DNA of 64,000 nt from Anaeromyxobacteraceae bacterium. Lineage in GTDB: Bacteria; Myxococcota; Myxococcia; Myxococcales; Anaeromyxobacteraceae. Below, one piece after another: positions 1 through 64,000 of the stretch. Both the position numbers and the translations under genes were made by a program. The notes beneath the pieces were generated by a model. It had not been told where the DNA came from, did not search any database, and was given only the letters and a program-made list of their open reading frames with translations. Within the stretch, counting starts at the first letter, position 1, and the number at the start of each line of letters is the position of its first letter. The stretch covers positions 410,033-474,032 of the forward strand of contig JAULAX010000018.1 in assembly GCA_032654565.1 (NCBI GenBank), in the 5' to 3' direction.

Positions 1-2281
<2,281 letters not shown>

Positions 2282-2390
2282 GGAGGCAGGTATCTAACGC
2301 GCCGGGGCCCCGGTGGCCACCCGCCCTGCCCCCCGCCGGCCCCACCCGCTCCCTTCCGTGACCCCCACCGAGGTGGTACGACCGCGGGTC

Positions 2391-3362
2391 ATGGCCAGCC
2401 CCGGAATGCCACTGTCGGTGCCAGCACCGCTGCCGGTGCCCAGCCGGGGCCGGGCGCGGACCTTGCTCTTCGGCGCCGGCGTGCTCTTCGGCCTCTCCGC
2501 CATGCTGGCCCGGCTGGCCTCCACCGGCGGCCAGATGAGCGGCGGGCGGGTGACCCTGGTCCGCTTCGTGGTCGGGGTGGTGGCGGTGCTGGCGCTCTTC
2601 GTGGCCCGCCCCGGGACCTTCCGGCCGGTCCGCTACTCGCTGCTGGTCTCCCGTGGCCTCTTCGGGGGGCTGGCCGCCCTCTGCTACTTCATGGCCCTCT
2701 CGCTCATCCCCGCCGGCGAGGCCACGCTGCTCAACAACACCTTCCCCATCTGGGCGGTGCTGCTCTCCTTCTTCCTGCTCGGTGAGCGCCCCACCTTCCA
2801 CCTGGCGGTGGCGCTGGTGATCGCCTCGGCCGGCGTCTTCCTGGTGGTGGGCGACGGGCGGCTCAGCTTCTCGCTCGGCCTCGGCGAGGGGCTGGGCATC
2901 CTCTCGGCGGTGCTGGGCGGCTTCGCCGTCACCAGCATCCGCGCCCTGCGGGCCACCGACAACGCCCCCACCATCTTCTTCGCCATGGCGGTGGGCGGGG
3001 TGCTGGTCTCGCTCCCCTTCGCCTTCGGCCCCTGGGCCACCGGCGCCTGGCCGGTCGACCTGCTGCCCTGGGTGGCGGCCGGCGCCTGCGGGGTGGTGGC
3101 CTTCCTGGCCCAGCTGCTCATGACCGAGGCCTACGGCACCCTCTCGGTGCCGGAGGCGGCCCTCTGGCAGCAGCTGACGCCGCTGGCCACCTTCGGCTGG
3201 GCGCTGGCCATCGGCGAGCGGCTCACCGGCGTCACCCTGCTGGGCGTGCTGCTGGGCATCGCCGGGGTGGTCTACGGCGCCGTGCTCGGCCACGTGCCGC
3301 GCCCCGGCGCCAGCCCGGTGCTGCGCGAGGCGGCGGCCGGCCTGCCCACCGAGGAGCCATGA
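2391..3362 (+). CDS. EamA/DMT-family transporter
   Basis: About 10 predicted TM helices with a duplicated EamA-like pattern (..LFGAGVLFGLSAMLARLAS.., ..EATLLNNTFPIWAVLLSFFLLGERP..). Start is uncertain: the track ORF begins at GTG 2313, and I prefer ATG 2391. Confidence 0.8.
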   Translation: MASPGMPLSVPAPLPVPSRGRARTLLFGAGVLFGLSAMLARLASTGGQMSGGRVTLVRFVVGVVAVLALFVARPGTFRPVRYSLLVSRGLFGGLAALCYFMALSLIPAGEATLLNNTFPIWAVLLSFFLLGERPTFHLAVALVIASAGVFLVVGDGRLSFSLGLGEGLGILSAVLGGFAVTSIRALRATDNAPTIFFAMAVGGVLVSLPFAFGPWATGAWPVDLLPWVAAGACGVVAFLAQLLMTEAYGTLSVPEAALWQQLTPLATFGWALAIGERLTGVTLLGVLLGIAGVVYGAVLGHVPRPGASPVLREAAAGLPTEEP

Positions 3363-4270
3363 GCGGCCCCGGCACCCGGGGGCGGGCGCGGCTGCTGCTG
3401 CTCGGCTCGGCGCTCTGCTTCGGGCTGATGGCGGTGCTGGCCCGCCACCTCTCCCGCGGCCCCGGCGCCTTCACCGCCGGCCACCTCTCGGTGATCCGCT
3501 TCGGGCTGGGGGCGGCCGTCTCGCTGCTGGCCTTCCGCCTCCGCCCCGGCCTCCACGCCCCGCAGCGGCTGCGCCTGCTCTGGACCCGCGGCCTCTCCGG
3601 CGGCGTGGTGGTGGTGCTCTACTTCCTGGCGCTGGCCCGCATCCCGGCCGGCGAGGCGGGGATGCTCTACAACCTCTTCCCGGTCATCGCCACGCTGCTG
3701 GCCATCCCGGTCTTCGGCGAGCGCCCCACCGTCCACCTGCTGCTGGCGCTGCTGGTGGCCTCGGCCGGGGTGGGGCTGGTGCTGGGGGGCGGAACCCTCT
3801 CGCTGGGGCTGGGGGCCGGCGAGCTCTTCGCCCTGGCGGCGGCCTGCTTCGCCGCCTTCTCGGCGGTGACCATCCGGGCCATGCGCCCCACCGAGAACGC
3901 CGCCACCATCTTCTTCTACTTCTGCCTGGGCGGCCTGCCGGTGGCGCTCCCCTTCGCGCTCGATCCCTGGCCGCTCGACCCGGCGGCCTGGGGGCTGGCG
4001 GCGCTGATGGCGCTGGCCGCCTACGGCGCCCAGGTGCTGATGGCCGAGGCCTACGGGGCGCTCACCGTGGGCGAGGCGGCCATCTGGCTGCAGCTGACCC
4101 CCATCGCCCAGGTGGCGCTGGGGGCGGCGCTGCTCTCGGAGCGGCTCCCGCCGCTGGCGCTGGTGGGGGTGGTGGTGGGGGTGGCCGGCGTGGCCTACGG
4201 CTCGGTGATGGGGGCGAGGCGCCCCGTCGACGGTGACGGACTGCTGCGCGCCGGAGCGGGGAAGCGGTAG
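3359..4270 (+). CDS. EamA/DMT-family transporter (tandem paralog)
   Basis: Same architecture as the upstream gene (..AGEAGMLYNLFPVIATLLAIPVFGERP..). ATGA overlap with the upstream stop at 3359-3362. Confidence 0.8.
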   Translation: MSGPGTRGRARLLLLGSALCFGLMAVLARHLSRGPGAFTAGHLSVIRFGLGAAVSLLAFRLRPGLHAPQRLRLLWTRGLSGGVVVVLYFLALARIPAGEAGMLYNLFPVIATLLAIPVFGERPTVHLLLALLVASAGVGLVLGGGTLSLGLGAGELFALAAACFAAFSAVTIRAMRPTENAATIFFYFCLGGLPVALPFALDPWPLDPAAWGLAALMALAAYGAQVLMAEAYGALTVGEAAIWLQLTPIAQVALGAALLSERLPPLALVGVVVGVAGVAYGSVMGARRPVDGDGLLRAGAGKR

Positions 4271-4319
4271 AGTCCCCGGGCGCCTCACGCTGGTCCACCA
4301 CCGCCCCCGGAGACCCACC

Positions 4320-4868
4320 ATGCGCCACCTCGTCGCCGTCCTCGCCCTCAGCCTGGCCCTCCCTGCGTTCGCCCGCGAGGTGGCGGGGGTCCAGGTCCCC
4401 GACGCCGCCACCGTGGGCGGCAAGACCCTGGCGCTCAACGGCGCCGGCCTGCGCTCCAAGCTCTTCATCAAGGTCTACGTGGGCGCGCTCTACCTGGAGC
4501 AGCGCTCCTCCGACGCCGCCGCCATCGTCGCCGCCGACGCCCCCTGGAAGGTGGCGATGTTCTTCAAGCGCGACGTCGACAAGTCGTCGATCCTGGGCGC
4601 CTTCAAGGACGGGTTCGAGAACAACTCCAAGGCCGACCTGGCCAAGGTGGTCCCCAGCCTGGCCCGCATCGACGCCATCATGAAGGACCTGAAGAGCGGC
4701 GACGTGCTGGAGATCTCCTACGTCCCCGGGGCCGGCTCCACCGTGGCCGCGCCGGGCGGGGCCACCGTCACCATCGAGGGCAAGACCTTCGCCGACGCCC
4801 TGCTGCGCAACTGGCTGGGCGACAAGCCGGCCGACGGCGACCTGAAGAGCGGGATGCTGGGGAAGTAG
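4320..4868 (+). CDS. Chalcone-isomerase-like family protein, secreted
   Basis: Signal peptide MRHLVAVLALSLALPAFA. The motif KLFIKVYVGALYLE is typical of bacterial chalcone-isomerase-like (Chalcone_3) proteins. Start moved to the internal ATG at 4320. Confidence 0.7.
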   Translation: MRHLVAVLALSLALPAFAREVAGVQVPDAATVGGKTLALNGAGLRSKLFIKVYVGALYLEQRSSDAAAIVAADAPWKVAMFFKRDVDKSSILGAFKDGFENNSKADLAKVVPSLARIDAIMKDLKSGDVLEISYVPGAGSTVAAPGGATVTIEGKTFADALLRNWLGDKPADGDLKSGMLGK

Positions 4869-5036
4869 CGCGCCGGACCTGGCCTGGCTGGCGGCGCAGG
4901 AGGTCGGCCGGCCGGGGGCGTGGCCGAGGCTGGCCGGGCCAGGAGGCACGTGACACCGGGCCGGTGCCAGCGTGACTCCTGGTCACTGGTCACGACCTTG
5001 AGCGGCTCGACCTGTACCCGGAGGTGGTCCCTCCTT

Positions 5037-5065
5037 CGCAACTTCGTGCGCCCGAAGTTGCGTTT
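5037..5065. terminator. Terminator-like hairpin between convergent genes
   Basis: Perfect 10-bp stem, CGCAACTTCG-tgcgcc-CGAAGTTGCG, followed by TTTGGGGG. Lies between the + gene ending at 4868 and the - gene ending at 5078. Confidence 0.5.
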
Positions 5066-5077
5066 GGGGGAGGCGAC

Positions 5078-5821
5078 TCAGTCCCTTCGCCGTCCGCCCA
5101 GCAGCTGCAGCACCGCCAGGAACAGGTTGATGAAGTCGAGGTAGAGCGAGAGCGCCCCGCCGATGGGGGCGCCGGCCGTGGTGGCGCCGCCGGCCCGGGC
5201 GTAGGCCCGGAGCTTCTGGGTGTCGTAGGCGGTCAGGCCGGTGAAGACCACCACCGCGGCGCAGGAGATGACGAACTGCATCGCCGAGCTCTGCAAGAAC
5301 ATGTTGACCAGGCCGGCGATGACCACCCCGAAGAGCCCCATCACCAGGAACGAGCTCCAGCTGGTCAGGTCGCGGCTGGTCACGGTGCCGTAGACGCTCA
5401 TGGCGGCGAAGGTGCCGGCGGTGATGCCGAAGGCCAGCGCCACCGAGTCGCCGGTGTAGACCAGCAGCAGCACCGAGAAGGTCACCCCGGTGAGCGCCGA
5501 GTAGAGCAGGAAGAGCCCGCCGGCGGCGGCGCGAGAGAGGCGCGGCAGCATCGACGAGAGGGCGATGACCACGCCGAACTGGGCGATCATCAGGCCGTAG
5601 AAGACCCAGCGGTTCCGGACCACCACCTCGAGCACCGCCGGGGTGGCGGCGACGGTGAAGGCGACGCCGGCGGTGACCAGCAGCCCCAGCGCCATCCAGC
5701 GGTAGACGGCGCCGATGAAGGCGCGCTCGGCGCTGACCGCGCCGACGGCGTAGGGGGGCGGCTGGCCGGTGACGGTGATGGGGTAGGGCGAGCGGGCCTG
5801 CGGCTTGGGTTCGAAGGGCAT
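5078..5821 (-). CDS. Bax inhibitor-1/YccA family membrane protein
   Basis: 247 aa with 7 TM helices. N-terminal ..ERAFIGAVYRWMALGLLVTAG.. and C-terminal ..GALSLYLDFINLFLAVLQLLG.. are typical of the BI-1/YccA family. Confidence 0.85.
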   Translation of the reverse strand: MPFEPKPQARSPYPITVTGQPPPYAVGAVSAERAFIGAVYRWMALGLLVTAGVAFTVAATPAVLEVVVRNRWVFYGLMIAQFGVVIALSSMLPRLSRAAAGGLFLLYSALTGVTFSVLLLVYTGDSVALAFGITAGTFAAMSVYGTVTSRDLTSWSSFLVMGLFGVVIAGLVNMFLQSSAMQFVISCAAVVVFTGLTAYDTQKLRAYARAGGATTAGAPIGGALSLYLDFINLFLAVLQLLGGRRRD

Positions 5822-5848
5822 GGCGATCTCTCTAACACGCGGGGGGTG

Positions 5849-6193
5849 TCATTTCTTCCGGAAGAGGGCCTCCAGGGCGTCGCGGGGGTCCTCCTCGCGG
5901 GCGGCGGGGGCCTCGCCGAAGAGGGCCCGCAGGGCGTCCTTGGCCTGGCGCGACGACTGCCGCCGGCGTGGGGCGCCGTCGCCGAGCTGGAACAGGTCGC
6001 AGGGGTTGGAGCCGAGCTTGTCGACGATCCGGTCGGCGTGGGGCTCGCGGCACTCGTTGCCGGCGGTCTCGTCGTGGTGCCGGCAGTTGATGCAGCGGTG
6101 CAGGTCGGCGTCGCACTCGGGGCAGGTGGTGCGCCGGCCGATGGGGCCGTCGAAGACCAGGGTGGCGCCGCAGCCGTAGCAGGAGGTGGCCAT
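5849..6193 (-). CDS. Small zinc-ribbon protein
   Basis: MATSCYGCGATL..CPECDADLHRCINCRHHD..: CxxC pairs followed by an acidic/basic tail. Start moved to the ATG at 6193, preceded by GGAGG. Confidence 0.6.
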   Translation of the reverse strand: MATSCYGCGATLVFDGPIGRRTTCPECDADLHRCINCRHHDETAGNECREPHADRIVDKLGSNPCDLFQLGDGAPRRRQSSRQAKDALRALFGEAPAAREEDPRDALEALFRKK

Positions 6194-6228
6194 GGCGGTA
6201 TCATGAATCGGCCGGGGTGCCGGCGGCA

Positions 6229-7173
6229 ATGCGAGAACCGATCCCCTTCGGAAAGTACCTGCTGCTGGACCGGCTCGCCGTCGGCGGGATGGCCGAGGTC
6301 TGGCTGGCGGTGCGCCCGGTGGCCCCCCGCCAGCGGCTGGTGGTGAAGCGGCTCCTCCCCACGCTGGCCGACGATCCCACCTTCGTCACCATGTTCCTCG
6401 ACGAGGCCCGCCTCGGGGCCCAGCTCGACCACCCCGGCGTGGTCCCGCTCCACGACCTGGGGCGGGAGCCGGGCGGCTACTACCTGGCCATGGACTACGT
6501 CCCCGGGGCCGACCTGCGCGCCCTGCTGGTCCGGCTCCGCTCCCGGCGGCGGCTGCTCCCGGTGGCGCTGGCCTGCTGGATCGGCGTCCGGGTCGCCGAG
6601 GCGCTCGACCACGCCCACCGCGCCACCGGCCGGGACGGGGCCCCGCTCCAGGTGGTCCACCGCGACCTCTCCCCGGCCAACGTGCTGCTCGGCTTCGACG
6701 GCGGGGTCCGGGTCATCGACTTCGGGGTGGCCAGCGCCGCCTTCCGCGCCCACCGGGAGGGGACGGCGCTGCGCGGCAAGTTCGGTTACCTCTCGCCGGA
6801 GCAGGTGCGCGGGCTGCCGGTCGACCGGCGGGCCGACCTCTTCTCGCTGGGCGCCGTCCTGCACGAGGCGCTGGCCGGGGAGCGGCTCTTCCGCGGCCCC
6901 TCGGACCTCGCCGTGCTGGAGCGGGTCCGGACCGCCGACGTCCGCCCGCCGTCGCTGCGGAACCCGGCGGTGCCGCCGGGGCTCGACGCGGTGGTGCTGC
7001 GGGCCCTGGCGCGCGAGCCGGCCGACCGCTACCCCGGGGCGGACGGGCTGGCGGAGGCGCTGCGACCCTTCGCGGTGGGGGCCGGGGCCGGGGACCTGGC
7101 GGCGCTGCTCGGAGAGCTCTTCGAGGCCGAGGCCGACCGCGAGCGGGCCTGGCAGGCCGCCGGCCCGACCTAG
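6229..7173 (+). CDS. Hanks-type Ser/Thr protein kinase (catalytic domain only)
   Basis: Kinase motifs present: G-loop LAVGGMAEVW, VVKRL lysine, HRDLSPANVLL catalytic loop (Ser in place of the usual Lys), DFG, SPE. Confidence 0.85.
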   Translation: MREPIPFGKYLLLDRLAVGGMAEVWLAVRPVAPRQRLVVKRLLPTLADDPTFVTMFLDEARLGAQLDHPGVVPLHDLGREPGGYYLAMDYVPGADLRALLVRLRSRRRLLPVALACWIGVRVAEALDHAHRATGRDGAPLQVVHRDLSPANVLLGFDGGVRVIDFGVASAAFRAHREGTALRGKFGYLSPEQVRGLPVDRRADLFSLGAVLHEALAGERLFRGPSDLAVLERVRTADVRPPSLRNPAVPPGLDAVVLRALAREPADRYPGADGLAEALRPFAVGAGAGDLAALLGELFEAEADRERAWQAAGPT

Positions 7174-8327
7174 TTCCTCAGCACCTTGCGGAGCGGGTCG
7201 AGGAGGACGTCGCCCACCACCCGCGGTGAACTCTCCAGGTCGGCCGCCAGCACCGCCACGGTCTCGACGTCGAGCCGGATCCGCTCCCACTCGTCGGCGT
7301 TCACCTTGAGGAAGCCTTCGGCGATGCGGGGGTCGAACTGGGTGCCGGCGCAGCGCTCGATCTCGGCGCGCGCCTCGGAGAAGGGGCGGGCCTTGCGGTA
7401 GGGCCGGTCGCTGGTCATGGCGTCGAGGGTGTCGACCACGTGGAAGATGCGGGCCCCGATGACGATCTGCTCGCCGCGCAGGCCGCTGGGGTAGCCCGAG
7501 CCGTCCCACTTCTCCTGGTGCTGCAGGACGATCTGCGAGGCCGGGCGGAGGTAGTCGACCCGCTGCAGCAGGGCCCAGCCCAGCTCCGGGTGGCGCTTCA
7601 TCTCGCTCCACTCGATGGTGTCGAGCGGCCCCTCCTTGAGCAGCACCCGGTCGCGGACCCCGATCTTGCCGATGTCGTGGAGCAGCGCGCCGTGCTCGAT
7701 GACGGTGAGCTCCGGCTCGCCGAGGCCGAGGGCCTGGGCCAGGCGGCGGGCGTAGAGCGAGACCCGGCGGGAGTGCCACTGGGTCTCGGCGTCGCGGTAG
7801 TCGAGCGCGGCGATCAGCCCCTCGAGGAGCGCCTGGGTGCGGTGCCGGACCATCTCCTCCAGCTTCTGGTTCATCTCCCGGAGCTGGCCGTTCTGGCGCT
7901 GCACCTCGTTGGTCAGCCACTCGTTCTCGCTGCGGAGCCGGGCGGCCTCGGCGGCCTGGTTGACGGTGGCCACCAGCTCCTGCTGGTGCCAGGGCTTGGA
8001 GATGATGCGGAAGACCTCGCCGGCGTTGACGGCCTGCAGGGCGACGCGGAAGTCCTCGGCGGCGGTGCAGAGGATGCGGACCGCGCCCGGGGCCCGCTCC
8101 CGGGTCTGCTTGAGGAAGGAGATGCCGTCGAGGCCGGGCATCATGAAGTCGCTGATCACCACCACCGGCCGGTCCTGCTCGATGTTGGCGAGCGCGACGA
8201 TGGGATCCTGGTAGCAGCGCGGATCGTAGCCGACGCTCTCGAGGATGCGCGCCAGCGCCTTGAGGATCAGCTCGTCGTCGTCGACGATGAGGACACGTTC
8301 CGCGATCACGAAGGCGGAGCAGAGCAC
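7170..8327 (-). CDS. Response regulator receiver fused to an HD-GYP domain (putative c-di-GMP phosphodiesterase)
   Basis: Receiver domain: RVLIVDDDELI..ISDFMMPGLDG. HD-GYP domain: LLHDIGK..HQEKWDGSGYPSGL. Exact start is uncertain (ATG 8327 or GTG 8309). Confidence 0.88.
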   Translation of the reverse strand: MLCSAFVIAERVLIVDDDELILKALARILESVGYDPRCYQDPIVALANIEQDRPVVVISDFMMPGLDGISFLKQTRERAPGAVRILCTAAEDFRVALQAVNAGEVFRIISKPWHQQELVATVNQAAEAARLRSENEWLTNEVQRQNGQLREMNQKLEEMVRHRTQALLEGLIAALDYRDAETQWHSRRVSLYARRLAQALGLGEPELTVIEHGALLHDIGKIGVRDRVLLKEGPLDTIEWSEMKRHPELGWALLQRVDYLRPASQIVLQHQEKWDGSGYPSGLRGEQIVIGARIFHVVDTLDAMTSDRPYRKARPFSEARAEIERCAGTQFDPRIAEGFLKVNADEWERIRLDVETVAVLAADLESSPRVVGDVLLDPLRKVLRN

Positions 8328-8410
8328 GCGGGCGCCCGCCCCGCAAGGCTCTGGCCGGCGGTCCGGCGAGGTGCGGGGCCGGCGGCGGCGGTGTAGGCTG
8401 GCGGCCGCGG

Positions 8411-10525
8411 ATGGAGGGAGCGCCCGTGACGCGAGCCGACCTGCTGCCCGGCAAGCCGTTCCCGCTCGGCGCCACGCCGGGACCGGACGGGGTCAACTTC
8501 AGCGTCTGGTCTCGCGACGCCACCGGGATCGAGCTGCTGCTCTTCGACGCCGCCGACAGCGCCCGCCCCTCGCGGATCATCAAGCTGCAGCGCGACCAGC
8601 ACCACACCTACCACTACTGGCACGTGCTGGTGGCCGGCCTGGGCCCTGGGCAGCACTACGGCTGGCGGGCCCAGGGGCCCTTCCGACCCGACGCCGGGCT
8701 CCGCTTCGACGGCGAGAAGCTGCTGCTCGATCCCTACGCCCGGGCCATCGCCGTGCCCCCCGGCTACGACCGGGAGGCGGCCACCCGGCGTGGCGACAAC
8801 GCCGGGGTGGCCATGAAGTCGGTGGTGGCCGACCTCTCCCGCTTCGACTGGGAGGGGGACCAGCGGCTCCGCCACCCCTTCTCCCGCACCGCCATCTACG
8901 AGCTGCACGTCCGCGGCTTCACCCGCCACCCCAGCTCGGGCGTGGCCGAGCCGCGGCGCGGCACCTACGCCGGCCTGGTCGAGAAGATCCCCTACCTCAA
9001 GTCCCTCGGCGTCACCGCGGTGGAGCTCCTGCCGGTCTTCCAGTACGACCCCCAGGACGCGCCGCCCGGGCGCCGCAACGCCTGGGGCTACTCGCCGGTC
9101 TCCTTCTTCGCGCTGCACACCGCCTACGCCGCCGCCGGCGAGCCGCTGGCGGCGCTCGACGAGTTCCGCGAGATGGTCAAGGCGCTCCACCGGGCCGGGC
9201 TCGAGGTGATCCTCGACGTGGTCTACAACCACACCGCCGAGTCCGACGAGCGCGGGCCCACCCTGGGCTTCCGGGGGCTCGACAACCGGGCCTACTACCT
9301 GCTGGAGCAGGACTGGTCCCGGTACGCCAACTACACCGGCTGCGGCAACACCCTCAAGGCCCACCACCCGGTGGTGCGCCGGCTCATCCTCGACAGCCTG
9401 CGCCACTGGGTCTCCGAGATGCACGTCGACGGGTTCCGCTTCGACCTGGCCTCGGTGCTGGCCCGCGACGAGGCCGGCCACCCGCAGAGCAGCCCGCCCA
9501 TCGTCTGGGAGATCGAGAGCGACCCGCTGCTGTGCGGCACCAAGCTGATCGCCGAGGCCTGGGACGCCGCCGGGCTCTACCAGGTGGGGCAGTGGGTGGG
9601 CGACTCCTGGAAGGAGTGGAACGGTCGCTTCCGCGACGACGTCCGCGGCTTCGTGCGCGGCGAGCCGGGGATGGTGGGCCGGCTCGCCAACCGCATCTTC
9701 GCCAGCCCCGACCTCTACGCCGGCGACCAGCTGGAGCCGGAGCAGAGCGTCAACTTCGTCACCTGCCACGACGGCTTCACGCTCAACGACCTGGTCAGCT
9801 ACGACCGCAAGGCCAACCTGGCCAACGGCGAGGAGAACCGCGACGGGGCCGACGACAACCGCTCCTGGAACTGCGGCGTCGAGGGGCCCAGCGACGATCC
9901 GGCCGTGGAGGCGCTTCGCTCGCGCCAGGTGCGCAACCTGCTGGCCCTGACCCTGCTCTCCAGCGGCGTGCCCATGATCACCATGGGCGACGAGGCGCGC
10001 CGCACCCAGCTCGGCAACAACAACGCCTGGTGCCACGACGGCCCGCTCACCTGGCTGGACTGGGACCTGGTGGAGCGGCAGGCCGGCCTGCGCAGCTTCG
10101 TGCGGCGCCTGCTCGACCTGCGCTTCGCCTTCGATCCCACCGCGGCCAGCGACGGCGTCCCGCTCCGCGAGTTCCTCACCCGGGCCCGCATCGAGTGGCA
10201 CGGGGTCCGGCTCGACGCCCCGGACTGGGGCCCGGAGTCGCGCAGCCTGGCGGTCTGCTTCACGGCGCGCGGCCGCTCCGGGCGGATCTACATGGCCTTC
10301 AACGCCTTCTGGGAGCCGCTGGAGTTCGAGCTGCCCACGGCGCCGCGGAGCTGGCGGCGGCTGGTGGACACGGCGCGGCCGTCACCTGACGACGCCGTCG
10401 GCTGGGCCGACAACGCCACGGTGGCGGGGTCGAGCTACCGGGTGGAGGCCCGCTCCCTGGTCATGCTGGGGACCCACGGGGCCCGGCGGCGTGACGCCGG
10501 CGGGCCGGCGACCCGGGGCCGCTAG
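8411..10525 (+). CDS. glgX: Glycogen debranching enzyme GlgX
   Basis: 704 aa. N-terminal ..PLGATPGPDGVNFSVWSRDATGIELLLFD.. GH13 motifs present: DVVYNHT, GFRFDLAS, EAWD, FVTCHDGFTLNDL. Confidence 0.92.
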   Translation: MEGAPVTRADLLPGKPFPLGATPGPDGVNFSVWSRDATGIELLLFDAADSARPSRIIKLQRDQHHTYHYWHVLVAGLGPGQHYGWRAQGPFRPDAGLRFDGEKLLLDPYARAIAVPPGYDREAATRRGDNAGVAMKSVVADLSRFDWEGDQRLRHPFSRTAIYELHVRGFTRHPSSGVAEPRRGTYAGLVEKIPYLKSLGVTAVELLPVFQYDPQDAPPGRRNAWGYSPVSFFALHTAYAAAGEPLAALDEFREMVKALHRAGLEVILDVVYNHTAESDERGPTLGFRGLDNRAYYLLEQDWSRYANYTGCGNTLKAHHPVVRRLILDSLRHWVSEMHVDGFRFDLASVLARDEAGHPQSSPPIVWEIESDPLLCGTKLIAEAWDAAGLYQVGQWVGDSWKEWNGRFRDDVRGFVRGEPGMVGRLANRIFASPDLYAGDQLEPEQSVNFVTCHDGFTLNDLVSYDRKANLANGEENRDGADDNRSWNCGVEGPSDDPAVEALRSRQVRNLLALTLLSSGVPMITMGDEARRTQLGNNNAWCHDGPLTWLDWDLVERQAGLRSFVRRLLDLRFAFDPTAASDGVPLREFLTRARIEWHGVRLDAPDWGPESRSLAVCFTARGRSGRIYMAFNAFWEPLEFELPTAPRSWRRLVDTARPSPDDAVGWADNATVAGSSYRVEARSLVMLGTHGARRRDAGGPATRGR

Positions 10526-11985
10526 AAGCTGCCGAGGAACTCGTCGTTGGTCTCGAACTCGTTGAGCTTCTTGAGGAGCCGCTCCATGGCCTCGACCGGC
10601 TTGAGCGAGGCCAGGGCGCCGCGCAGCCGCCGCACCTTCTCGATCTCCTTCGGGGAGAAGAGCTTCTCCTCCTTGCGGGTGCCGGAGGCGCCGATGTCGA
10701 TGGCCGGGAAGATGCGCCGCTCCGAGAGCTGCCGGGAGAGCACCACCTCCATGTTTCCGGTGCCCTTGAACTCCTCGAAGATCACCTCGTCCATGCGCGA
10801 GCCGGTGTCGATGAGGGCGGTGGCGATGATGGTGAGCGAGCCGCCCTCCTCGGCCTTGCGGGCGGCGCCGAAGAGCCGCTTGGGCCGCTCCAGCGCGCGC
10901 GAGTCGACGCCGCCGGTGAGGGTGCGGCCGGAGGACTCGACCTCCTTGTTGTAGGCGCGGGCCAGCCGGGTGATGGAGTCGAGCAGGATGACCACGTCCT
11001 TGCCCCCCTCCACCAGCCGCCGGGCGCGCTCCATGGCCATCTCGGCGGCGTGGATGTGCTCCTCGGCCGGCCGGTCGTTGGAGGAGCCGATCACCTCGCC
11101 CTTGATGTTGCGGCGCATGTCGGTGAGCTCCTCGGGCCGCTCGTCGACCAGCAGCACCGTCAGGTGCACGTCGGGCCGGTTGGCGGTGATGGCCTGGGCG
11201 ATCCGCTGCAGCATGATGGTCTTGCCGGCCTTGGGCGGCGAGGTGATCAGGCCGCGGGCCCCGAGGCCGATGGGCGAGATGAGGTCGAGCACCCGCCCCA
11301 CCAGCTCGTCGGCGCGGGTCTCCATCACCAGCCGCTCGGTGGGATCGGTGGCGGTCAGGTTGGGGAAGTGGGTGCGGCGCAGCACCGCCATGGGGTCGGC
11401 GCCCTCGAGGGTGTCGACCTTGGTGAGCACCCGCTTCATGTTGCGGGTGGCCGCCTGGCCCTTCACCAGCAGCCCGGCCTGGAGGTGCATCCGGTCGATG
11501 AGCCAGCGGGGCACCTCGACGTCGAACGGCTGGGGGTTGTAGCTCTTCTTGGGATCGCGCAGCGCGCCGTTCCCCTTGCCCTCGAACTCGAGGACGCCCT
11601 CGACCTCCTCGGTCACCTCGGGCTGGCCGTTGCCCGGGCCGCCCTGCGGCCCCTGGCTCCCCTGCGGCTGGCCGCCAGGGGGCGCGCCCTGCGGGGCCTG
11701 TCCACCCGGCTGCCCGCCGGGCTGGCCGCCCGGGCCGTTGCCGCCGGGGCCGTTGCCGTTGGGGCTGCCCGGAGGTCCACCGCGGCCGCGGCGACCGCGG
11801 CGACGGCGGCGGCGGCGCCCCTGGCCGGGCTGGCCGGGTTGTCCACCCTGGCCGGGCTGTCCGCCACCTTCGTTGGGACCACCGTCACCGTCGCCTCCGC
11901 CGCCTCCGGACGCGGGAGTCTGCGCCGGCGCGGATGGAGTGGTGGCGGGCTGCCCCTGGGGGCCGTTCTCGTGATTCTCGCTCAT
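10522..11985 (-). CDS. rho: Transcription termination factor Rho with a Gly/Pro/Gln/Arg-rich N-terminal extension
   Basis: OB-fold region and RecA core are present (..LDLISPIGLGARGLITSPPKAGKTIMLQ..VLLVDERPEE..). The first ~125 aa are low complexity (GGQPGQ repeats, RRRRRRRGRRGRGG). Confidence 0.93.
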   Translation of the reverse strand: MSENHENGPQGQPATTPSAPAQTPASGGGGGDGDGGPNEGGGQPGQGGQPGQPGQGRRRRRRRGRRGRGGPPGSPNGNGPGGNGPGGQPGGQPGGQAPQGAPPGGQPQGSQGPQGGPGNGQPEVTEEVEGVLEFEGKGNGALRDPKKSYNPQPFDVEVPRWLIDRMHLQAGLLVKGQAATRNMKRVLTKVDTLEGADPMAVLRRTHFPNLTATDPTERLVMETRADELVGRVLDLISPIGLGARGLITSPPKAGKTIMLQRIAQAITANRPDVHLTVLLVDERPEELTDMRRNIKGEVIGSSNDRPAEEHIHAAEMAMERARRLVEGGKDVVILLDSITRLARAYNKEVESSGRTLTGGVDSRALERPKRLFGAARKAEEGGSLTIIATALIDTGSRMDEVIFEEFKGTGNMEVVLSRQLSERRIFPAIDIGASGTRKEEKLFSPKEIEKVRRLRGALASLKPVEAMERLLKKLNEFETNDEFLGSF

Positions 11986-12236
11986 GTGGTGTCTGCTGCG
12001 CGGCCCCCGGCGAGTCGCCTGGGGCGCGTCCTACGTCTCTTCTGGAGTGGCGGCCGGCTCGAGACGCGCCGCGCGAGGCGGCGTCCGGTGGTGCGCTGCT
12101 CGCTGCAAGCCGACCGGGCCGTCACCCCTCCGCCTCGACCAAGAGTCGCTGGCTGGGAGTGACGGGAGGATCCATAGCAAGAAAGGGATCCGCAGGCAAA
12201 GCAGAAACGCGCAGGCCCTGTGTGGGCCGGGGCGGC

Positions 12237-14756
12237 TCAGGGGGCCGGCCGGGCCACCCACTCCACCGGCAGGGCCAGCACCGGCCCCAGCTCGAGGAGC
12301 AGGGCGGCGGCGCCCAGCTCGGGGAAGAGCGCCGCCGTTCGCCGCAGCACCGCCTCACCGCCGGTCATGACCGCCGCCCCCAGCGACACCTGGAGGTCCC
12401 TCCAGTCGCCGCCGCTGCGGCGCACCTCGACGTCGGCGTCGGCCGGCAGCCCGGCGCTGGTCCGCGCCGCCGCCACCGCCTCCTCGAGCCCGCCCAGCTG
12501 GTCCACCAGCCGGCGGGTGAGCGCCTGCTGGCCGGTCCAGACGCGGCCGCCCGCCACCCGCTCCACCTCGGCGCGCGGCAGGGCCCGCCCCTCGACCACC
12601 CGGTCGAGGAAGGTGGCGTAGACGGCGTCGACTTGCCTCGCCACCAGGGCCCGCTCCTCGTCGCGCCACGGGCGGGCCAGCGTGGTGAGGTCGGCGTTCC
12701 GGCCCCGGGTCTGGACGTCGCGGTGGACGGAGAGCTTCTCCAGCAGCCCGGAGAGCTCGGGCTTGAGCACGAAGACCCCGATCGATCCGGTCAGCGTCGA
12801 GGGCTCGGCCAGGATCCGCTCGGCGCCCACCGCCGCCAGGTAGCCGCCGCTGGCCGCCACGTCGCCCATCGAGGCGATGACCGGCTTCCGCTCCCGCGCC
12901 TTCTTGACGGCGCGCCAGATCAGGTCGGAGGCCACCGCGTCGCCGCCGGGGGAGTCGACGCGCAGGACGATGGCCTTGACCCGCCCGTCCCGGGCCGCCT
13001 CCTCGAGCTGGGCGACCACGGTCTCGGCGCCGCTGATGCGCGCGCCGCCGAGCGGCTCGAGCCGGCTGTGGCCCGCGGCGATGATCCCCTCTAGGCCGAC
13101 CACGGCGATGACCGGGGGGAGCCCCCAGCGCCGCGCCTGGCGGGGCGGCGCCGGATCGTACCCCTCGGCCAGGTCGAGCCCCCGGCCGGTGACCGTGCGG
13201 GACCAGCCCTCCAGCTCGTCGGGCCAGAGCAGCTCGTCCACCAGCCGCTCCTGCCGGGCCTCGGCGGCGGAGAAGACGCCCCGGTCGAGGAGCCCCCTGA
13301 CGGCGGCGGCCTCGAGCCGGCGCCCCTGCGCCACGTCGGCGACCAGCCGGTCGTAGACGTCGTCGAGGATGGCCCCGGTCATCTCCTTCGACTCCGGCGA
13401 CGGCTCGTTGCGCGTGAAGGGCTCGGGGGCGGTCTTGAAGCCGCCGGCCCGCACCGCCTCCACGGTCACGCCCAGCCGGGCCAGGCCGTCCTTGAGGTAG
13501 TACTGGCTGACGGAGAGGCCGTTCACCAGCAGCGTCGAGGACGGGGACATGGCCACCGAGGTGGCGGCGGTGGCCAGCCAGTAACCCTTCAAGCCGCCGC
13601 CGACCAGGGAGGCCAGCACCGGCTTGCGATCCCGCAGGCGCAGGATGGCCCCGCGCAGCTCCTCGATCCTGCCGGCGCCGAGCGGCAGGTCGCCGATCTG
13701 CAGCACCACCGCCCCCACCGCGGCGTCGTCGCCCGCCGCGGCCAGCTGCTCAAGCAGGACGCCGAAGCGATCCGGCCCGCGGAGCTCGAGGAAGAGGAAG
13801 CGGCGGGGCGCCAGCTCGCCGGCCAGGTCGAGGCGCGGGGTCGAGGAGGCGGCGGAGGCGGTGGGGTACCGCTCCCAGGAGGCGCGGGCACCGACCAGCC
13901 AGCGGGTGTCATCCTCGGCGGCGGCGGCCCCCACCGTGGCGCCGGCGTGCCGGCCGTTCCAGGTGAGCGAGACCATCCCCGCCGGGAGCCGCTGCGGCGG
14001 CGCCAGGGCCGTGCTCCCCACCGGGATCCGGTACTGGGCGGTGAAGGCGAGCCCACGGGCGAGCTCGACGGCGACCCCGACCGCGGCGCCGGTCACGTCG
14101 AAGCTTCCGCGGGCCTGGTCGTTGGCCAGCAGGTCGGCCGAGAGCGTCACCGAGTCGTCGAGGAAGCGGAGGCCGAGCCCGAGGTCGTAGCGGACCGGCA
14201 GCTTCCTCCCCAGGTACCTGGCGTCGACGCCGAGCATCGAGGCGCCGAGCGAGAGGTGCCGCCACGGGCGGAGGGCGAGGCCGAGGTCGAAGGCCTGCAT
14301 GGGCTCGATGGCCGGGTCCGGCGAGCTCCACCAGCGCCAGGAGATGCCGAGCGAGGCGGTCTGGCCGTCGGTGAGCGCCAGCGCCAGCGTGGTGAGCCGG
14401 TAGCTGGTGCCGGCGGCGGGGCGGACCCACTCGACCGAGAGGCCGTGGCCGAGGGGGCCGGTGAGCCAGGCCCCGTAGAGGCCATCGCCGTCGGCGCCGA
14501 GCGGCCCGTGGCCCTGGACGTGGACGTAGTGGAGGGCCGGGCCGTGGACGAAGCCGATGCTGGCCGGGTTCACCGAGAGCGAGGTGGCCTCCTCGGCGAC
14601 CGCCGCGCCCCCGGTCGGGAGCGGCAGGCCGGAGGAGAGGCTGGCCGGGAGGTCCTGCACCTGGGCGGCCGCGGGCGGCGCCGCCAGGGTGGCCAGGGCG
14701 AGCAGCCCGGAGACGGCGAGCTGAAGGGTGCGCCTGGCCAGCCGGTGCGTGGGCAT
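12237..14756 (-). CDS. sppA: Signal peptide peptidase SppA (two S49 domains) with a ~270-aa N-terminal extension
   Basis: Two ClpP/S49-like modules (..GSIGVFVLKPE.., ..ASMGDVAASGGYLAA..). Signal peptide ..LATLAAPPAAAQ. Confidence 0.85.
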   Translation of the reverse strand: MPTHRLARRTLQLAVSGLLALATLAAPPAAAQVQDLPASLSSGLPLPTGGAAVAEEATSLSVNPASIGFVHGPALHYVHVQGHGPLGADGDGLYGAWLTGPLGHGLSVEWVRPAAGTSYRLTTLALALTDGQTASLGISWRWWSSPDPAIEPMQAFDLGLALRPWRHLSLGASMLGVDARYLGRKLPVRYDLGLGLRFLDDSVTLSADLLANDQARGSFDVTGAAVGVAVELARGLAFTAQYRIPVGSTALAPPQRLPAGMVSLTWNGRHAGATVGAAAAEDDTRWLVGARASWERYPTASAASSTPRLDLAGELAPRRFLFLELRGPDRFGVLLEQLAAAGDDAAVGAVVLQIGDLPLGAGRIEELRGAILRLRDRKPVLASLVGGGLKGYWLATAATSVAMSPSSTLLVNGLSVSQYYLKDGLARLGVTVEAVRAGGFKTAPEPFTRNEPSPESKEMTGAILDDVYDRLVADVAQGRRLEAAAVRGLLDRGVFSAAEARQERLVDELLWPDELEGWSRTVTGRGLDLAEGYDPAPPRQARRWGLPPVIAVVGLEGIIAAGHSRLEPLGGARISGAETVVAQLEEAARDGRVKAIVLRVDSPGGDAVASDLIWRAVKKARERKPVIASMGDVAASGGYLAAVGAERILAEPSTLTGSIGVFVLKPELSGLLEKLSVHRDVQTRGRNADLTTLARPWRDEERALVARQVDAVYATFLDRVVEGRALPRAEVERVAGGRVWTGQQALTRRLVDQLGGLEEAVAAARTSAGLPADADVEVRRSGGDWRDLQVSLGAAVMTGGEAVLRRTAALFPELGAAALLLELGPVLALPVEWVARPAP

Positions 14757-14805
14757 GGCGCATCATAGCGGCAGCCGCGACCCGGCGGCGACCAGTGGCC
14801 TGGTC

Positions 14806-15621
14806 CTACTCGGTGCCGGCGTCCTCGACCGAGCGGATCAGCGCCTCGTCGAGCGGGACCAGGTTGCCCGACCGGTACTGCTTGAAGACGTCGAGCAGCT
14901 GCTCCTTGTGCGGGCGCACCTTGCCGATGGGGCAGAGCTCCCACTCCTTGAGCGGCTCGTCGCAGTAGCCCATCCGCTTGTCGCCGCACTTGGGCTGCAG
15001 GTAGCCGCCGATCTCCGGGACCGCCTTCATCACCTCGCGCCGCATCATCGCCACCATCTGGCGGATCTCCCACTGGGCGCGCCAGCAGAGCCGCAGGTCG
15101 GCGATGTGGAGCAGCTCGGTGAAGTTGACCATCACCTGGAAGTTGGTGGGGGTGGCGTTGGGCAGGACGAAGCGGGCGTCTTCGGCCGGGATCCCCTTCT
15201 GCAGGGCCTCCTCGTAGACCCGGGTGATCTCCTTCATCAGCTTGTCGTACTCGTCGGAGAGCCCCTGCTTCTGCCAGCTCTTCGGCATGACGTAGTCGAG
15301 CCGCTCCTCCTTGTAGCGGACATAGCGCTGCGACTGCTGCTCGAAGCTGATGCCGATGCGGTGGCGCACGAACTGGTGGGAGAGGGCGCGGGAGACGCCG
15401 CTGATGCCGAACCAGAAGACCACCTGCTCGAGCGGCGAGGCGTGGCCGGTCTTGAGCCGCTCGCCGATGAACTCGCGGATCTTCTCGGGCGGGATGCGGC
15501 CGTCACCGATCTCGTCCCAGACCTCGCGGGGGGTCTTGGGCGTGTAGCAGGTGCGGTAGGCTCCGTAGAGCTTGGCCAGGGGGTCGCGGGCGTGGTCGAT
15601 GAGCCGGACGTCGAGCGGCAT
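14806..15621 (-). CDS. thyX: FAD-dependent thymidylate synthase ThyX
   Basis: ThyX signature RHRIGISFEQQSQRY. Start moved to MPLDVRLID at ATG 15621, which has an RBS-like GAGG upstream. Confidence 0.9.
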   Translation of the reverse strand: MPLDVRLIDHARDPLAKLYGAYRTCYTPKTPREVWDEIGDGRIPPEKIREFIGERLKTGHASPLEQVVFWFGISGVSRALSHQFVRHRIGISFEQQSQRYVRYKEERLDYVMPKSWQKQGLSDEYDKLMKEITRVYEEALQKGIPAEDARFVLPNATPTNFQVMVNFTELLHIADLRLCWRAQWEIRQMVAMMRREVMKAVPEIGGYLQPKCGDKRMGYCDEPLKEWELCPIGKVRPHKEQLLDVFKQYRSGNLVPLDEALIRSVEDAGTE

Positions 15622-15654
15622 GGGTTTACCTCGAAAGGGAGCGCAGGATACTAC

Positions 15655-16143
15655 ATGGCACCCATGACGCCCGTCCCCGCATCGGCCTCCCACGTCGAGA
15701 TGACCCAGCTGGTGATGCCGAGCCACGCCAACTCACACGGCACCGCCTTCGGCGGCACGGTGATGGCCTGGACCGACCTGGCCGCCGGCATGGCGGCCAT
15801 GCGCCACGCCCGGCTCCCGGTGGTCACCGCCTCCATCGACCAGCTGGTCTTCCGCTCGCCGGTCCGCATCGGCCAGATCGCCCTGGTGCGGGCCCAGGTC
15901 AACGCCGTCTTCGCCACCTCCATGGAGGTGGGAGTGGTGGTGCTGACCGAGGAGCCGCTCACCGGGGAGCAGCACCTCTGCTGCGAGGCCTTCCTGACGT
16001 TCGTGGCGCTGGGGCCCGACCAGCACCCCCGGCCGGTGGCGCCGCTGCGGGCCGAGACCGAGCTGGAGCAGCAGCGTCAGCGCGAGGCGGGCACGCGGCG
16101 GGCCGCCCGGCTCGAGCTGCGCGAGACGCTGAAGGGGAGGTAG
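15655..16143 (+). CDS. Acyl-CoA thioesterase (hotdog fold, YciA-like)
   Basis: ..MTQLVMPSHANSHGTAFGGTVMAWTD..ASIDQLVFRSPVRIGQ.. The upstream part of track ORF 14728..16143 is antisense to thyX, so I used the ATG at 15655. Confidence 0.85.
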   Translation: MAPMTPVPASASHVEMTQLVMPSHANSHGTAFGGTVMAWTDLAAGMAAMRHARLPVVTASIDQLVFRSPVRIGQIALVRAQVNAVFATSMEVGVVVLTEEPLTGEQHLCCEAFLTFVALGPDQHPRPVAPLRAETELEQQRQREAGTRRAARLELRETLKGR

Positions 16144-16157
16144 GGAGGCGCCGGGCC

Positions 16158-16700
16158 CTAGGGTCGCGGCCGCTCGACCTCGGCCTTGAGCGAGGCCAGG
16201 CCCCGCTCGAAGTCGGGCCCGATCATCTTGTCCATGTCCATGAAGACCGACATGGCGCGGGCCACCAGGCCGTTGGTGCCCGTCATGAGCCAGGTGACGC
16301 GGGAGCCCACGCCCTCGGGGACGACGACGAAGGAGGTCTCGCTGGTCGACTCGTAGGGGCGCAGGAACTCCAGCTTGATGACCACCCTGGCCCCCGGGGT
16401 CGCCTCGACGATGGTCATGCGGCCGGCGCCGACCTTGTCGTCGCCGCTCCAGGTGGAGACGGCGCCGACGCCCTGGCCGATCACGGTGGTCTTCTGGTTC
16501 GGGTCGAGCCTGGCCCAGGGGGACCAGCGCGCCCAGCGGTGGAGGTCGACGACCGCGGCGTAGACCTCGGCGGCGGGGGCCGAGATGGCGGCGGAGCGCT
16601 CCACCCGGTAGGTGGCGGGGCGGGTGGCGGCGACGGCCACCACCAGCAGCGGGACGGCGATGAAGACGGAGAGGATGGCGAGGATGAGCTTCTTGAGCAC
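16158..16700 (-). CDS. SRPBCC (START/polyketide-cyclase-like) family protein with an N-terminal TM anchor
   Basis: TM helix followed by ..YRVERSAAISAPAAEVYAAVVDLHRWARWSPW.., typical of the SRPBCC fold. Confidence 0.7.
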   Translation of the reverse strand: MLKKLILAILSVFIAVPLLVVAVAATRPATYRVERSAAISAPAAEVYAAVVDLHRWARWSPWARLDPNQKTTVIGQGVGAVSTWSGDDKVGAGRMTIVEATPGARVVIKLEFLRPYESTSETSFVVVPEGVGSRVTWLMTGTNGLVARAMSVFMDMDKMIGPDFERGLASLKAEVERPRP

Positions 16701-16729
16701 GGGGAGGCCTCCGCTGATGTTCTACGCGG

Positions 16730-17218
16730 TCAGCCCTTGCCGCGCAGGCGCAAGCAGAGCCCGCCCGAGTCGTAGTAGGTGAAGCGGACCGAGCCGGCCA
16801 GGAGGCGCATGCCGGGCTGGAGCGCCACGGCGTCGGGGCCGAGCTGGGCGTCCTCGACGGCGGAGCCGTTGGTCGAGCCGGCGTCCCGGACGGACCAGCC
16901 GAGCGGCTCGGGCTGGAGCAGCAGGTGGATGCGGGAGAGGGTGGCGTCGTCGACGACGATGTCGTTGTCGGAGGCGCGCCCGAGGGAGAGGTAGGTCCGC
17001 TGGGTGGGGGGCTCGAGCGCGATGGCGAGCGACTCACCGGCGCCATGGGGGACGCTGCCGAGGAGGCTGTCCTGGGCGAGGGTGTCCTTGGTCTGGTAGG
17101 TGGGGCGCCACGGCCCGGCCTCCCAGACCAGCCAGTCCTCCGGCCAGGCCTTGGTGAAGGCGTCGAGGGTCTGTCCCTGGGAGGCCTTGGCCAGCCAGGT
17201 CAGCAGGTATCCACGCAA
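16730..17218 (-). CDS. FHA-domain protein
   Basis: C-terminal FHA signature ..LSLGRASDNDIVVDDATLSRIHLLL...DAGSTNGSAV.. Confidence 0.75.
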   Translation of the reverse strand: MRGYLLTWLAKASQGQTLDAFTKAWPEDWLVWEAGPWRPTYQTKDTLAQDSLLGSVPHGAGESLAIALEPPTQRTYLSLGRASDNDIVVDDATLSRIHLLLQPEPLGWSVRDAGSTNGSAVEDAQLGPDAVALQPGMRLLAGSVRFTYYDSGGLCLRLRGKG

Positions 17219-17327
17219 GGAAGTCCTCCGCCCGGGATGACAGCATAGAGAAGCGGCGGCTGTCGACTGCTACTTGCAGATCATTTCACCGCCTCCACGC
17301 CTCGGCCTGGCAGGCAGGAGGACTGAA

Positions 17328-17429
17328 GACCGCTTCCCCCGTCCCCCCCTCCCGTCCCAGAGACCGCTTCCCCCGTCCCCCCCTCCCGTCCCAGAGACCG
17401 CTTCCCCCGTCCCCCCCTCCCGTCCCAGA
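17328..17429 (-). repeat. 3 x 34-bp perfect tandem repeat, G-rich on the minus strand
   Basis: gaccgcttcccccgtccccccctcccgtcccaga occurs three times head to tail (17328-17361, 17362-17395, 17396-17429). It is immediately followed by gtagttcgg. Confidence 0.95.
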
Positions 17430-18698
17430 GTAGTTCGGCGGACCAAGGTCCGCGGGACGGCCGGGGTGGGGTGGGCGGCGGTGAGGCAAGTGGCCGGAAT
17501 CGCGAGCGGAGGCATTGGCACGGGTCCTGCGATGTAGCCCCAGGCCATGACCGCGCCACGCCAGGTGCTCCCGGGCACCACCTACCTCATCACCCGCCGG
17601 TGCCTGAACCGGCAGTTCTTCCTGCGCCCCTCCAAGGCCACCAACCAGCTCGTCGGCTTCCTCCTCGCCGTCGCCGCCGAGCGCTTCCACGTCGAGGTCC
17701 ACGCCTTCTGCGTGATGTCCAACCACCTCCACCTCGTGGTCACCGACCCCGACGCCTGCCTCCCCGCCTTCGGCAGGTTCCTCGACTCGCTCATCGGCCG
17801 CTCCATGAACGCCATGCTGGGGCGCCAGGAGTACTTCTGGGGGCCGCCCACCTTCAGCGCCGTCGCCCTGCAGTCCCCGGCCGACGTCCTCGACAAGGTC
17901 GCCTACACCCTCGCCAACCCGGTCAAGGCCGGCCTGGTCCGCCGCGGACGGCTCTGGCCGGGGCTCTGGTCCGCCCCGGACCAGATGGGCGCCGCGCCCC
18001 TCGAGTTCGCCAGGCCCTCCTCCTTCTTCCGGCGGGCCGGCCAGGGGTCCCTTCCCGACCGGGCCTCCCTGCGGCTCGTCATCCCCACGGGCTTCGACTC
18101 TCCGGCCCACTTCCGCCGCTCCCTCCACGCCGCCCTCGCCGACCGGGAGCAAGCCGCCTCTGCCCACCTCGCCTCGCGCGGGCGTGGCTTCCTCGGCGTC
18201 CAGCGCGTGCTCACACAGAGCCCCTTCGACAGGCCTCCTACCAGGGAGCCCCTCGGAGGGCTCAACCCGCGCGTCGCCAGCCACGACACCTGGCGTCGCG
18301 TCCAGGCCCTCCGCGCCCTCGGCTCCTTCATCCAGGACTACCGCCGCGCCTTCGACCGCTGGCGCGCCGGCTCCTCCGGCGTCCTCTTCCCCGCCGGCAC
18401 CTATCTCATGCGCGTCCTCCACCGCGCCCCCTGCCTCGCCCCTGGCTGACTCACCACCCCGTCAGCTTCCCCCACTCAGCCTCGTCACCACGTCAGTCGT
18501 CTCCGGCCGCGGTCGGGGACTGCCTGGGGACGGCTCTCCAGCCTGAGTCCAGGGGGTCCTCCCGCTTCGACGCCTCGGTTCAGGCGTCAGGTGGACCCTT
18601 CTGAGCGTGTTCGGGCGACGGTTCACTACCTGGCGACCCAAGTTGACCCAGCCGTACCCCGCGAGCGACTGGCGAGGTCTCAACTACTCCCGGACCGG
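17419..18698 (+). mobile_element. RAYT-like unit: Y1/HUH transposase gene bracketed by inverted GTAG-headed ~20-bp repeats
   Basis: Left repeat 17419-17438 is cccgtcccagagtagttcgg. The rc of the right repeat 18679-18698 is ccggtccgggagtagttgag. They are 16/20 identical and in inverted orientation. Confidence 0.6.
17547..18449 (+). CDS. IS200/IS605-type Y1 (HUH) transposase-like protein, REP-associated tyrosine transposase (RAYT)-like
   Basis: HUH motif ..FCVMSNHLHLVVTD.. and tyrosine motif ..KVAYTLANPVKAGLV.. 300 aa. Confidence 0.75.
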   Translation: MTAPRQVLPGTTYLITRRCLNRQFFLRPSKATNQLVGFLLAVAAERFHVEVHAFCVMSNHLHLVVTDPDACLPAFGRFLDSLIGRSMNAMLGRQEYFWGPPTFSAVALQSPADVLDKVAYTLANPVKAGLVRRGRLWPGLWSAPDQMGAAPLEFARPSSFFRRAGQGSLPDRASLRLVIPTGFDSPAHFRRSLHAALADREQAASAHLASRGRGFLGVQRVLTQSPFDRPPTREPLGGLNPRVASHDTWRRVQALRALGSFIQDYRRAFDRWRAGSSGVLFPAGTYLMRVLHRAPCLAPG

Positions 18699-18705
18699 TG
18701 CGGCT

Positions 18706-19428
18706 TCATCCACCCAGGTACGCCGCCTGGACCCGCGGGTCCTCGACCAGCTCCCTCGCCGCACCCTGGAGGGCCAGGCGTCCATGCTCGAGGACGTAGG
18801 CATAACTACTCTCGGACAGGGCCAGCCGGGCGTTCTGTTCGACCAGCAGGATGGTCGTCCCCTCCCGGTGGATCTCCCGGATGGTCTCGAAGATCTGCTG
18901 CACCAGGATCGGCGACAGCCCCATGGAGGGCTCATCGAGCAACATGACTCTGGGACGGGCCAGCAGGGCCCGGGCGAACGCCAGCATCTGCTGCTGGCCG
19001 CCCGACAGCGACCCCGCCAGCTGCCGCCGCCGCTCCCCGAGGATGGGGAACCGCCGGTACTGGTCCTCGATGGCCGCCGCCAGCCCGCCCGCCGGCTGGC
19101 GCAGCTCACCCGCCAGCCGCAAGTTCTCCTCGATGGTCATCCGCCCCAGGATGGCGCGCCCCTCGGGCACCAGCGTCAGGCCCGCCGCCACCGTCCGGTG
19201 CGCCGGGAAGCCGGTCACGTCGACGCCGCCGAGCCGCACCCGCCCGGCCCGCGGCCGGACCAGCCCGGCCAGCGCCGACAGGATCGAGGTCTTGCCGGCC
19301 CCGTTCGGCCCGATCAGGGTGACGATCTCCCCCTCGCCGACCCGCAGCGACACGCCGCGCACCGCCTCGACCTGCCCGTAGGCGACGTGCAGGTCCTCCA
19401 CCTCCAGCAGCGGCGCCGCGGTGCTCAT
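18706..19428 (-). CDS. livF: Branched-chain amino acid ABC transporter, ATP-binding protein LivF
   Basis: Walker A GPNGAGKTS, signature LSGGQQQM, Walker B MLLDEPS. Ends ..DPRVQAAYLGG, as is typical of LivF. Confidence 0.9.
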   Translation of the reverse strand: MSTAAPLLEVEDLHVAYGQVEAVRGVSLRVGEGEIVTLIGPNGAGKTSILSALAGLVRPRAGRVRLGGVDVTGFPAHRTVAAGLTLVPEGRAILGRMTIEENLRLAGELRQPAGGLAAAIEDQYRRFPILGERRRQLAGSLSGGQQQMLAFARALLARPRVMLLDEPSMGLSPILVQQIFETIREIHREGTTILLVEQNARLALSESSYAYVLEHGRLALQGAARELVEDPRVQAAYLGG

Positions 19429-20189
19429 CGCGCGCTCCCCAGGTAGGCGGTGATCACCGCCGGGTCGGCCGCGACCGCCGCCGGGGTCCCCTCGGCGATC
19501 ACCTTGCCGAAGTTGAGCACGGTGATCCGGTCGCAGACGTCCATGACCAGCCGCACGTTGTGCTCGACCAGCAACACCGAGTGGCCCTCGGCGGCGACCT
19601 GCCGGATCAACTGCGCCACGCCCTGCACCTCGACCGGGTTCATGCCGGCGGTCGGCTCGTCGAGCAGCAGCAGCCGCGGCTCGCTGGCCAGGGCCCGGGC
19701 GATCTCCACCCGGCGCTGCTCACCGTAGGAGAGGTGGCGGGCCTCCTCGTCGACCCGCTCCGGCAGGCCGACCCGTCCCAGCAGGGCCGCGGCCCGGTCA
19801 CGGGCCTCCACGGCCTCGACCCGCGCGCTGCGCAGGAGCAGCAGGCGGGCCAGCAGCGAGGGGTTCCGGCGGCGGTGCTGCCCCACCAGGACGTTGTCCC
19901 GCGCCGTCAGCTCGGGGAAGAGCCGGATGTTCTGGAAGGTCCGGGCCACGCCCATCCCGGCGATCCGGTGCGGCGGGAGGCCGGCGATGGGCAGCCCCCC
20001 CAGTTCGATGGCGCCGGCGCTGGGGGCCAGCAGCCCGGAGACCAGGTTGATGAGCGTGGTCTTGCCGGCGCCGTTCGGCCCGATCAGCCCGTGGACCGTC
20101 CCGGCCGCCACCTCGAAGCTGGCGTCGTCGACGGCGCGCACCCCGCCGAAGGTCCGCTCCACGCCGCGCAGCGAGAGCAGCGCGCTCAC
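19425..20189 (-). CDS. livG: Branched-chain amino acid ABC transporter, ATP-binding protein LivG
   Basis: V(M)SALLSLRGVERTFGGVRAVDDASF..GPNGAGKTTLINLVSG..LSYGEQRRVEIARAL.. GTG start at 20187-20189 overlaps the livM stop (GTGA). The upstream part of the track ORF is out of context. Confidence 0.9.
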   Translation of the reverse strand: MSALLSLRGVERTFGGVRAVDDASFEVAAGTVHGLIGPNGAGKTTLINLVSGLLAPSAGAIELGGLPIAGLPPHRIAGMGVARTFQNIRLFPELTARDNVLVGQHRRRNPSLLARLLLLRSARVEAVEARDRAAALLGRVGLPERVDEEARHLSYGEQRRVEIARALASEPRLLLLDEPTAGMNPVEVQGVAQLIRQVAAEGHSVLLVEHNVRLVMDVCDRITVLNFGKVIAEGTPAAVAADPAVITAYLGSAR

Positions 20190-21106
20190 GTCGAGGTCCC
20201 CGCTCCGGCCCGGGCCATCCGCCTGGAGCGCCGCGCCGCGCGCCGCTCCCGGAGCTGGCGAGGCAGCGAGACCAGCCCGGCCGGCAGGAAGAGGATCACC
20301 AGCAGCAGCACCAGCCCGTTGACCAGCATGCGCAGCGGCCCCGGCTCGATGCCGACCAGCGGGGCCGCCTCGCGCAGCACCTCGGGCAGCACGGTGAGGA
20401 AGCCGGCGCCGACCACCGGGCCCCAGAAGATCTGGGCGCCGCCGACCACGGCGAAGACCAGCATGTCGACCACCCGCGAGAAGCCGAAGCCGTTGGGCGC
20501 CACCATGAAGGTGAAGTGGGCCTCCAGCCCGCCGGCCAGCCCGGCCAGCGCCGCGCCCAGCACCAGCATCGCCAGCTTGTACCCGGTGGTGTGGATCCCC
20601 ATGGTCCGGGCCGCCGGCTCGTCCTCGCGGATGGCCTCCAGGGCGAAGCCCCACTTCGACCCGCGCACCCGCCAGAGCACGAAGAGGGTCACCGCCACCG
20701 CCAGGTAGATCATCCAGATCGAGGCCTTCTGCGGGATGGCCACGATCCCCTGCGCCCCGTTGACGTACTCCCAGTTGACGAGGCCGAGCCGCACCACCTC
20801 GCCGAAGCCGATGGTGGCGATGGCCAGGAAGACCCCCTTGAGCCGGAGCACCGGCAGGCCGAGCGGCACCGCCACCAGCGCCGGCAGCAGGGCCGCCACC
20901 AGCAGCGCCACCGGGAGGGGCAGGTCGGCCTTCATGGTGGCCAGGGCGCTGGCGTAGGCGCCGATGGCGGCGAAGCCGGCGCTGCCCAGCGCCAGCTGGC
21001 CACAGGAGAGCGAGACGTAGATGGAGAGCCCCAGCAGCGCGTTGATGCCGATGTAGCCGAAGGTCGACTGGTAGGACAGGTAGAAGTCGGAGAGTTGTTC
21101 CAACAA
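20186..21106 (-). CDS. livM: Branched-chain amino acid ABC transporter permease LivM
   Basis: ..YIGINALLGLSIYVSLSCGQLALGSAGFAAIGAY.. Multi-TM permease. Confidence 0.88.
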   Translation of the reverse strand: MLEQLSDFYLSYQSTFGYIGINALLGLSIYVSLSCGQLALGSAGFAAIGAYASALATMKADLPLPVALLVAALLPALVAVPLGLPVLRLKGVFLAIATIGFGEVVRLGLVNWEYVNGAQGIVAIPQKASIWMIYLAVAVTLFVLWRVRGSKWGFALEAIREDEPAARTMGIHTTGYKLAMLVLGAALAGLAGGLEAHFTFMVAPNGFGFSRVVDMLVFAVVGGAQIFWGPVVGAGFLTVLPEVLREAAPLVGIEPGPLRMLVNGLVLLLVILFLPAGLVSLPRQLRERRAARRSRRMARAGAGTST

Positions 21107-21110
21107 GGGG

Positions 21111-21995
21111 TCAGGCCTCCCGGGTCACGGCGGCGCCCAGCAGGCCGCGCGGGCGCAGGACCAGGAAGAGGAAGAGCCCGGCGAAGGAGATGGCGTCGCG
21201 CCACGACCCGCCCAGGTTGGCCACCACGAAGACCTCGATGAGGCCGAGGGCGAAGCCGGCCAGCACCGCGCCCGGCATCGAGCCCATGCCGCCGAGGATG
21301 ATCACCGCCAGCCCCTTCAGCTCCACGCCGCGCCCCATGTCGGGCGAGATGGAGTTGAAGGCCAGCCCGTAGAGCACGCCGGCGGCGCCGCCCAGGGCGG
21401 AGGAGATGAAGAAGGAGGCGGCGATGGCCCGGTCGACGTCGACGCCCAGCACCCGCGCCGCTCGCGGGCTCTCGGCCACCGCCCGCACCTCGCGCCCCAG
21501 CCGCGTCCGCTTCACCAGCCAGGTGAGCGCCAGGAAGAGCAGCACCGCCACGGCGATGATGGTGAGCTGCAGCCGCGAGACCGTGCCCCCGAAGAGCCGC
21601 AGCTGGTTGGCCGGCCCGTCCGGCAGCGTGCCGAACGGGAAGCGGGTGATGTTGGGCCCCCAGATCTCCAGCGCCACCGCCTCGATGATGGTGGCGGCCG
21701 CCAGCGAGCTGATCAGGCCGGAGATGTTGGAGTCGGTCCGGGCCCGCAGCGGGCGGAAGGCCACCCGCTCCAGCACCAGCCCCAGCACCCCGGCGAAGAG
21801 GACCGCCGCCGGGAGCGCCAGCAGGATGTGGAGGCCATGCCCCACCAGCGCCACGGCCACGAAGGTGGCCGCCATGAAGACGGCGGCGTGGGCCAGGTTG
21901 AGGATGTCGAGGACGCCGAAGACGAGCGTGTAGCCGAGCGCGAACAGGGCGTAGATGCTCCCCAGGAACAGCCCGTTGATGACCTGCTGCCCCAC
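21111..21995 (-). CDS. livH: Branched-chain amino acid ABC transporter permease LivH
   Basis: MGQQVINGLFLGSIYALFALGYTLVFGVLDILNLAHAAVFM.. is the canonical LivH N-terminus. Confidence 0.9.
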   Translation of the reverse strand: MGQQVINGLFLGSIYALFALGYTLVFGVLDILNLAHAAVFMAATFVAVALVGHGLHILLALPAAVLFAGVLGLVLERVAFRPLRARTDSNISGLISSLAAATIIEAVALEIWGPNITRFPFGTLPDGPANQLRLFGGTVSRLQLTIIAVAVLLFLALTWLVKRTRLGREVRAVAESPRAARVLGVDVDRAIAASFFISSALGGAAGVLYGLAFNSISPDMGRGVELKGLAVIILGGMGSMPGAVLAGFALGLIEVFVVANLGGSWRDAISFAGLFLFLVLRPRGLLGAAVTREA

Positions 21996-22013
21996 GCTCG
22001 CCTCCGGTTCCGG

Positions 22014-23135
22014 CTACAGCACGATCTGGAACTTGCCGTCCTTGACCACCTGCAGGGCGGGGTCGTGGTTGCCGTCGCGGCTCTCCAGGAAGGAGAAGGT
22101 GCCGAGCGGCGTGGCCAGCCCCTTGAGCTTGAGGAAGCCGGCGCGGACGTCGTCGCGCCCGCCCTTGCCGCCGGAGAGCTTGATGGCCTCGGCGATCACG
22201 GCCACGCCGGTCCAGGCCTGGGCGCAGAACTGGTCGGGCTCGTGGCCGCGGGCCGCCATGGTCTTGAGGAAGGCCTGGTTGGGCGCCTCGGTGCTCACCT
22301 TGTTCCAGGCGGTGCCGACGTAGACCCCCTCGGCGGCCGGGCCGGCGTTGGCGATCAGCTTCGGGCTGTTGAAGCCGTTGCCGCCGAAGATGGGCCCCTG
22401 CCAGCCGAGCTGCCGGGCCTGGGCCACGATGCCGGAGGCGTTCTCGACCAGCGCGGAGACCACCAGGATCTCCGGCTTGGCGGCCAGCAGCGAGGTGAGC
22501 TGGGCGGTGTAGTCCTTGTCCGGCTTGGCGAAGGTCTGGGTGCCGACCACCTCGAGCTTCAGCGCCTCGACCGCGCCCTTCATGACGTTGTAGCCGGCCT
22601 GGGTGAAGGCGTCGTCGTTGCCGTAGATCATCCCGGCCTTCTTGAAGCCGAGCTTGGCCTGGAGCCGCTTGAGGGCGCCGGGGATGACCTGGCCCTCGGT
22701 CAGCGAGACCCGCCAGATGTAGTCGCCGATGTCGGTGATCCCCTTGGGCGCGGTGTTGGAGACGGCCACCACCGGGACCTTGGCCCCCTGGGCGAGCGGA
22801 TCGGCGGCGGTGGCGGTGTTGGAGAGGGTCGGGCCGATGATGGCCGAGACCTTGTGCTTGTTGATGAAGAGCTGGAAGACGGCGATGCCCTGCTCCTTGG
22901 TGGAGGCGTCGTCCTCGATTACGGCCTCCAGCTTGACGCCCTTGAGCGCGCCCGACTTGTTGATCTCCTCGACGGCGGCGAGGATGCCGGTCTTCTGCTG
23001 CGCGCCGTAGGCCGCCGCGGGGCCGGTGAGGCTGAGCGCGGCGCCGATCTTGACGACGGTCTCGGCACGGGCGGTGCCGGTGAGCAGGAGCGAGGCGGCG
23101 GCAAAGACGAGGGAAATCCGACCTGCGATGCGCAT
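22014..23135 (-). CDS. ABC transporter periplasmic amino-acid-binding protein (LivJ/K-like)
   Basis: Signal peptide MRIAGRISLVFAAASLLLTGTARA, then ETVVKIGAALSLTGPAAAYG. Start moved to ATG 23135, which has GGAGG upstream. Confidence 0.88.
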   Translation of the reverse strand: MRIAGRISLVFAAASLLLTGTARAETVVKIGAALSLTGPAAAYGAQQKTGILAAVEEINKSGALKGVKLEAVIEDDASTKEQGIAVFQLFINKHKVSAIIGPTLSNTATAADPLAQGAKVPVVAVSNTAPKGITDIGDYIWRVSLTEGQVIPGALKRLQAKLGFKKAGMIYGNDDAFTQAGYNVMKGAVEALKLEVVGTQTFAKPDKDYTAQLTSLLAAKPEILVVSALVENASGIVAQARQLGWQGPIFGGNGFNSPKLIANAGPAAEGVYVGTAWNKVSTEAPNQAFLKTMAARGHEPDQFCAQAWTGVAVIAEAIKLSGGKGGRDDVRAGFLKLKGLATPLGTFSFLESRDGNHDPALQVVKDGKFQIVL

Positions 23136-23251
23136 GAGAGATCCTCCAGGCAAATGGGGTGACGAACGGTTTTCGTACGCTGCGCGCCACTTCGCCGCAA
23201 GGGGCGTGTCGTGGCGCGGTGCGGCATGGGCGGTTCCGCGAAAGGCGGCCT

Positions 23252-23359
23252 GAACTACTCTGGGAGGGAGGGCTAGGACGGAGCGCCGAACTACTCCGGG
23301 ACGGGTGGCGAGAGGTTCGGCGTGAACTACTCTGGGTCAGGAATAAGCCCCGGAACTTC
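23252..23359 (+). repeat. 3 x 36-bp degenerate tandem repeat, each unit headed by GAACTACTCYGGG
   Basis: gaactactc occurs at 23252, 23288 and 23324 (exact 36-bp period). Lies upstream of the liv operon and downstream of the nitroreductase gene. Confidence 0.85.
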
Positions 23360-23380
23360 GCCAACCTGGCCCCTCAGCCG

Positions 23381-23950
23381 CTACCCCTGGAACCTTCCCT
23401 CGATGGCGATCGCCTCGAGCGGGAGCCGGTCGCTCGGCGCCTCGCGCCCGCGCAGCTTCTCCGGGAGCTCCTCGACGCGCCCCGGGTGGCCGACCGCGAT
23501 CATCACCTGCGGCTCCATCCCGGCCGGGAGCGCCGCTGCCGCCCGCGCCGCCTCCCGATCGAAGCCCCCCATGGCGTGGACCACCAGCCCGGAGAGCGTC
23601 CCCTGCAGCGCCAGCCCCATCCAGGCGGCGCCCGCATCGAACGGCGCCGAGGGGGCGGCCTTGCCGTCGTCGCGCACCACCCTGGCCGAGAGCAGCAGCA
23701 ACGCCCCGGCCCGCAGGCACCACTCCTGGTTGCCCGGCACCAACGCGGCCAGGTAGAGGTCGAAGTGCGGGGTGCCGGCGAGCGCGTAGGCGAAGCGCCA
23801 GGGCTGGCCGTTGCCGCCCGACGGCGCCCAGCGGGCCGCCTCGAGCAGGGGGAGGAGCTGGGCCCGGGTCAACGGCGCGCCCGACATGGCGCGCGGCGAC
23901 CAGCGGCGGAGGAAGAGCGGATCGATCGGCTGGGAGGAGGTCCGGGGCAT
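23381..23950 (-). CDS. Nitroreductase family protein
   Basis: ..RRWSPRAMSGAPL..LLEAARWAPSGGNGQPWRF..VHAMGGFD.. Confidence 0.85.
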   Translation of the reverse strand: MPRTSSQPIDPLFLRRWSPRAMSGAPLTRAQLLPLLEAARWAPSGGNGQPWRFAYALAGTPHFDLYLAALVPGNQEWCLRAGALLLLSARVVRDDGKAAPSAPFDAGAAWMGLALQGTLSGLVVHAMGGFDREAARAAAALPAGMEPQVMIAVGHPGRVEELPEKLRGREAPSDRLPLEAIAIEGRFQG

Positions 23951-24017
23951 CCACCCAATCTAGCCGGGCCGCGCCGCCCCGCAACCTGCGCGGCGGGCAG
24001 CCCGGCGTGGACCGGCG

Positions 24018-25107
24018 CTACTTCGCGGCGATCCAGCCGTCTGTGGTGAGCAGCTCGGCGGTCAGCACCGCGCCGCCGGCGGCGCCGCGCACGGTGTTGT
24101 GCGAGAGGGCCACGAAGCGCCAGTCGAAGAGGCTGTCCGGCCGGAGCCGGCCGATGGTGACCGCCATGCCGTTCCCGGCGTCGCGGTCGAGCCGGGTCTG
24201 CGGGCGGGAGTCGTCCTCGAAGTACTGCAGGAAGGGCTTCGGCGCGCTCGGCAGCGAGAGCTGCTGCGGCCGCCCGGCGAACTCCTTCCAGAGCTTCAGG
24301 ATCTCCTCCTTGCTGGCCTTCTTCTCGAACTGCACGAAGACCGCGGCCATGTGGCCGTCGGAGGCCGGCACCCGGATGCACTGGGCGCTGATGACCGGGG
24401 TGCGGGCGGCGACGATGCCGCTCCCCTCGATCCGCCCCCCAGATCTTCATGGGCTCCTTCTCCGACTTCTCCTCCTCCCCCTTGATGAAGGGGATGAGGT
24501 TGTCGACCATCTCCGGCCAGGTCTCGAAGGTCTTGCCGGCCCCGGAGATCGCCTGGTAGGTGCAGACGGCGATCTTCTGCGGCCCGAACTTCAGCAGCGG
24601 GTGGATGGCCGGGACGTAGCTCTGCAGCGAGCAGTTGGGCTTCACGGCGATGAAGCCGCGCTTCACGCCGAGTCGCTTGCGCTGCAGCTCGATCACCTGG
24701 GCGTGCTCGGGGTTGAGCTCGGGCACCATCATGGGCACGTCGGGGGTGGCCCGGTGCGCCGAGTTGTTGGAGATGACCGGCGTCTCGGCGCGGGCGTAGT
24801 CCTCCTCCAGCTTCGCCGTCTCCTCCTTCGACATGTCGACCGCGCAGAAGACGAAGTCGACCTCGGCGGCGATGGCCTTGACGTCGGAGGCGTTGCGCAC
24901 CGTGAGCGCGGCCGGCGCGGCGGGCATGGCGGTCTTGAGCGCCCAGCGCCCCTTGACGGCGTCGGCGTACCTCTGGCCCGCCGAGTTGGCGCTGGCGGCC
25001 AGCAGCGTGACCTCGTACCAGGGGTGATTCTCCAGCAGGGCCAGGAACCGCTGGCCCACCATCCCGGTCGCGCCCAGCACTCCCACCCGCAGCTTCTTCT
25101 GGTTCAT
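24018..25107 (-). pseudogene. asd: Aspartate-semialdehyde dehydrogenase (archaeal-type Asd), interrupted by a 1-nt frameshift in a G6 (C6 on +) run
   Basis: The N-terminal part, MNQKKLRVGVLGATGMVGQRF...AVKPNCSLQSY...EKEPMKIWG, is in one frame. The C-terminal part, (G)RIEGSGIVAARTPVISAQCIRVPASDGHMAAVFVQF...SHNTVRGAAGGAVL, is in another frame. The switch falls at homopolymer 24435-24440. Confidence 0.8.
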
Positions 25108-25272
25108 GACGCCCTGGCCTCCATGCCACCCGTTTCGAGGGGCGAGCACGATACCAGACCGCCCGACGGGGAGGCGAGCCGAAGCGCCGCGCCGCTCCTT
25201 CTTGCCGCACTCGCCAACCTGTCTACGCAGGCGGCGCTTGACGGCGTCGGGGAGGCCGCCTACCTGTAGCGG

Positions 25273-25785
25273 ATGCTGAGCCTGCTCGATGCGGCGCCCG
25301 ACTTCACGGCCGAGGGCGTGACCGGCCGCGGCGAGCCGGTGGCGCAGCGGCTCTCGGACCTGCGCGGCGGCTGGGTGGTGCTGTTCTTCTACCCCCGTGA
25401 CTTCAGCAGGATCTGCCCGACCGAGCTCCGCGAGCTGAGCAAGCGGACCGCCGAGCTGGAGGGGGCGGTGCTGGGGATCTCGATCGACGACGTCGCCACC
25501 CACCGGCGCTGGATCACCGAGGCCCTCGGCCCGGTGAGCTTCCCGCTGCTGGCCGATCCCGGGGGGGCCATCGCCCGCGCCTACGGGGCCTGGCTGGAGG
25601 CCGACGGCGTGGCTGGCCGCGCCACCTTCGTCATCGACCCGGCGGGCGTGATCCAGTACGCGGCCATCCACAGCCGGCGGGTGGGGCGGTCGATCTCGGA
25701 GCTGGTGCGGGTGCTGGAGGCGCTGCGGACCGGCGACGCCGTCCCCGCCGGCTGGCAGCCAGGCCAGCCGACGCTCGGCCGCTGA
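25273..25785 (+). CDS. Peroxiredoxin (AhpC/TSA family)
   Basis: ..APDFTAEGV...WVVLFFYPRDFSRICPTEL.. (peroxidatic Cys) ..ATFVIDPAGVIQY.. Confidence 0.88.
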   Translation: MLSLLDAAPDFTAEGVTGRGEPVAQRLSDLRGGWVVLFFYPRDFSRICPTELRELSKRTAELEGAVLGISIDDVATHRRWITEALGPVSFPLLADPGGAIARAYGAWLEADGVAGRATFVIDPAGVIQYAAIHSRRVGRSISELVRVLEALRTGDAVPAGWQPGQPTLGR

Positions 25786-25815
25786 GCCGGCCGGCGCTTC
25801 CCGGGGCGGTCCCGC

Positions 25816-26025
25816 CTACTTCCCGCCGAGCAGCGAGATGGGCGAGACGCCCAGCGCCTTGGCGACCTTCTCCAGCATGTCGAGCGGGGGCGAGCGCTGC
25901 CCGCGCTCCAGCATCGACACGTAGGAGACGGAGATCCCGACCTTGTCGGCCAGGACCTTCTGGGAGAGCTTCTTCTTGCTGCGGAGCTTGCGGACGTTAC
26001 CGGCGAAGCGAGTCACGAGGTCCAT
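25816..26025 (-). CDS. XRE-family helix-turn-helix transcriptional regulator (70 aa)
   Basis: MDLVTRFAGNVRKLRSKKKLSQKVLADKVGISVSYVSMLERGQRSPPLDMLEKVAKALGV.. Only the last 70 codons of track ORF 25816..27858 are credible. Confidence 0.8.
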   Translation of the reverse strand: MDLVTRFAGNVRKLRSKKKLSQKVLADKVGISVSYVSMLERGQRSPPLDMLEKVAKALGVSPISLLGGK

Positions 26026-26160
26026 GCACGCTAGGTAACGTTGGACCGCCCCGGAGGCAAACCCCTTTTCGGGGTCCATGGCAGAATTCGCCCCCGGGTG
26101 GATCTCCGGAGGGGCCGGTTGGTGGTAGGAACCCGGGCCGACCCCCCGCAGGAGCGCCGC

Positions 26161-27483
26161 ATGCCGAGCACCTCGCTGACCTTCGCCGACCGCGCCGCGC
26201 ACCGGGCCTGGCTGGCCACCCAGGCCCGCCTGCCGCGGGGCTTCCGCGCCGGCGCCACCGCCTTCGAGTTCACCCCCTTCGAGGTGGAGAAGCCGGCCCG
26301 CATGAAGCTGGCGCTGCTCACCGTCGAGCCGCCCACCGCCGCCTTCGCGGCGGTCTTCACCCGGAACGCCTTCCCCGGGGCGCCGGTGCTGGTGGGGCGC
26401 CGCCGGCTCGGCGAGCCGCGCCTCGGCGCGGTGCTGGTCAACAACAAGATCTCCAACGTCTGCGCGCCGGGCGGGGTCGAGGCCTCGGAGCGGCTCTGCG
26501 CCGAGGTGGCCCGGTCGCTGGGGCTCCAGCCCACCGAGGTGCTGCCCTCCTCCACCGGGGTGATCGGCTGGCGGCTGCCGGTGGAGGCCATGGTGGCGGC
26601 GCTCCCCGGGGCGGCGGCCGGCCTGCAGGGCGAGAGCATCCTCCCGGCGGCCGACGGCATCATGACCACCGACCTCTACCCCAAGGTGCGGCGCGTCGAC
26701 CTGCCGGGCGGCGCCTCCATCGTCGGCATCGCCAAGGGGGCGGGGATGATCGAGCCCAACCTGGCCACCATGCTCTGCTACCTGCTCACCGACGCCGACG
26801 TCGACCGGGCCACCCTGCGGGCGGCGCTGGCGGCGGCGGTGGACGCCAGCTTCAACGCCATCTCCATCGACTCCGACACCTCCACCAGCGACACGGTGGT
26901 GGCGCTGGCCTCGGGCCGGGCCGGTCCGGTGGCCCCGGCGGCCTTCCAGGCCGGCCTCACCCGGGTGTGCCGGGACCTGGCCGAGGACGTGGTCCGCAAC
27001 GGCGAGGGGGTGCGCCACGTCCTGCGGGTCACGGTGCGCGGGGCGCCCGACGCGGCGGCGGCGCGGCAGCTGGGGAAGGCGGTGGTCAACTCGCCGCTGC
27101 TCAAGACCGCGGTGGCCGGCAACGACCCCAACGTCGGGCGGCTGGTGGCGGCGCTCGGCAAGGAGGCCGGGGCCCGCGGCATCCCCCTCGATCCGGACCG
27201 GGCCCGCATCACCATGGGCGGCGAGGTGATCCTGGAGGGCGGCCTCTTCCGGCTCGACCGCGAGAAGGAGCGCCGGCTCACCGCCCACCTCCAGGCCGCC
27301 GAGCTCTACCCCCAGGCCCCGGCGGCCGACGGCATCACCTTCAAGCCGCCGGTCGACTTCCCGCCCCACGAGCGGGCGGTGGAGGTGGAGATCGGGCTGG
27401 GGCTGGGGACCGGCGAGGCCGAGGTGCTGGGCGCCGACCTGACCCACGAGTACGTCACCGAGAACGCCGACTACCGCAGCTGA
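26161..27483 (+). CDS. argJ: Bifunctional glutamate N-acetyltransferase/amino-acid acetyltransferase ArgJ
   Basis: ..GIAKGAGMIEPNLATMLCYLLTDA.. (autoprocessing ATML site). C-terminal ..DLTHEYVTENADYRS. Start moved to ATG 26161. Confidence 0.92.
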   Translation: MPSTSLTFADRAAHRAWLATQARLPRGFRAGATAFEFTPFEVEKPARMKLALLTVEPPTAAFAAVFTRNAFPGAPVLVGRRRLGEPRLGAVLVNNKISNVCAPGGVEASERLCAEVARSLGLQPTEVLPSSTGVIGWRLPVEAMVAALPGAAAGLQGESILPAADGIMTTDLYPKVRRVDLPGGASIVGIAKGAGMIEPNLATMLCYLLTDADVDRATLRAALAAAVDASFNAISIDSDTSTSDTVVALASGRAGPVAPAAFQAGLTRVCRDLAEDVVRNGEGVRHVLRVTVRGAPDAAAARQLGKAVVNSPLLKTAVAGNDPNVGRLVAALGKEAGARGIPLDPDRARITMGGEVILEGGLFRLDREKERRLTAHLQAAELYPQAPAADGITFKPPVDFPPHERAVEVEIGLGLGTGEAEVLGADLTHEYVTENADYRS

Positions 27484-27627
27484 CCCGCGGCGTGGTCCGG
27501 CCCCGCGGCGCCGGCCCGGCCGTCCGTTCGCCGGTTCGCGAGGCGGGCTTGCGCCCCGCGTCATGACAACCTCGGGCCATTCTGCTGGGATTCCACTCAC
27601 CGGGAGTCCTGCTTCACGGAGGTCATC

Positions 27628-27966
27628 GTGGCCTCGCCGTCCAGCCACCCCGAGCTGCCACCGCCTCACGACCTGGTCGTGGAGACCTTCGAGGCCGGCG
27701 GGCACGCCTTCGCCATCCTGGAGTGGCCGACGGGAGGACCGTCGCCGCGCCCGGCCATGACCCCGGCCGAGGAGGCGGTGCTGGAGCTGCTCCTGGCCGG
27801 CCTGTCCAACGCCGAGATCGCGCTGCGGCGGGGCCGGTCGGCCCGCACCGTGGCCCACCAGGTGGAGGCGATCTTCCGCCGGCTCGGCGTCGGCTCGCGC
27901 CCGGAGCTCTTCGCGCTCCTCTCCCGCTCCCGGTCGGGGCGGGCGCCGACGAGGGAGACGCCGTGA
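27628..27966 (+). CDS. Small LuxR-family HTH protein
   Basis: C-terminal ..TPAEEAVLELLLAGLSNAEIALRRGRSARTVAHQVEAIFRRLGV.. GTG start. Confidence 0.7.
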   Translation: MASPSSHPELPPPHDLVVETFEAGGHAFAILEWPTGGPSPRPAMTPAEEAVLELLLAGLSNAEIALRRGRSARTVAHQVEAIFRRLGVGSRPELFALLSRSRSGRAPTRETP

Positions 27967-29015
27967 AGGTGGACTGCGTCCGGATCATCGAGGCGGGCTA
28001 CGCCCAGCAGGCGGCGGAGCCGGCCTGGCTCGGCGAGCTCCTCGAGCCGTTCGAGCCGCTCTCGGGCGGGCTGGGGGTCGTGGGGACGGTCTACGACTTC
28101 GAGGCGGCCGAGCCCGGGGCGCGCCTCTGGGTGCACAGCCGGTCGATGGCTCCAGCGCTGGCCACCGCCTACCAGCGGAGCCGGCGCCTCCTCGCGGCCC
28201 ACCACCTCGACGCGCTGAAGGCGATGCTCCGCCCGGCCCTCGGCGGGGCCTGCTGGACCAGCAAGGTGGGGATGGCCCTCCCGGAGCAGGCGCGGCTCGA
28301 GGCGCGCGCCTGCTTCGCCGGGACCGGCCTGGGCGACACCCTCGGGGTGCTGGTGGCCGAGCCCGGCTGCCCGACCGTGACCATCTCGATCCCCTTCGCC
28401 CGGACCTTCGCGGTCCCGTCGCGCACCATGGAGCAGCTCCGCCGGGTGACGGCCCACCTCACCGCGGCGCTGCGGCTCCGGACCCGCCTGGAGCGGGCCG
28501 GGGAGCCCGGCGCGGCGGCGGAGGCGGTGCTCGATCCACGCGGGAAGGTGCACGACGCCACCGGGCCGGCCGCCTCGGCGCCGGCGCGCGCCAGCCTCAC
28601 CGACGCGGTCCGGTCGGTGGAGCGGGCGAGGGGCCGGCTGCGACGGAGTGATCCCGAGGAGGCGCTGGCCATCTGGCGCGCCCTCTTCGAGGGGCGCTGG
28701 TCGATCGTCGAGCGGACCGAGGCCGACGGGAGGCGGTTCCTGCTGGCCCACCGCAACGCGCCCGGCTTCACCGACCCCAAGGGGTTGGCCCCCGGGGAGC
28801 GGGACGTCCTCGTCTACGCCGCCCGCGGCCTCTCCAACAAGTACATCGGTTACCTGCTGGGTATCGCCACCAGCACGGTGAGCACCCGCCTGGCCTCGGC
28901 GCTGCGGAAGCTGTCGCTCGGCTCGCGCCGCGAGGCCATCGCGCTGTTCGGCGACCTGCCGCCTGTCCCGGCGGCGGGCCTGGCCTCGCCGGAGCGGCCC
29001 ACGGCGACGGCCTAG
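27963..29015 (+). CDS. LuxR-family transcriptional regulator with an uncharacterised N-terminal domain
   Basis: C-terminal ..LAPGERDVLVYAARGLSNKYIGYLLGIATSTVSTRLASALRKL.. GTG 27963 overlaps the upstream stop (GTGA). Confidence 0.75.
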   Translation: MKVDCVRIIEAGYAQQAAEPAWLGELLEPFEPLSGGLGVVGTVYDFEAAEPGARLWVHSRSMAPALATAYQRSRRLLAAHHLDALKAMLRPALGGACWTSKVGMALPEQARLEARACFAGTGLGDTLGVLVAEPGCPTVTISIPFARTFAVPSRTMEQLRRVTAHLTAALRLRTRLERAGEPGAAAEAVLDPRGKVHDATGPAASAPARASLTDAVRSVERARGRLRRSDPEEALAIWRALFEGRWSIVERTEADGRRFLLAHRNAPGFTDPKGLAPGERDVLVYAARGLSNKYIGYLLGIATSTVSTRLASALRKLSLGSRREAIALFGDLPPVPAAGLASPERPTATA

Positions 29016-29208
29016 GGCCGTGGCCGGGGCCCCAGGGCGTCACGCCCCGTGGCAGGCGCGGGGCCCGGGGCGTGCCCGACCTATCGCCCGGCTCGATGCC
29101 CATGGCAGCCGGTCACAGGGGGGCCGTACCCTGCGCGGTACCGGGGCCCGCAGCGCCAACCGTCTCACCGGGGCCCCGCTCAACCCACGGTGCACCGACG
29201 GAGGTCAC

Positions 29209-29712
29209 ATGCGGACGAAGATCCTGGTGGCGATGGCGATGCTGGGCGGGGCGGCGGCCGGGGCGCAGGAGCCGGCGCCGATCCCGAAGGAAGGGACGGG
29301 CTCGTACACGACCATGGGCTCCTTGACGCGCACCGCGCTCCCCATGGGGAAGGACCACCTGCAGGTGACCTGGGAGTTCCTCGGCGTGCAGCTCGCCGAC
29401 GAAGGCAAGGGCGTCACCCACAACGCCTCGGTCCGCTGCCTCGGCTCCGTCTTCGCGGCCGGCGGCGAGTACCAGAGCTTCACCAACTCCTGCATCTTCA
29501 CCCGGCCGGACGGCGACCAGGCCTTCACCACCGAGACCGCCACCGGGAAGATCGGAGGTCTCTCCAAGGGGACCTCCCGGTTCGTCGGCGGCACCGGCAA
29601 GCTGGCCGGGATCACCGGGAGCAGCGAGTTCACCAGGTACTTCGTCCGCCCGGCGACCGAGGCCACCTTCCAGTCGGTGACCAGGTCGAAGGGGAGCTAC
29701 AAGCTGCCGTGA
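29209..29712 (+). CDS. Secreted hypothetical protein (possibly a dirigent/AOC-barrel-like fold)
   Basis: GGAGG RBS and signal peptide MRTKILVAMAMLGGAAAGAQ. The motif ..FVGGTGKLAGITGSSEF.. recalls dirigent/allene-oxide-cyclase-like barrels; this assignment is weak. Confidence 0.55.
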   Translation: MRTKILVAMAMLGGAAAGAQEPAPIPKEGTGSYTTMGSLTRTALPMGKDHLQVTWEFLGVQLADEGKGVTHNASVRCLGSVFAAGGEYQSFTNSCIFTRPDGDQAFTTETATGKIGGLSKGTSRFVGGTGKLAGITGSSEFTRYFVRPATEATFQSVTRSKGSYKLP

Positions 29713-29736
29713 GGGGGTGGGGGGCCCCGGGGCGGG

Positions 29737-31236
29737 CTACTTCCCGCCCCGGGCGTTCCAGACCTTCATCAGCTCCGGCGAGCCCTGCGAGCGGATGCCG
29801 CTGTCGGTGAGCAGCTCCTCGGTGGCCGCCGCCAGCTCCTTGCGGGAGAAGACGATGGCCTCGCCGCCGCGCCGGTCGAAGTCGATGGTGATGAACTCGC
29901 CCCGGGCGTCGCGCAGCAGCTCCACGGCGTGCTGCAGGTTCTTCACCGCCACGCCGTTGATGGTCTTCACCACCGCCCCCTGCGGCGAGTCGTAGCCCTT
30001 GGCCAGCCGGTGGGGCAGGAAGGGGGACGGCACCATCACCAGCTCCTCGCCGGGGAAGGCCGGCCCGTCGAGCATGCGGGTGAAGAGCGGGCTCCCGAAC
30101 ATGTTGGCCATGGCCCCGCGGCCGCTGGTGGTGACGAACTGCTGCGAGGCCACCGAGAAGACCATGGGGCCGAGGATGAAGTAGGGCGGGTAGGTGCCCT
30201 GCAGGTCGGGCACCATCACCCGCCGCGCCGCGCCCACCGGGAGCTGGACCACCAGCGGCTTGCCGGCGCGGACCACCGAGAGCGCCACCGCGCCGTCCCG
30301 GGCCAGCTTCTGCACCAGGTACTGGAAGCGGACCCGCAGGTTGGGGCCGAGCTGCACCATCCCCTGGTCGTCCACCGGGACGTCGCCGATGCGGGTGATG
30401 ACGTCCCAGGGCTTGAGCAGGCTGCTGCCCTTGCCGAAGGGCTCGTGCACCACCATGCCGGCCACGCCCTTCTCCAGCTTGAGGAAGGCCCGCAGCGCCG
30501 GGTTCTCCAGGGTCTGCAGCTCGTCGTGCATGGCCGGCTTGCCGTCGTAGCGGCCGTCGGCCACGTCGCGCAGGAAGAGCTCGATCTCCTCGTTGGGGAT
30601 GATGTAGCCGATGTTCTGGGCCCCCCCCAGGGTGCTGAAGGCCAGGCCGATCATCTTGTCGCCCACCACCGCCGGGCCGCCGCTGTTGCCGGGGTTGATG
30701 GCGGCGTCGATCTGGATGCGCAGCCCGGAGACCGGGAAGTTGTAGGAGGTGAACTCGATGCGGGAGACGATCCCCTTGGTGATGGAGAGGTTGCTGCCGC
30801 CGGTGGGGTAGCCGTAGGCCATGACCGCGTCCTTGACGTCGGGCATGGAGCCCAGCCGGGCCAGCGGCGGGTGCTTGTCGAAGAAGGACTCGTCGTCGAG
30901 CCGGAGCAGGGCCAGGTCGATGCCCGGGGCGATGAACTCGACGGTGGCCGAGATCTTGTCGCCGGCCTGGTGGGCCTGCACCTGCACCTGGGTGGCGTAG
31001 AGCACCACGTGGGCGTTGGTGAGGATGCGCCGCCCCTCCACCACCACGCCGCTGCCGGTGGCCTCGGCGGGCGGGGCCTTGGCCCAGGGTCGGGCCACCT
31101 CGGGGGCGCGGAGGGTGGAGAAGATCTTCACCACCGAGCTCTCCACCACCCCGGGGGCGGCGGGGACGCTGGCCTGCGCCAGGGCGAGGCCGGGCAGGAG
31201 CCCGGCGAGGAGGAGCAGGCTGGAGCGGAGGGGCAT
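29737..31236 (-). CDS. Trypsin-like serine protease (S1C/HtrA-like) with PDZ-like C-terminal region
   Basis: Signal peptide MPLRSSLLLLAGLLPGLALA. Catalytic triad context: TNAHVV, DLALLRL, GNSGGP. Start moved to ATG 31236. Confidence 0.85.
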   Translation of the reverse strand: MPLRSSLLLLAGLLPGLALAQASVPAAPGVVESSVVKIFSTLRAPEVARPWAKAPPAEATGSGVVVEGRRILTNAHVVLYATQVQVQAHQAGDKISATVEFIAPGIDLALLRLDDESFFDKHPPLARLGSMPDVKDAVMAYGYPTGGSNLSITKGIVSRIEFTSYNFPVSGLRIQIDAAINPGNSGGPAVVGDKMIGLAFSTLGGAQNIGYIIPNEEIELFLRDVADGRYDGKPAMHDELQTLENPALRAFLKLEKGVAGMVVHEPFGKGSSLLKPWDVITRIGDVPVDDQGMVQLGPNLRVRFQYLVQKLARDGAVALSVVRAGKPLVVQLPVGAARRVMVPDLQGTYPPYFILGPMVFSVASQQFVTTSGRGAMANMFGSPLFTRMLDGPAFPGEELVMVPSPFLPHRLAKGYDSPQGAVVKTINGVAVKNLQHAVELLRDARGEFITIDFDRRGGEAIVFSRKELAAATEELLTDSGIRSQGSPELMKVWNARGGK

Positions 31237-31253
31237 GGTGGCGGGTCCTGGGA

Positions 31254-32576
31254 TCAGCGGCCGCGGACGGCGCGGACCGCGGCGGCGGCGGCGCTGAAGA
31301 CGCCGGGGATCTGCGCCTCGGTGAGGCAGGAGAAGGCGACCCGCAGGTCGGTGGCGCCGAGGGCGATGGTGCCGACGCCGTGGTCGTCGAGCAGCCGCAC
31401 CCGCACCGTGTCGGCGTCCGCCCCCTTGAGCCGCAGGCACATGAAGTACCCGGAGTTGAAGGGGTAGACGTCCCAGCAGTCGGCGTACTCGGTCTTGCGG
31501 CACTCCACCGCCACCACCTCGGCCCGCTTGCGCAGCGTCGCCACCTTCTCGGCCTGCTGGGGGCGGAAGTCCGGGTCGTTGAGGGCCTTCAAGACCACCG
31601 ACTGGCCGGGGTTGGAGATGTTGGAGACGTAGGCGCGGATCAGGCCGGCGGTCTTGTCCTCGAGCGCCTTGTAGACGGCGGCGGTGCCGTTCTTGATGCC
31701 GAAGGTGAGGAAGCCGACGCGCAGCCCCCAGATGAAGGCCTCCTTGGTGCCGCCGTCGACCTTGATGGCCAGCAGGTTGTCGGAGGCCCGGGCCAGGCGG
31801 CCGAAGACCGACTCGGTCTGGCAGTCCGGGTGGTAGAACATCCCGTAGTAGGCGTCGTCGACGCTCACCACCAGCCGGGTCCCGGCCTCGGCCTCGGCGG
31901 TCAGGGCGGCGACGATGCCGTCGGCCTCGGCGCGGGTCGGGGTGTAGCCGGAGGGGTTGTTGGGGAAGTTGAGGGCCACCACCAGCTTGCGGCCGCGGTG
32001 GCGCTTCAGGCCGGCGGTGAAGGCCGCCAGGTTGAAGCCGGTCAGCTTCTCGTCGAAGAACGGGAAGTAGTCGAAGCTGGCGCCGAGCCGGGTCTCCCAG
32101 GTGAGGTTGTAGTTCTCCCAGAGCAGGTTGGCGGAGAGGACGGCGTCGCCCGGATCGAGGAAGAGATCGCCCACCAGCCCGAGGCCGTGGGTCAGGGCGT
32201 TGGTGACCACCGGGTTGGAGACCAGCTGGTCGCCCAGCGACGGGGTCTCGGCCCGCTGCTTCTTGGCCCAGGCGGCCCGCACGTCCGGCTTCCCGTAGCT
32301 GGGGGCGTAGTCGTAGATCTCGCCGGGGGTGAGGCCGGTGAAGTACTTGCTCACCACCCCGAGGTGCATGGGGGCGCCGTTCTCGGTGGCGATGCCGACG
32401 GTGGCGTTGGCCGACTTGGCCTTCAGCTTGGCCTCGGCCCCCTGGGCCAGGATCCCCTTGGCCGGGAAGAAGAAGCGCTTGCCGCGCTCGGCGAGGAGGT
32501 CGAGGACCACCGGGCAGTCCTTCTTCAGCGCGTCGTTGGCGGCCTGGGCGAGCGGGTTGAGCGGCGCGGTGGGCAT
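31254..32576 (-). CDS. Class I/II pyridoxal-phosphate-dependent aminotransferase
   Basis: ..NFPNNPSGYTP.. and the PLP-lysine context ..GGTKEAFIWGLRVGFL.. Start moved to MPTAPLN at ATG 32576. Confidence 0.8.
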   Translation of the reverse strand: MPTAPLNPLAQAANDALKKDCPVVLDLLAERGKRFFFPAKGILAQGAEAKLKAKSANATVGIATENGAPMHLGVVSKYFTGLTPGEIYDYAPSYGKPDVRAAWAKKQRAETPSLGDQLVSNPVVTNALTHGLGLVGDLFLDPGDAVLSANLLWENYNLTWETRLGASFDYFPFFDEKLTGFNLAAFTAGLKRHRGRKLVVALNFPNNPSGYTPTRAEADGIVAALTAEAEAGTRLVVSVDDAYYGMFYHPDCQTESVFGRLARASDNLLAIKVDGGTKEAFIWGLRVGFLTFGIKNGTAAVYKALEDKTAGLIRAYVSNISNPGQSVVLKALNDPDFRPQQAEKVATLRKRAEVVAVECRKTEYADCWDVYPFNSGYFMCLRLKGADADTVRVRLLDDHGVGTIALGATDLRVAFSCLTEAQIPGVFSAAAAAVRAVRGR

Positions 32577-32652
32577 GCGGGGCTCCTGGCGGGAGGGGTG
32601 TTCGTGCGGAGGGTGCGCGGCCGGACAATGTGGCATGGCCCGGGAAGGCGAT

Positions 32653-33303
32653 TCAAGGGAGAAGGGGTCGCAGGCCGCGCCACATCCGCACGCTGGTCCA
32701 GCCGACGAAGGTGAGCCAGAGCGGGCCGGCGACGGCGAGGAGGTTGGCCGCCGCCACCGAGAAGGGCTGGCCGGCCACCGGGAGCGAGGCCAGGCCGGCG
32801 AGCAGCCCCAGCGCCCCCACGCCCCGCTCGCCGCGACCGAGGAGCGCCGAGGCCAGGCCGAGCAGCCCGAGCCCCAGCAGCAGGTTGAAGAGGGCGTCGA
32901 GCGAGAGGGCCACGCCGAGCAGCGCCCGGCCCGCCGGGCCGGCGGCGTCGCCGGGCAGCAGGTGGGTGACCAGCACCAGCGGCCCCACGCAGCCCGCGGC
33001 GTTGAGGGCGGCGCCGAGGGTGATGGCCCCGGCGCCGAAGCGGGCCCAGGGGGTGGGGGCGCGGCGGGCCAGCCCGGCGGCCCAGCCGGCCAGCGCCAGC
33101 AGGCCGAGGATGAAGGCGACGGCGCTCCCCACCGTCGCCTGCGGGTGGGCCACCGACAGCGCCGCCCACCGGTCGAGCTGGTCGGGGCGGTAGGCGCCGG
33201 TGATGTCGCCGAGGAACAGCACGCCGGCCACGTTGCCGGCGACGCCGACCAGCCCGAGGAGCGCGGCGAGCCGGTCGGCGGGTGGGGAGGTGGGGTCAGC
33301 CAT
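32653..33303 (-). CDS. Hypothetical integral membrane protein (~6 TM)
   Basis: Hydrophobic helices throughout and high GC3 in frame. Start at MADPTSPP (ATG 33303). Confidence 0.55.
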   Translation of the reverse strand: MADPTSPPADRLAALLGLVGVAGNVAGVLFLGDITGAYRPDQLDRWAALSVAHPQATVGSAVAFILGLLALAGWAAGLARRAPTPWARFGAGAITLGAALNAAGCVGPLVLVTHLLPGDAAGPAGRALLGVALSLDALFNLLLGLGLLGLASALLGRGERGVGALGLLAGLASLPVAGQPFSVAAANLLAVAGPLWLTFVGWTSVRMWRGLRPLLP

Positions 33304-33394
33304 CGCAGGACTCCTGTCCGCCGCGGCCGACCGCCGGTGCGGCGGTGGCGAGGCGAAGCTCCAGTCTAGCGGGGCGGTCTCCACGACGCCGCGC

Positions 33395-34675
33395 TCAGCG
33401 GATCCCGATGGGGGGGCGCGGGGGGGAGCCGCAGACCCCGAGCCGCTCGGCCAGCCCCGGGAAGGCGCAGGCGCAGGACCCGGCGGGCGTGGCGGCGCCG
33501 CTCCAGGCGGTGGGGCGGGACGGGTCGCGCGGGGCCGGGACCACCAGCGAGCCGACGAAGTCGCCCCGGGTGTAGACGGCGTCGATGAGCGCGGCCAGCT
33601 TGCCGACCTCGGCCGCCGTGACCTGCCCGCTCGAGGTGGCCTGGTAGAACTGCACCGTCACCCGGACCGGGAAGCGCGGATCGCGCTCGATGGTGAGGCC
33701 GGCCAGCTCGGTGAACGGCCCCTCCAGCTCGCCGTGGCCGAGCACCGCCTGCTCCATGGCGTCGGCCGCCTCGGCCATGGGGGCCGCCTTGGCCTCCGAC
33801 TTCATCATGGGCGAAGGGGCTCCGGAGCCCAGGGCGTAGGCGCGGCGCGGCCGCTCCACGCGCAGCGGCACCTGGATGAGCATGAGCAGGTTGGCGTCCT
33901 CGCCGAGGCTGGCGGAGGACTCACCGTTCATGGTGACGCCGCTGGCCTCCACGTCGGAGCGCCGCTCGGCGGTGAGGGGGGCCCGCTGGCCGCCGTCGTT
34001 GAAGAAGAGCCGCTGCCCCCAGGCCCCGGTGCCGACCTGGTCGCGGCCGTTGTCGACGATCGACGCCGAGGTCCCCTGGCGTGTCACCAGCAGGGTCAGG
34101 ACCGCGGGGTGGCCGGCCGTCGACTGGTAGTTGAAGATGACCGGGTGGAAGGTGGCCCGGGCGCCGCGGGGCACGGGCAGGAAGGCGGCCTGCGCCGAGA
34201 CCAGCGCGTGGGTGTCGCGCGGGGCCAGCAGGGTGCCGCCGCGGATGGCGCCGTTCCCGGGCGCCGAGAGGAAGCGCCCCGGCTCCGCCAGCAGCTCGCG
34301 CAGCGTCACCACCTGCTCGGGGGCGCCCGGGCGCTGGTTGCCGGTGCGGAGCCAGACCTTGTCGAGCGCCACGTCGGCGGTCCGGTCGGCGAAGTTGGGG
34401 AAGCGCAGCACCGGCATCAGCGACGGGGCCCGCCCGGCGCCGTTGGCCACGGCGATGGTCACGTCGGAGATGTTGGGGCCGACCGACGAGCCCTGGTGCC
34501 GCCCGGTGTCCTCCCAGAGCACGTTGACGAACTGCAGGCCGCGGGCGCCGGCGAGCCGCTGCGCCTCGGGGTCGGAGACCAGGGCGGCGACCCGGTCGAC
34601 GGCGGAGCCCGGCGGGACGGCGACGGCGTGGGCGGTGAGCAGGGCGGCGAGGGCGGCGGCGAGCGGGCTGTGCAT
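33395..34675 (-). CDS. Secreted hypothetical protein (426 aa)
   Basis: Signal peptide MHSPLAAALAALLTAHAVA. Strong GC3 bias in frame. I recognise no family motif. Confidence 0.55.
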   Translation of the reverse strand: MHSPLAAALAALLTAHAVAVPPGSAVDRVAALVSDPEAQRLAGARGLQFVNVLWEDTGRHQGSSVGPNISDVTIAVANGAGRAPSLMPVLRFPNFADRTADVALDKVWLRTGNQRPGAPEQVVTLRELLAEPGRFLSAPGNGAIRGGTLLAPRDTHALVSAQAAFLPVPRGARATFHPVIFNYQSTAGHPAVLTLLVTRQGTSASIVDNGRDQVGTGAWGQRLFFNDGGQRAPLTAERRSDVEASGVTMNGESSASLGEDANLLMLIQVPLRVERPRRAYALGSGAPSPMMKSEAKAAPMAEAADAMEQAVLGHGELEGPFTELAGLTIERDPRFPVRVTVQFYQATSSGQVTAAEVGKLAALIDAVYTRGDFVGSLVVPAPRDPSRPTAWSGAATPAGSCACAFPGLAERLGVCGSPPRPPIGIR

Positions 34676-34696
34676 GGTCGGCTCCGGCGTGCGTTG

Positions 34697-34797
34697 AAGG
34701 ACTCTGGGACGGGAAGCGGAAGGACTCTGGGACGGGAAGCGGGGACGGGAAGCGAATTACTCTGGGACGGGAATCGAACGGGGACGGGAATCGAACG
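34697..34797 (+). repeat. Composite tandem repeats built on CTCTGGGACGGGAAGCG / GGGGACGGGAATCGAAC
   Basis: aggactctgggacgggaagcgg occurs twice. It is followed by ggggacgggaagcga, attactctgggacgggaatcgaac and ggggacgggaatcgaac. Confidence 0.85.
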
Positions 34798-34947
34798 GCT
34801 CTCTCCAAGGTGAACGCGCCGGGCCGGGGAACGATCTGGAGGACCGCGCCGCGGCCGGTGGTCCGCCGCCCGGCCGGTGGGCGGGACGCCCCAGGTTCCT
34901 GATCACGGCCGGTTGGGCGCGGCACCGGGGCTGCATCCCCCCGCCGC

Positions 34948-35286
34948 ATGACCCCGTTCGACACCTCCACCGAGCTGGCCTGCCGGTCGTCGACGGCGGG
35001 CGCCGACCTCGGCCTGGCGGCCGACGTGGCCGAGGCCTGGGTCGAGGTGGCCAGGCTGCGGCGGCTGGCCAGGCTGGCGGCCAGCGAGGCGCTGGAGCGG
35101 CGAGGGCTGGTGGCCGCCTGCGCCGGCGACCCGCTCCACCCCAGGACCCAGGGGCTGTCGGCGGCGGCCGAGTTCCACGCGGCGCGGGCCACGGCGGCGG
35201 CCGAGCGGGCGCGCGACTCGGAGCGCCGGGCGGCGGAGCTGGAGCTGCGCCACCAGCTGGCCTGCCGGGAGGCCCGGTGCGCGTGA
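34948..35286 (+). CDS. Hypothetical coiled-coil protein (FliJ/YscO-like? weak)
   Basis: 112 aa, Ala/Arg/Glu-rich helical sequence. Very high GC3 in frame. Its stop overlaps the start of the next gene. Confidence 0.45.
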   Translation: MTPFDTSTELACRSSTAGADLGLAADVAEAWVEVARLRRLARLAASEALERRGLVAACAGDPLHPRTQGLSAAAEFHAARATAAAERARDSERRAAELELRHQLACREARCA

Positions 35287-35930
35287 GCGAGGAGGTGAGG
35301 GTGACCGAGCAGCGGCGCGAGGCGGGGCGGCGCGGCGACTTCGGCGCGGCGCTGCAACGGGCGGAGGCCAGGCGCGCCGAGGCGGGGCGGGCCGACGCCG
35401 GCCGGGCGGCGCAGCAGGCCGGAGAGCGGCTCACGCAGGCACGGCGGACCGGCGCCGGGGGCCGTCCCGACACCGACGCGGCGGTGAAGCCATCCGGTGC
35501 GGGGCCCGGCGAAGCGGCGGCCAGTGGAGGCCGGGGCGAGCGCGCAGCGGGTGGGGCCGGCGGCGAGCCGGCGGGAGCGAGCGGCGCGCTGGCGTCGAGC
35601 CGTCCACATGGCGCAGGGGGCGAGCCGGGCCTGGCCGCCGACCCGGCCCGGGCGGCGCTCACCCAGGCGATCCGGGCGCTGCCCCCGGTCATCGAGGCCT
35701 TCGGCGGCGCCGGGCGCGAGGTGCTGGCCATCGACTTCGGCGGCGCGCTGGCCGTGGAGCTGCGCCAGGCGGCCGGCGGGGTGGCGGTCCAGCTCTCGGC
35801 GCCGGGGTCGCTCCAGCCGGCGGCGCGCACCGAGCTGGCCGGGCTCTGCCGGGCGCTGGCGTCGCGTGGCGTGGTGGTGGTGAGCGCCGAGGTGCGCGGG
35901 AGTCCACCGGGGCCGGGGCGCCGACGTTGA
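35283..35930 (+). CDS. Hypothetical protein with a FliK/Flg_hook-like C-terminal pattern (weak)
   Basis: The C-terminus ..LAIDFGGALAVELRQAAGGVAVQLSAPGSLQPAARTELAGLCRALASRGVVVVSAEV.. follows the L-x-L-x-P-x-LG...V-x-V...L-x-x-L-x-x-x-G pattern of hook-length control domains. GTGA coupling at 35283; GTG 35277 is an alternative start. Confidence 0.45.
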   Translation: MSEEVRVTEQRREAGRRGDFGAALQRAEARRAEAGRADAGRAAQQAGERLTQARRTGAGGRPDTDAAVKPSGAGPGEAAASGGRGERAAGGAGGEPAGASGALASSRPHGAGGEPGLAADPARAALTQAIRALPPVIEAFGGAGREVLAIDFGGALAVELRQAAGGVAVQLSAPGSLQPAARTELAGLCRALASRGVVVVSAEVRGSPPGPGRRR

Positions 35931-35968
35931 CGGCCCTCCGGGCCTTCGCTACAAGGGGCCCCCGGTAG

Positions 35969-36043
35969 GGCACCGTCGCCAAGTGGTAAGGCAAGGGTCT
36001 GCAAAACCCTTATTCCCCGGTTCGAATCCGGGCGGTGCCTCCA
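35969..36043 (+). tRNA. tRNA-Cys (anticodon GCA)
   Basis: GGCACCG/CGGTGCC acceptor stem. Anticodon loop CT-GCA-AA flanked by stem GGGTC../..ACCC. T-arm GGTTCGAATCC. Discriminator U followed by an encoded CCA. Confidence 0.9.
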
Positions 36044-36210
36044 ACACCCTTCCAGTCCTGGTCTTCCTCGTGGTCCAAGCCCCTTCCGGGGCGGTAGCCC
36101 GGGCGACACCTTGTTCGTCGGCCTCGGCTGGGCCACGCTCGCCGCCGGTCATGGTCGCCGCCGGCGTGGCGCGCCGCCTGGGCCAGCCGACGACTTCACC
36201 GGGAGATGAC

Positions 36211-36831
36211 ATGCGCAGACTGCTGCTGGCCGCCCTGCTGGTCCTCGCCGTCCCCACCACCTCGCACGCCCTCGTGGGCCTCGGCCTTCGGCTCGGCTAC
36301 GGGGTGCCGAACGGCGACCTGGCCAAGGGATCCAAGTACAAGGACACCATCGACTCGCAGGTGCCGCTCCAGCTGGACGTCATGTTCGGTCCGCGGTCCG
36401 CGCAGTACGGCCTCTACGTCGGGTATGCGCCCAACCAGGTCGACACCACCGGCATCCCCTCCTCCATCTCCATCACCTCCTCGACCACCCGGGTCGGGCT
36501 CCAGGCCACCCGGCAGCTCCTCGACCTCGGGCTGGTGGGGATCTGGGCCGGGGCCGCCAGCGGCCTGGAGATCTTCCAGCTGGAGATGAAGGGTCCGATC
36601 CCCACGGCCAGGATGCAGGTCCGGGGCTGGGAGTTCCTCACCGTCACGGCCGGCGTCGACATGAAGGCGCTGCCGCTGCTCGACCTCGGCGCCTTCGTCA
36701 GCGCCGGCTTCGGCCAGTTCGGCGTCTCCACGCTCAAGGTCAGCGGCGTCGAGACCACCCAGGGGATCGGCGCCGACAAGCGGGTCCACGGCCTGGTCCA
36801 GCTCGGCCTCCGGGGAATGATCAGCCTCTAG
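36211..36831 (+). CDS. Outer-membrane beta-barrel-like protein
   Basis: Signal peptide MRRLLLAALLVLAVPTTSHA. Alternating hydrophobic beta-strand pattern ending ..LVQLGLRGMISL. Start moved to ATG 36211; the track ORF begins inside the tRNA. Confidence 0.65.
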   Translation: MRRLLLAALLVLAVPTTSHALVGLGLRLGYGVPNGDLAKGSKYKDTIDSQVPLQLDVMFGPRSAQYGLYVGYAPNQVDTTGIPSSISITSSTTRVGLQATRQLLDLGLVGIWAGAASGLEIFQLEMKGPIPTARMQVRGWEFLTVTAGVDMKALPLLDLGAFVSAGFGQFGVSTLKVSGVETTQGIGADKRVHGLVQLGLRGMISL

Positions 36832-37804
36832 CCGTCGGCGCCAGCCAGCCCCGCTCCAGGTACCAGCGGGCGGCGCGGGCCACCGACTCGGCCAGCGGCG
36901 TGGCGGCGGTGAAGCCGAGCCGCGCCCTGGCCTTGCCGGTGTCGCAGACCCAGCCCGGCGCCAGCAGCTGCTTGGCCAGCTTGCGGTTGAGCGGCAGCCG
37001 CCGCCCGGTGAGCCGGGTGACCAGGTCGGCGAGCGCCGCGGCGCCGGAGAGGAGCGGCGCCGGCACGTCGACGCGGCGGGTCTCGACGCCGAGGGCCTGG
37101 CCGGCCGCCACCATCAGCCCCTGCGCCGTGGTCCGCTCGTCGCTGGCCAGGAAGTAGGCCTCGCCGACGGCCTCGGGCCGGTCGGCCAGCAGCAGTAGCC
37201 CCTGGGCGCAGTCGTCGACGTCGATCCAGGAGAGCGGCCGCACCCCGCCGAAGCCGAGCGCCCACCCGCGCCTCGCCAGCTTGAAGAAGAGCAGGTTCTC
37301 CTTGTCCCCCGCCCCCATGATGCGCGGCGGCCGGGCCACCGTGACCGGGAGCCGGTCGCGGTAGATGAAGGCCACCCGCTCCGCCTCGGCCTTCGACTCC
37401 CCGTACCACTCGGCGGGGCGCAGCGGCTCCTCCTCGCGGCAGCCGGTGGCCGACGGGGCCGAGGCGGCCCGCGAGCCGGCCAGCACGAAGCGGCGCAGCC
37501 CCGGCGCCCCGGCCACGCAGGCGTCGAGCAGCAGGCGGGTGGCCCCGACGTTGACCCGCCAGAAGGCGTCGCGCTCGGCGGCCCGCCGCAGCCCGGCCAG
37601 GTGGAAGACCACCTCCACGCCGGCCACCGCCGCCGCCAGCGCCGCGGGATCGGTGGCGTCGCCCAGCAGCACCTCGACGCCGGGCCGCTCCAGCTCCGGC
37701 ACGGGGCGGCGCACCAGGGCCCGGACCGTGTCGCCGCGCACCGTGAGGGCGCGGACCAGGGCCTGCCCGAGGAAGCCGCCGGCGCCGGTGACGAGGGCCT
37801 TCAT
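36821..37804 (-). CDS. NAD-dependent epimerase/dehydratase (SDR) family protein
   Basis: MKALVTGAGGFLGQALVRAL.. (Rossmann GxxGxxG) and the ..YGESKAEAE.. YxxxK motif. Start moved to ATG 37804. Its 3' end overlaps the convergent OMP gene by 11 bp. Confidence 0.85.
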   Translation of the reverse strand: MKALVTGAGGFLGQALVRALTVRGDTVRALVRRPVPELERPGVEVLLGDATDPAALAAAVAGVEVVFHLAGLRRAAERDAFWRVNVGATRLLLDACVAGAPGLRRFVLAGSRAASAPSATGCREEEPLRPAEWYGESKAEAERVAFIYRDRLPVTVARPPRIMGAGDKENLLFFKLARRGWALGFGGVRPLSWIDVDDCAQGLLLLADRPEAVGEAYFLASDERTTAQGLMVAAGQALGVETRRVDVPAPLLSGAAALADLVTRLTGRRLPLNRKLAKQLLAPGWVCDTGKARARLGFTAATPLAESVARAARWYLERGWLAPTARG

Positions 37805-37846
37805 GGTCGGAGACAGGAGCATGCGCCACCCGGGCCGGTCAATCTG

Positions 37847-37937
37847 GACCGCGAGGACGGGACCTCGACGACGGGACCGCGAGGACGGGACTGCGAGGAC
37901 GGGACTGCGAGGACGGGACCGCGAGGACGGGACTGGG
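37847..37937 (+). repeat. 14-bp minisatellite, about 6.5 copies (GACYGCGAGGACGG)
   Basis: Units begin at 37847, 37861, 37875, 37889, 37903 and 37917, with a partial unit at 37931. The unit length is not a multiple of 3. Confidence 0.9.
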
Positions 37938-38062
37938 ATGTCCGAACGCCCTGAGCCCGCAGGGTCATTCGCCGGCCCGGGGGGCGAGCCTCGCAGCCTC
38001 AAGCCGCCCACCCAGGCGGAACCAGACCTGGCGAGAGGGCGCGCCCCGGAGCGCGACGAGCG

Positions 38063-38214
38063 CCCCGGCCGGCGAGTGACCCGGAGGGCGATCGACCCTG
38101 CGGACTGAAACCCCGGCCGGCGAGTGACCCGGAGGGCGATCGACCCTGCGGACTGAAACCCCGGCCGGCGAGTGACCCGGAGGGCGGTCGACCCTGCGGA
38201 CTGGAGCCCCGGCC
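38063..38214 (+). repeat. 3 x 48-bp tandem repeat plus a partial fourth copy
   Basis: ccccggccggcgagtgacccggagggcgatcgaccctgcggactgaaa occurs at 38063, 38111 and 38159 (the third copy has 3 substitutions). The next 8 bp start the unit again. The array ends 54 bp upstream of the molybdoenzyme ATG. Confidence 0.92.
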
Positions 38215-38267
38215 AAGACCGGAAACGGCGGGTGGAAACGGCGCGGAGGCGCGGCTAGATTGCCGGC

Positions 38268-40271
38268 ATGTCCACGCTCGTCCCCTCCGCCTGCCCGTAT
38301 GACTGCCCCGACTGCTGCGGGCTGCTCGCCGAGGTGGAGGGGGGGCGGGTGGTGGCGGTGCGCGGCAACGAGGCCCACCCATACTCGCGCGGCTCGCTCT
38401 GCCCGAAGATGGTCCACTACGAGCGGACCGTGAACCACCCGGACCGGCTCACCACGCCGCTCTTGCGGACCGGTCCGAAGGGGGAGGGGAAGTTCCGGCG
38501 AGCCAGCTGGGACGAGGCCATCGCCCTCATCGTCTCGCGCTGGAAGGAGATCGCCGAGGAACACGGTCCCGAGGCCATCCTGCCCTACTCCTACGCCGGG
38601 ACCATGGGGCTGGTGCAGCGCAACGCCGGCCACGCCTTCTTCCACAAGCTGGGCGCCTCGCAGCTGGCGCGCACCATCTGCTCGCCGGCCAAGGACGCCG
38701 GCCTCAAGGCCATCCTCGGCGACACCCCCGGCCTCGACCCGTCGGTGGTGGCCCGCGGTGACCTGATCGTGCTGTGGGGCGTCAACGCCGTGGCCGCCAA
38801 CCTCCACCTCCTCCCCTACGTGAAGGAGGCCCGCAGGAACGGGGCGCGGGTCTGGCTCGTCGACACCCACCGGACCGCCACCGCGGCGGTGGTCGACCGG
38901 ACCTTCGTGGTCCAGCCCGGCTCCGACGGCGCCCTCTGCCTCGGCCTCATCCACCTGCTGGCCCGCGACGGGCTGGCCGACGAGCCGTTCCTGGCCGCCG
39001 AGGCGCAGGGCTGGGGAGAGCTGAAGGCGGCGGCGCTGGCCGACCACCCGCCGGCCCGCACCGCGGCGCTCACCGGGCTCGACGAGCCGGCCCTGCTCGA
39101 CCTGGCTCGCGGCCTGGCCGGGGCCCGGGCCCCGGTGATCCGCATCGGCGAGGGGCTGAGCCGCTACGGCAACGGCGCCATGAACGTCCGCTCCATCGCC
39201 GCCCTGGCGGCGGTGGCCGGGGTGCTGGCCAGGGGGGGCGGCTTCTTCTGGGGCGCCTCCAGCAGCGCCGCCTTCCCGGTCACCCGCTTCACCCGCCCCG
39301 ACCTCATGGCCGGCCCGGCCCGCACCATCAACATGACCCGGCTCGGCCAGGCCCTCGAGGCGCTGGCGGGACCGCGAGTCATGTCACTCTGCGTTTACGC
39401 CTCCAACCCGGCGGCGGTGGCCCCCGACCAGAACGCCGTGCTGCGCGGCCTGGCCCGCCATGACCTCTTCACCGTGGTCCACGAGCGCTTCCTCACCGAC
39501 ACCGCCCGCTACGCCGACGTGCTGCTGCCCGCCACCACCTCGCTGGAGCACGCCGACCTCTACCGCTCCTACGGCCATTACGTGGCGCAGCGGGCCCGGG
39601 CCGCGGTCCCGCCGCTCGCCGAGTCGCTCCCCAACTGGGAGCTCTTCCGCCGGCTGGCGGCCGCCTTCGGCTTCGCGGGGTCGCCCTGGGACCTCGACGC
39701 CGACGGCGTCATCGACCTGCTGCTCTCCGGCCCCGGCTCCTGGCTGACCCCGGCCGAGCGGGCCGACCTCGACGCCGGCCGGCCGGTGACGCTGCGGCCG
39801 CCCCCCGGGCCGCGCTGGCGGACCCCGTCGGGCAAGGTGGAGCTGCTCAACCCGCGCCACCGTGAGCCGCTGCCGCGCTTGCTGCCGACCCACGCCGGGG
39901 AGGGGACGCTGCCGCTCCGGCTGCAGACCGGCCCCGCCCTCTACTCGCTCAACTCGACCTTCATGGACCGCGACGACCTGGCCTCGAAGCGCGGCCCCAT
40001 GCGCGTGCGCCTCTCGCCCGGCGAGGCGGCCCGGCGCGGCGTCGCCGACGGGGCCCGGGTGGTGGCCTTCAACGAGCTGGGCGAGGTGGAGCTGCTGGCC
40101 GAGGTGACCGACGCCGTGCCGGACGGGCTGGCCGTGGTCGAGGGGGTGCACTGGGCCCGCGACACGTTCACCGGGCGGAACATCAACGCCCTCACCTCGC
40201 AGCGGCTCACCGACGAGGCGGGCGGCTCCACCTTCTACGACAACCGCATCGACGTCCGGCTGGCCGGCTGA
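38268..40271 (+). CDS. Molybdopterin (MopB-family) oxidoreductase, cytoplasmic type
   Basis: N-terminal 4Fe-4S Cys motif ..SACPYDCPDCCGLL...SLCPKM.. 667 aa with MopB-like length and composition. No Tat signal. Confidence 0.85.
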   Translation: MSTLVPSACPYDCPDCCGLLAEVEGGRVVAVRGNEAHPYSRGSLCPKMVHYERTVNHPDRLTTPLLRTGPKGEGKFRRASWDEAIALIVSRWKEIAEEHGPEAILPYSYAGTMGLVQRNAGHAFFHKLGASQLARTICSPAKDAGLKAILGDTPGLDPSVVARGDLIVLWGVNAVAANLHLLPYVKEARRNGARVWLVDTHRTATAAVVDRTFVVQPGSDGALCLGLIHLLARDGLADEPFLAAEAQGWGELKAAALADHPPARTAALTGLDEPALLDLARGLAGARAPVIRIGEGLSRYGNGAMNVRSIAALAAVAGVLARGGGFFWGASSSAAFPVTRFTRPDLMAGPARTINMTRLGQALEALAGPRVMSLCVYASNPAAVAPDQNAVLRGLARHDLFTVVHERFLTDTARYADVLLPATTSLEHADLYRSYGHYVAQRARAAVPPLAESLPNWELFRRLAAAFGFAGSPWDLDADGVIDLLLSGPGSWLTPAERADLDAGRPVTLRPPPGPRWRTPSGKVELLNPRHREPLPRLLPTHAGEGTLPLRLQTGPALYSLNSTFMDRDDLASKRGPMRVRLSPGEAARRGVADGARVVAFNELGEVELLAEVTDAVPDGLAVVEGVHWARDTFTGRNINALTSQRLTDEAGGSTFYDNRIDVRLAG

Positions 40272-40456
40272 GCCCGCCGCCGCCACGCCCCCGACGCCGG
40301 GACCGCTCCACGAATTGATCTTGGGACGAAGTCTCACGCCAATTCATTCGTTCTTTCGCACCCTGAAGGCCCAAAAAGCGCGCCTCCGGACCTGGCGCCA
40401 TCCGGTATAAGGACGCCGGAAAGTCTTCGGCCACACTCGACGGAGGGCAGCGGCGC

Positions 40457-41860
40457 ATGAACGATTATCGGTACGACAACCAGACCGTCCAGGGGTTCAT
40501 CCTCTCGGCCATCTTCTGGGGTGTCGTGGGGATCCTGGTCGGGCTGCTCATCTCCGTCCAGCTCTGGGCTCCGGCGGCCAACTTCGCGCCCTACCTCACC
40601 TACGGCCGGCTGCGCCCGGTCCACACCAACGGCCTGGCCTTCGGCCTCGGCGCCGGCGTGATCTTCGGCCTGACCTACTACATCGTCATGCGGCTCTGCG
40701 GCCGCCCGCTGGTGTTCCCGAAGCTGGCCCGGGTCCAGCTCTGGATCTTCAACGTGGCCATCGCCGCCGCCGCGGTCTCGCTGATGATGGGCTACACCCA
40801 GTCGAACGAGTACGCCGAGCTGGAGTGGCCGCTCGACATCGGCGTGGTCATCCTCTGGGTGATGTTCGCGGTCAACGTCTTCGCCACCATCATCAAGCGC
40901 CGCGACGAGCAGATGTACGTTTCGCTCTGGTACATCATCGCCACCGTCATCGCCATCGCCGTCCTCTACATCGTCAACAACCTCTCCATCCCGGCGGGCG
41001 GAATGAAGAGCTACCACCTCTTCGCCGGCGTGAACTCCGCCAACGTGGAGTGGTGGTACGGCCACAACGCCGTGGGCTTCCTCTTCACCACGCCCTTCCT
41101 GGCGATGTTCTTCTACTTCATGCCCAAGTCGCTGAACCTCCCCCTCTACAGCCACCGGCTCTCCATCCTGGCCTTCTGGTCGCTGGTCTTCGGCTACCTC
41201 TGGACCGGCGCCCACCACCTGGTCTACTCGCCGCTGCCCGACTGGATCCAGACGCTGGGCATCGTCTTCACGCTCTTCCTGATCGCGCCGTCGTGGGGCT
41301 CGGTGATCAACGGCTACTACACGGTGGGCGCCGACTGGTCGAAGATGAAGACCAACTACCTCACCAAGTTCTTCATCATGGCCATCACCTTCTACGGCCT
41401 GCAGACGGTGCAGGGGCCGACCCAGGGGCTCCGCGTCGTCTCCCAGCTGATCCACTACACCGACTGGGTCCCTGGCCACGTGCACATGGGGACCATGGGC
41501 TGGGTGACGCTGACCGCCTGCGCCTCCATCTACTACGTGATCCCCAAGATCCACGGGACCGCCATCTACTCGGAGAAGATCGCCAACATCCACTTCTGGC
41601 TGGTGATGGTCGGCCAGCTGCTCTTCTCGGTGACCATGTGGATCACCGGCATCCAGCAGGGCGCCATGTGGAAGGCCACCAACGCCGACGGGACGCTCAA
41701 GTACACCTTCGTGGAGACGCTCTCCAAGAACTACCCGTACTGGCACACCCGGACGCTGGCCGGCGTCATCTTCACCGTCGGCATGCTCTTCTTCATCTAC
41801 AACGTCCTCATGACCATCCGGCAGGGCCGGGCCAGGTCGGCCGCCGCCGCCGCGGCGTAG
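40457..41860 (+). CDS. ccoN: cbb3-type cytochrome c oxidase subunit I (CcoN)
   Basis: 12-TM heme-copper oxidase. Motifs ..YGRLRPVHTNGLAFG.., ..WWYGHNAVGF.., ..HYTDWVPGHVHMGTMGWV.. Confidence 0.93.
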   Translation: MNDYRYDNQTVQGFILSAIFWGVVGILVGLLISVQLWAPAANFAPYLTYGRLRPVHTNGLAFGLGAGVIFGLTYYIVMRLCGRPLVFPKLARVQLWIFNVAIAAAAVSLMMGYTQSNEYAELEWPLDIGVVILWVMFAVNVFATIIKRRDEQMYVSLWYIIATVIAIAVLYIVNNLSIPAGGMKSYHLFAGVNSANVEWWYGHNAVGFLFTTPFLAMFFYFMPKSLNLPLYSHRLSILAFWSLVFGYLWTGAHHLVYSPLPDWIQTLGIVFTLFLIAPSWGSVINGYYTVGADWSKMKTNYLTKFFIMAITFYGLQTVQGPTQGLRVVSQLIHYTDWVPGHVHMGTMGWVTLTACASIYYVIPKIHGTAIYSEKIANIHFWLVMVGQLLFSVTMWITGIQQGAMWKATNADGTLKYTFVETLSKNYPYWHTRTLAGVIFTVGMLFFIYNVLMTIRQGRARSAAAAAA

Positions 41861-41875
41861 GAAAGGGGGATCGAC

Positions 41876-42898
41876 ATGGCTGGCGAGATCTACAAGAAGC
41901 CGATCACCCTGGCGCTGATGGCCACGGTGGCCATCCTCATCGGGTCGGTGGTGACCATGGCCTACCCCATGCTGCGGGCCGACATGCACCCGAAGCTGGA
42001 GACGCTCAAGCCCTTCACGGCGCTGCAGCTGGCGGGGCGCGACATCTACCAGCGCGAGGGCTGCGTCGGTTGCCACACCCAGACGGTCCGGCCGCTGCCC
42101 AGCGAGGTGGCGCGCTACGGCGACTACTCCAAGGCCGGCGAGTTCGCCTACGACCACCCCTTCCTCTGGGGCTCGAAGCGGACCGGCCCGGACCTGGCCC
42201 GCGAGGGCGGGCTGCGCCCCGACGGCTGGCACTACCAGCACTACGCCAACCCCCAGGCGCTCTTCCCGAAGTCGAACATGCCCAGCTACGGCTGGCTCAA
42301 GGGGCGGCCGCTCGACCCGGCGGAGGTGGCGGCGCACCTGAACGCGCTCGGCATGGTCCACCCGGAGCTCAAGGCCGACCTGGCCGCGGTCCGCGCCCAG
42401 CTGGCCGGCAAGGACGAGCTCGACGCGCTGGTGGCCTACACCCAGCAGCTCGGCCACGCCGTGGCGCGGCGGCAGGGCGGCGTCGCCGACCTGACCCTGG
42501 AGAACCCGCTGGCGCACGACACCCAGGCGGTGGTGCTCGGCAAGAAGCTCTTCCTGGAGAACTGCTCCGCTTGCCACGGCGACGAGGGGCAGGGGACCGA
42601 GGGGGTGGCGCCGTCGCTGATCGACGACGCCTTCCTCGGCGAGAAGGGGGACCTCCCCGACGGCGCCTACTACGCCTTGATCAGCGGCGGCTCGGACGCC
42701 AAGCCCATCGCCGGGCGCAAGGGTGACCCGGGCGGCGGCATGACCGCCTTCGGGGGCCAGCTCAAGAAGGACGAGATCTGGTCGCTCATCACCTGGCTGC
42801 GGAACCAGAAGGCCCACGAGGCGGCCGAGGGGCACGACGTGCCGCCGGCGGAGAAGGGCGCGAAGCCCGAGAAGCCCGAGAAGCAGGAGAAGAAGTGA
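41876..42898 (+). CDS. ccoO: CcoO (mono-heme subunit II) fused to an extra C-terminal mono-heme cytochrome c domain
   Basis: CcoO part: ..GRDIYQREGCVGCHTQTVRP..GPDLAREGG..WHYQHYANP.. The C-terminal ~130 aa carry a second heme site, ..ENCSACHGDEGQG.., then a Lys/Glu/Pro tail. Confidence 0.85.
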   Translation: MAGEIYKKPITLALMATVAILIGSVVTMAYPMLRADMHPKLETLKPFTALQLAGRDIYQREGCVGCHTQTVRPLPSEVARYGDYSKAGEFAYDHPFLWGSKRTGPDLAREGGLRPDGWHYQHYANPQALFPKSNMPSYGWLKGRPLDPAEVAAHLNALGMVHPELKADLAAVRAQLAGKDELDALVAYTQQLGHAVARRQGGVADLTLENPLAHDTQAVVLGKKLFLENCSACHGDEGQGTEGVAPSLIDDAFLGEKGDLPDGAYYALISGGSDAKPIAGRKGDPGGGMTAFGGQLKKDEIWSLITWLRNQKAHEAAEGHDVPPAEKGAKPEKPEKQEKK

Positions 42899-43197
42899 TG
42901 GGGGCCGACCAGATGGAGAACGAACTTCCCGACACCGCCGAGGCCATGGAACGCAAGGACACGGCGCACACCGTCCCGGCCGGCTGGCTGCTGCTCTTCT
43001 TCGGCCTGATCGCCTGGGGCGCCTGGTACCTCTACATGTACTCGCCCTGGAGCACCGGCTGGTCCCAGGAGGGCCAGCTGGCCGCCGCCCCGGTCGAGAC
43101 CGGCGGGAACATCTTCATGACCGTCCTCTTCACCGCCCTCCCCACCGCCGCGGCGATCGGCTTGTGGCTGATGCAGCGCGCCGCTAAGAAGGGGTGA
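42895..43197 (+). CDS. Small membrane protein resembling the N-terminal (FixP_N) anchor of CcoP, without heme domains
   Basis: ..HTVPAGWLLLFFGLIAWGAWYLYMY.. resembles the CcoP N-terminal motif (P-x-WW..F..I.W). There is a second TM helix and no CxxCH. ATGA coupled to the upstream stop. Confidence 0.6.
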   Translation: MMGADQMENELPDTAEAMERKDTAHTVPAGWLLLFFGLIAWGAWYLYMYSPWSTGWSQEGQLAAAPVETGGNIFMTVLFTALPTAAAIGLWLMQRAAKKG

Positions 43198-43207
43198 GCG
43201 AGGAACG

Positions 43208-43348
43208 ATGGCGCCGGACACCTTCTACCTGCTCTTCGGGATCACGCTCAGCGTGACCTTCGTCGGCATCTGGATCTTCCTCTACTCCCGCAAGCGGCGC
43301 GAACACGTGGAGCAGGCGAAGTACAAGATGCTGGACGATGACGGGTAA
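43208..43348 (+). CDS. CcoQ/FixQ-like small subunit (46 aa)
   Basis: Too short for the ORF track. MAPDTFYLLFGITLSVTFVGIWIFLYSRKRREHVEQAKYKMLDDDG: a single TM helix with a basic tail, in the position expected for ccoQ. Confidence 0.6.
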   Translation: MAPDTFYLLFGITLSVTFVGIWIFLYSRKRREHVEQAKYKMLDDDG

Positions 43349-44564
43349 CGGCGCCATCCAGCGGTACCGCCGCGCCGCCGGGGCAGCCCAGGCGATCCTC
43401 TTCGTCGGCCTGCCCTTCCTGCGCGTGGGCGGCGAGAGCGCGCTCCGCTTCGACGTCCCCTCGCTGACCCTGCACGTCTTCGGGGCCGGCGTCGGCGTCG
43501 ACGAGCTCTTCGTCACCCTCCCGGCCCTCATCTTCCTCACCCTGCTGCTGCTGCTGGTGACCGTCGCCTTCGGGCGGGCCTGGTGCGGCTGGTCCTGCCC
43601 GCAGACGGTGCTCGGCGACCTGACCCGGCTGGTGCAGCCGTGGCCGGGCCGGGTGGCGCGTCCCTGGCGCCGGGCCGGGGGCTTCGCCCTCACGGCGCTG
43701 GTCTCGCTGGTGGCCGGCGCCGCCACCGTCTGGTACTTCGTGCCGCCGCTCTCCTTCCTCGGCGACCTGGCCGCCGGCCGGCTCGGCCCGGTGGCGGCCG
43801 GCGCCTGGGCGGTGCTCTCGGTGGTGCTCTTCCTCGACCTGGCCTTCGTCCGCGGTCGCTTCTGCGCCACCGCCTGCCCCTACGCCCGGCTGCAGGGCGT
43901 GCTCTACGACGCCCACACCCTGACCATCGCCTACGACGAGCGGCGCGACGCCGACTGCGTCGACTGCGGCGCCTGCGTGCGCTGCTGCCCCACCGGCATC
44001 GACATCCGCGACGGCGCCCAGATGGAGTGCATCGCCTGCGCCGAGTGCATCGACGCCTGCCGGCCCATCATGCTCAAGCTGAAACGGAAGACCGACCTGG
44101 TCGGCTACTTCTTCGGCGAGCCGGGGCGGGCCCGGCGGCTGGTGCGCCCGGCCACCGTCGGCCTGCTGGCGGCCACCCTGCTCTCGCTCGGCGCCACCGC
44201 GGCCGCGGCGTACACCGTGGCCGGGGCCGGCCTCGACCTCACCGTGGTGGTCGACAGCGGCTTCGCGCCCCGCCTGGCCCCGGACGGACGGGCGCTCATG
44301 GCCTACGTGGTCTCGCTGGAGAACCGCACCCGCTCGCCGGTCCAGGTCCGGCTCTCGCTGGCGGCCCCCGGGCTCGAGGTGGGGCTGCGGCCGCCCCGGG
44401 TGGCCCTCGGGGCCGGCGAGCACCGCCGCCTGCGCGTGGTCGCCGAGGCGCACGGGCCGGCGGGCCGCAGCGACGCCACCTTCACCGCCACCGTGGAGGG
44501 CGCCGGCGGGCCGGGCCAGATGCGGACCAGCCGCGCCTTCCTCCTCGTCCCGGAGTCGCCATGA
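43338..44564 (+). CDS. ccoG: CcoG/FixG-type 4Fe-4S membrane ferredoxin
   Basis: ..GRAWCGWSCPQTV.., ..CATACPYARLQ.., ..CVDCGACVRCCPTGIDIR..CIACAECIDAC.. Confidence 0.88.
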   Translation: MTGNGAIQRYRRAAGAAQAILFVGLPFLRVGGESALRFDVPSLTLHVFGAGVGVDELFVTLPALIFLTLLLLLVTVAFGRAWCGWSCPQTVLGDLTRLVQPWPGRVARPWRRAGGFALTALVSLVAGAATVWYFVPPLSFLGDLAAGRLGPVAAGAWAVLSVVLFLDLAFVRGRFCATACPYARLQGVLYDAHTLTIAYDERRDADCVDCGACVRCCPTGIDIRDGAQMECIACAECIDACRPIMLKLKRKTDLVGYFFGEPGRARRLVRPATVGLLAATLLSLGATAAAAYTVAGAGLDLTVVVDSGFAPRLAPDGRALMAYVVSLENRTRSPVQVRLSLAAPGLEVGLRPPRVALGAGEHRRLRVVAEAHGPAGRSDATFTATVEGAGGPGQMRTSRAFLLVPESP

Positions 44565-45367
44565 AGCCGCTCATCGCCCTCGCCGCCGTCGCCGCCCTCG
44601 GCGCCGTGGCCGCCACCGTGGCCATCGGGATCCAGCTCAAGGAGCAGACGGTGGTGAGCGACCCCTACGAGCACGGGCTCCGCTACGACCACGACCGGGC
44701 CGTCCGCTCCCGGCTCGGCTGGCAGGCCCGCTTCGAGGCGGCCGACCTGAGGCCGGGCGGCGCCGAGCTCCGCTTCGCGCTGGTGGACAAGGCCGGCGCG
44801 CCGGTCGAGGGGGCCGAGGTGAAGGTGGCGGTGACCCGGCCGGCCAGCCCGGGCGACGAGCGGCAGGGGAGCGCCCGGGCCCTGGGCGGCGGCCGCTACC
44901 TGGCCCCGGTCGGGTTCGCCGCGCCCGGCTTCTGGGATGTCCGGCTCGACGCCACCCGCGCCGGCGACGCCGTCGGCCTGACCCAGCAGGTGCGGATCGA
45001 GGCCGGCGAGGGGGCCCCCTGCGACCTGGCGGCGGCCCCCTGCCGGGCGTCGGCCGGCGGGCTGCAGCTGACGCTCGACCTGGGGCGCACGCTCGCCACC
45101 ATGAAGGACCTCCCCGTCACGGTGACCGTCACCCGCGGGGGCGCGCCGCTCGACGGCGTGGCCGTGGAGGTGAGCTTCGCCATGAAGGAGATGAACATGG
45201 GCGAGAACCGGGTCAGGCTGGCCGCGGCCGGCCCGGGCCGCCACACCGGCGTCGCCGTGCTGGTCCGCTGCCACAGCGGGCGAAGGGACTGGATCGCCAC
45301 CGTCACCGTCCGCCCTGCCGGCGGCGCGCCGGTCTCGGCGGCCTTCCCCTTCCAGGTGCCTGGGTGA
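44561..45367 (+). CDS. FixH/CcoH-like membrane-anchored protein (two FixH-like modules)
   Basis: N-terminal TM helix MKPLIALAAVAALGAVAATVAIG, then ..DPYEHGLRYDHD.. ATGA coupling with ccoG. Confidence 0.7.
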   Translation: MKPLIALAAVAALGAVAATVAIGIQLKEQTVVSDPYEHGLRYDHDRAVRSRLGWQARFEAADLRPGGAELRFALVDKAGAPVEGAEVKVAVTRPASPGDERQGSARALGGGRYLAPVGFAAPGFWDVRLDATRAGDAVGLTQQVRIEAGEGAPCDLAAAPCRASAGGLQLTLDLGRTLATMKDLPVTVTVTRGGAPLDGVAVEVSFAMKEMNMGENRVRLAAAGPGRHTGVAVLVRCHSGRRDWIATVTVRPAGGAPVSAAFPFQVPG

Positions 45368-46107
45368 GCGCCGAGGCCGCCACCAGCCTGGCGGCGCAGG
45401 TCGGGGCCAGCGCGGCCACCGGCCTGCTGATGGGGTTCTCGCACTGCCTCGGCATGTGCGGACCGCTGGTGGCGTCGTTCGGGCTCTCCGCCGGGCCGGG
45501 GCCGGCGGCGACCTCCGCGGGCTCGCCGCCGGCGTCGTCCGGGACCGGTTCGGTGCTGCGGGCGGCCGCGGCGCAGCTCCCCTACCACCTCGGGCGCGTC
45601 ACCACCTACGCCGCCATCGGCGCCGTCATGGGTGCCACCGGGGCCTTCGTCAACGTGGCCGGGCGGCTGGCCGGGGTGGGCGAGGTGGTGGCGCTGCTGG
45701 CCGGGGCGCTCATGGTGGCGCTGGGGCTGGGCGCCGCCGGCGTCACCGGGCCGCTGCGCCGGCTCGAGGCCGACGCCTCCGGCCGGGTCCTGCGGTGGCT
45801 CCGGCCGCTGCTGCAGGGCGGGCCGTCGCGCCTCTACCCGCTCGGCCTGGCGCTCGGCTTCCTGCCCTGCGGCGTCTCCTGGACCATCTTCCTCGGCTCG
45901 GCCGCCTCGGGGGGACCTGTCCCGGGGCTGCTGATGGCGCTGGCCTTCGGGCTGGCCACCGTGCCCGGGCTGCTGCTGCCGGCCCTGCTCGGCGCCGTCA
46001 TCGGCCAGCGCGCCCGCGCCTCGCTGCGCCGCGCCGGCGGGCTGGTGGTGGCGGCGCTGGGCGTCCTCTTCATCCTGCGAGGCCTGGGCGTCCATGTCCC
46101 GCTGTGA
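45364..46107 (+). CDS. UreH-like/TauE-like membrane protein with an HCxxMCGP motif
   Basis: ..GFSHCLGMCGPLV.. and ..YHLGRVTTYAAIGAVMG.. Six TM helices. GTGA coupled. Confidence 0.7.
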   Translation: MSAEAATSLAAQVGASAATGLLMGFSHCLGMCGPLVASFGLSAGPGPAATSAGSPPASSGTGSVLRAAAAQLPYHLGRVTTYAAIGAVMGATGAFVNVAGRLAGVGEVVALLAGALMVALGLGAAGVTGPLRRLEADASGRVLRWLRPLLQGGPSRLYPLGLALGFLPCGVSWTIFLGSAASGGPVPGLLMALAFGLATVPGLLLPALLGAVIGQRARASLRRAGGLVVAALGVLFILRGLGVHVPL

Positions 46108-48598
46108 TCACTGCCTGGCCGCCTTCCCCGACGCGGAGGCGGTGCGGGAGCGCGACGGGGCGGCGGAGCGGATCTTCTGCTGCGCCGGCTGCCGCGGCGT
46201 CTGGCGGCTGGTCAGGGAGGAGGGGCTGGGGCGCTTCTACGACGAGCGGCGCTGGGAGGCCGACGGCCTGCCCGCCGCGGTCCGGCCCGGCGGCGCCCCG
46301 CCCGCCGACCTGACCGCCTACCGGCCGGTGCCGGCGGCCGACGGCAGCGTCGAGGTCGACGTGGCCATCGAGGGGATCCGCTGCGCCTCCTGCGTCTGGC
46401 TCAACGAGCGGGTGCTGCAGCGCACCCCCGGGGTGCTGGCGGCGCGGGTCAACTACGCCACCCACCGGGCCCGCGTCCGCTACCTCCCGGCCACCGTGGC
46501 GCTGCCGGCGGTGCTGGCGCGCGTCCAGGCCGCCGGCTACCTGCCGCGCCCCTGGGTGGAGTCGGAGCAGGCCAGGGCCCGCGACGAGGAGGTGCGCGAC
46601 CTGCTGATCCGCGTCGGCACCGCCTGGTTCCTGGCCTCGCAGCTGATGATCTACTCGGCGGCGCTCTACGCCGGCTACTTCCAGGGGATGGACCGGGCCA
46701 CCCGCTCGCTGCTGGAGTGGATCTCCATCGCCCTGGCCGCCCCGGTGCTCTTCTCCGCCGGCGCCCCGTTCTGGCGTTCGGCGCTGGCGGCCCTGCGCCA
46801 CGGCCGCTTCAACATGGACTCGCTGGTGGTGCTCGGCTCGGGGTCGGCGCTGGCCTACTCGGCCTGGCAGGCGCTGCGCGGCGGCGAGGTCTGGAGCGAC
46901 ACCGCCGCCATGATCCCGACGCTGGTGCTGACCGGCCGCTACGTCGAGGCCCGGGCCCGCCGCACCGCCTCGGAGGCGGTGGCGCGGCTGGCTTCCTTGC
47001 GGCCGCGGGAGGCCTCGCTCGTCACCCGGGGTGAAGATGGCGTCACCAGCTGCCGGCGGGTCCCGGTGGAGCAGGTGCGGGTGGGGGACCGGCTGGAGGT
47101 GGCGCCGGGGGAGCGGATCGCGCTCGACGGCCGGGTGCTGGAGGGGCGCTCCGAGGCCGACGAGGCGCTGGTCACCGGCGAGTCGCGGCCGGTGGCGAAG
47201 TTCGCGGGGGAGCCGGTCATCGGCGGGACCATCAACCTGGCCGGGGCGCTCACCGTCGAGGTCACCCGGGTCGGCGCCGACACGCTGCTGGCCGGGATCA
47301 TCCGCGCCGTCGACGAGGCGCAGGGGGCGAAGCCGAGGCTGCAGGCGCTGGCCGACCGGGCGGTGGGGGTCTTCGTGCCGCTGGTGCTGCTGCTGGGGGT
47401 GGCCACCCTGGCCGGCCACCTCTGGTCGGGGGCGCCGCCGGAGCGGGCGCTGCTCTCCGCCATCGCCGTGGTGGTGATCGCCTGTCCCTGCGCGCTGGGG
47501 CTGGCCACGCCGGTGGCGGTGCTGCTGGCCACCGGGCTGGCCACGGCGCGCGGCCTGCTGGTGAAGGGGGGCGACGCGCTGGAGGCGGCCGGGCGGGCCA
47601 CCGAGGTGGTGCTCGACAAGACCGGGACGGTGACCCGGGGGCGGCCGGCGCTGCGGCGGCTGGTGGCGCTCGAGGGGGGCGACGAGGCGGCGCTGCTGCG
47701 GCTGGCGGCGGCGGTGGAGCGGCGCAGCGAGCACCACGTCGGCCGGGCGGTGGTCGAGGCGGCCCGGGCCCTGCCGGCGGCGGTCGAGCCGCGGGTCGAG
47801 GCGCTCCGGGTGGTGCCGGGGCGCGGGGTGGGGGCGCTGGTCGACGGCGCCGCGGTGCTGGTGGGCAGCCGCGCCTTCCTGGGGGAGGAGGGCGTTCCGG
47901 CCGGCGAGGCGGCGGCGCTGGCGGCTGGGCCGGAAGGGGAGGGCGACACCGTCGCCTGGCTGGCGCGGGGCGGGCGGGCGGTGGCCCTGCTGGTGGTGGC
48001 CGATCCCATCCGCGACGAGGCCCCGGCGGCGCTGGCGGCGCTGGCCGCGCTCGGCCTGCGCGTCACCCTGGTGAGCGGCGACGCCCGCGCCACCACCGCG
48101 GCGGTGGCGGCCCGGCTCGGGCTTCCCTTCGAGGCGGAGCGGACGCCGCAGGAGAAGCGGTCCTTCGTGGCGGCCCGCCAGGCGGCCGGCGCCCGGGTGC
48201 TCATGGTGGGCGACGGCATCAACGACGCCCCGGCGCTCACCCAGGCCGACGCCGGGGTGGCCATGGGGCGCGGCACCGACGTGACCATGGAGAGCGCCGA
48301 CGCCGTGCTGGTGCGCGACGACCTGACGCTGCTGCCCGACCTGGTCCAGCTGGGGCGACGCGCCACCGGCATCATCAAGCAGAACGTCTTCTGGGCCTTC
48401 TTCTACAACGTGGTGGCCATCCCGCTGGCGGTGGCCGGCGTGCTCCACCCCATCGTCGGGGCGGCCGCCATGGCGGCGTCGAGCGCCTTCGTGGTCACCA
48501 ACTCGCTGCGGCTGCGCCGGACCTTCGCGCCGCGCCCGGCGATGGCCGTGGCGGCGGGCGGGTCGGTCGGCCCGCGCGCCGTCGGGAGTGCGCCGTGA
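46094..48598 (+). CDS. ccoI: Copper-translocating P1B-type ATPase CcoI/FixI
   Basis: N-terminal Cys-rich domain CDHC..FCCAGCRGV, an HMA domain with GIRCASC, then CPCALGLATP, DKTGTVT and GDGINDAPAL. Confidence 0.93.
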   Translation: MSRCDHCLAAFPDAEAVRERDGAAERIFCCAGCRGVWRLVREEGLGRFYDERRWEADGLPAAVRPGGAPPADLTAYRPVPAADGSVEVDVAIEGIRCASCVWLNERVLQRTPGVLAARVNYATHRARVRYLPATVALPAVLARVQAAGYLPRPWVESEQARARDEEVRDLLIRVGTAWFLASQLMIYSAALYAGYFQGMDRATRSLLEWISIALAAPVLFSAGAPFWRSALAALRHGRFNMDSLVVLGSGSALAYSAWQALRGGEVWSDTAAMIPTLVLTGRYVEARARRTASEAVARLASLRPREASLVTRGEDGVTSCRRVPVEQVRVGDRLEVAPGERIALDGRVLEGRSEADEALVTGESRPVAKFAGEPVIGGTINLAGALTVEVTRVGADTLLAGIIRAVDEAQGAKPRLQALADRAVGVFVPLVLLLGVATLAGHLWSGAPPERALLSAIAVVVIACPCALGLATPVAVLLATGLATARGLLVKGGDALEAAGRATEVVLDKTGTVTRGRPALRRLVALEGGDEAALLRLAAAVERRSEHHVGRAVVEAARALPAAVEPRVEALRVVPGRGVGALVDGAAVLVGSRAFLGEEGVPAGEAAALAAGPEGEGDTVAWLARGGRAVALLVVADPIRDEAPAALAALAALGLRVTLVSGDARATTAAVAARLGLPFEAERTPQEKRSFVAARQAAGARVLMVGDGINDAPALTQADAGVAMGRGTDVTMESADAVLVRDDLTLLPDLVQLGRRATGIIKQNVFWAFFYNVVAIPLAVAGVLHPIVGAAAMAASSAFVVTNSLRLRRTFAPRPAMAVAAGGSVGPRAVGSAP

Positions 48599-48777
48599 TC
48601 CTGACCGGGCTCATCCTCCTCTCCCTGGCGCTCGGCCTGGCCGCCTGGCTCGGCTTCGTCTGGTCGGTGAAGAGCGGCCAGTACGACGATCCGGAGGGGC
48701 CGAAGTACCGGATGCTGGACGAGGAGGAGGAGGAGGGGCTGCGGAAGCCGGGGCCGCCCGAGCCGCCGAGGGTGTGA
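48595..48777 (+). CDS. ccoS: cbb3 oxidase maturation protein CcoS/FixS
   Basis: MILTGLILLSLALGLAAWLGFVWSVKSGQYDDPEGPKYRMLDEEE.. is the canonical CcoS sequence. GTGA/ATGA coupled to ccoI. Confidence 0.9.
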   Translation: MILTGLILLSLALGLAAWLGFVWSVKSGQYDDPEGPKYRMLDEEEEEGLRKPGPPEPPRV

Positions 48778-48796
48778 GCGTGGGGCGGGCGGTGCC

Positions 48797-48855
48797 GTGC
48801 CGGGCTGTCCTATCGTTGGGCTGCCCGATCATTGGGCTGTGAGATCGGTGGGCTC
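48797..48855 (+). repeat. Four direct repeats ending GGGCTG/C at an exact 16-bp period
   Basis: gtgccgggctg (48797-48807), atcgttgggctg (48812-48823), atcattgggctg (48828-48839), atcggtgggctc (48844-48855). Confidence 0.8.
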
Positions 48856-48956
48856 GCGCCGGGAAGCGGTGCCGTCTGTGCGGCGAAAGGCGTAGCGAGG
48901 GGCCGCGTGGGCGGGCGGCGCCCCGCGGGCGGTCGGAGTCGGCGGACCTCGGACGT

Positions 48957-49234
48957 ACCGAGAGTTCGTTCTGACGTCAGAACCGACTCAGCGTCCGCGT
49001 CGGCCGGTTCAGTCAACTGAACCGGGAATGACCCATCCCGGTCGGGGCCTCGGTGCCGGACATCAGCGGACTGAGAGTCCGGTTCGTGCGCACGAACTCG
49101 TACTGACCCGCCCCGCACGGAGTCCCTCCAACGCAACTTCGGACGTCAGAACTCGCGAAAGAGGGGCCAGGTTCGGGGCCCTCGGTCCTGACCGAGAGTA
49201 GTTCGAGGGCGGAAGGAGCGTCCGCGCGGCGGAC
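48957..49234. repeat. Cluster of perfect palindromes and hairpins (BIME-like) in the ccoS / ydjM-like intergenic region
   Basis: GTTCTGACGTCAGAAC (48968-48983). CCGGTTCAG-tcaa-CTGAACCGG (49004-49025). CCGGGA-n8-TCCCGG (49022-49041). CGGACT-gag-AGTCCG (49067-49081). GTTCGTGCGCACGAAC (49082-49097). accgagagtagttcg (49191-49205). GTCCGC-gcg-GCGGAC (49220-49234). Confidence 0.85.
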
Positions 49235-49258
49235 CCCGCCAGCGAGCGTGCCGCGCCG

Positions 49259-49798
49259 TCAGCTCCGGGCCGACGCGGTCCTGCGTCGCGCCGTCCAGGC
49301 AGCCAGGCCGACCACCGCGGCCGGCAGCCAGACCCAGAGCAACTCGGAGCCGAGCACGGCCAACCCCCGCGACGTGAGGAACGCCCGCGGTGAGAGCGGC
49401 GAGACCCGGATCACCTGCACCGGCGCGAAGAATCGCTCCGCGCTCCAGGGCCAGAGCAGCGCCACGCCGAGCCCACCGGTGGTGACCATGTCGAGCAGCC
49501 CGTGGGAGGCGCTGGCCACGAAGAGGAACCAGAGCGAGGTGCCGACCGGCACCCGCCACCGCCTCAGCGCCAGGGCCCCGAGCAGCGCCACCACCACTGC
49601 GAACGTGAGCGAGTGGCTCATCCCGCGATGGCCGAGCTGATCGGCGTAGGAGATGCCGAAGCGGAAGGCGACCACGTCGAGGTCGGGGAGGATGGAGGCG
49701 GCGACGCCGGCCACCAGCAGCGGCCGGGGGACCACCGCTCGCCCGAGCCCGAGGCCGAGCGCGATCGGGACGGCCGGGTGGGAGAGGAGGGTGGGCAT
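49259..49798 (-). CDS. Membrane-bound metal-dependent hydrolase (YdjM/DUF457-like)
   Basis: MPTLLSHPAVPIALGLGLG...DLDVVAFRFGISYADQLGHRGMSHSL.. Confidence 0.75.
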   Translation of the reverse strand: MPTLLSHPAVPIALGLGLGRAVVPRPLLVAGVAASILPDLDVVAFRFGISYADQLGHRGMSHSLTFAVVVALLGALALRRWRVPVGTSLWFLFVASASHGLLDMVTTGGLGVALLWPWSAERFFAPVQVIRVSPLSPRAFLTSRGLAVLGSELLWVWLPAAVVGLAAWTARRRTASARS

Positions 49799-49976
49799 GG
49801 AGGAAATCTAGAGCTTCGCCAAGCGATCGCAAGTCAAGGCATCGGGACGGGCGATGTCTCTGCCCTCGGTCAGGACTGCTCGATCTTCCGAAGCCCAGTC
49901 CAAACGTCTGGGCTCGCCTCCATCGGTCGCCAGTCCCGACGACGGGGAATCCCAGTCACTCGCGGTAGGATGTCGA

Positions 49977-50573
49977 ATGCTCCCCAGCATCCTGCTCCCG
50001 CTGCTCCTCGCCGCGACGATGCTGCCATCGCTCCGCGACGGCGACATCGTCTTCCAGACCTCGGCCTCGTCGCAGAGCGCCGCCATCCAGAAGGCGACCC
50101 GGTCCCCGTGGAGCCACATGGGAATCGTCTTCTTCCGCGAAGGTGCGCCGTTCGTCTACGAGGCGGTCGAACCGGTCAAGGCCACCCCGCTGGGCAAGTG
50201 GGTGGCGCGTGGGGTGGGAGGGCGGGTGGTGGTCAAACGGCTGAAGGATGCCGCCGCGGTGCTGACGCCGGAGGCGCTGCGATCGTTGCGCCGCGAGACT
50301 GAACGGATGATTGGCCGCCACTACGACCTCGCCTTCGGCTGGTCGGACGACCGGATCTACTGCTCGGAGCTGGTCTGGAAGGCCTACGAGCGGGCGGTCG
50401 GCCGGCGGATCGGAGGCCTGCAGCGCCTGCGCGACTTCGATCTCCAGGAGCCGCTGGTCAAGCGAAGCCTCAAGGAGCGGTATGGCGCGAGCCTGCCGCT
50501 GGATGAGCCGGTCATCTCCCCCGGGGCGATGTTCGACTCGGATGAGCTGGTGACGGTCGAGCCGGGGCACTGA
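49977..50573 (+). CDS. YiiX/YebB-like permuted papain-fold (NlpC/P60-type) hydrolase
   Basis: ..[34 protein letters not shown]...[23 protein letters not shown].. Start moved to MLPSILL at ATG 49977. Confidence 0.75.
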
Positions 50574-50797
50574 CCGAGGCGACTCGGCCGCTCCGCCGCC
50601 CGCGCACGCCCTCCCTTTTCCCCCGCCGTGCCGCGCCCTTGCGGCCGCGGAATTTGTGGACCGCACCGGTCCCCGTAAGCGCGGAATCTCAGGCCTCTTT
50701 TCCCCTCGGCTGCGACCGTCGAGCGGCTGACACCCACCCCCCCGGCGTGCTATCTCATTCGCCCCACCGACCTACCACCAGACCCTTGGAGGACCAC

Positions 50798-53368
50798 GTG
50801 ATCGAGGCCTACCTGAAGCACGAGGCGGAGCGGAAGGAACAGGGCATCCCGCCCAAGGCGCTCGACCCCGAGCAGACCCGCGCCCTCGTGAAGCTGCTGG
50901 TCAAGCCGCCCAAGGGCCAGGAGCAGTTCCTCCTCGACCTGCTGGTCAACCGGGTCTCCCCCGGCGTCGACCCGGCCGCCGAGGTCAAGGCCGGCTTCCT
51001 CGCCGAGATCGTCAAGGGCAAGGTCTCCTGCAAGCAGATCGACAAGCTCAAGGCGGTCGAGCTGCTCGGCACCATGGGCGGTGGCTACAACGTCCCGCCG
51101 CTGGTGGCCGCGCTCAAGGTGAAGCCGCTGGCCGCCGCCGCCGCCACCGCCCTCTCCCGCATCATCTACGTCTACGACGCCTTCGACGAGGTGCAGGCGC
51201 TGGCCAAGGCCAAGAACGCCGAGGCCCGGAAGGTCATCGAGTCCTGGGCCAACGCCGAGTGGTTCACGGCCCGCGCCGGCGTCCGCCCCACCATCAAGGT
51301 CAAGGTCTTCCGCGTCGACGGCGAGATCAACACCGACGACTTCTCGCCGGCCGGCGACGCCGCCACCCGCCCCGACATCCCGCTCCACGCCCTGGCCATG
51401 GGCAAGACCAAGTTCCCCGCTGGCCTCAAGACCATCGCCGGGTACCGCGCCGCCGGCTTCGAGGTGGCCTTCGTCGGCGACGTGGTCGGCACCGGCTCCT
51501 CGCGCAAGTCGGCCTGCAACAGCGTCCAGTGGGCCATCGGCGAGGACATCCCCTACGTCCCCAACAAGCGCAACGGCGGCGTCATCATCGGCGGCGTCAT
51601 CGCCCCCATCTTCTTCAACACCGCCCAGGACTCCGGCGCGCTGCCCATCAAGGCCGACGTCTCGAAGCTCAAGATGGGCGACGTGGTCACCGTCGACACC
51701 GTCAAGGGCGAGGTCCGCAGCGAGGCCGGCGAGGTGCTCTCCACCTTCTCCCTCACCCCCGAGACCATCGGCGACGAGTTCCGCGCCGGCGGCCGCATCC
51801 CGCTCATCATCGGCCGGGCCCTCACCGAGCGCGCCCGCAAGGTGCTCAAGAAGGGGGCCACCGACCTCTTCGTCATCAAGACCAACCCGGCCCCGAAGCA
51901 GGGGCAGGGCTACACTCAGGGGCAGAAGATGGTCGGCCAGGCCTGCGGCCTGCCCGGGGCGCTGCCCGGCTGGTACGTCGAGCCGAGGATGACCACCGTC
52001 GGCTCGCAGGACACCACCGGGCCGATGACGGCCGACGAGCTCAAGGAGCTGGCCTGCCTGAAGTTCCAGGCGCCCATGGTGATGCAGTCCTTCTGCCACA
52101 CCGCCGCCTACCCCAAGGCGGCCGACGTGGCCATGCACGCCGCCCTGCCCACCTTCATCCAGGCCCGCGGCGGCGTGGCGCTGCGCCCCGGCGACGGCGT
52201 CATCCACTCCTGGCTCAACCGCCTGCTGCTCCCGGACACCGTGGGCACCGGCGGCGACTCGCACACCCGCTTCCCCATCGGCATCAGCTTCCCGGCCGGC
52301 TCCGGGCTGGTGGCCTTCGGCGCCGCGCTCGGCTTCATGCCGCTGGAGATGCCGGAGTCGGTGCTGGTCCGCTTCAAGGGCAAGCTCAACCCGGGCATCA
52401 CGCTCCGTGACGTGGTCAACGCCATCCCGCTGGCCGCCATCAAGTCGGGCGACCTGACCGTGCCCAAGAAGGGGAAGAAGAACATCTTCAACGGCACCAT
52501 CCTGGAGATGGAGGGGCTGCCCGACCTGACCGTGGAGCAGGCCTTCGAGCTGACCGACGCCGCCGCCGAGCGCTCCGCCGCCGCCGCCTGCGTGGCCCTC
52601 TCCCCGAAGACCATCGCCACCTACCTGCGCTCCAACGTGGCCCTGATGCAGAAGATGATCGCCGACGGCTACGGCGACAAGCAGGCCTTCGAGGGGCGCA
52701 TCGCCGCCGTGCAGAAGTGGCTCAAGAAGCCGGTGGTGCTCACCGCCGACAAGAGCGCCGAGTACAAGAAGGTCTTCGAGATCGACCTGGCCACCATCAC
52801 CGAGCCCATCCTGGCCTGCCCCAACGACCCGGACGACGTCAAGGTGCTCTCCGAGGTGGCCGGCACCAGGATCGACGACGTCTTCCTCGGCTCCTGCATG
52901 ACCAACATCGGCCACTTCCGCGCCGCCGGCGAGATCTGGAAGGGGCAGAAGTTCAACCCGGCCGTCCGCACCTGGCTCTGCCCGCCCACCCGCATGGACC
53001 AGCAGCAGCTCAAGGAGGAGGCCTACTTCACCACCTACAGCGCCATCGGGGCCCGCATCGAGACCGCCGGCTGCTCGCTCTGCATGGGCAACCAGGCCCG
53101 GGTGCCGGACGCGGTGACGGTCTTCTCCACCTCGACCCGCAACTTCGACGACCGCATGGGCGGCGGGGCCAAGGTCTTCCTCGGCTCGGCGGAGCTGGGC
53201 GCGGTGGCCGCCAGCATGGGCAAGCTGCCGACGGTGGCGGAGTACTTCGCCGCCTACAACTCCAAGATCGCGCCCAAGGCCGACAAGGTCTACCGCTACC
53301 TGCAGTTCGACGAGCTGGCGGAGTACTCAACGGCGCGGCCTTCAGGCCGCGCCACCAAGGTGGCCTGA
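50798..53368 (+). CDS. acnB: Aconitate hydratase B (bifunctional aconitase 2 / 2-methylisocitrate dehydratase)
   Basis: V(M)[25 protein letters not shown].. is the AcnB HEAT-like N-terminus. ..[12 protein letters not shown].. and ..[12 protein letters not shown].. are the Fe-S ligand motifs. GTG 50798 follows GGAGGA. Confidence 0.93.
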
Positions 53369-53442
53369 GCACTCGGGTCCCAGCCCTCCGAGCCTGACCT
53401 CCTCTGTCGAGGCCAGGACAAAGGCCCGGCGCCGTGCACATG

Positions 53443-53476
53443 AAGGGCCGCTCCCTCGCGGGGGCGGCCCTTTCAC
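53443..53476. terminator. Bidirectional terminator-like hairpin between convergent acnB and the histidine kinase
   Basis: AAGGGCCGC-n12-GCGGCCCTT: a 9-bp GC-rich stem followed by a weak T tract (TTTCACATT). Confidence 0.5.
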
Positions 53477-53504
53477 ATTCCATCCGGCCGGCCCGGCCGC
53501 GCGG

Positions 53505-54671
53505 CTAGTGCCGCAGCGCCCGCGGCAGCCTCACCTCGAAGGCGGTGCCGCCCTCCGGGGTGCTGGTGACGCTGATGGTCCCGTGCAGGAAGCGCTCGGT
53601 GAAGAGCCGGGCGATGAAGGTCCCCTGCCCACGCCCCTCGCCCGGCTTGGTGGTGAAGTAGCGCTGGAAGACGCGGGGCAGCACCGATCCCGGGATGGCG
53701 GCGGCGTTCCAGACCCGCAGCGCCACGCCCTCGCCGGACGGCTCCACGGTGAGCCGCACCGTGCCGCCCGGCGAGGTGGCCTCGAAGGCGTTGACCAGCA
53801 GGTTGTTGAGGACCCGCTGCAGCAGGTCGGGATCGGTGTCGATGGACGGCACCGCGTCGGCCAGCGAGATCCGCAGGGACTTCCCGGTGGCGGCCGGGTG
53901 GTGGCGGAAGAGCCGCTCGGCCAGGTCGACCACCAGCGGCAGCTCGACCCCCTGGCTGGCGGCGTGGAGGGCCACGGTCCGCTCGCTGGAGAGGGCCCGC
54001 TGCACCTGGAGCTCCCGGACCAGCTGGTCGCTCAGGGTGCGGACGTCGTCGATGGCCACGGCGTGCTCGGGGCGGACCGGGTCGGGGAGCGCCTGGGCCG
54101 CGGCGCTGAGCCCGGTGACCAGGTTGGCGAGGTCGTGGAAGAAGGCCCGCTCCAGCGAGGCCCGGCGCCGCTCGCCGCTGACGTCGCGGAAGGTGAGCAG
54201 GGTGAGCGGTTCCTCGCCGAGGTCGAGGGGGGCGGCCCGCACCCGCATCTCGAAGCTCAGCACCTCGCCTCCCCGATTCACCGCCAGCGAGCAGTCGCGC
54301 TCCTCGGGGACGGCCCGGGCGCTGGCGGCGACGATGGCCGCCGCCGCCCCGCAGCTGGCGCAGGCCTTGGCGGTGCCGCAGCCGCCGGGGGCGCTCACGG
54401 CGTGGACGCACTGGAGGGTCTCGCCCGGCCGCAGGCCGAGGGCGTCGGACGGGCTGAGGGCGCCGATGGCCTGCAGGTAGGCGCCGTTGAGCGCGATCAC
54501 CTGGCGCTGGGCGTTGAGGATGGCCAGCACGCCGCCCCAGTTGCGCAGCAGCGCGTCGACGACGGAGTTGGAGGCGGCGCGCTCCACCTGGGCGCTGAGC
54601 AGGTCGCCGGCGGCCCGCTCGGCGGGCAGGAACCAGGTGGAACGCTTCGCCTGCGTGGAGACGGTGGCCAT
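53505..54671 (-). CDS. Sensor histidine kinase with a Cys-rich PAS-like input domain (soluble)
   Basis: H-box ..FFHDLANLVTGL.., N-box ..LNNLLVNAFEA.., G-boxes ..GEGRGQGTF.. Input domain has C88, C98, C104 and C107 (CVHAVSAPGGCGTAKACASC). Confidence 0.85.
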   Translation of the reverse strand: MATVSTQAKRSTWFLPAERAAGDLLSAQVERAASNSVVDALLRNWGGVLAILNAQRQVIALNGAYLQAIGALSPSDALGLRPGETLQCVHAVSAPGGCGTAKACASCGAAAAIVAASARAVPEERDCSLAVNRGGEVLSFEMRVRAAPLDLGEEPLTLLTFRDVSGERRRASLERAFFHDLANLVTGLSAAAQALPDPVRPEHAVAIDDVRTLSDQLVRELQVQRALSSERTVALHAASQGVELPLVVDLAERLFRHHPAATGKSLRISLADAVPSIDTDPDLLQRVLNNLLVNAFEATSPGGTVRLTVEPSGEGVALRVWNAAAIPGSVLPRVFQRYFTTKPGEGRGQGTFIARLFTERFLHGTISVTSTPEGGTAFEVRLPRALRH

Positions 54672-54794
54672 GAAGGACTCCCCCCCCGGGGACGGCGCCG
54701 GGACCGCACGACGAAAAAGCCTAGCGCGGAGGGTGGGGGATCCAAAGGGGTGACGCGGGCCCCTCCCGTACAGGGGCCTCCCGATGGCCGCGAC

Positions 54795-57050
54795 TCAACG
54801 TCGCGCCGCCTCGAAGGCGCAGCGCCGGATCCCGGCCTCGGCGCGGGCCCGGTCGGCGCCCCCGGTGGCCTCGGCGTGCAGCGCGGCCCACTCGGCGGCC
54901 CCGTCGCCGGTCGCCCCGGCCAGGCAGCGGGTCTCGGCGAGCAGGGCGCGGGTCTCCTGCCGCAGCAGCGCGGGGAGCGGGCCTGCGGCGGCACGCCGGA
55001 GCAGCGGGAGCGCCTCGGCGACCTCGCCGCGGGCCAGGTGGGCCCGCGCCGCCAGGTAGTCGGTGAGCGGCCGCTCCAGCCGCTCCAGCCCGGGGAGCGC
55101 CGCGGCGGTGTCGGCCTGTCCCAGCAGCCAGGGTCGCGCCAGCCGCGCCAGCGCGGGATCGGCCAGGGCCGCCAGCTTGGCCTCCAGCAGGCGCCGTTCG
55201 TGCCGCTCGCCGCCGGCGTCGAGCGCCGCCAGCCACCCGGCGGCGGCCGCGTCCGGCTGGTCGCGCCGCCAGGCCAGGTCGGCCCGCGCCGAGGCCAGCG
55301 CCGCCGAGAGCGACGGGTCGGCGTCGCCCGCCGCCTGCGCCGCCTCCTGGTAGGCCGCCCCGGCCTCGTCGAGGGCGCCGCTGCGCGCCAGCAGGTCGCC
55401 GGCGCTCTTCAGCGGCCCGACCCGGCCGGTGAGCGCCGCCACCCGCCGCAGCTGGGCGCAGGCCACGGCGACGCGCCCGTGGCCGGCCTCGGACCAGGCC
55501 CGCTCCTCCAGCGCCGCCACCTCGCGGGCGCAGGGGACGGCGAAGAGGGCGGGGCGGGCGAAGCGGGCCCGGGCCGCCGCGGCCAGCCCCGGGGGGCGAG
55601 GCCGCACCGCCAGGAAGTCCCGCCAGTCGGCCACCAGCGACGCCAGCGGCCGGCCGGTGGCCGCCTCGAAGTCGCCGCTCCGGTAGAGCCGGGCCACCGT
55701 CGCGCTCCCGTGGCGCTCCAGCAGGAAGGCCACCAGGCTGCCGGCCGCCGTGTAGGCGCGGGCCGGGGCGGTGGACCAGAAGCCGGCCGGGCCGAGCTGC
55801 CCGGCCACGTCGGGGATCATCCCCAGGTCCCCCAGCGCCGCGCTCCACTCGTGGACGGTCCAGCTGCCGCGCGGCAGCTCCAGCGCCACCGCCAGCCCTT
55901 CCACCAGCCCCGCCGACACCAGCACGCCGGCCCGGGCCGGGACGCCCAGCGGCCCGGGGTCGAGCGCCGCGGCCACGGCGTGGACCAGCTCGTGGCGCAG
56001 CACCGGGTGGGGGAGGCCGGCCTGGGTGAGGTGGATCTCGCGGAGCCACGGCTTGGTGAAGTTGGTGGCGCCGGCGCCGACGTGGCGGCGCTTCTCCTCG
56101 TCGCTGCGGTGGAAGAAGACCGTGACCCGCGGCGGCGACGCCAGGCCGAGCGCGGCGGCGAGGTCGGCGGCGTGGAACTCGCAGTCGGCCGCCAGGGCGG
56201 CGCGGGCCGGGGCCTTGAGCTCGGCGGGGAAGATGAGCGTGCAGGCGGCGCCGTCGCTCCGGCCGCCCAGGGCCGCGGCGATGGCGGCGCGGTCCCCGTC
56301 CAGCACCCGGGCCCGCAGCTGGACCCGCAGGCCGGTGAAGGCGGCCAGCGCCAGCCCCAGGGCCAGCGCCGCGACCCGGGCCCGGCGGGCGTCGTGGCGG
56401 AGGGCGGCGGCCAGCGTGGCGCCGGCCCCCACCGCCACCGCCAGCGCCACCGTCGCGGCGCGGAAGAGCAGCAGGCGGGCGTCGAGCCGGAGCGCCTCGT
56501 CGTAGAGCGGCCCGGGCCAGATGCCCAGCAGGTGGTCGAGCGCGAAGGCGGCCGGCCCGCGCCAGGCCTCCAGCAGCGTCCAGCCGGCCGAGCCGAGCAG
56601 GGCCAGCGCCAGGCCGGCGGCCAGCCGGGCCCGCCGACCGGCCCAGGCCAGCGCCGCCGAGAGCGCCGCCGCCAGCCACGCCGAGGGGAGGGCCAGCACC
56701 GGGAAGAAGGCGGCGCCGTCGAGGGCGCGGCAGGGGCCGAGCGCGGCGCGGACCGCCACCGCCAGGAAGAGGAGCGCCAGCAGCGCCGTCGAGGCCAGCG
56801 CCGCCGCCAGCCCCGCCACCGCCGGTGAACCCCGGTGGCGGGCCCGCTCGGCGCTGGCCGCCCACCAGCCCAGGGGCGGCGCCAGGGCCAGCCCGAGCCA
56901 GGCGCCCACCTCGCCCAGCTCGAAGCCGGGCACGTCGAGGAGCGGCAGCAGGCCGCCGAGCGCGCCGAGCAGCAGCAGCAGGGCGGCGGCGGCCCGGACG
57001 GCGGGGCGGCGCAGGAGCTGGGCGGCGAGGGCGAGGGCGGGTCGGAGCAC
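54795..57050 (-). CDS. Large polytopic membrane protein with an HExxH metallopeptidase-like motif and a TPR-like C-terminal region
   Basis: About 8 N-terminal TM helices, ..PVLRHELVHAVAA.., then Ala/Leu/Arg-rich helical repeats. GTG start at 57050. Confidence 0.65.
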   Translation of the reverse strand: MLRPALALAAQLLRRPAVRAAAALLLLLGALGGLLPLLDVPGFELGEVGAWLGLALAPPLGWWAASAERARHRGSPAVAGLAAALASTALLALLFLAVAVRAALGPCRALDGAAFFPVLALPSAWLAAALSAALAWAGRRARLAAGLALALLGSAGWTLLEAWRGPAAFALDHLLGIWPGPLYDEALRLDARLLLFRAATVALAVAVGAGATLAAALRHDARRARVAALALGLALAAFTGLRVQLRARVLDGDRAAIAAALGGRSDGAACTLIFPAELKAPARAALAADCEFHAADLAAALGLASPPRVTVFFHRSDEEKRRHVGAGATNFTKPWLREIHLTQAGLPHPVLRHELVHAVAAALDPGPLGVPARAGVLVSAGLVEGLAVALELPRGSWTVHEWSAALGDLGMIPDVAGQLGPAGFWSTAPARAYTAAGSLVAFLLERHGSATVARLYRSGDFEAATGRPLASLVADWRDFLAVRPRPPGLAAAARARFARPALFAVPCAREVAALEERAWSEAGHGRVAVACAQLRRVAALTGRVGPLKSAGDLLARSGALDEAGAAYQEAAQAAGDADPSLSAALASARADLAWRRDQPDAAAAGWLAALDAGGERHERRLLEAKLAALADPALARLARPWLLGQADTAAALPGLERLERPLTDYLAARAHLARGEVAEALPLLRRAAAGPLPALLRQETRALLAETRCLAGATGDGAAEWAALHAEATGGADRARAEAGIRRCAFEAARR

Positions 57051-57116
57051 GGTCGGTCGAGGTGGGGCGGGGTGATCCTATCGGTCGGCGAGGCGGAGCG
57101 CTAACATGCCCGCCTC

Positions 57117-57511
<395 letters not shown>

Positions 57512-57515
<4 letters not shown>

Positions 57516-58003
57516 AACAGCGGCACGTCCTCGAACAGCACCCGGTCGCCCGGCCGGACGCCGTGCCGCGCCGCCCAGCCGCCGTTCACCTCCAGCACGT
57601 ACCGGCTGGGGACGCCCGGGTCCCGCGGCGAGGTGGTGAGCGGCTCGGCCCGCTCGATGAGGCCGACCACCCGGCCGCCGTCGTCGATGAAGAGCATGTC
57701 GAGCGGGATCAGGGTGTTCTTCATCCAGAAGGCGCGCGGCTCGCTCGCGGAGAAGAGGAAGAGCATCCCCGCCTCCGGCCCCAGGTCGCGCCGGTTCATC
57801 ATCCCGCGGGTCCGCTCCTCGTCGCTGCGTGCCAGCTCGACGGTCACCGGGAGGCGGGCGCCGGCGGCGGTCAGGACGATCACCCGCGGCGCGACGGCGC
57901 GGGCCGGGGGCGCGGGGGCCGGGGCCGGCTCGGCGGGAGGGCGAGCGGCGCAGGCGGCGACCAGCAGCAGGGCGGCCGCCAGCCGGGCCAGGCGAGGGCT
58001 CAT
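57512..58003 (-). CDS. DUF192-family secreted protein
   Basis: Signal/lipobox-like N-terminus, then ..ERTRGMMNR..L....GMLF.F......FWMKNTLIPLDMLFID..G.V.. Confidence 0.8.
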
Positions 58004-58425
58004 CGCGGGACGGCGCAGTAGCTGGAGAACTGCAGGTCGGCGAGGTAGCTGGCCCGGGTCGCGGCGTCGAGGCCGGCCAGGAAGGCCGGGTCCATCACCA
58101 CCTGCCGGCAGACCAGGCCGGTCTCCGACTTGAAGCAGTCCTTGTCGGAGACGCAGGGCTTGGAGCAATAGCCGCACTGCGAGCCGGCGCAGTCGTAGTA
58201 GCGCTGGCCGGGGAGCTGCGGGGAGACGATGCAGACCAGGTTGTCGCAGCCGGCGTTGCCGGTCTCGAAGTACTCGGAGGAGATGGTGGCCGGGGTCGGC
58301 GCCGGCGGCGCGCCCGCCGCGGTGTTCCAGAGCAGCTCGCAGCGCTGGCCCACGTCGGGGGACTGGCAGCCCGCCAGCAAGGTGCTGGCGAGGATCATGG
58401 CCAGTGCTGAAGAGGCGAAGCGCAT
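58000..58425 (-). CDS. Cysteine-rich lipoprotein
   Basis: Lipobox ..STLLAGC.. plus about 11 further Cys residues. ATGA coupled to the DUF192 gene. Confidence 0.65.
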   Translation of the reverse strand: MRFASSALAMILASTLLAGCQSPDVGQRCELLWNTAAGAPPAPTPATISSEYFETGNAGCDNLVCIVSPQLPGQRYYDCAGSQCGYCSKPCVSDKDCFKSETGLVCRQVVMDPAFLAGLDAATRASYLADLQFSSYCAVPR

Positions 58426-58578
58426 GGGGAACCAACTCCAACCGTTATCACGGTGCGAGACCACCCAGCAAGGAAGGCCCCCGGGAGGCGCCGCCGCCTC
58501 GGGGCGCGGCGGCCGGCCGCGGTCATTGCCGCCTCCCCGGGCATTCGCTACGATGCCACCGTTCAACCGCGAGCGTAC

Positions 58579-59355
58579 ATGCACAAGGGGCTGATCATCG
58601 GCTGGTTGGTCCTGGCCTTCGGTGCGCCGGCGGGCGCGCAGGAGCTCCAGGGACTCGACCTCTCCGCGCCGGCCAAGGCCGAGGAGCGGAAGCGCGCGCC
58701 GGAGCCGGCCCCGGCCGCCGGCGCCACGCTCTTCGGCGAGCGCGACGTGGCCCTGGGCGACCGGGTCAAGGCGGTCCAGCGCAAGGGCTTCCTCAAGCGC
58801 GGCCGCTTCGAGGTGGCCCCCATCCTCTCCCTCTCGGTGAACGACGCCTACTATCAGAAGGTGGGCGGCGGGCTGCGCCTGGCCTACAGCCTGCAGGACT
58901 CCTTCGCCCTGGCGGTGCGCGGCTCCTACTACACGCCGTTCCGGACCGACAACGTCCGCACCGGCAAGCTGGCCTTCCAGAGCCAGCTGCTCACCTCGCA
59001 GATCTACTCGCAGGCCATGATGGACGGGGTCTGGTCGCCCATCTACGGCAAGGCCGCCTTCCTCGGCGACGCCATCGTCCACTTCGACCTCTTCCTCGCC
59101 GCCGGCTTCGGCGTGGTCTGGAGCGCCACCAGCGACCCGCCGCGCAGCGAGGGGCCGCACCCCGCCGCCGAGCTGGGCGGGGGCGTCCGCTTCTACCCGA
59201 AGGAGTGGATGGCCTTCGAGCTGGGGCTGATGGCCACCTTCTACCCGGACCAGCCCATCGTCTCGGTGCCGGCCACCATCCAGCGGGTCTTCGTCGCCAA
59301 CGTGGGGGTGAGCTTCTTCTTCCCCACCTCCTCCGAGTACGTCTACCCGCAATGA
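58579..59355 (+). CDS. Outer-membrane beta-barrel protein, GltA/GltB/NfsA/NfsB-like (paralog 1)
   Basis: Signal peptide MHKGLIIGWLVLAFGAPAGAQ. Beta-strand pattern. C-terminal ..VGVSFFFPTS.. is shared with the next gene. Confidence 0.65.
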   Translation: MHKGLIIGWLVLAFGAPAGAQELQGLDLSAPAKAEERKRAPEPAPAAGATLFGERDVALGDRVKAVQRKGFLKRGRFEVAPILSLSVNDAYYQKVGGGLRLAYSLQDSFALAVRGSYYTPFRTDNVRTGKLAFQSQLLTSQIYSQAMMDGVWSPIYGKAAFLGDAIVHFDLFLAAGFGVVWSATSDPPRSEGPHPAAELGGGVRFYPKEWMAFELGLMATFYPDQPIVSVPATIQRVFVANVGVSFFFPTSSEYVYPQ

Positions 59356-60137
59356 GCCCCGCCGCCGCCACCACGCGCGCCGCCGGCCTGGCGCTCCTGC
59401 TCGCCGCCCTGGCCCCGGCCCCGGCCCGCGCCGCCAACAAGGCCGACGCCTTCGAGGGGAAGATCCAGCCCATCTCCGGGCAGCTCTACCCCAAGGCCGG
59501 CCGGCTCGAGGTCACGCCGACCGCCGGGCTCTCCTTCAACGACGCCTTCCTCAAGAAGTACACCGGCGGCCTCAAGGTGGGCTGGCACTTCACCGAGTTC
59601 CTCTCGGTGGCCGGCAGCTTCGCCATGGGCACCACGGTGGCCTCAGGCTCGGCGGTCGTCTGCCCCGCCAACCAGGGCTGCCACCCGGCCTCCAAGGCGC
59701 AGCTCTGGCAGGTGCCCGGGGCGATGCGCATGGTCGGCGGCGTCGAGGTGGCCTGGGCGCCGGTCTACGGCAAGCTCAACCTGGCCGCCGAGCAGGTGCT
59801 CCACTTCGACCTCGCCCTCCTGGCCGGCGCCGACTACATCCGCGCCGACGAGGTGCTGGCCCGCGACGCCGCCGAGGCGCTGGCCATCGCCGGCGGCACC
59901 CCCGCCGCCACGGGCACGTTCGGCGGCCACGTCGGCGTCGGCGTCCGCATCTACCTGAGCCGCTTCATGGCCATCCGCCTCGACTTCAAGGACTACGTCT
60001 ACGCGGTCAAGGTCCCCAACTGGATCGAGGGGACCGGCAACCAGCCCCGCACCGACGTGCAGAACCAGCTCTTCTTCGAGCTCGGGCTCTCCTTCTTCTT
60101 CCCCACCAGCCCGCGCCCGGCCGGGGGAGGACCCTGA
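59352..60137 (+). CDS. Outer-membrane beta-barrel protein, GltA/GltB/NfsA/NfsB-like (paralog 2)
   Basis: Signal peptide ..LLLAALAPAPARA. ..GRLEVTPTAGLSFNDAF.. parallels ..GRFEVAPILSLSVNDAY.. in paralog 1. C-terminal ..LGLSFFFPTS.. ATGA coupling. Confidence 0.65.
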   Translation: MSPAAATTRAAGLALLLAALAPAPARAANKADAFEGKIQPISGQLYPKAGRLEVTPTAGLSFNDAFLKKYTGGLKVGWHFTEFLSVAGSFAMGTTVASGSAVVCPANQGCHPASKAQLWQVPGAMRMVGGVEVAWAPVYGKLNLAAEQVLHFDLALLAGADYIRADEVLARDAAEALAIAGGTPAATGTFGGHVGVGVRIYLSRFMAIRLDFKDYVYAVKVPNWIEGTGNQPRTDVQNQLFFELGLSFFFPTSPRPAGGGP

Positions 60138-61984
60138 TGCGCCCCCTCGCCACCGCCGCCGTCCTCCTCGCCCTGGCGCTGGCGGCGCCGGCCCGGGCCC
60201 AGCTGGGGCTCGACCTGGGCGGACCGCCGGCCGAGGCCAGGAAGCCTGATCCCAAGAAGAAGGCGGAGCCGAAGAAGGCCGACCAGAGGAAGCCCGAGCC
60301 GAAGAAGGCGGAGCCGAAGAAGGCCGAGCCGCGGCCGACGGAGACCAGGCCCGCCGAGGTCCGGCCGCCCACGGAGCCCCGGCCGCCCGTCGAGGCCCGG
60401 CCGGCGCCCGAGCCCAGGGCCCCCGCCGAGGTCCGGTCGGCGCCCGGGGGCAAGGTGGTCGACGCCCGGCCACGGATGGAGGCGGCCCGGGCCCTGGCGG
60501 AGCGGAAGAAGCACGAGGCCGCCGCCCTGGCCTTCGACGCCATCCTCCGCGATCCCACGCTCTCCGAGGGGCACGACGAGGCCCGCTACCAGCTGGCCAA
60601 GGCGCTGTCGCTGGCCGGGCTCGACCACTCGGCGCTCAGCTACCTCGACGAGATCCTGGAGCGCGGCCCATCGCGCACCCGCTACTTCCACAGCGCCCTG
60701 GAGTGGCTCTTCAAGGTCAGCCGCTCCACCTCCAGCGAGCAGGAGGTGCTGCCGCGGGTGGCCCGCTACGCCCGCGAGGGCGCGCCGCCCGAGTACCAGG
60801 ACCGCTTCCACTTCCTGCTGGCCAAGTACGAGTTCGAGCGCGGCCGGGCCCTCGAGGAGGCCGGCAAGGCCGAGGAGGCCCGCACCTCCTGGCGCGAGGC
60901 CAGCCGGCTGGCGGCGCTGGTGCGCAAGGAGGCCGGCGCCTCGGCGACCCAGGTGGCCGGGGCCGAGGACGACGGCGACATCTACGGCCGGGCCCAGTTC
61001 ATCGACGGCCTGGCCCGCTTCGCCCTCGCCGACGAACAGTCGGCCAGCGAGAAGTTCAAGGACGTGGTGCGGCTCACCAACCCGCGCAAGGGGCGAGGCG
61101 GCGACGTCGAGCTGCGCGAGCTGGCCTTCCTGCAGCTGGCCCGGCTCCACTACCAGAACCGCCAGAACCGCTACGCCATCTTCTACTACGGCAAGATGCC
61201 GTGGGGCGGGGCCCAGTGGCTGGAGGGGCTCTGGGAGGCCTCCTACGCCCACTACCGCATCGGCGAGCACGAGAAGGCGCTCGGCAACCTGCTGACCCTG
61301 CAGTCGGCCTACTTCAAGGACGAGTACTTTCCCGAGTCCTGGGTGCTCAAGGCCATCGTCTACTACGAGAACTGCCGCTACCCCGAGGCGCGGCAGGTGC
61401 TGGAGAGCTTCACCGCCAGGTACGAGCCGCTCTACGACGAGCTGGTGGCGGTGGCCGGCCGGCCCTCGGCCCCCTCGGTCTTCCTGGAGCAGGCGGTCAG
61501 CCCCCGGGCCCGCCGGGTCGCCTTCACCGATCCCTCCATCAAGCGGCTCTCCGACGCCGCCGCCGCGATCGACGCCGAGGTCGACCACGGCATCGGCGAC
61601 CGCGGCGGTGACTTCCGCGCCTCGCCCCTGGCGGCGACGCTCAAGGAGCGGCTGGCGCGGCAGAAGTCGCAGCTCACCACCGAGGCCGGGCTGCGGGCCC
61701 GCGCCAAGCTGGAGTACGAGCGGGACCAGCTCCGCTCCATGCTGGCCCAGGCGCTGCGCATCTCCATCGAGGTCTCGCGGCAGGAGCGCGAGGCGCTGGA
61801 GGGCTCGCTGGCCGCCGGCAGCCAGGTCGAGGTGGTCAAGGACCTCCGCTGGACCCACGCCGTCTCCGACGAGCACCTCTACTGGCCCTACGAGGGCGAG
61901 TTCTGGCGCGACGAGCTGGGGACCTACTCGTACACGTTGACCAAGGGCTGCAAGGACCGCCCGCCCCGGTCGGCGGGTCGCTGA
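60137..61984 (+). CDS. Secreted TPR-like protein with a Pro/Lys/Glu-rich spacer, GltC/NfsC-like
   Basis: Signal peptide MRPLATAAVLLALALAAPARA, (KKAEP)n/(EPRP)n spacer, then helical-repeat region. Position in the operon is as for nfsC/gltC. Confidence 0.55.
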   Translation: MRPLATAAVLLALALAAPARAQLGLDLGGPPAEARKPDPKKKAEPKKADQRKPEPKKAEPKKAEPRPTETRPAEVRPPTEPRPPVEARPAPEPRAPAEVRSAPGGKVVDARPRMEAARALAERKKHEAAALAFDAILRDPTLSEGHDEARYQLAKALSLAGLDHSALSYLDEILERGPSRTRYFHSALEWLFKVSRSTSSEQEVLPRVARYAREGAPPEYQDRFHFLLAKYEFERGRALEEAGKAEEARTSWREASRLAALVRKEAGASATQVAGAEDDGDIYGRAQFIDGLARFALADEQSASEKFKDVVRLTNPRKGRGGDVELRELAFLQLARLHYQNRQNRYAIFYYGKMPWGGAQWLEGLWEASYAHYRIGEHEKALGNLLTLQSAYFKDEYFPESWVLKAIVYYENCRYPEARQVLESFTARYEPLYDELVAVAGRPSAPSVFLEQAVSPRARRVAFTDPSIKRLSDAAAAIDAEVDHGIGDRGGDFRASPLAATLKERLARQKSQLTTEAGLRARAKLEYERDQLRSMLAQALRISIEVSRQEREALEGSLAAGSQVEVVKDLRWTHAVSDEHLYWPYEGEFWRDELGTYSYTLTKGCKDRPPRSAGR

Positions 61985-62009
61985 GCAGCCGCGCAGGGGG
62001 GAACACCAC

Positions 62010-64000
62010 GTGATCCACACCGACGCCCTCGTCGCCGGCGCCCTGGCGCTGGTCCTGGCGCTCCCCGCGGCCGGGGCGAGCGCCGCCGATCCACGCCCCG
62101 CCCCCGGCGGCGGCTCGCTGGGCCAGAAGCGGAGCGTCGGCCCCGACGCCGCGCTGGAGGGGACGCTGGAGGTGGCCAGGAAGACCGAGCAGGGGCCGGC
62201 CGGCCCCAAGCTGGCCTTCGAGCAGTTCCGCGCCGGCATCGAGGTCAAGCTCTCCGGCAAGCGGCGCGAGGAGATCGCCAGCCTGCAGAAGCTCATCAAG
62301 CTCTCGGCCGGCGACGGCGACAGGGACGCCCCCGGCTACTACTTCCGCCTCGCCGAGCTGCTCTGGGAGGAGTCGCAGTACTTCTTCTTCGAGGCCAACC
62401 GCAAGGACGGCGAGATCATCTCCCTCGCCAAGGGCGATCGCCGGCTGGCCCGCCTCCAGGCGGAGCGCGCCGACGACGACCGGCAGTACAAGGGGCTGCA
62501 GAAGCAGGCGGTGGCCCTCTACCGGGCCATCATCAAGAAGTACCCGAAGTACGAGCGGCTCGACGAGGTGCTCTTCTTCCTGGCCCGCAACCTGCTGCAG
62601 CGCGACCGGGCCGACGAGGACGCCATGAAGGCCTACCGGGCGCTCATCAAGAGCTTCCCCGACTCGCCCTACGTCCCCGACGCCTGGATGGCCTTCGGCG
62701 AGTACTACTTCGAGCGGGCCAACAAGGGCGACCGGATGGGCCAGCTGCAGAAGGCGCTGGAGGCCTACCGGAAGGCCGCCGGCTACCAGGAGAGCTCGGT
62801 CTACGGGTACGCCCTCTACAAGCAGGGCTGGGTGCAGTTCAACCTCGGCAACTTCCCCGCGGCGCTCGACCTCTTCCGCGCCGTCGTCTACTTCGGCGAG
62901 CTGCCCACCTCCTCGGTCCCGGCCGACCGCAAGCTGGCCCTGGTGAAGGAGGCGAGGAAGGACTACGTCCGCACCTGGCCGCACGTGGGGAGCGCCGAGG
63001 CGGCCTGGGAGGACTTCAAGCGGGTCGGCGGCGAGGCCGGGGTGCGCGAAATGATCCGCACCCTCGGTGACATCTACTGGACCGACGGCCAGGACCGGGA
63101 GGCCATCCTGGTCTACCACCGGCTCATCCGCCAGGACCCGGTGGCGCCCGACGCCCCCATGCTCCAGTCGCGCATCGTCACCATGGCGGGCCGGCTGGGG
63201 AACAAGGCGGTGGCGGTGCAGCAGGCCCACGTCTTCGTCAAGGTCCTCGAGGACTTCGAGGCCTCGCCGCGGGGCAAGGACCCGGCCAACGCCAAGCTCA
63301 CCGCCGAGGCCCGCTCCACCGCCGAGAACACCCTGCGCTACCTGGCGCTGCGCTACCACAACGAGTGGAAGAAGTCGGACGACCAGTCGGTGGCCGGGTA
63401 CGCCATCAGCGTCTACGCCGACTACCTGGAGGTCTTCGGGGCCAGCCCCTCCGCCTACGAGATGCGCTTCTTCCACGCCGAGCTGGCCTACGCGCTCGGC
63501 AAGTTCGCCGAGGCCGCCGACGAGTACGACCGGGTGGTGCTCCTCGACGTGGCCGCCATGGAGGGCAAGTCGTCCCAGGCCCGCAGCGGGGAGAGCGGCG
63601 CCAAGGCCGGCAAGTGGTTCAACGACGCCCTCGAGGGGGCGCTCTTCGCCCACGAGGAGGCGGTCAAGGCCCTGCCGCCGCTGGCCGCCCCCCCGGCCGG
63701 CCCCAAGAAGCGGATCGCCCTGGCCCCGGCGCGGCTCAAGCTGGCCGCGGCCTACCAGCGCTACGCCCGCTGGCGGCCCGACGGCAAGCTGGCCTCCAAG
63801 GCCGCCTACCGCGGCGCCAAGCTCTCCTACGACCACTACGACTACGTCGAGGCCATCGACCTCTTCACCCGCGTGGCCCTCGACCACTCCGCCTCCGAGG
63901 AGGCGGAGTACGCCACCAACCTGGTGCTCGACGCCTACAACGAGCTGGCGGACTGGCGGAAGCTCAACGCCTGGTCCAAGCGGTTCTACGCCAACCAGCC
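62010..64000 (+). CDS. Large TPR-repeat protein, GltD(AgmU)/NfsD-like; 5' 663 codons, runs off the right edge
   Basis: Not in the ORF track because there is no stop in the window. GTG 62010, signal peptide VIHTDALVAGALALVLALPAAGASA, then TPR-like repeats (..YYFRLAELLWEE.., ..KYPKYERLDEVLFFLARNL.., ..PDAWMAFGEYYFE.., ..YGYALYKQGWVQFNLGNF..). Confidence 0.6.
   Translation, partial: MIHTDALVAGALALVLALPAAGASAADPRPAPGGGSLGQKRSVGPDAALEGTLEVARKTEQGPAGPKLAFEQFRAGIEVKLSGKRREEIASLQKLIKLSAGDGDRDAPGYYFRLAELLWEESQYFFFEANRKDGEIISLAKGDRRLARLQAERADDDRQYKGLQKQAVALYRAIIKKYPKYERLDEVLFFLARNLLQRDRADEDAMKAYRALIKSFPDSPYVPDAWMAFGEYYFERANKGDRMGQLQKALEAYRKAAGYQESSVYGYALYKQGWVQFNLGNFPAALDLFRAVVYFGELPTSSVPADRKLALVKEARKDYVRTWPHVGSAEAAWEDFKRVGGEAGVREMIRTLGDIYWTDGQDREAILVYHRLIRQDPVAPDAPMLQSRIVTMAGRLGNKAVAVQQAHVFVKVLEDFEASPRGKDPANAKLTAEARSTAENTLRYLALRYHNEWKKSDDQSVAGYAISVYADYLEVFGASPSAYEMRFFHAELAYALGKFAEAADEYDRVVLLDVAAMEGKSSQARSGESGAKAGKWFNDALEGALFAHEEAVKALPPLAAPPAGPKKRIALAPARLKLAAAYQRYARWRPDGKLASKAAYRGAKLSYDHYDYVEAIDLFTRVALDHSASEEAEYATNLVLDAYNELADWRKLNAWSKRFYANQ

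Follow-up and report, generated by a model that had tools for sequence, protein, structure and literature searches.

A likely IS-like element with a RAYT-like Y1 HUH gene between 17-nt terminal inverted repeats in Anaeromyxobacteraceae

The Y1 transposases of IS608 and ISDra2 work on dissimilar subterminal hairpins of one strand, and TnpAREP works on a GTAG tetranucleotide together with a hairpin. The RAYTs of Pseudomonas have reportedly been described by Nunvar in 2010 and by Bertels and Rainey in 2011, and we know of no further study since 2013 of RAYT-like genes that are flanked by inverted repeats. The latter were catalogued in that year by Di Nocera et al. as the TIRtron/TIRYT kind (PMC3733652), which corresponds to subclass 2.1 in the discussion of Quentin et al. 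2018 (PMC6006769).

We analysed a 64,000-nt stretch of DNA from an Anaeromyxobacteraceae bacterium (hereafter, the window), in which a first-pass annotation had described a REP/RAYT locus. This interpretation is partly supported. From its arrangement, the locus appears to fit the TIRtron/TIRYT kind (PMC3733652) better than REP/RAYT, and the unit appears to be a variant of this known, little-studied kind and not a classical single-copy REP/RAYT locus. It is likely an autonomous, IS-like element of ~1.28 kb with a Y1 HUH enzyme, 17-nt inverted ends (CCYGWCCSAGAGTAGTT) and gene-free repeats, with the mechanism and evolution proposed below, and it seems to belong to a family that is spread through Anaeromyxobacteraceae and related Myxococcota. 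The features of the window are as follows.

17419-18698, plus strand: whole predicted mobile unit, 1280 bp, comprising left end, regulatory region, Y1 gene, 3′ spacer and right end
17327-17430, no strand assigned: perfect tandem array (34 bp x 3.1) adjoining the left end, every unit of which finishes in the 12 outermost nt of the repeat (CCCGTCCCAGAG)
17419-17435, plus strand: left terminal inverted repeat CCCGTCCCAGAGTAGTT, at a fixed distance to the ATG in relatives
17438-17460, plus strand: left-end-proximal block, GCGGACC-aa-GGTCCGC then GCGGGACGG (palindrome and third half-site)
17516-17530, plus strand: candidate sigma-54 (-24/-12) promoter TGGCACGGGTCCTGC, 17 nt upstream of the ATG
17547-18449, plus strand: gene of the Y1 HUH enzyme, 300 aa, with H60-L-H62, Y120 and N124-P125
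18450-18681, plus strand: 3′ non-coding spacer, alike in length (~220-280 bp in most loci), its sequence not conserved family-wide
18682-18698, plus strand: right terminal inverted repeat AACTACTCCCGGACCGG; the stop codon of a livF-like gene (stop at 18706) is 7 bp away
23252-23340, plus strand: three solo end motifs, direct, 36 bp apart, with unrelated spacers, intergenic
34696-34802, plus strand: three end motifs (two with GAAGGA for GAACTA) and reiterated GGGACGGGAAKCG units, between genes and upstream of one on the minus strand
49188-49240, minus strand: solo left-end-type motif (CTGACCGAGAGTAGTTC on the plus strand), then a GCGGA...GTCCGC...GCGGACC block, intergenic

The element's neighbours, both encoded on the minus strand, are a gene with an FHA domain and a livF-like ABC ATPase gene. 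As the first-pass annotation had reported, the plus-strand reading frame at 17547-18449 (300 aa) carries VMSNHLHLVVTD and VAYTLANPVKAGLV, the repeat copies at 17419-17438 and 18679-18698 have the sequences quoted there, and neither a tnpB-like partner among the element's neighbours nor a target-site duplication was found. Its count of 16 matching positions out of 20 between the two copies fell to 15 on recount (14 of 17 in the core). No conserved second reading frame was found in the 3′ spacer, where tblastx gave low-complexity matches only, and an Rfam search of the window returned tRNA-Cys only. The block at 49188-49240 resembles the one inside the element's left end, and reiteration of the end motif beside elements was likewise seen at the related loci L013, L016, L020 and L027.

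Near-identical copies define the unit. The L001 and L002 blocks are 100% identical over 1276 bp, with the end motifs as their limits and with different gene contexts, and those of L004/L006 (98.8% over 1278 bp) and L016/L027 (96.7% over 1269 bp) lie in unrelated gene contexts. The window element matches these blocks in length and end motifs. Because relatives share the end-to-gene distances and have 97-100% identical blocks that end at the motifs, 17419-18698 was taken as the whole mobile unit. The gene had been described as single-copy; related genomes hold 2-4 copies at 97-100% identity, both ends included, bounded exactly by the repeats. The cluster of the window protein comprises four variants, 97-99% identical, on up to six NCBI contigs. 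The unit thereby appears multi-copy in relatives and, judging by the cluster tables, is probably multi-copy in the source genome as well. Many identical copies had been named beforehand as an observation against the REP/RAYT reading, and such copies were found in relatives and, at 97-99% identity, as cluster variants.

Occupancy is shared between two or three genomes, with flanks that differ by 8-20%, at no fewer than three orthologous sites; the orthologous pairs are the window and L004, L001 and L005, and L002 and L006. The window and L004 share the same site, with flanks 84-92% identical and the right repeat at the same position, and the 34-bp tandem array is missing from the L004 site. Of the genomes lacking the gene at the livF/FHA site, the closest (L032) retains a deletion remnant; no true empty site fixing the exact junction was found, L032 being a remnant and the distant genomes having a different synteny. 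Between the window and L004 the dS of the Y1 gene (0.56) was similar to that of livF (0.49). The site shared with a diverged genome and the remnant in a fourth indicate that the window copy is old, although a strong site preference could, instead of age, underlie the same-site occupancy in several genomes. The L005 copy is a mosaic: its 5′ 1060 bp match L004 at 99.4% identity, whereas the 210 bp at its 3′ end are unrelated, which argues for conversion over fresh transposition. The copies within genomes, 99-100% alike, are probably kept so by gene conversion. Whole-unit duplication at 97-100%, orthologous-site persistence and a sigma-54-type promoter are not among the traits given in PMC3733652 or PMC6006769. 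What appears to be new is the presence of copies at orthologous sites in three genomes with a decayed remnant in a fourth, the homogenisation of copies within genomes, and the conserved sigma-54-type promoter ahead of the gene.

The promoter motif yGGCACG-N4-yTGC lies 28-32 bp upstream of the start codon in ~18 of 22 family loci, and the remaining upstream DNA of these loci is not conserved. The consensus of RpoN promoters is TGGCACG-N4-TTGCW; in the window, the suitably placed TGGCACGGGTCCTGC has the GG and GC elements at exactly this spacing, and 17516-17530 is the only exact match to TGGCACGNNNNYTGC window-wide. A sigma-54-dependent promoter probably drives the gene, and the conservation of the motif suggests that a host signal controls the transposase. 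In the literature, no paper was found that links sigma-54 to an IS200-type transposase.

Most family loci have the neighbouring block, GCGGACC-N2-4-GGTCCGC-N3-5-GCGGAC, in their left end. The perfect hairpin GCGGACC-aa-GGTCCGC claimed earlier is present at 17438-17453, at the left end only. Folding of the inner regions gave a mean z of -1.45 for the left end vs -0.12 for the right end, where a hairpin was not found. The left-end hairpin offered no covariation to score, its stems (GCGGACC/GGTCCGC) being identical wherever present. The palindrome block lies ~55-80 bp upstream of the sigma-54-type promoter and may therefore be a regulatory site; the GCGGACC palindrome could be the activator site, a transposase-binding hairpin, or both.

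The promoter and the age of the copies also bear on a reading in which the family is long resident and host-integrated and not a selfish IS, an intermediate between IS and REPIN/RAYT that is multi-copy, under selection at fixed sites, driven by a host sigma-54 activator and subject to gene conversion, with the short repeats as its products or substrates. Such integration would suit the orthologous sites shared by diverged genomes, the remnant that persists in a fourth, the dS equal to that of the flanking genes, the dN/dS of ~0.4 (0.25-0.56 for the Y1 gene), the match of element and host GC (72.0% vs 73.0%), the conserved promoter and the mosaic copy L005. However, the decay of a copy in one lineage argues against strong selection at that site, and the protein evolves fast (dN of 0.23, against 0.07 for the flanking genes). 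We know of no host function for the family, and the reading is compatible with an IS-like element and not exclusive of it. As an explanation in its own right, we consider it unlikely.

For the IS-like element, the ends were compared across the family. The end consensus is the 17-nt CCYGWCCSAGAGTAGTT, beyond which conservation stops, and the right ends read AACTACTCTSGGWCGGG. The left motif stands at -119/-120 from the ATG in the window, L001-L006, L008, L018 and L020, and the right motif, inverted, usually at ~+220 to +280 after the stop (+357 in L008). End motifs at fixed gene distances were found in about a dozen loci with protein identities of 47-70%, and in the L016/L027 subfamily both ends have changed together to GAGAGTAA. 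Taken alone, the inverted pair of the window is at chance level (when the two intergenic stretches were shuffled, 28 of 60 trials yielded a 20-mer inverted pair at least as good); it was accepted as real because the same motif occurs at the same gene distances in relatives and forms the exact limits of the blocks. Around the distant homologues L007, L017, L019 and L021 (35-58% identity), nothing convincing in the way of inverted ends was found.

The first-pass annotation was right to place the gene between inverted copies of a motif with further occurrences in intergenic DNA. Allowing up to three mismatches, GAACTACTCYGGGACGG had 10 matches in the window against 0.32 expected, a number reached by none of 100 shuffles. 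Nine of the 10 matches were non-coding, in four places per 64 kb, with one look-alike within the livF-like coding sequence. Besides the two ends there are three further intergenic places, several having been claimed earlier, at 23252-23340 (three copies), 34696-34770 (three copies) and 49188. The L004 counterpart of the first of these regions is ~150 bp shorter (winsub 15680-15866 vs L004 15671-15707), and no end motif was found in it. Across 450 kb of related loci, the relaxed motif had 76 matches vs 8-24 in controls (a background of ~15 per 450 kb), with extra conserved flanking positions.

Gene-free copies occur solo, in direct arrays at a spacing of 23-36 bp, and in inverted pairs of ~120-200 bp, and the Y1 gene was absent from 37 of 46 metagenomic stretches with the exact 17-mer. 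The MITE-like pairs at L008 7843-7960 and L018 3816-3937 have perfect 19-21-bp inverted ends and folding energies of -55 and -42 kcal/mol, respectively; more short inverted pairs were seen at L043 and L076, which kept the GCGGACC block that L008 and L018 lack. Many contigs with the Y1 gene are only 1-2 kb long and many stretches bearing the 17-mer have it no more than ~100-500 bp from a contig end; the elements and solo ends break metagenomic assemblies of Anaeromyxobacteraceae.

The protein is of the RAYT type by several measures. In 33 full-length homologues, H60, Y120 and P125 are invariant and H62 and N124 are at least 90% conserved, and the Y120-T-L-A-N124-P125 stretch holds the Y---NP signature of class 2 (RAYT/TnpAREP; PMC6006769). 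NCBIfam NF047646 (REP_Tyr_transpos) was matched with an E value of 1.2e-15, with residues 5-138 aligned to model positions 4-144 of 146, at 57.6 bits vs a cut-off of 80. NF033573 (IS200) gave 13.2 bits vs 55 (E 0.08). The check proposed earlier against Pfam Y1_Tnp (PF01797) stayed below threshold, at 17.7 bits vs a gathering score of 23 (E 0.0039, residues 37-75 only), and a precomputed PF01797 match exists for some homologues. The earlier assignment to RAYT-type Y1 HUH enzymes thus stands on the NF047646 E value, the Y---NP signature and the best match, with scores below the family cut-offs. That best match is the E. coli TnpAREP structure 4ER8, which was also a phmmer match: with the AF2 model (pLDDT 85), Foldseek placed 4ER8_A first (E 1.8e-7, TM 0.70 on the target, rmsd 2.5 A over 142 columns), and its top 30 were all Y1 transposases (E 1.8e-7 to 2.9e-4), with IS608 and ISDra2 TnpA matching more weakly than TnpAREP. 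The N-terminal ~160 residues are thus modelled with the fold of E. coli TnpAREP, and the C-terminal ~140 residues are a conserved, family-specific extension. The latter had no match in Pfam, HTH and Bac_DnaA_C included, and its model (pLDDT 75) found nothing in the PDB better than E 6.6. There are 2648 full-length homologues and 6123 clusters at 50% identity.

With the TIRtron/TIRYT kind (PMC3733652), the window shares a RAYT-like Y1 gene between terminal inverted repeats and not REPs, a nearly constant distance of the repeats from the coding sequence (left -119/-120 in the window family), and a protein longer than classical RAYTs by a C-terminal extension. Repeats as singles, dimers and clusters are common to the window family and to TIRtrons of some genomes (PMC3733652). 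Most of the published TIRtron repeats share GGGGWSAS, to which the nearest in the window family is a partial match, (C/T)(T/C)GGWCRG, e.g. CTGGGACG; with the motif alone compared, the best local matches (TGGGACGG, TGGGTCAG and TCGGTCGG) agree at 5-7 of 8 positions. The C-terminal domains of subclass 2.1 match HTH profiles (Bac_DnaA_C, HTH_23, HTH_28), whereas that of the window protein has no Pfam or PDB fold match. The motifs also differ, being NHLH, FW[AG] and Y[VT]LANP in the window family and NHVH or NH[YF]H, W[EQ], and YIELNP or Y[IV]HLNP in subclass 2.1 (PMC6006769). PMC3733652, PMC6006769 and their available supplements make no mention of a myxobacterium. No paper linking REPs with Anaeromyxobacter was found in the literature, and by title and abstract, among the papers listed, those naming both RAYT and myxobacteria do so in passing only.

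A classical REP/RAYT locus (REPtron), in which an immobile, single-copy domesticated RAYT disperses its flanking GTAG-headed palindromic REPs, would also have a gene between inverted copies of a short repeat dispersed in intergenic DNA. TnpAREP (PDB 4ER8), with the same catalytic fold and class-2 Y---NP, is the best match by both sequence and fold, the top strand of the left end reads GTAG-N4-hairpin, the locus is vertically inherited at an orthologous site, and the short inverted pairs can, like REPINs, fold into long hairpins. Against this, relatives, and probably the source genome too, carry duplicates of the entire unit (gene and both repeats) at 97-100%, whereas the REPIN-associated RAYTs (groups 2 and 3, PMC5581495) are single-copy and do not duplicate themselves. 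REPs are inverted 20-40-nt palindromes with a 5′ GTAG head; what the first-pass annotation took for a REP is a 17-nt, non-palindromic terminal inverted repeat. The GTAG that was thought to head it is present, but it is internal and not conserved family-wide, with GTAA, GTAT, GTCC, GAAG or GAAC as its counterpart in other subfamilies. The hairpin is missing from the right end and from the L008 and L018 short pairs, many solo copies stand in direct arrays and not in inverted doublets, a classical RAYT is half as long as the window protein, and the NCBIfam score lies under the family cut-off. Contradicted already by copy number and repeat structure, such a locus is very unlikely here.

An ordinary IS200/IS605-family insertion sequence with tnpA only would agree with the Y1 HUH chemistry predicted for the enzyme, the lack of a target-site duplication, the multiple near-identical copies and the many 1-2 kb metagenomic contigs that end at the element, as they would at repeats. 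Yet IS200/IS605 elements (such as IS608 and ISDra2) have unlike subterminal hairpins on one strand and no inverted ends, whereas the window element has inverted ends and an unstructured right end. They also encode an enzyme of ~130-150 aa with Y---Q, often with tnpB (PMC6006769), none of which holds for the 300-aa, Y---NP window protein. The NF033573 E value and the weaker fold matches of IS608 and ISDra2 TnpA point the same way, and with end structure and tyrosine motif already against it, we regard an ordinary member of this family as highly improbable. Least credible of all is that the recurring motif is a host DNA-binding-protein site or a slippage-prone minisatellite that flanks the gene by coincidence: the chance-level pair of the window, the perfect tandem arrays resembling slippage products and the relaxed-motif background would allow it, but it is already contradicted by the motif forming the exact limits of identical blocks, and the gene distance kept across the family, the joint change of both ends and the perfect 19-21-bp inverted pairs stand against it too.

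In the IS-like element that we favour, the enzyme would act on single-stranded DNA, where the inverted ends of a short element may pair into a stem, or each end may be read as a single strand. Y120 would cut at the outer edge of the repeat, form a 5′-phosphotyrosine link and rejoin the DNA. Such cutting and rejoining would move the full element and, in trans, its short derivatives, and insertion or re-joining beside existing ends would build the arrays. To our knowledge, terminal inverted repeats are not used by characterised Y1 transposases, and we know of no tested precedent for this chemistry.

The observations may be joined in a wider reading, which we put forward tentatively and regard as rather unlikely. 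The family would then stand as a missing step between the selfish insertion sequences with Y1 enzymes and domesticated REPIN/RAYT systems. Its RAYT-like elements, present in multiple copies, would have occupied unchanged chromosomal sites from a time preceding the split of several Anaeromyxobacteraceae species. A sigma-54 promoter dependent on a host activator would keep them silent, gene conversion within each genome would homogenise them, and their 17-nt end would give rise to REP-like arrays and REPIN-like pairs. If this intermediate reading were true, theirs would be the first case shown of a Y1 transposase acting on terminal inverted repeats.

At stake is the way in which an HUH enzyme with one tyrosine could process inverted ends, and the family is a good test case, with its sharp 17-nt ends, active-looking 100% copies, short non-autonomous derivatives and thousands of homologues. 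The sites shared across species and the near-identity of copies within genomes are also relevant to the persistence of repeat families in bacterial lineages, a question raised by work on REPIN/RAYT systems.

The sequence at 17419-18698 and its 300-aa ORF read as the first-pass annotation had described them, as did a palindrome, GCGGACC-aa-GGTCCGC, at 17438-17453. No tnpB-like gene was detected near the Y1 ORF in the window, again as annotated; the neighbors are an FHA-domain gene and a livF-like ABC ATPase gene. The G+C content of the element (72.0%; window, 73.4%) does not differ from that of its own flanks. The two 20-mers described as an inverted repeat (17419-17438 and, inverted, 18679-18698) are present at those coordinates, with an identity of 15/20 and not the 16/20 reported. 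A pair as good or better was obtained in 28 of 60 shuffles of both intergenic stretches, so the window's inverted repeat on its own is no evidence of anything.

Features of the element, its neighbors and the dispersed end motifs in the window.
16730..17218, minus strand: FHA-domain gene, left neighbor of the Y1 ORF
17327-17430, no strand assigned: perfect tandem array (34 bp x 3.1), adjoining the left end copy
17516-17530, plus strand: candidate sigma-54 promoter, TGGCACGGGTCCTGC, the window's sole exact match to TGGCACGNNNNYTGC
17547..18449, plus strand: Y1 gene ORF, 300 aa, with VMSNHLHLVVTD and VAYTLANPVKAGLV
18706..19428, minus strand: livF-like ABC ATPase gene, right neighbor of the Y1 ORF
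23252-23340, plus strand: array of three direct end-motif copies at 36-bp intervals, the spacers unrelated; non-coding
34696-34802, plus strand: array of three copies plus reiterated GGGACGGGAAKCG; non-coding
49188-49240, minus strand: solo copy of left-end type that includes a portion of the inner block; non-coding

The observation proved real once related loci (L numbers), retrieved by way of the Y1 protein, were compared. The left motif CCCGTCCCAGAGTAGTT is placed 119-120 bp upstream of the ATG in the window, L001-L006, L008, L018 and L020, with an inverted copy, AACTACTCTSGGWCGGG, mostly 220-280 bp past the stop codon. In two contigs from one sample (L001 and L002), whose gene contexts are unrelated, a 1276-bp block is 100% identical and its limits coincide exactly with the end motifs. 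The blocks shared by L004 and L006 (1278 bp, 98.8% identity) and by L016 and L027 (1269 bp, 96.7% identity) also have their limits at the end motifs. In the latter pair GAGAGTAA replaces AGAGTAGT at both ends, and therefore the two ends change together. Across 76 motif instances the conserved stretch is 17 nt (CCYGWCCSAGAGTAGTT), with a sharp stop at the outer G/C. Given the motif-bounded near-identical blocks, the coordinated ends and the sharp 17-nt limit, the annotated 1280-bp interval is exactly one mobile unit. No target-site duplication was visible at any junction in the window or the compared loci.

Motif copies are repeated directly outside full elements in the window, L013 (five times), L016, L020 and L027. 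The units of the window's 34-bp array each finish with the outer 12 nt of the end motif, and the array is missing at the corresponding site of L004; its minus strand reads GGGACGGGAGGGGGGGACGGGGG, the G runs of which could form a quadruplex. In the right flank of L013, a 54%-identical family member, a variant end motif, CGAACTACGGTCGGGTCCTCT, is repeated in tandem at least five times (about 10370-10540) and so has grown into an array.

The end motif also occurs without the gene. As first annotated, it recurs in other intergenic regions of the window: GAACTACTCYGGGACGG, with up to three mismatches, had 10 matches against 0.32 expected, and the three places away from the element that are listed above are all non-coding. 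In syntenic L004 the counterpart of the intergenic region with the 23252 array is ~150 bp shorter and lacks a motif copy. Related loci yielded 76 motif matches (8-24 in Markov controls), with solo copies in roughly one place per 10-15 kb, and the Y1 gene was missing from 37 of the 46 metagenomic stretches that contain the exact 17-mer. Short elements of 115-120 bp with perfect inverted ends of 21 and 19 bp were found in L008 (7843-7960) and L018 (3816-3937), folding as single strands at -55 and -42 kcal/mol, respectively; L043 and L076 carry a roughly 200-bp element whose ends are doubled. A good match to the end motif, TAACTACTCTCGGACAG, lies within the livF-like coding sequence (…SESSY…; 18803-18819), beyond the right end by ~105 bp, and is kept in L004 (about 11248-11264); it could be due to chance, or be a look-alike to which the insertion was drawn. 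Two further intergenic arrays, at 37846-37933 (14 bp x 6.3, 91% identity) and 38063-38214 (48 bp x 3.2, 97%), lie upstream of a gene starting near 38259 and have no sequence relationship with the end motif. The sole Rfam or ARAGORN match in the window was a tRNA-Cys (GCA) at 35969-36043.

The gene had been taken for a single-copy RAYT gene; multiple near-identical copies occur in relatives, which the annotation itself had named as counting against that view. Four copies are present in MAG MFD02979.bin.1.4, of which three are 99% identical and one is divergent; a second MAG has two, and in a further MAG copies are cut at contig ends. The window's Y1 protein (P0125) is present on two NCBI contigs. 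For P0001, three residues from the window protein, and for the window's FHA protein (P0142) the longest contig is 518,414 bp, and the contigs that carry the variants P0126 and P0127 measure 226 kb and 98 kb. The simplest reading of these cluster tables is that the source genome would have several copies, 97-99% identical.

Synteny between the window and L004 extends over 20 kb; the flanks are 84-92% identical and the element, at the same place, only 76%. L001/L005 and L002/L006 are orthologous element sites in two other genomes. Element identity is 99-100% within a genome and 71-78% between genomes. For the window against L004, dS is 0.56 in the Y1 gene and 0.49 in livF, with dN three times higher in the Y1 gene; since the dS values are alike, the insertion at the livF/FHA site is probably about as old as the split of the two genomes. 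In L032 (FHA protein 81% identical), where livF adjoins FHA, the intervening 5720-5850 (minus strand) holds CCCGTCCCAG fused to GCC-ATG and the first ~30 Y1 codons, followed by a deletion that reaches the livF stop; the left end's outer half joins the ATG at a CCCAG microhomology. This is a decayed element copy, a remnant at the orthologous position. A strong site preference could also account for the shared sites. The L005 copy is a mosaic, which points to gene conversion over fresh transposition: its first 1060 bp match L004 at 99.4% identity, and the final 210 bp are related neither to L004 or L006 nor to the ortholog L001.

The repeat was annotated as headed by GTAG. This tetranucleotide is internal, preceded by 12 conserved outer bases, and is replaced by GTAA, GTAT, GTCC, GTTC, GAAG or GAAC in other family members; the conserved element is CCSAGAG, not GTAG. 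The pattern GCGGACC-N2-4-GGTCCGC-N3-5-GCGGAC recurs in most left ends, without covariation because the stem sequence is identical wherever present. Nothing comparable was found at the right ends of the family loci (mean folding z, -0.12 versus -1.45 at left ends).

In about 18 of 22 family loci, yGGCACG-N4-yTGC lies 28-32 bp upstream of the start codon, and the upstream DNA is otherwise not conserved; L001, L003, L004, L007-L016, L018, L020 and L027 have the pattern at the same position. TGGCACG-N4-TTGC type patterns represent the RpoN -24/-12 element with correct spacing, and a sigma-54-type (-24/-12) promoter is predicted here. From this position the leader would be very short, and control of the Y1 gene by a host activator is implied, judged from sequence. 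Some 55-80 bp separate the predicted promoter from the GCGGACC block upstream of it, about where activator sites usually lie, so the left-end "hairpin" may be a double-stranded activator site, a transposase site, or both. Short inverted pairs exist both with the block (L043 and L076) and without it (L008 and L018).

The annotated enzyme type, a RAYT-like Y1 HUH protein, was borne out by sequence and fold. The Pfam Y1_Tnp profile (PF01797), suggested as a check, matched below threshold (17.7 vs 23 bits), and NCBIfam REP_Tyr_transpos matched at E 1.2e-15, below its cut-off (57.6 vs 80); the IS200 model gave E 0.08. The sole phmmer match in the PDB was E. coli TnpAREP (4ER8; residues 6-158 on 7-154). 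For an AF2 model (pLDDT 85) the top structural match was 4ER8_A, with E 1.8e-7, TM 0.70 on target and an rmsd of 2.5 A over 142 columns; ISDra2, IS608 and IS200 TnpA came next. H60, Y120 and P125 are invariant in 33 homologues, and H62 and N124 at least 90% conserved; Y---NP is the class 2 signature of TnpAREP-like proteins (Quentin et al. 2018, PMC6006769). The C-terminal part (residues about 160-300) is conserved throughout the family; it had no Pfam match and, modeled separately, no PDB fold match. This is a large family: full-length homologues comprise 2648 matches of about 300 aa in 90% clusters, and in the 50% clusters a cut-off of E <= 1e-3 gives 6123 and one of E <= 1e-30 gives 685. 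Copies from different genomes have dN/dS values of 0.25-0.56. Invariant C19, C55 and C296 and nearly invariant H292 fall partly in the catalytic domain and partly at the extreme C-terminus, and could form a metal site tying tail to core.

Y1 HUH enzymes cut and rejoin single-stranded DNA via a 5'-phosphotyrosine, and this enzyme would do likewise. In single-stranded DNA it may recognize the 17-nt end when this is base-paired to the inverted copy, much as the short pairs fold into hairpins, or alternatively read it as a single strand. A cut at the outer edge would leave no duplication, insertion or rejoining beside existing ends could give arrays with unrelated spacers, and slippage the perfect tandem units.

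IS200/IS605 identity was rejected by membership tests. A classical REP/RAYT identity was also rejected, on the internal, variable GTAG, the right ends without hairpin and the multi-copy unit; from that reading the enzyme type and the dispersed repeat survive, and the single copy, the GTAG head and the REP nature do not. RAYT-like genes with inverted repeats at fixed distance have been named TIRtrons (the arrangement) and TIRYTs (the enzyme), and some of the repeats make up families that include single copies, dimers and clusters (Di Nocera et al. 2013, PMC3733652). Most TIRYTs were equated with subclass 2.1, long proteins with C-terminal HTH-like domains and without REPs (Quentin et al. 2018, PMC6006769). 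Neither paper mentions myxobacteria, and our literature search found no paper on this Y1 element family, on sigma-54 control of such a transposase gene or on REPs in Anaeromyxobacter. The window family fits the TIRtron/TIRYT (subclass 2.1) architecture but differs in repeat sequence, C-terminal domain and host group, and in its motifs NHLH, FW[AG] and Y[VT]LANP. The element belongs to a known, poorly studied TIRtron-like arrangement, of which it is a member with its own repeat, motifs, C-terminus and host.
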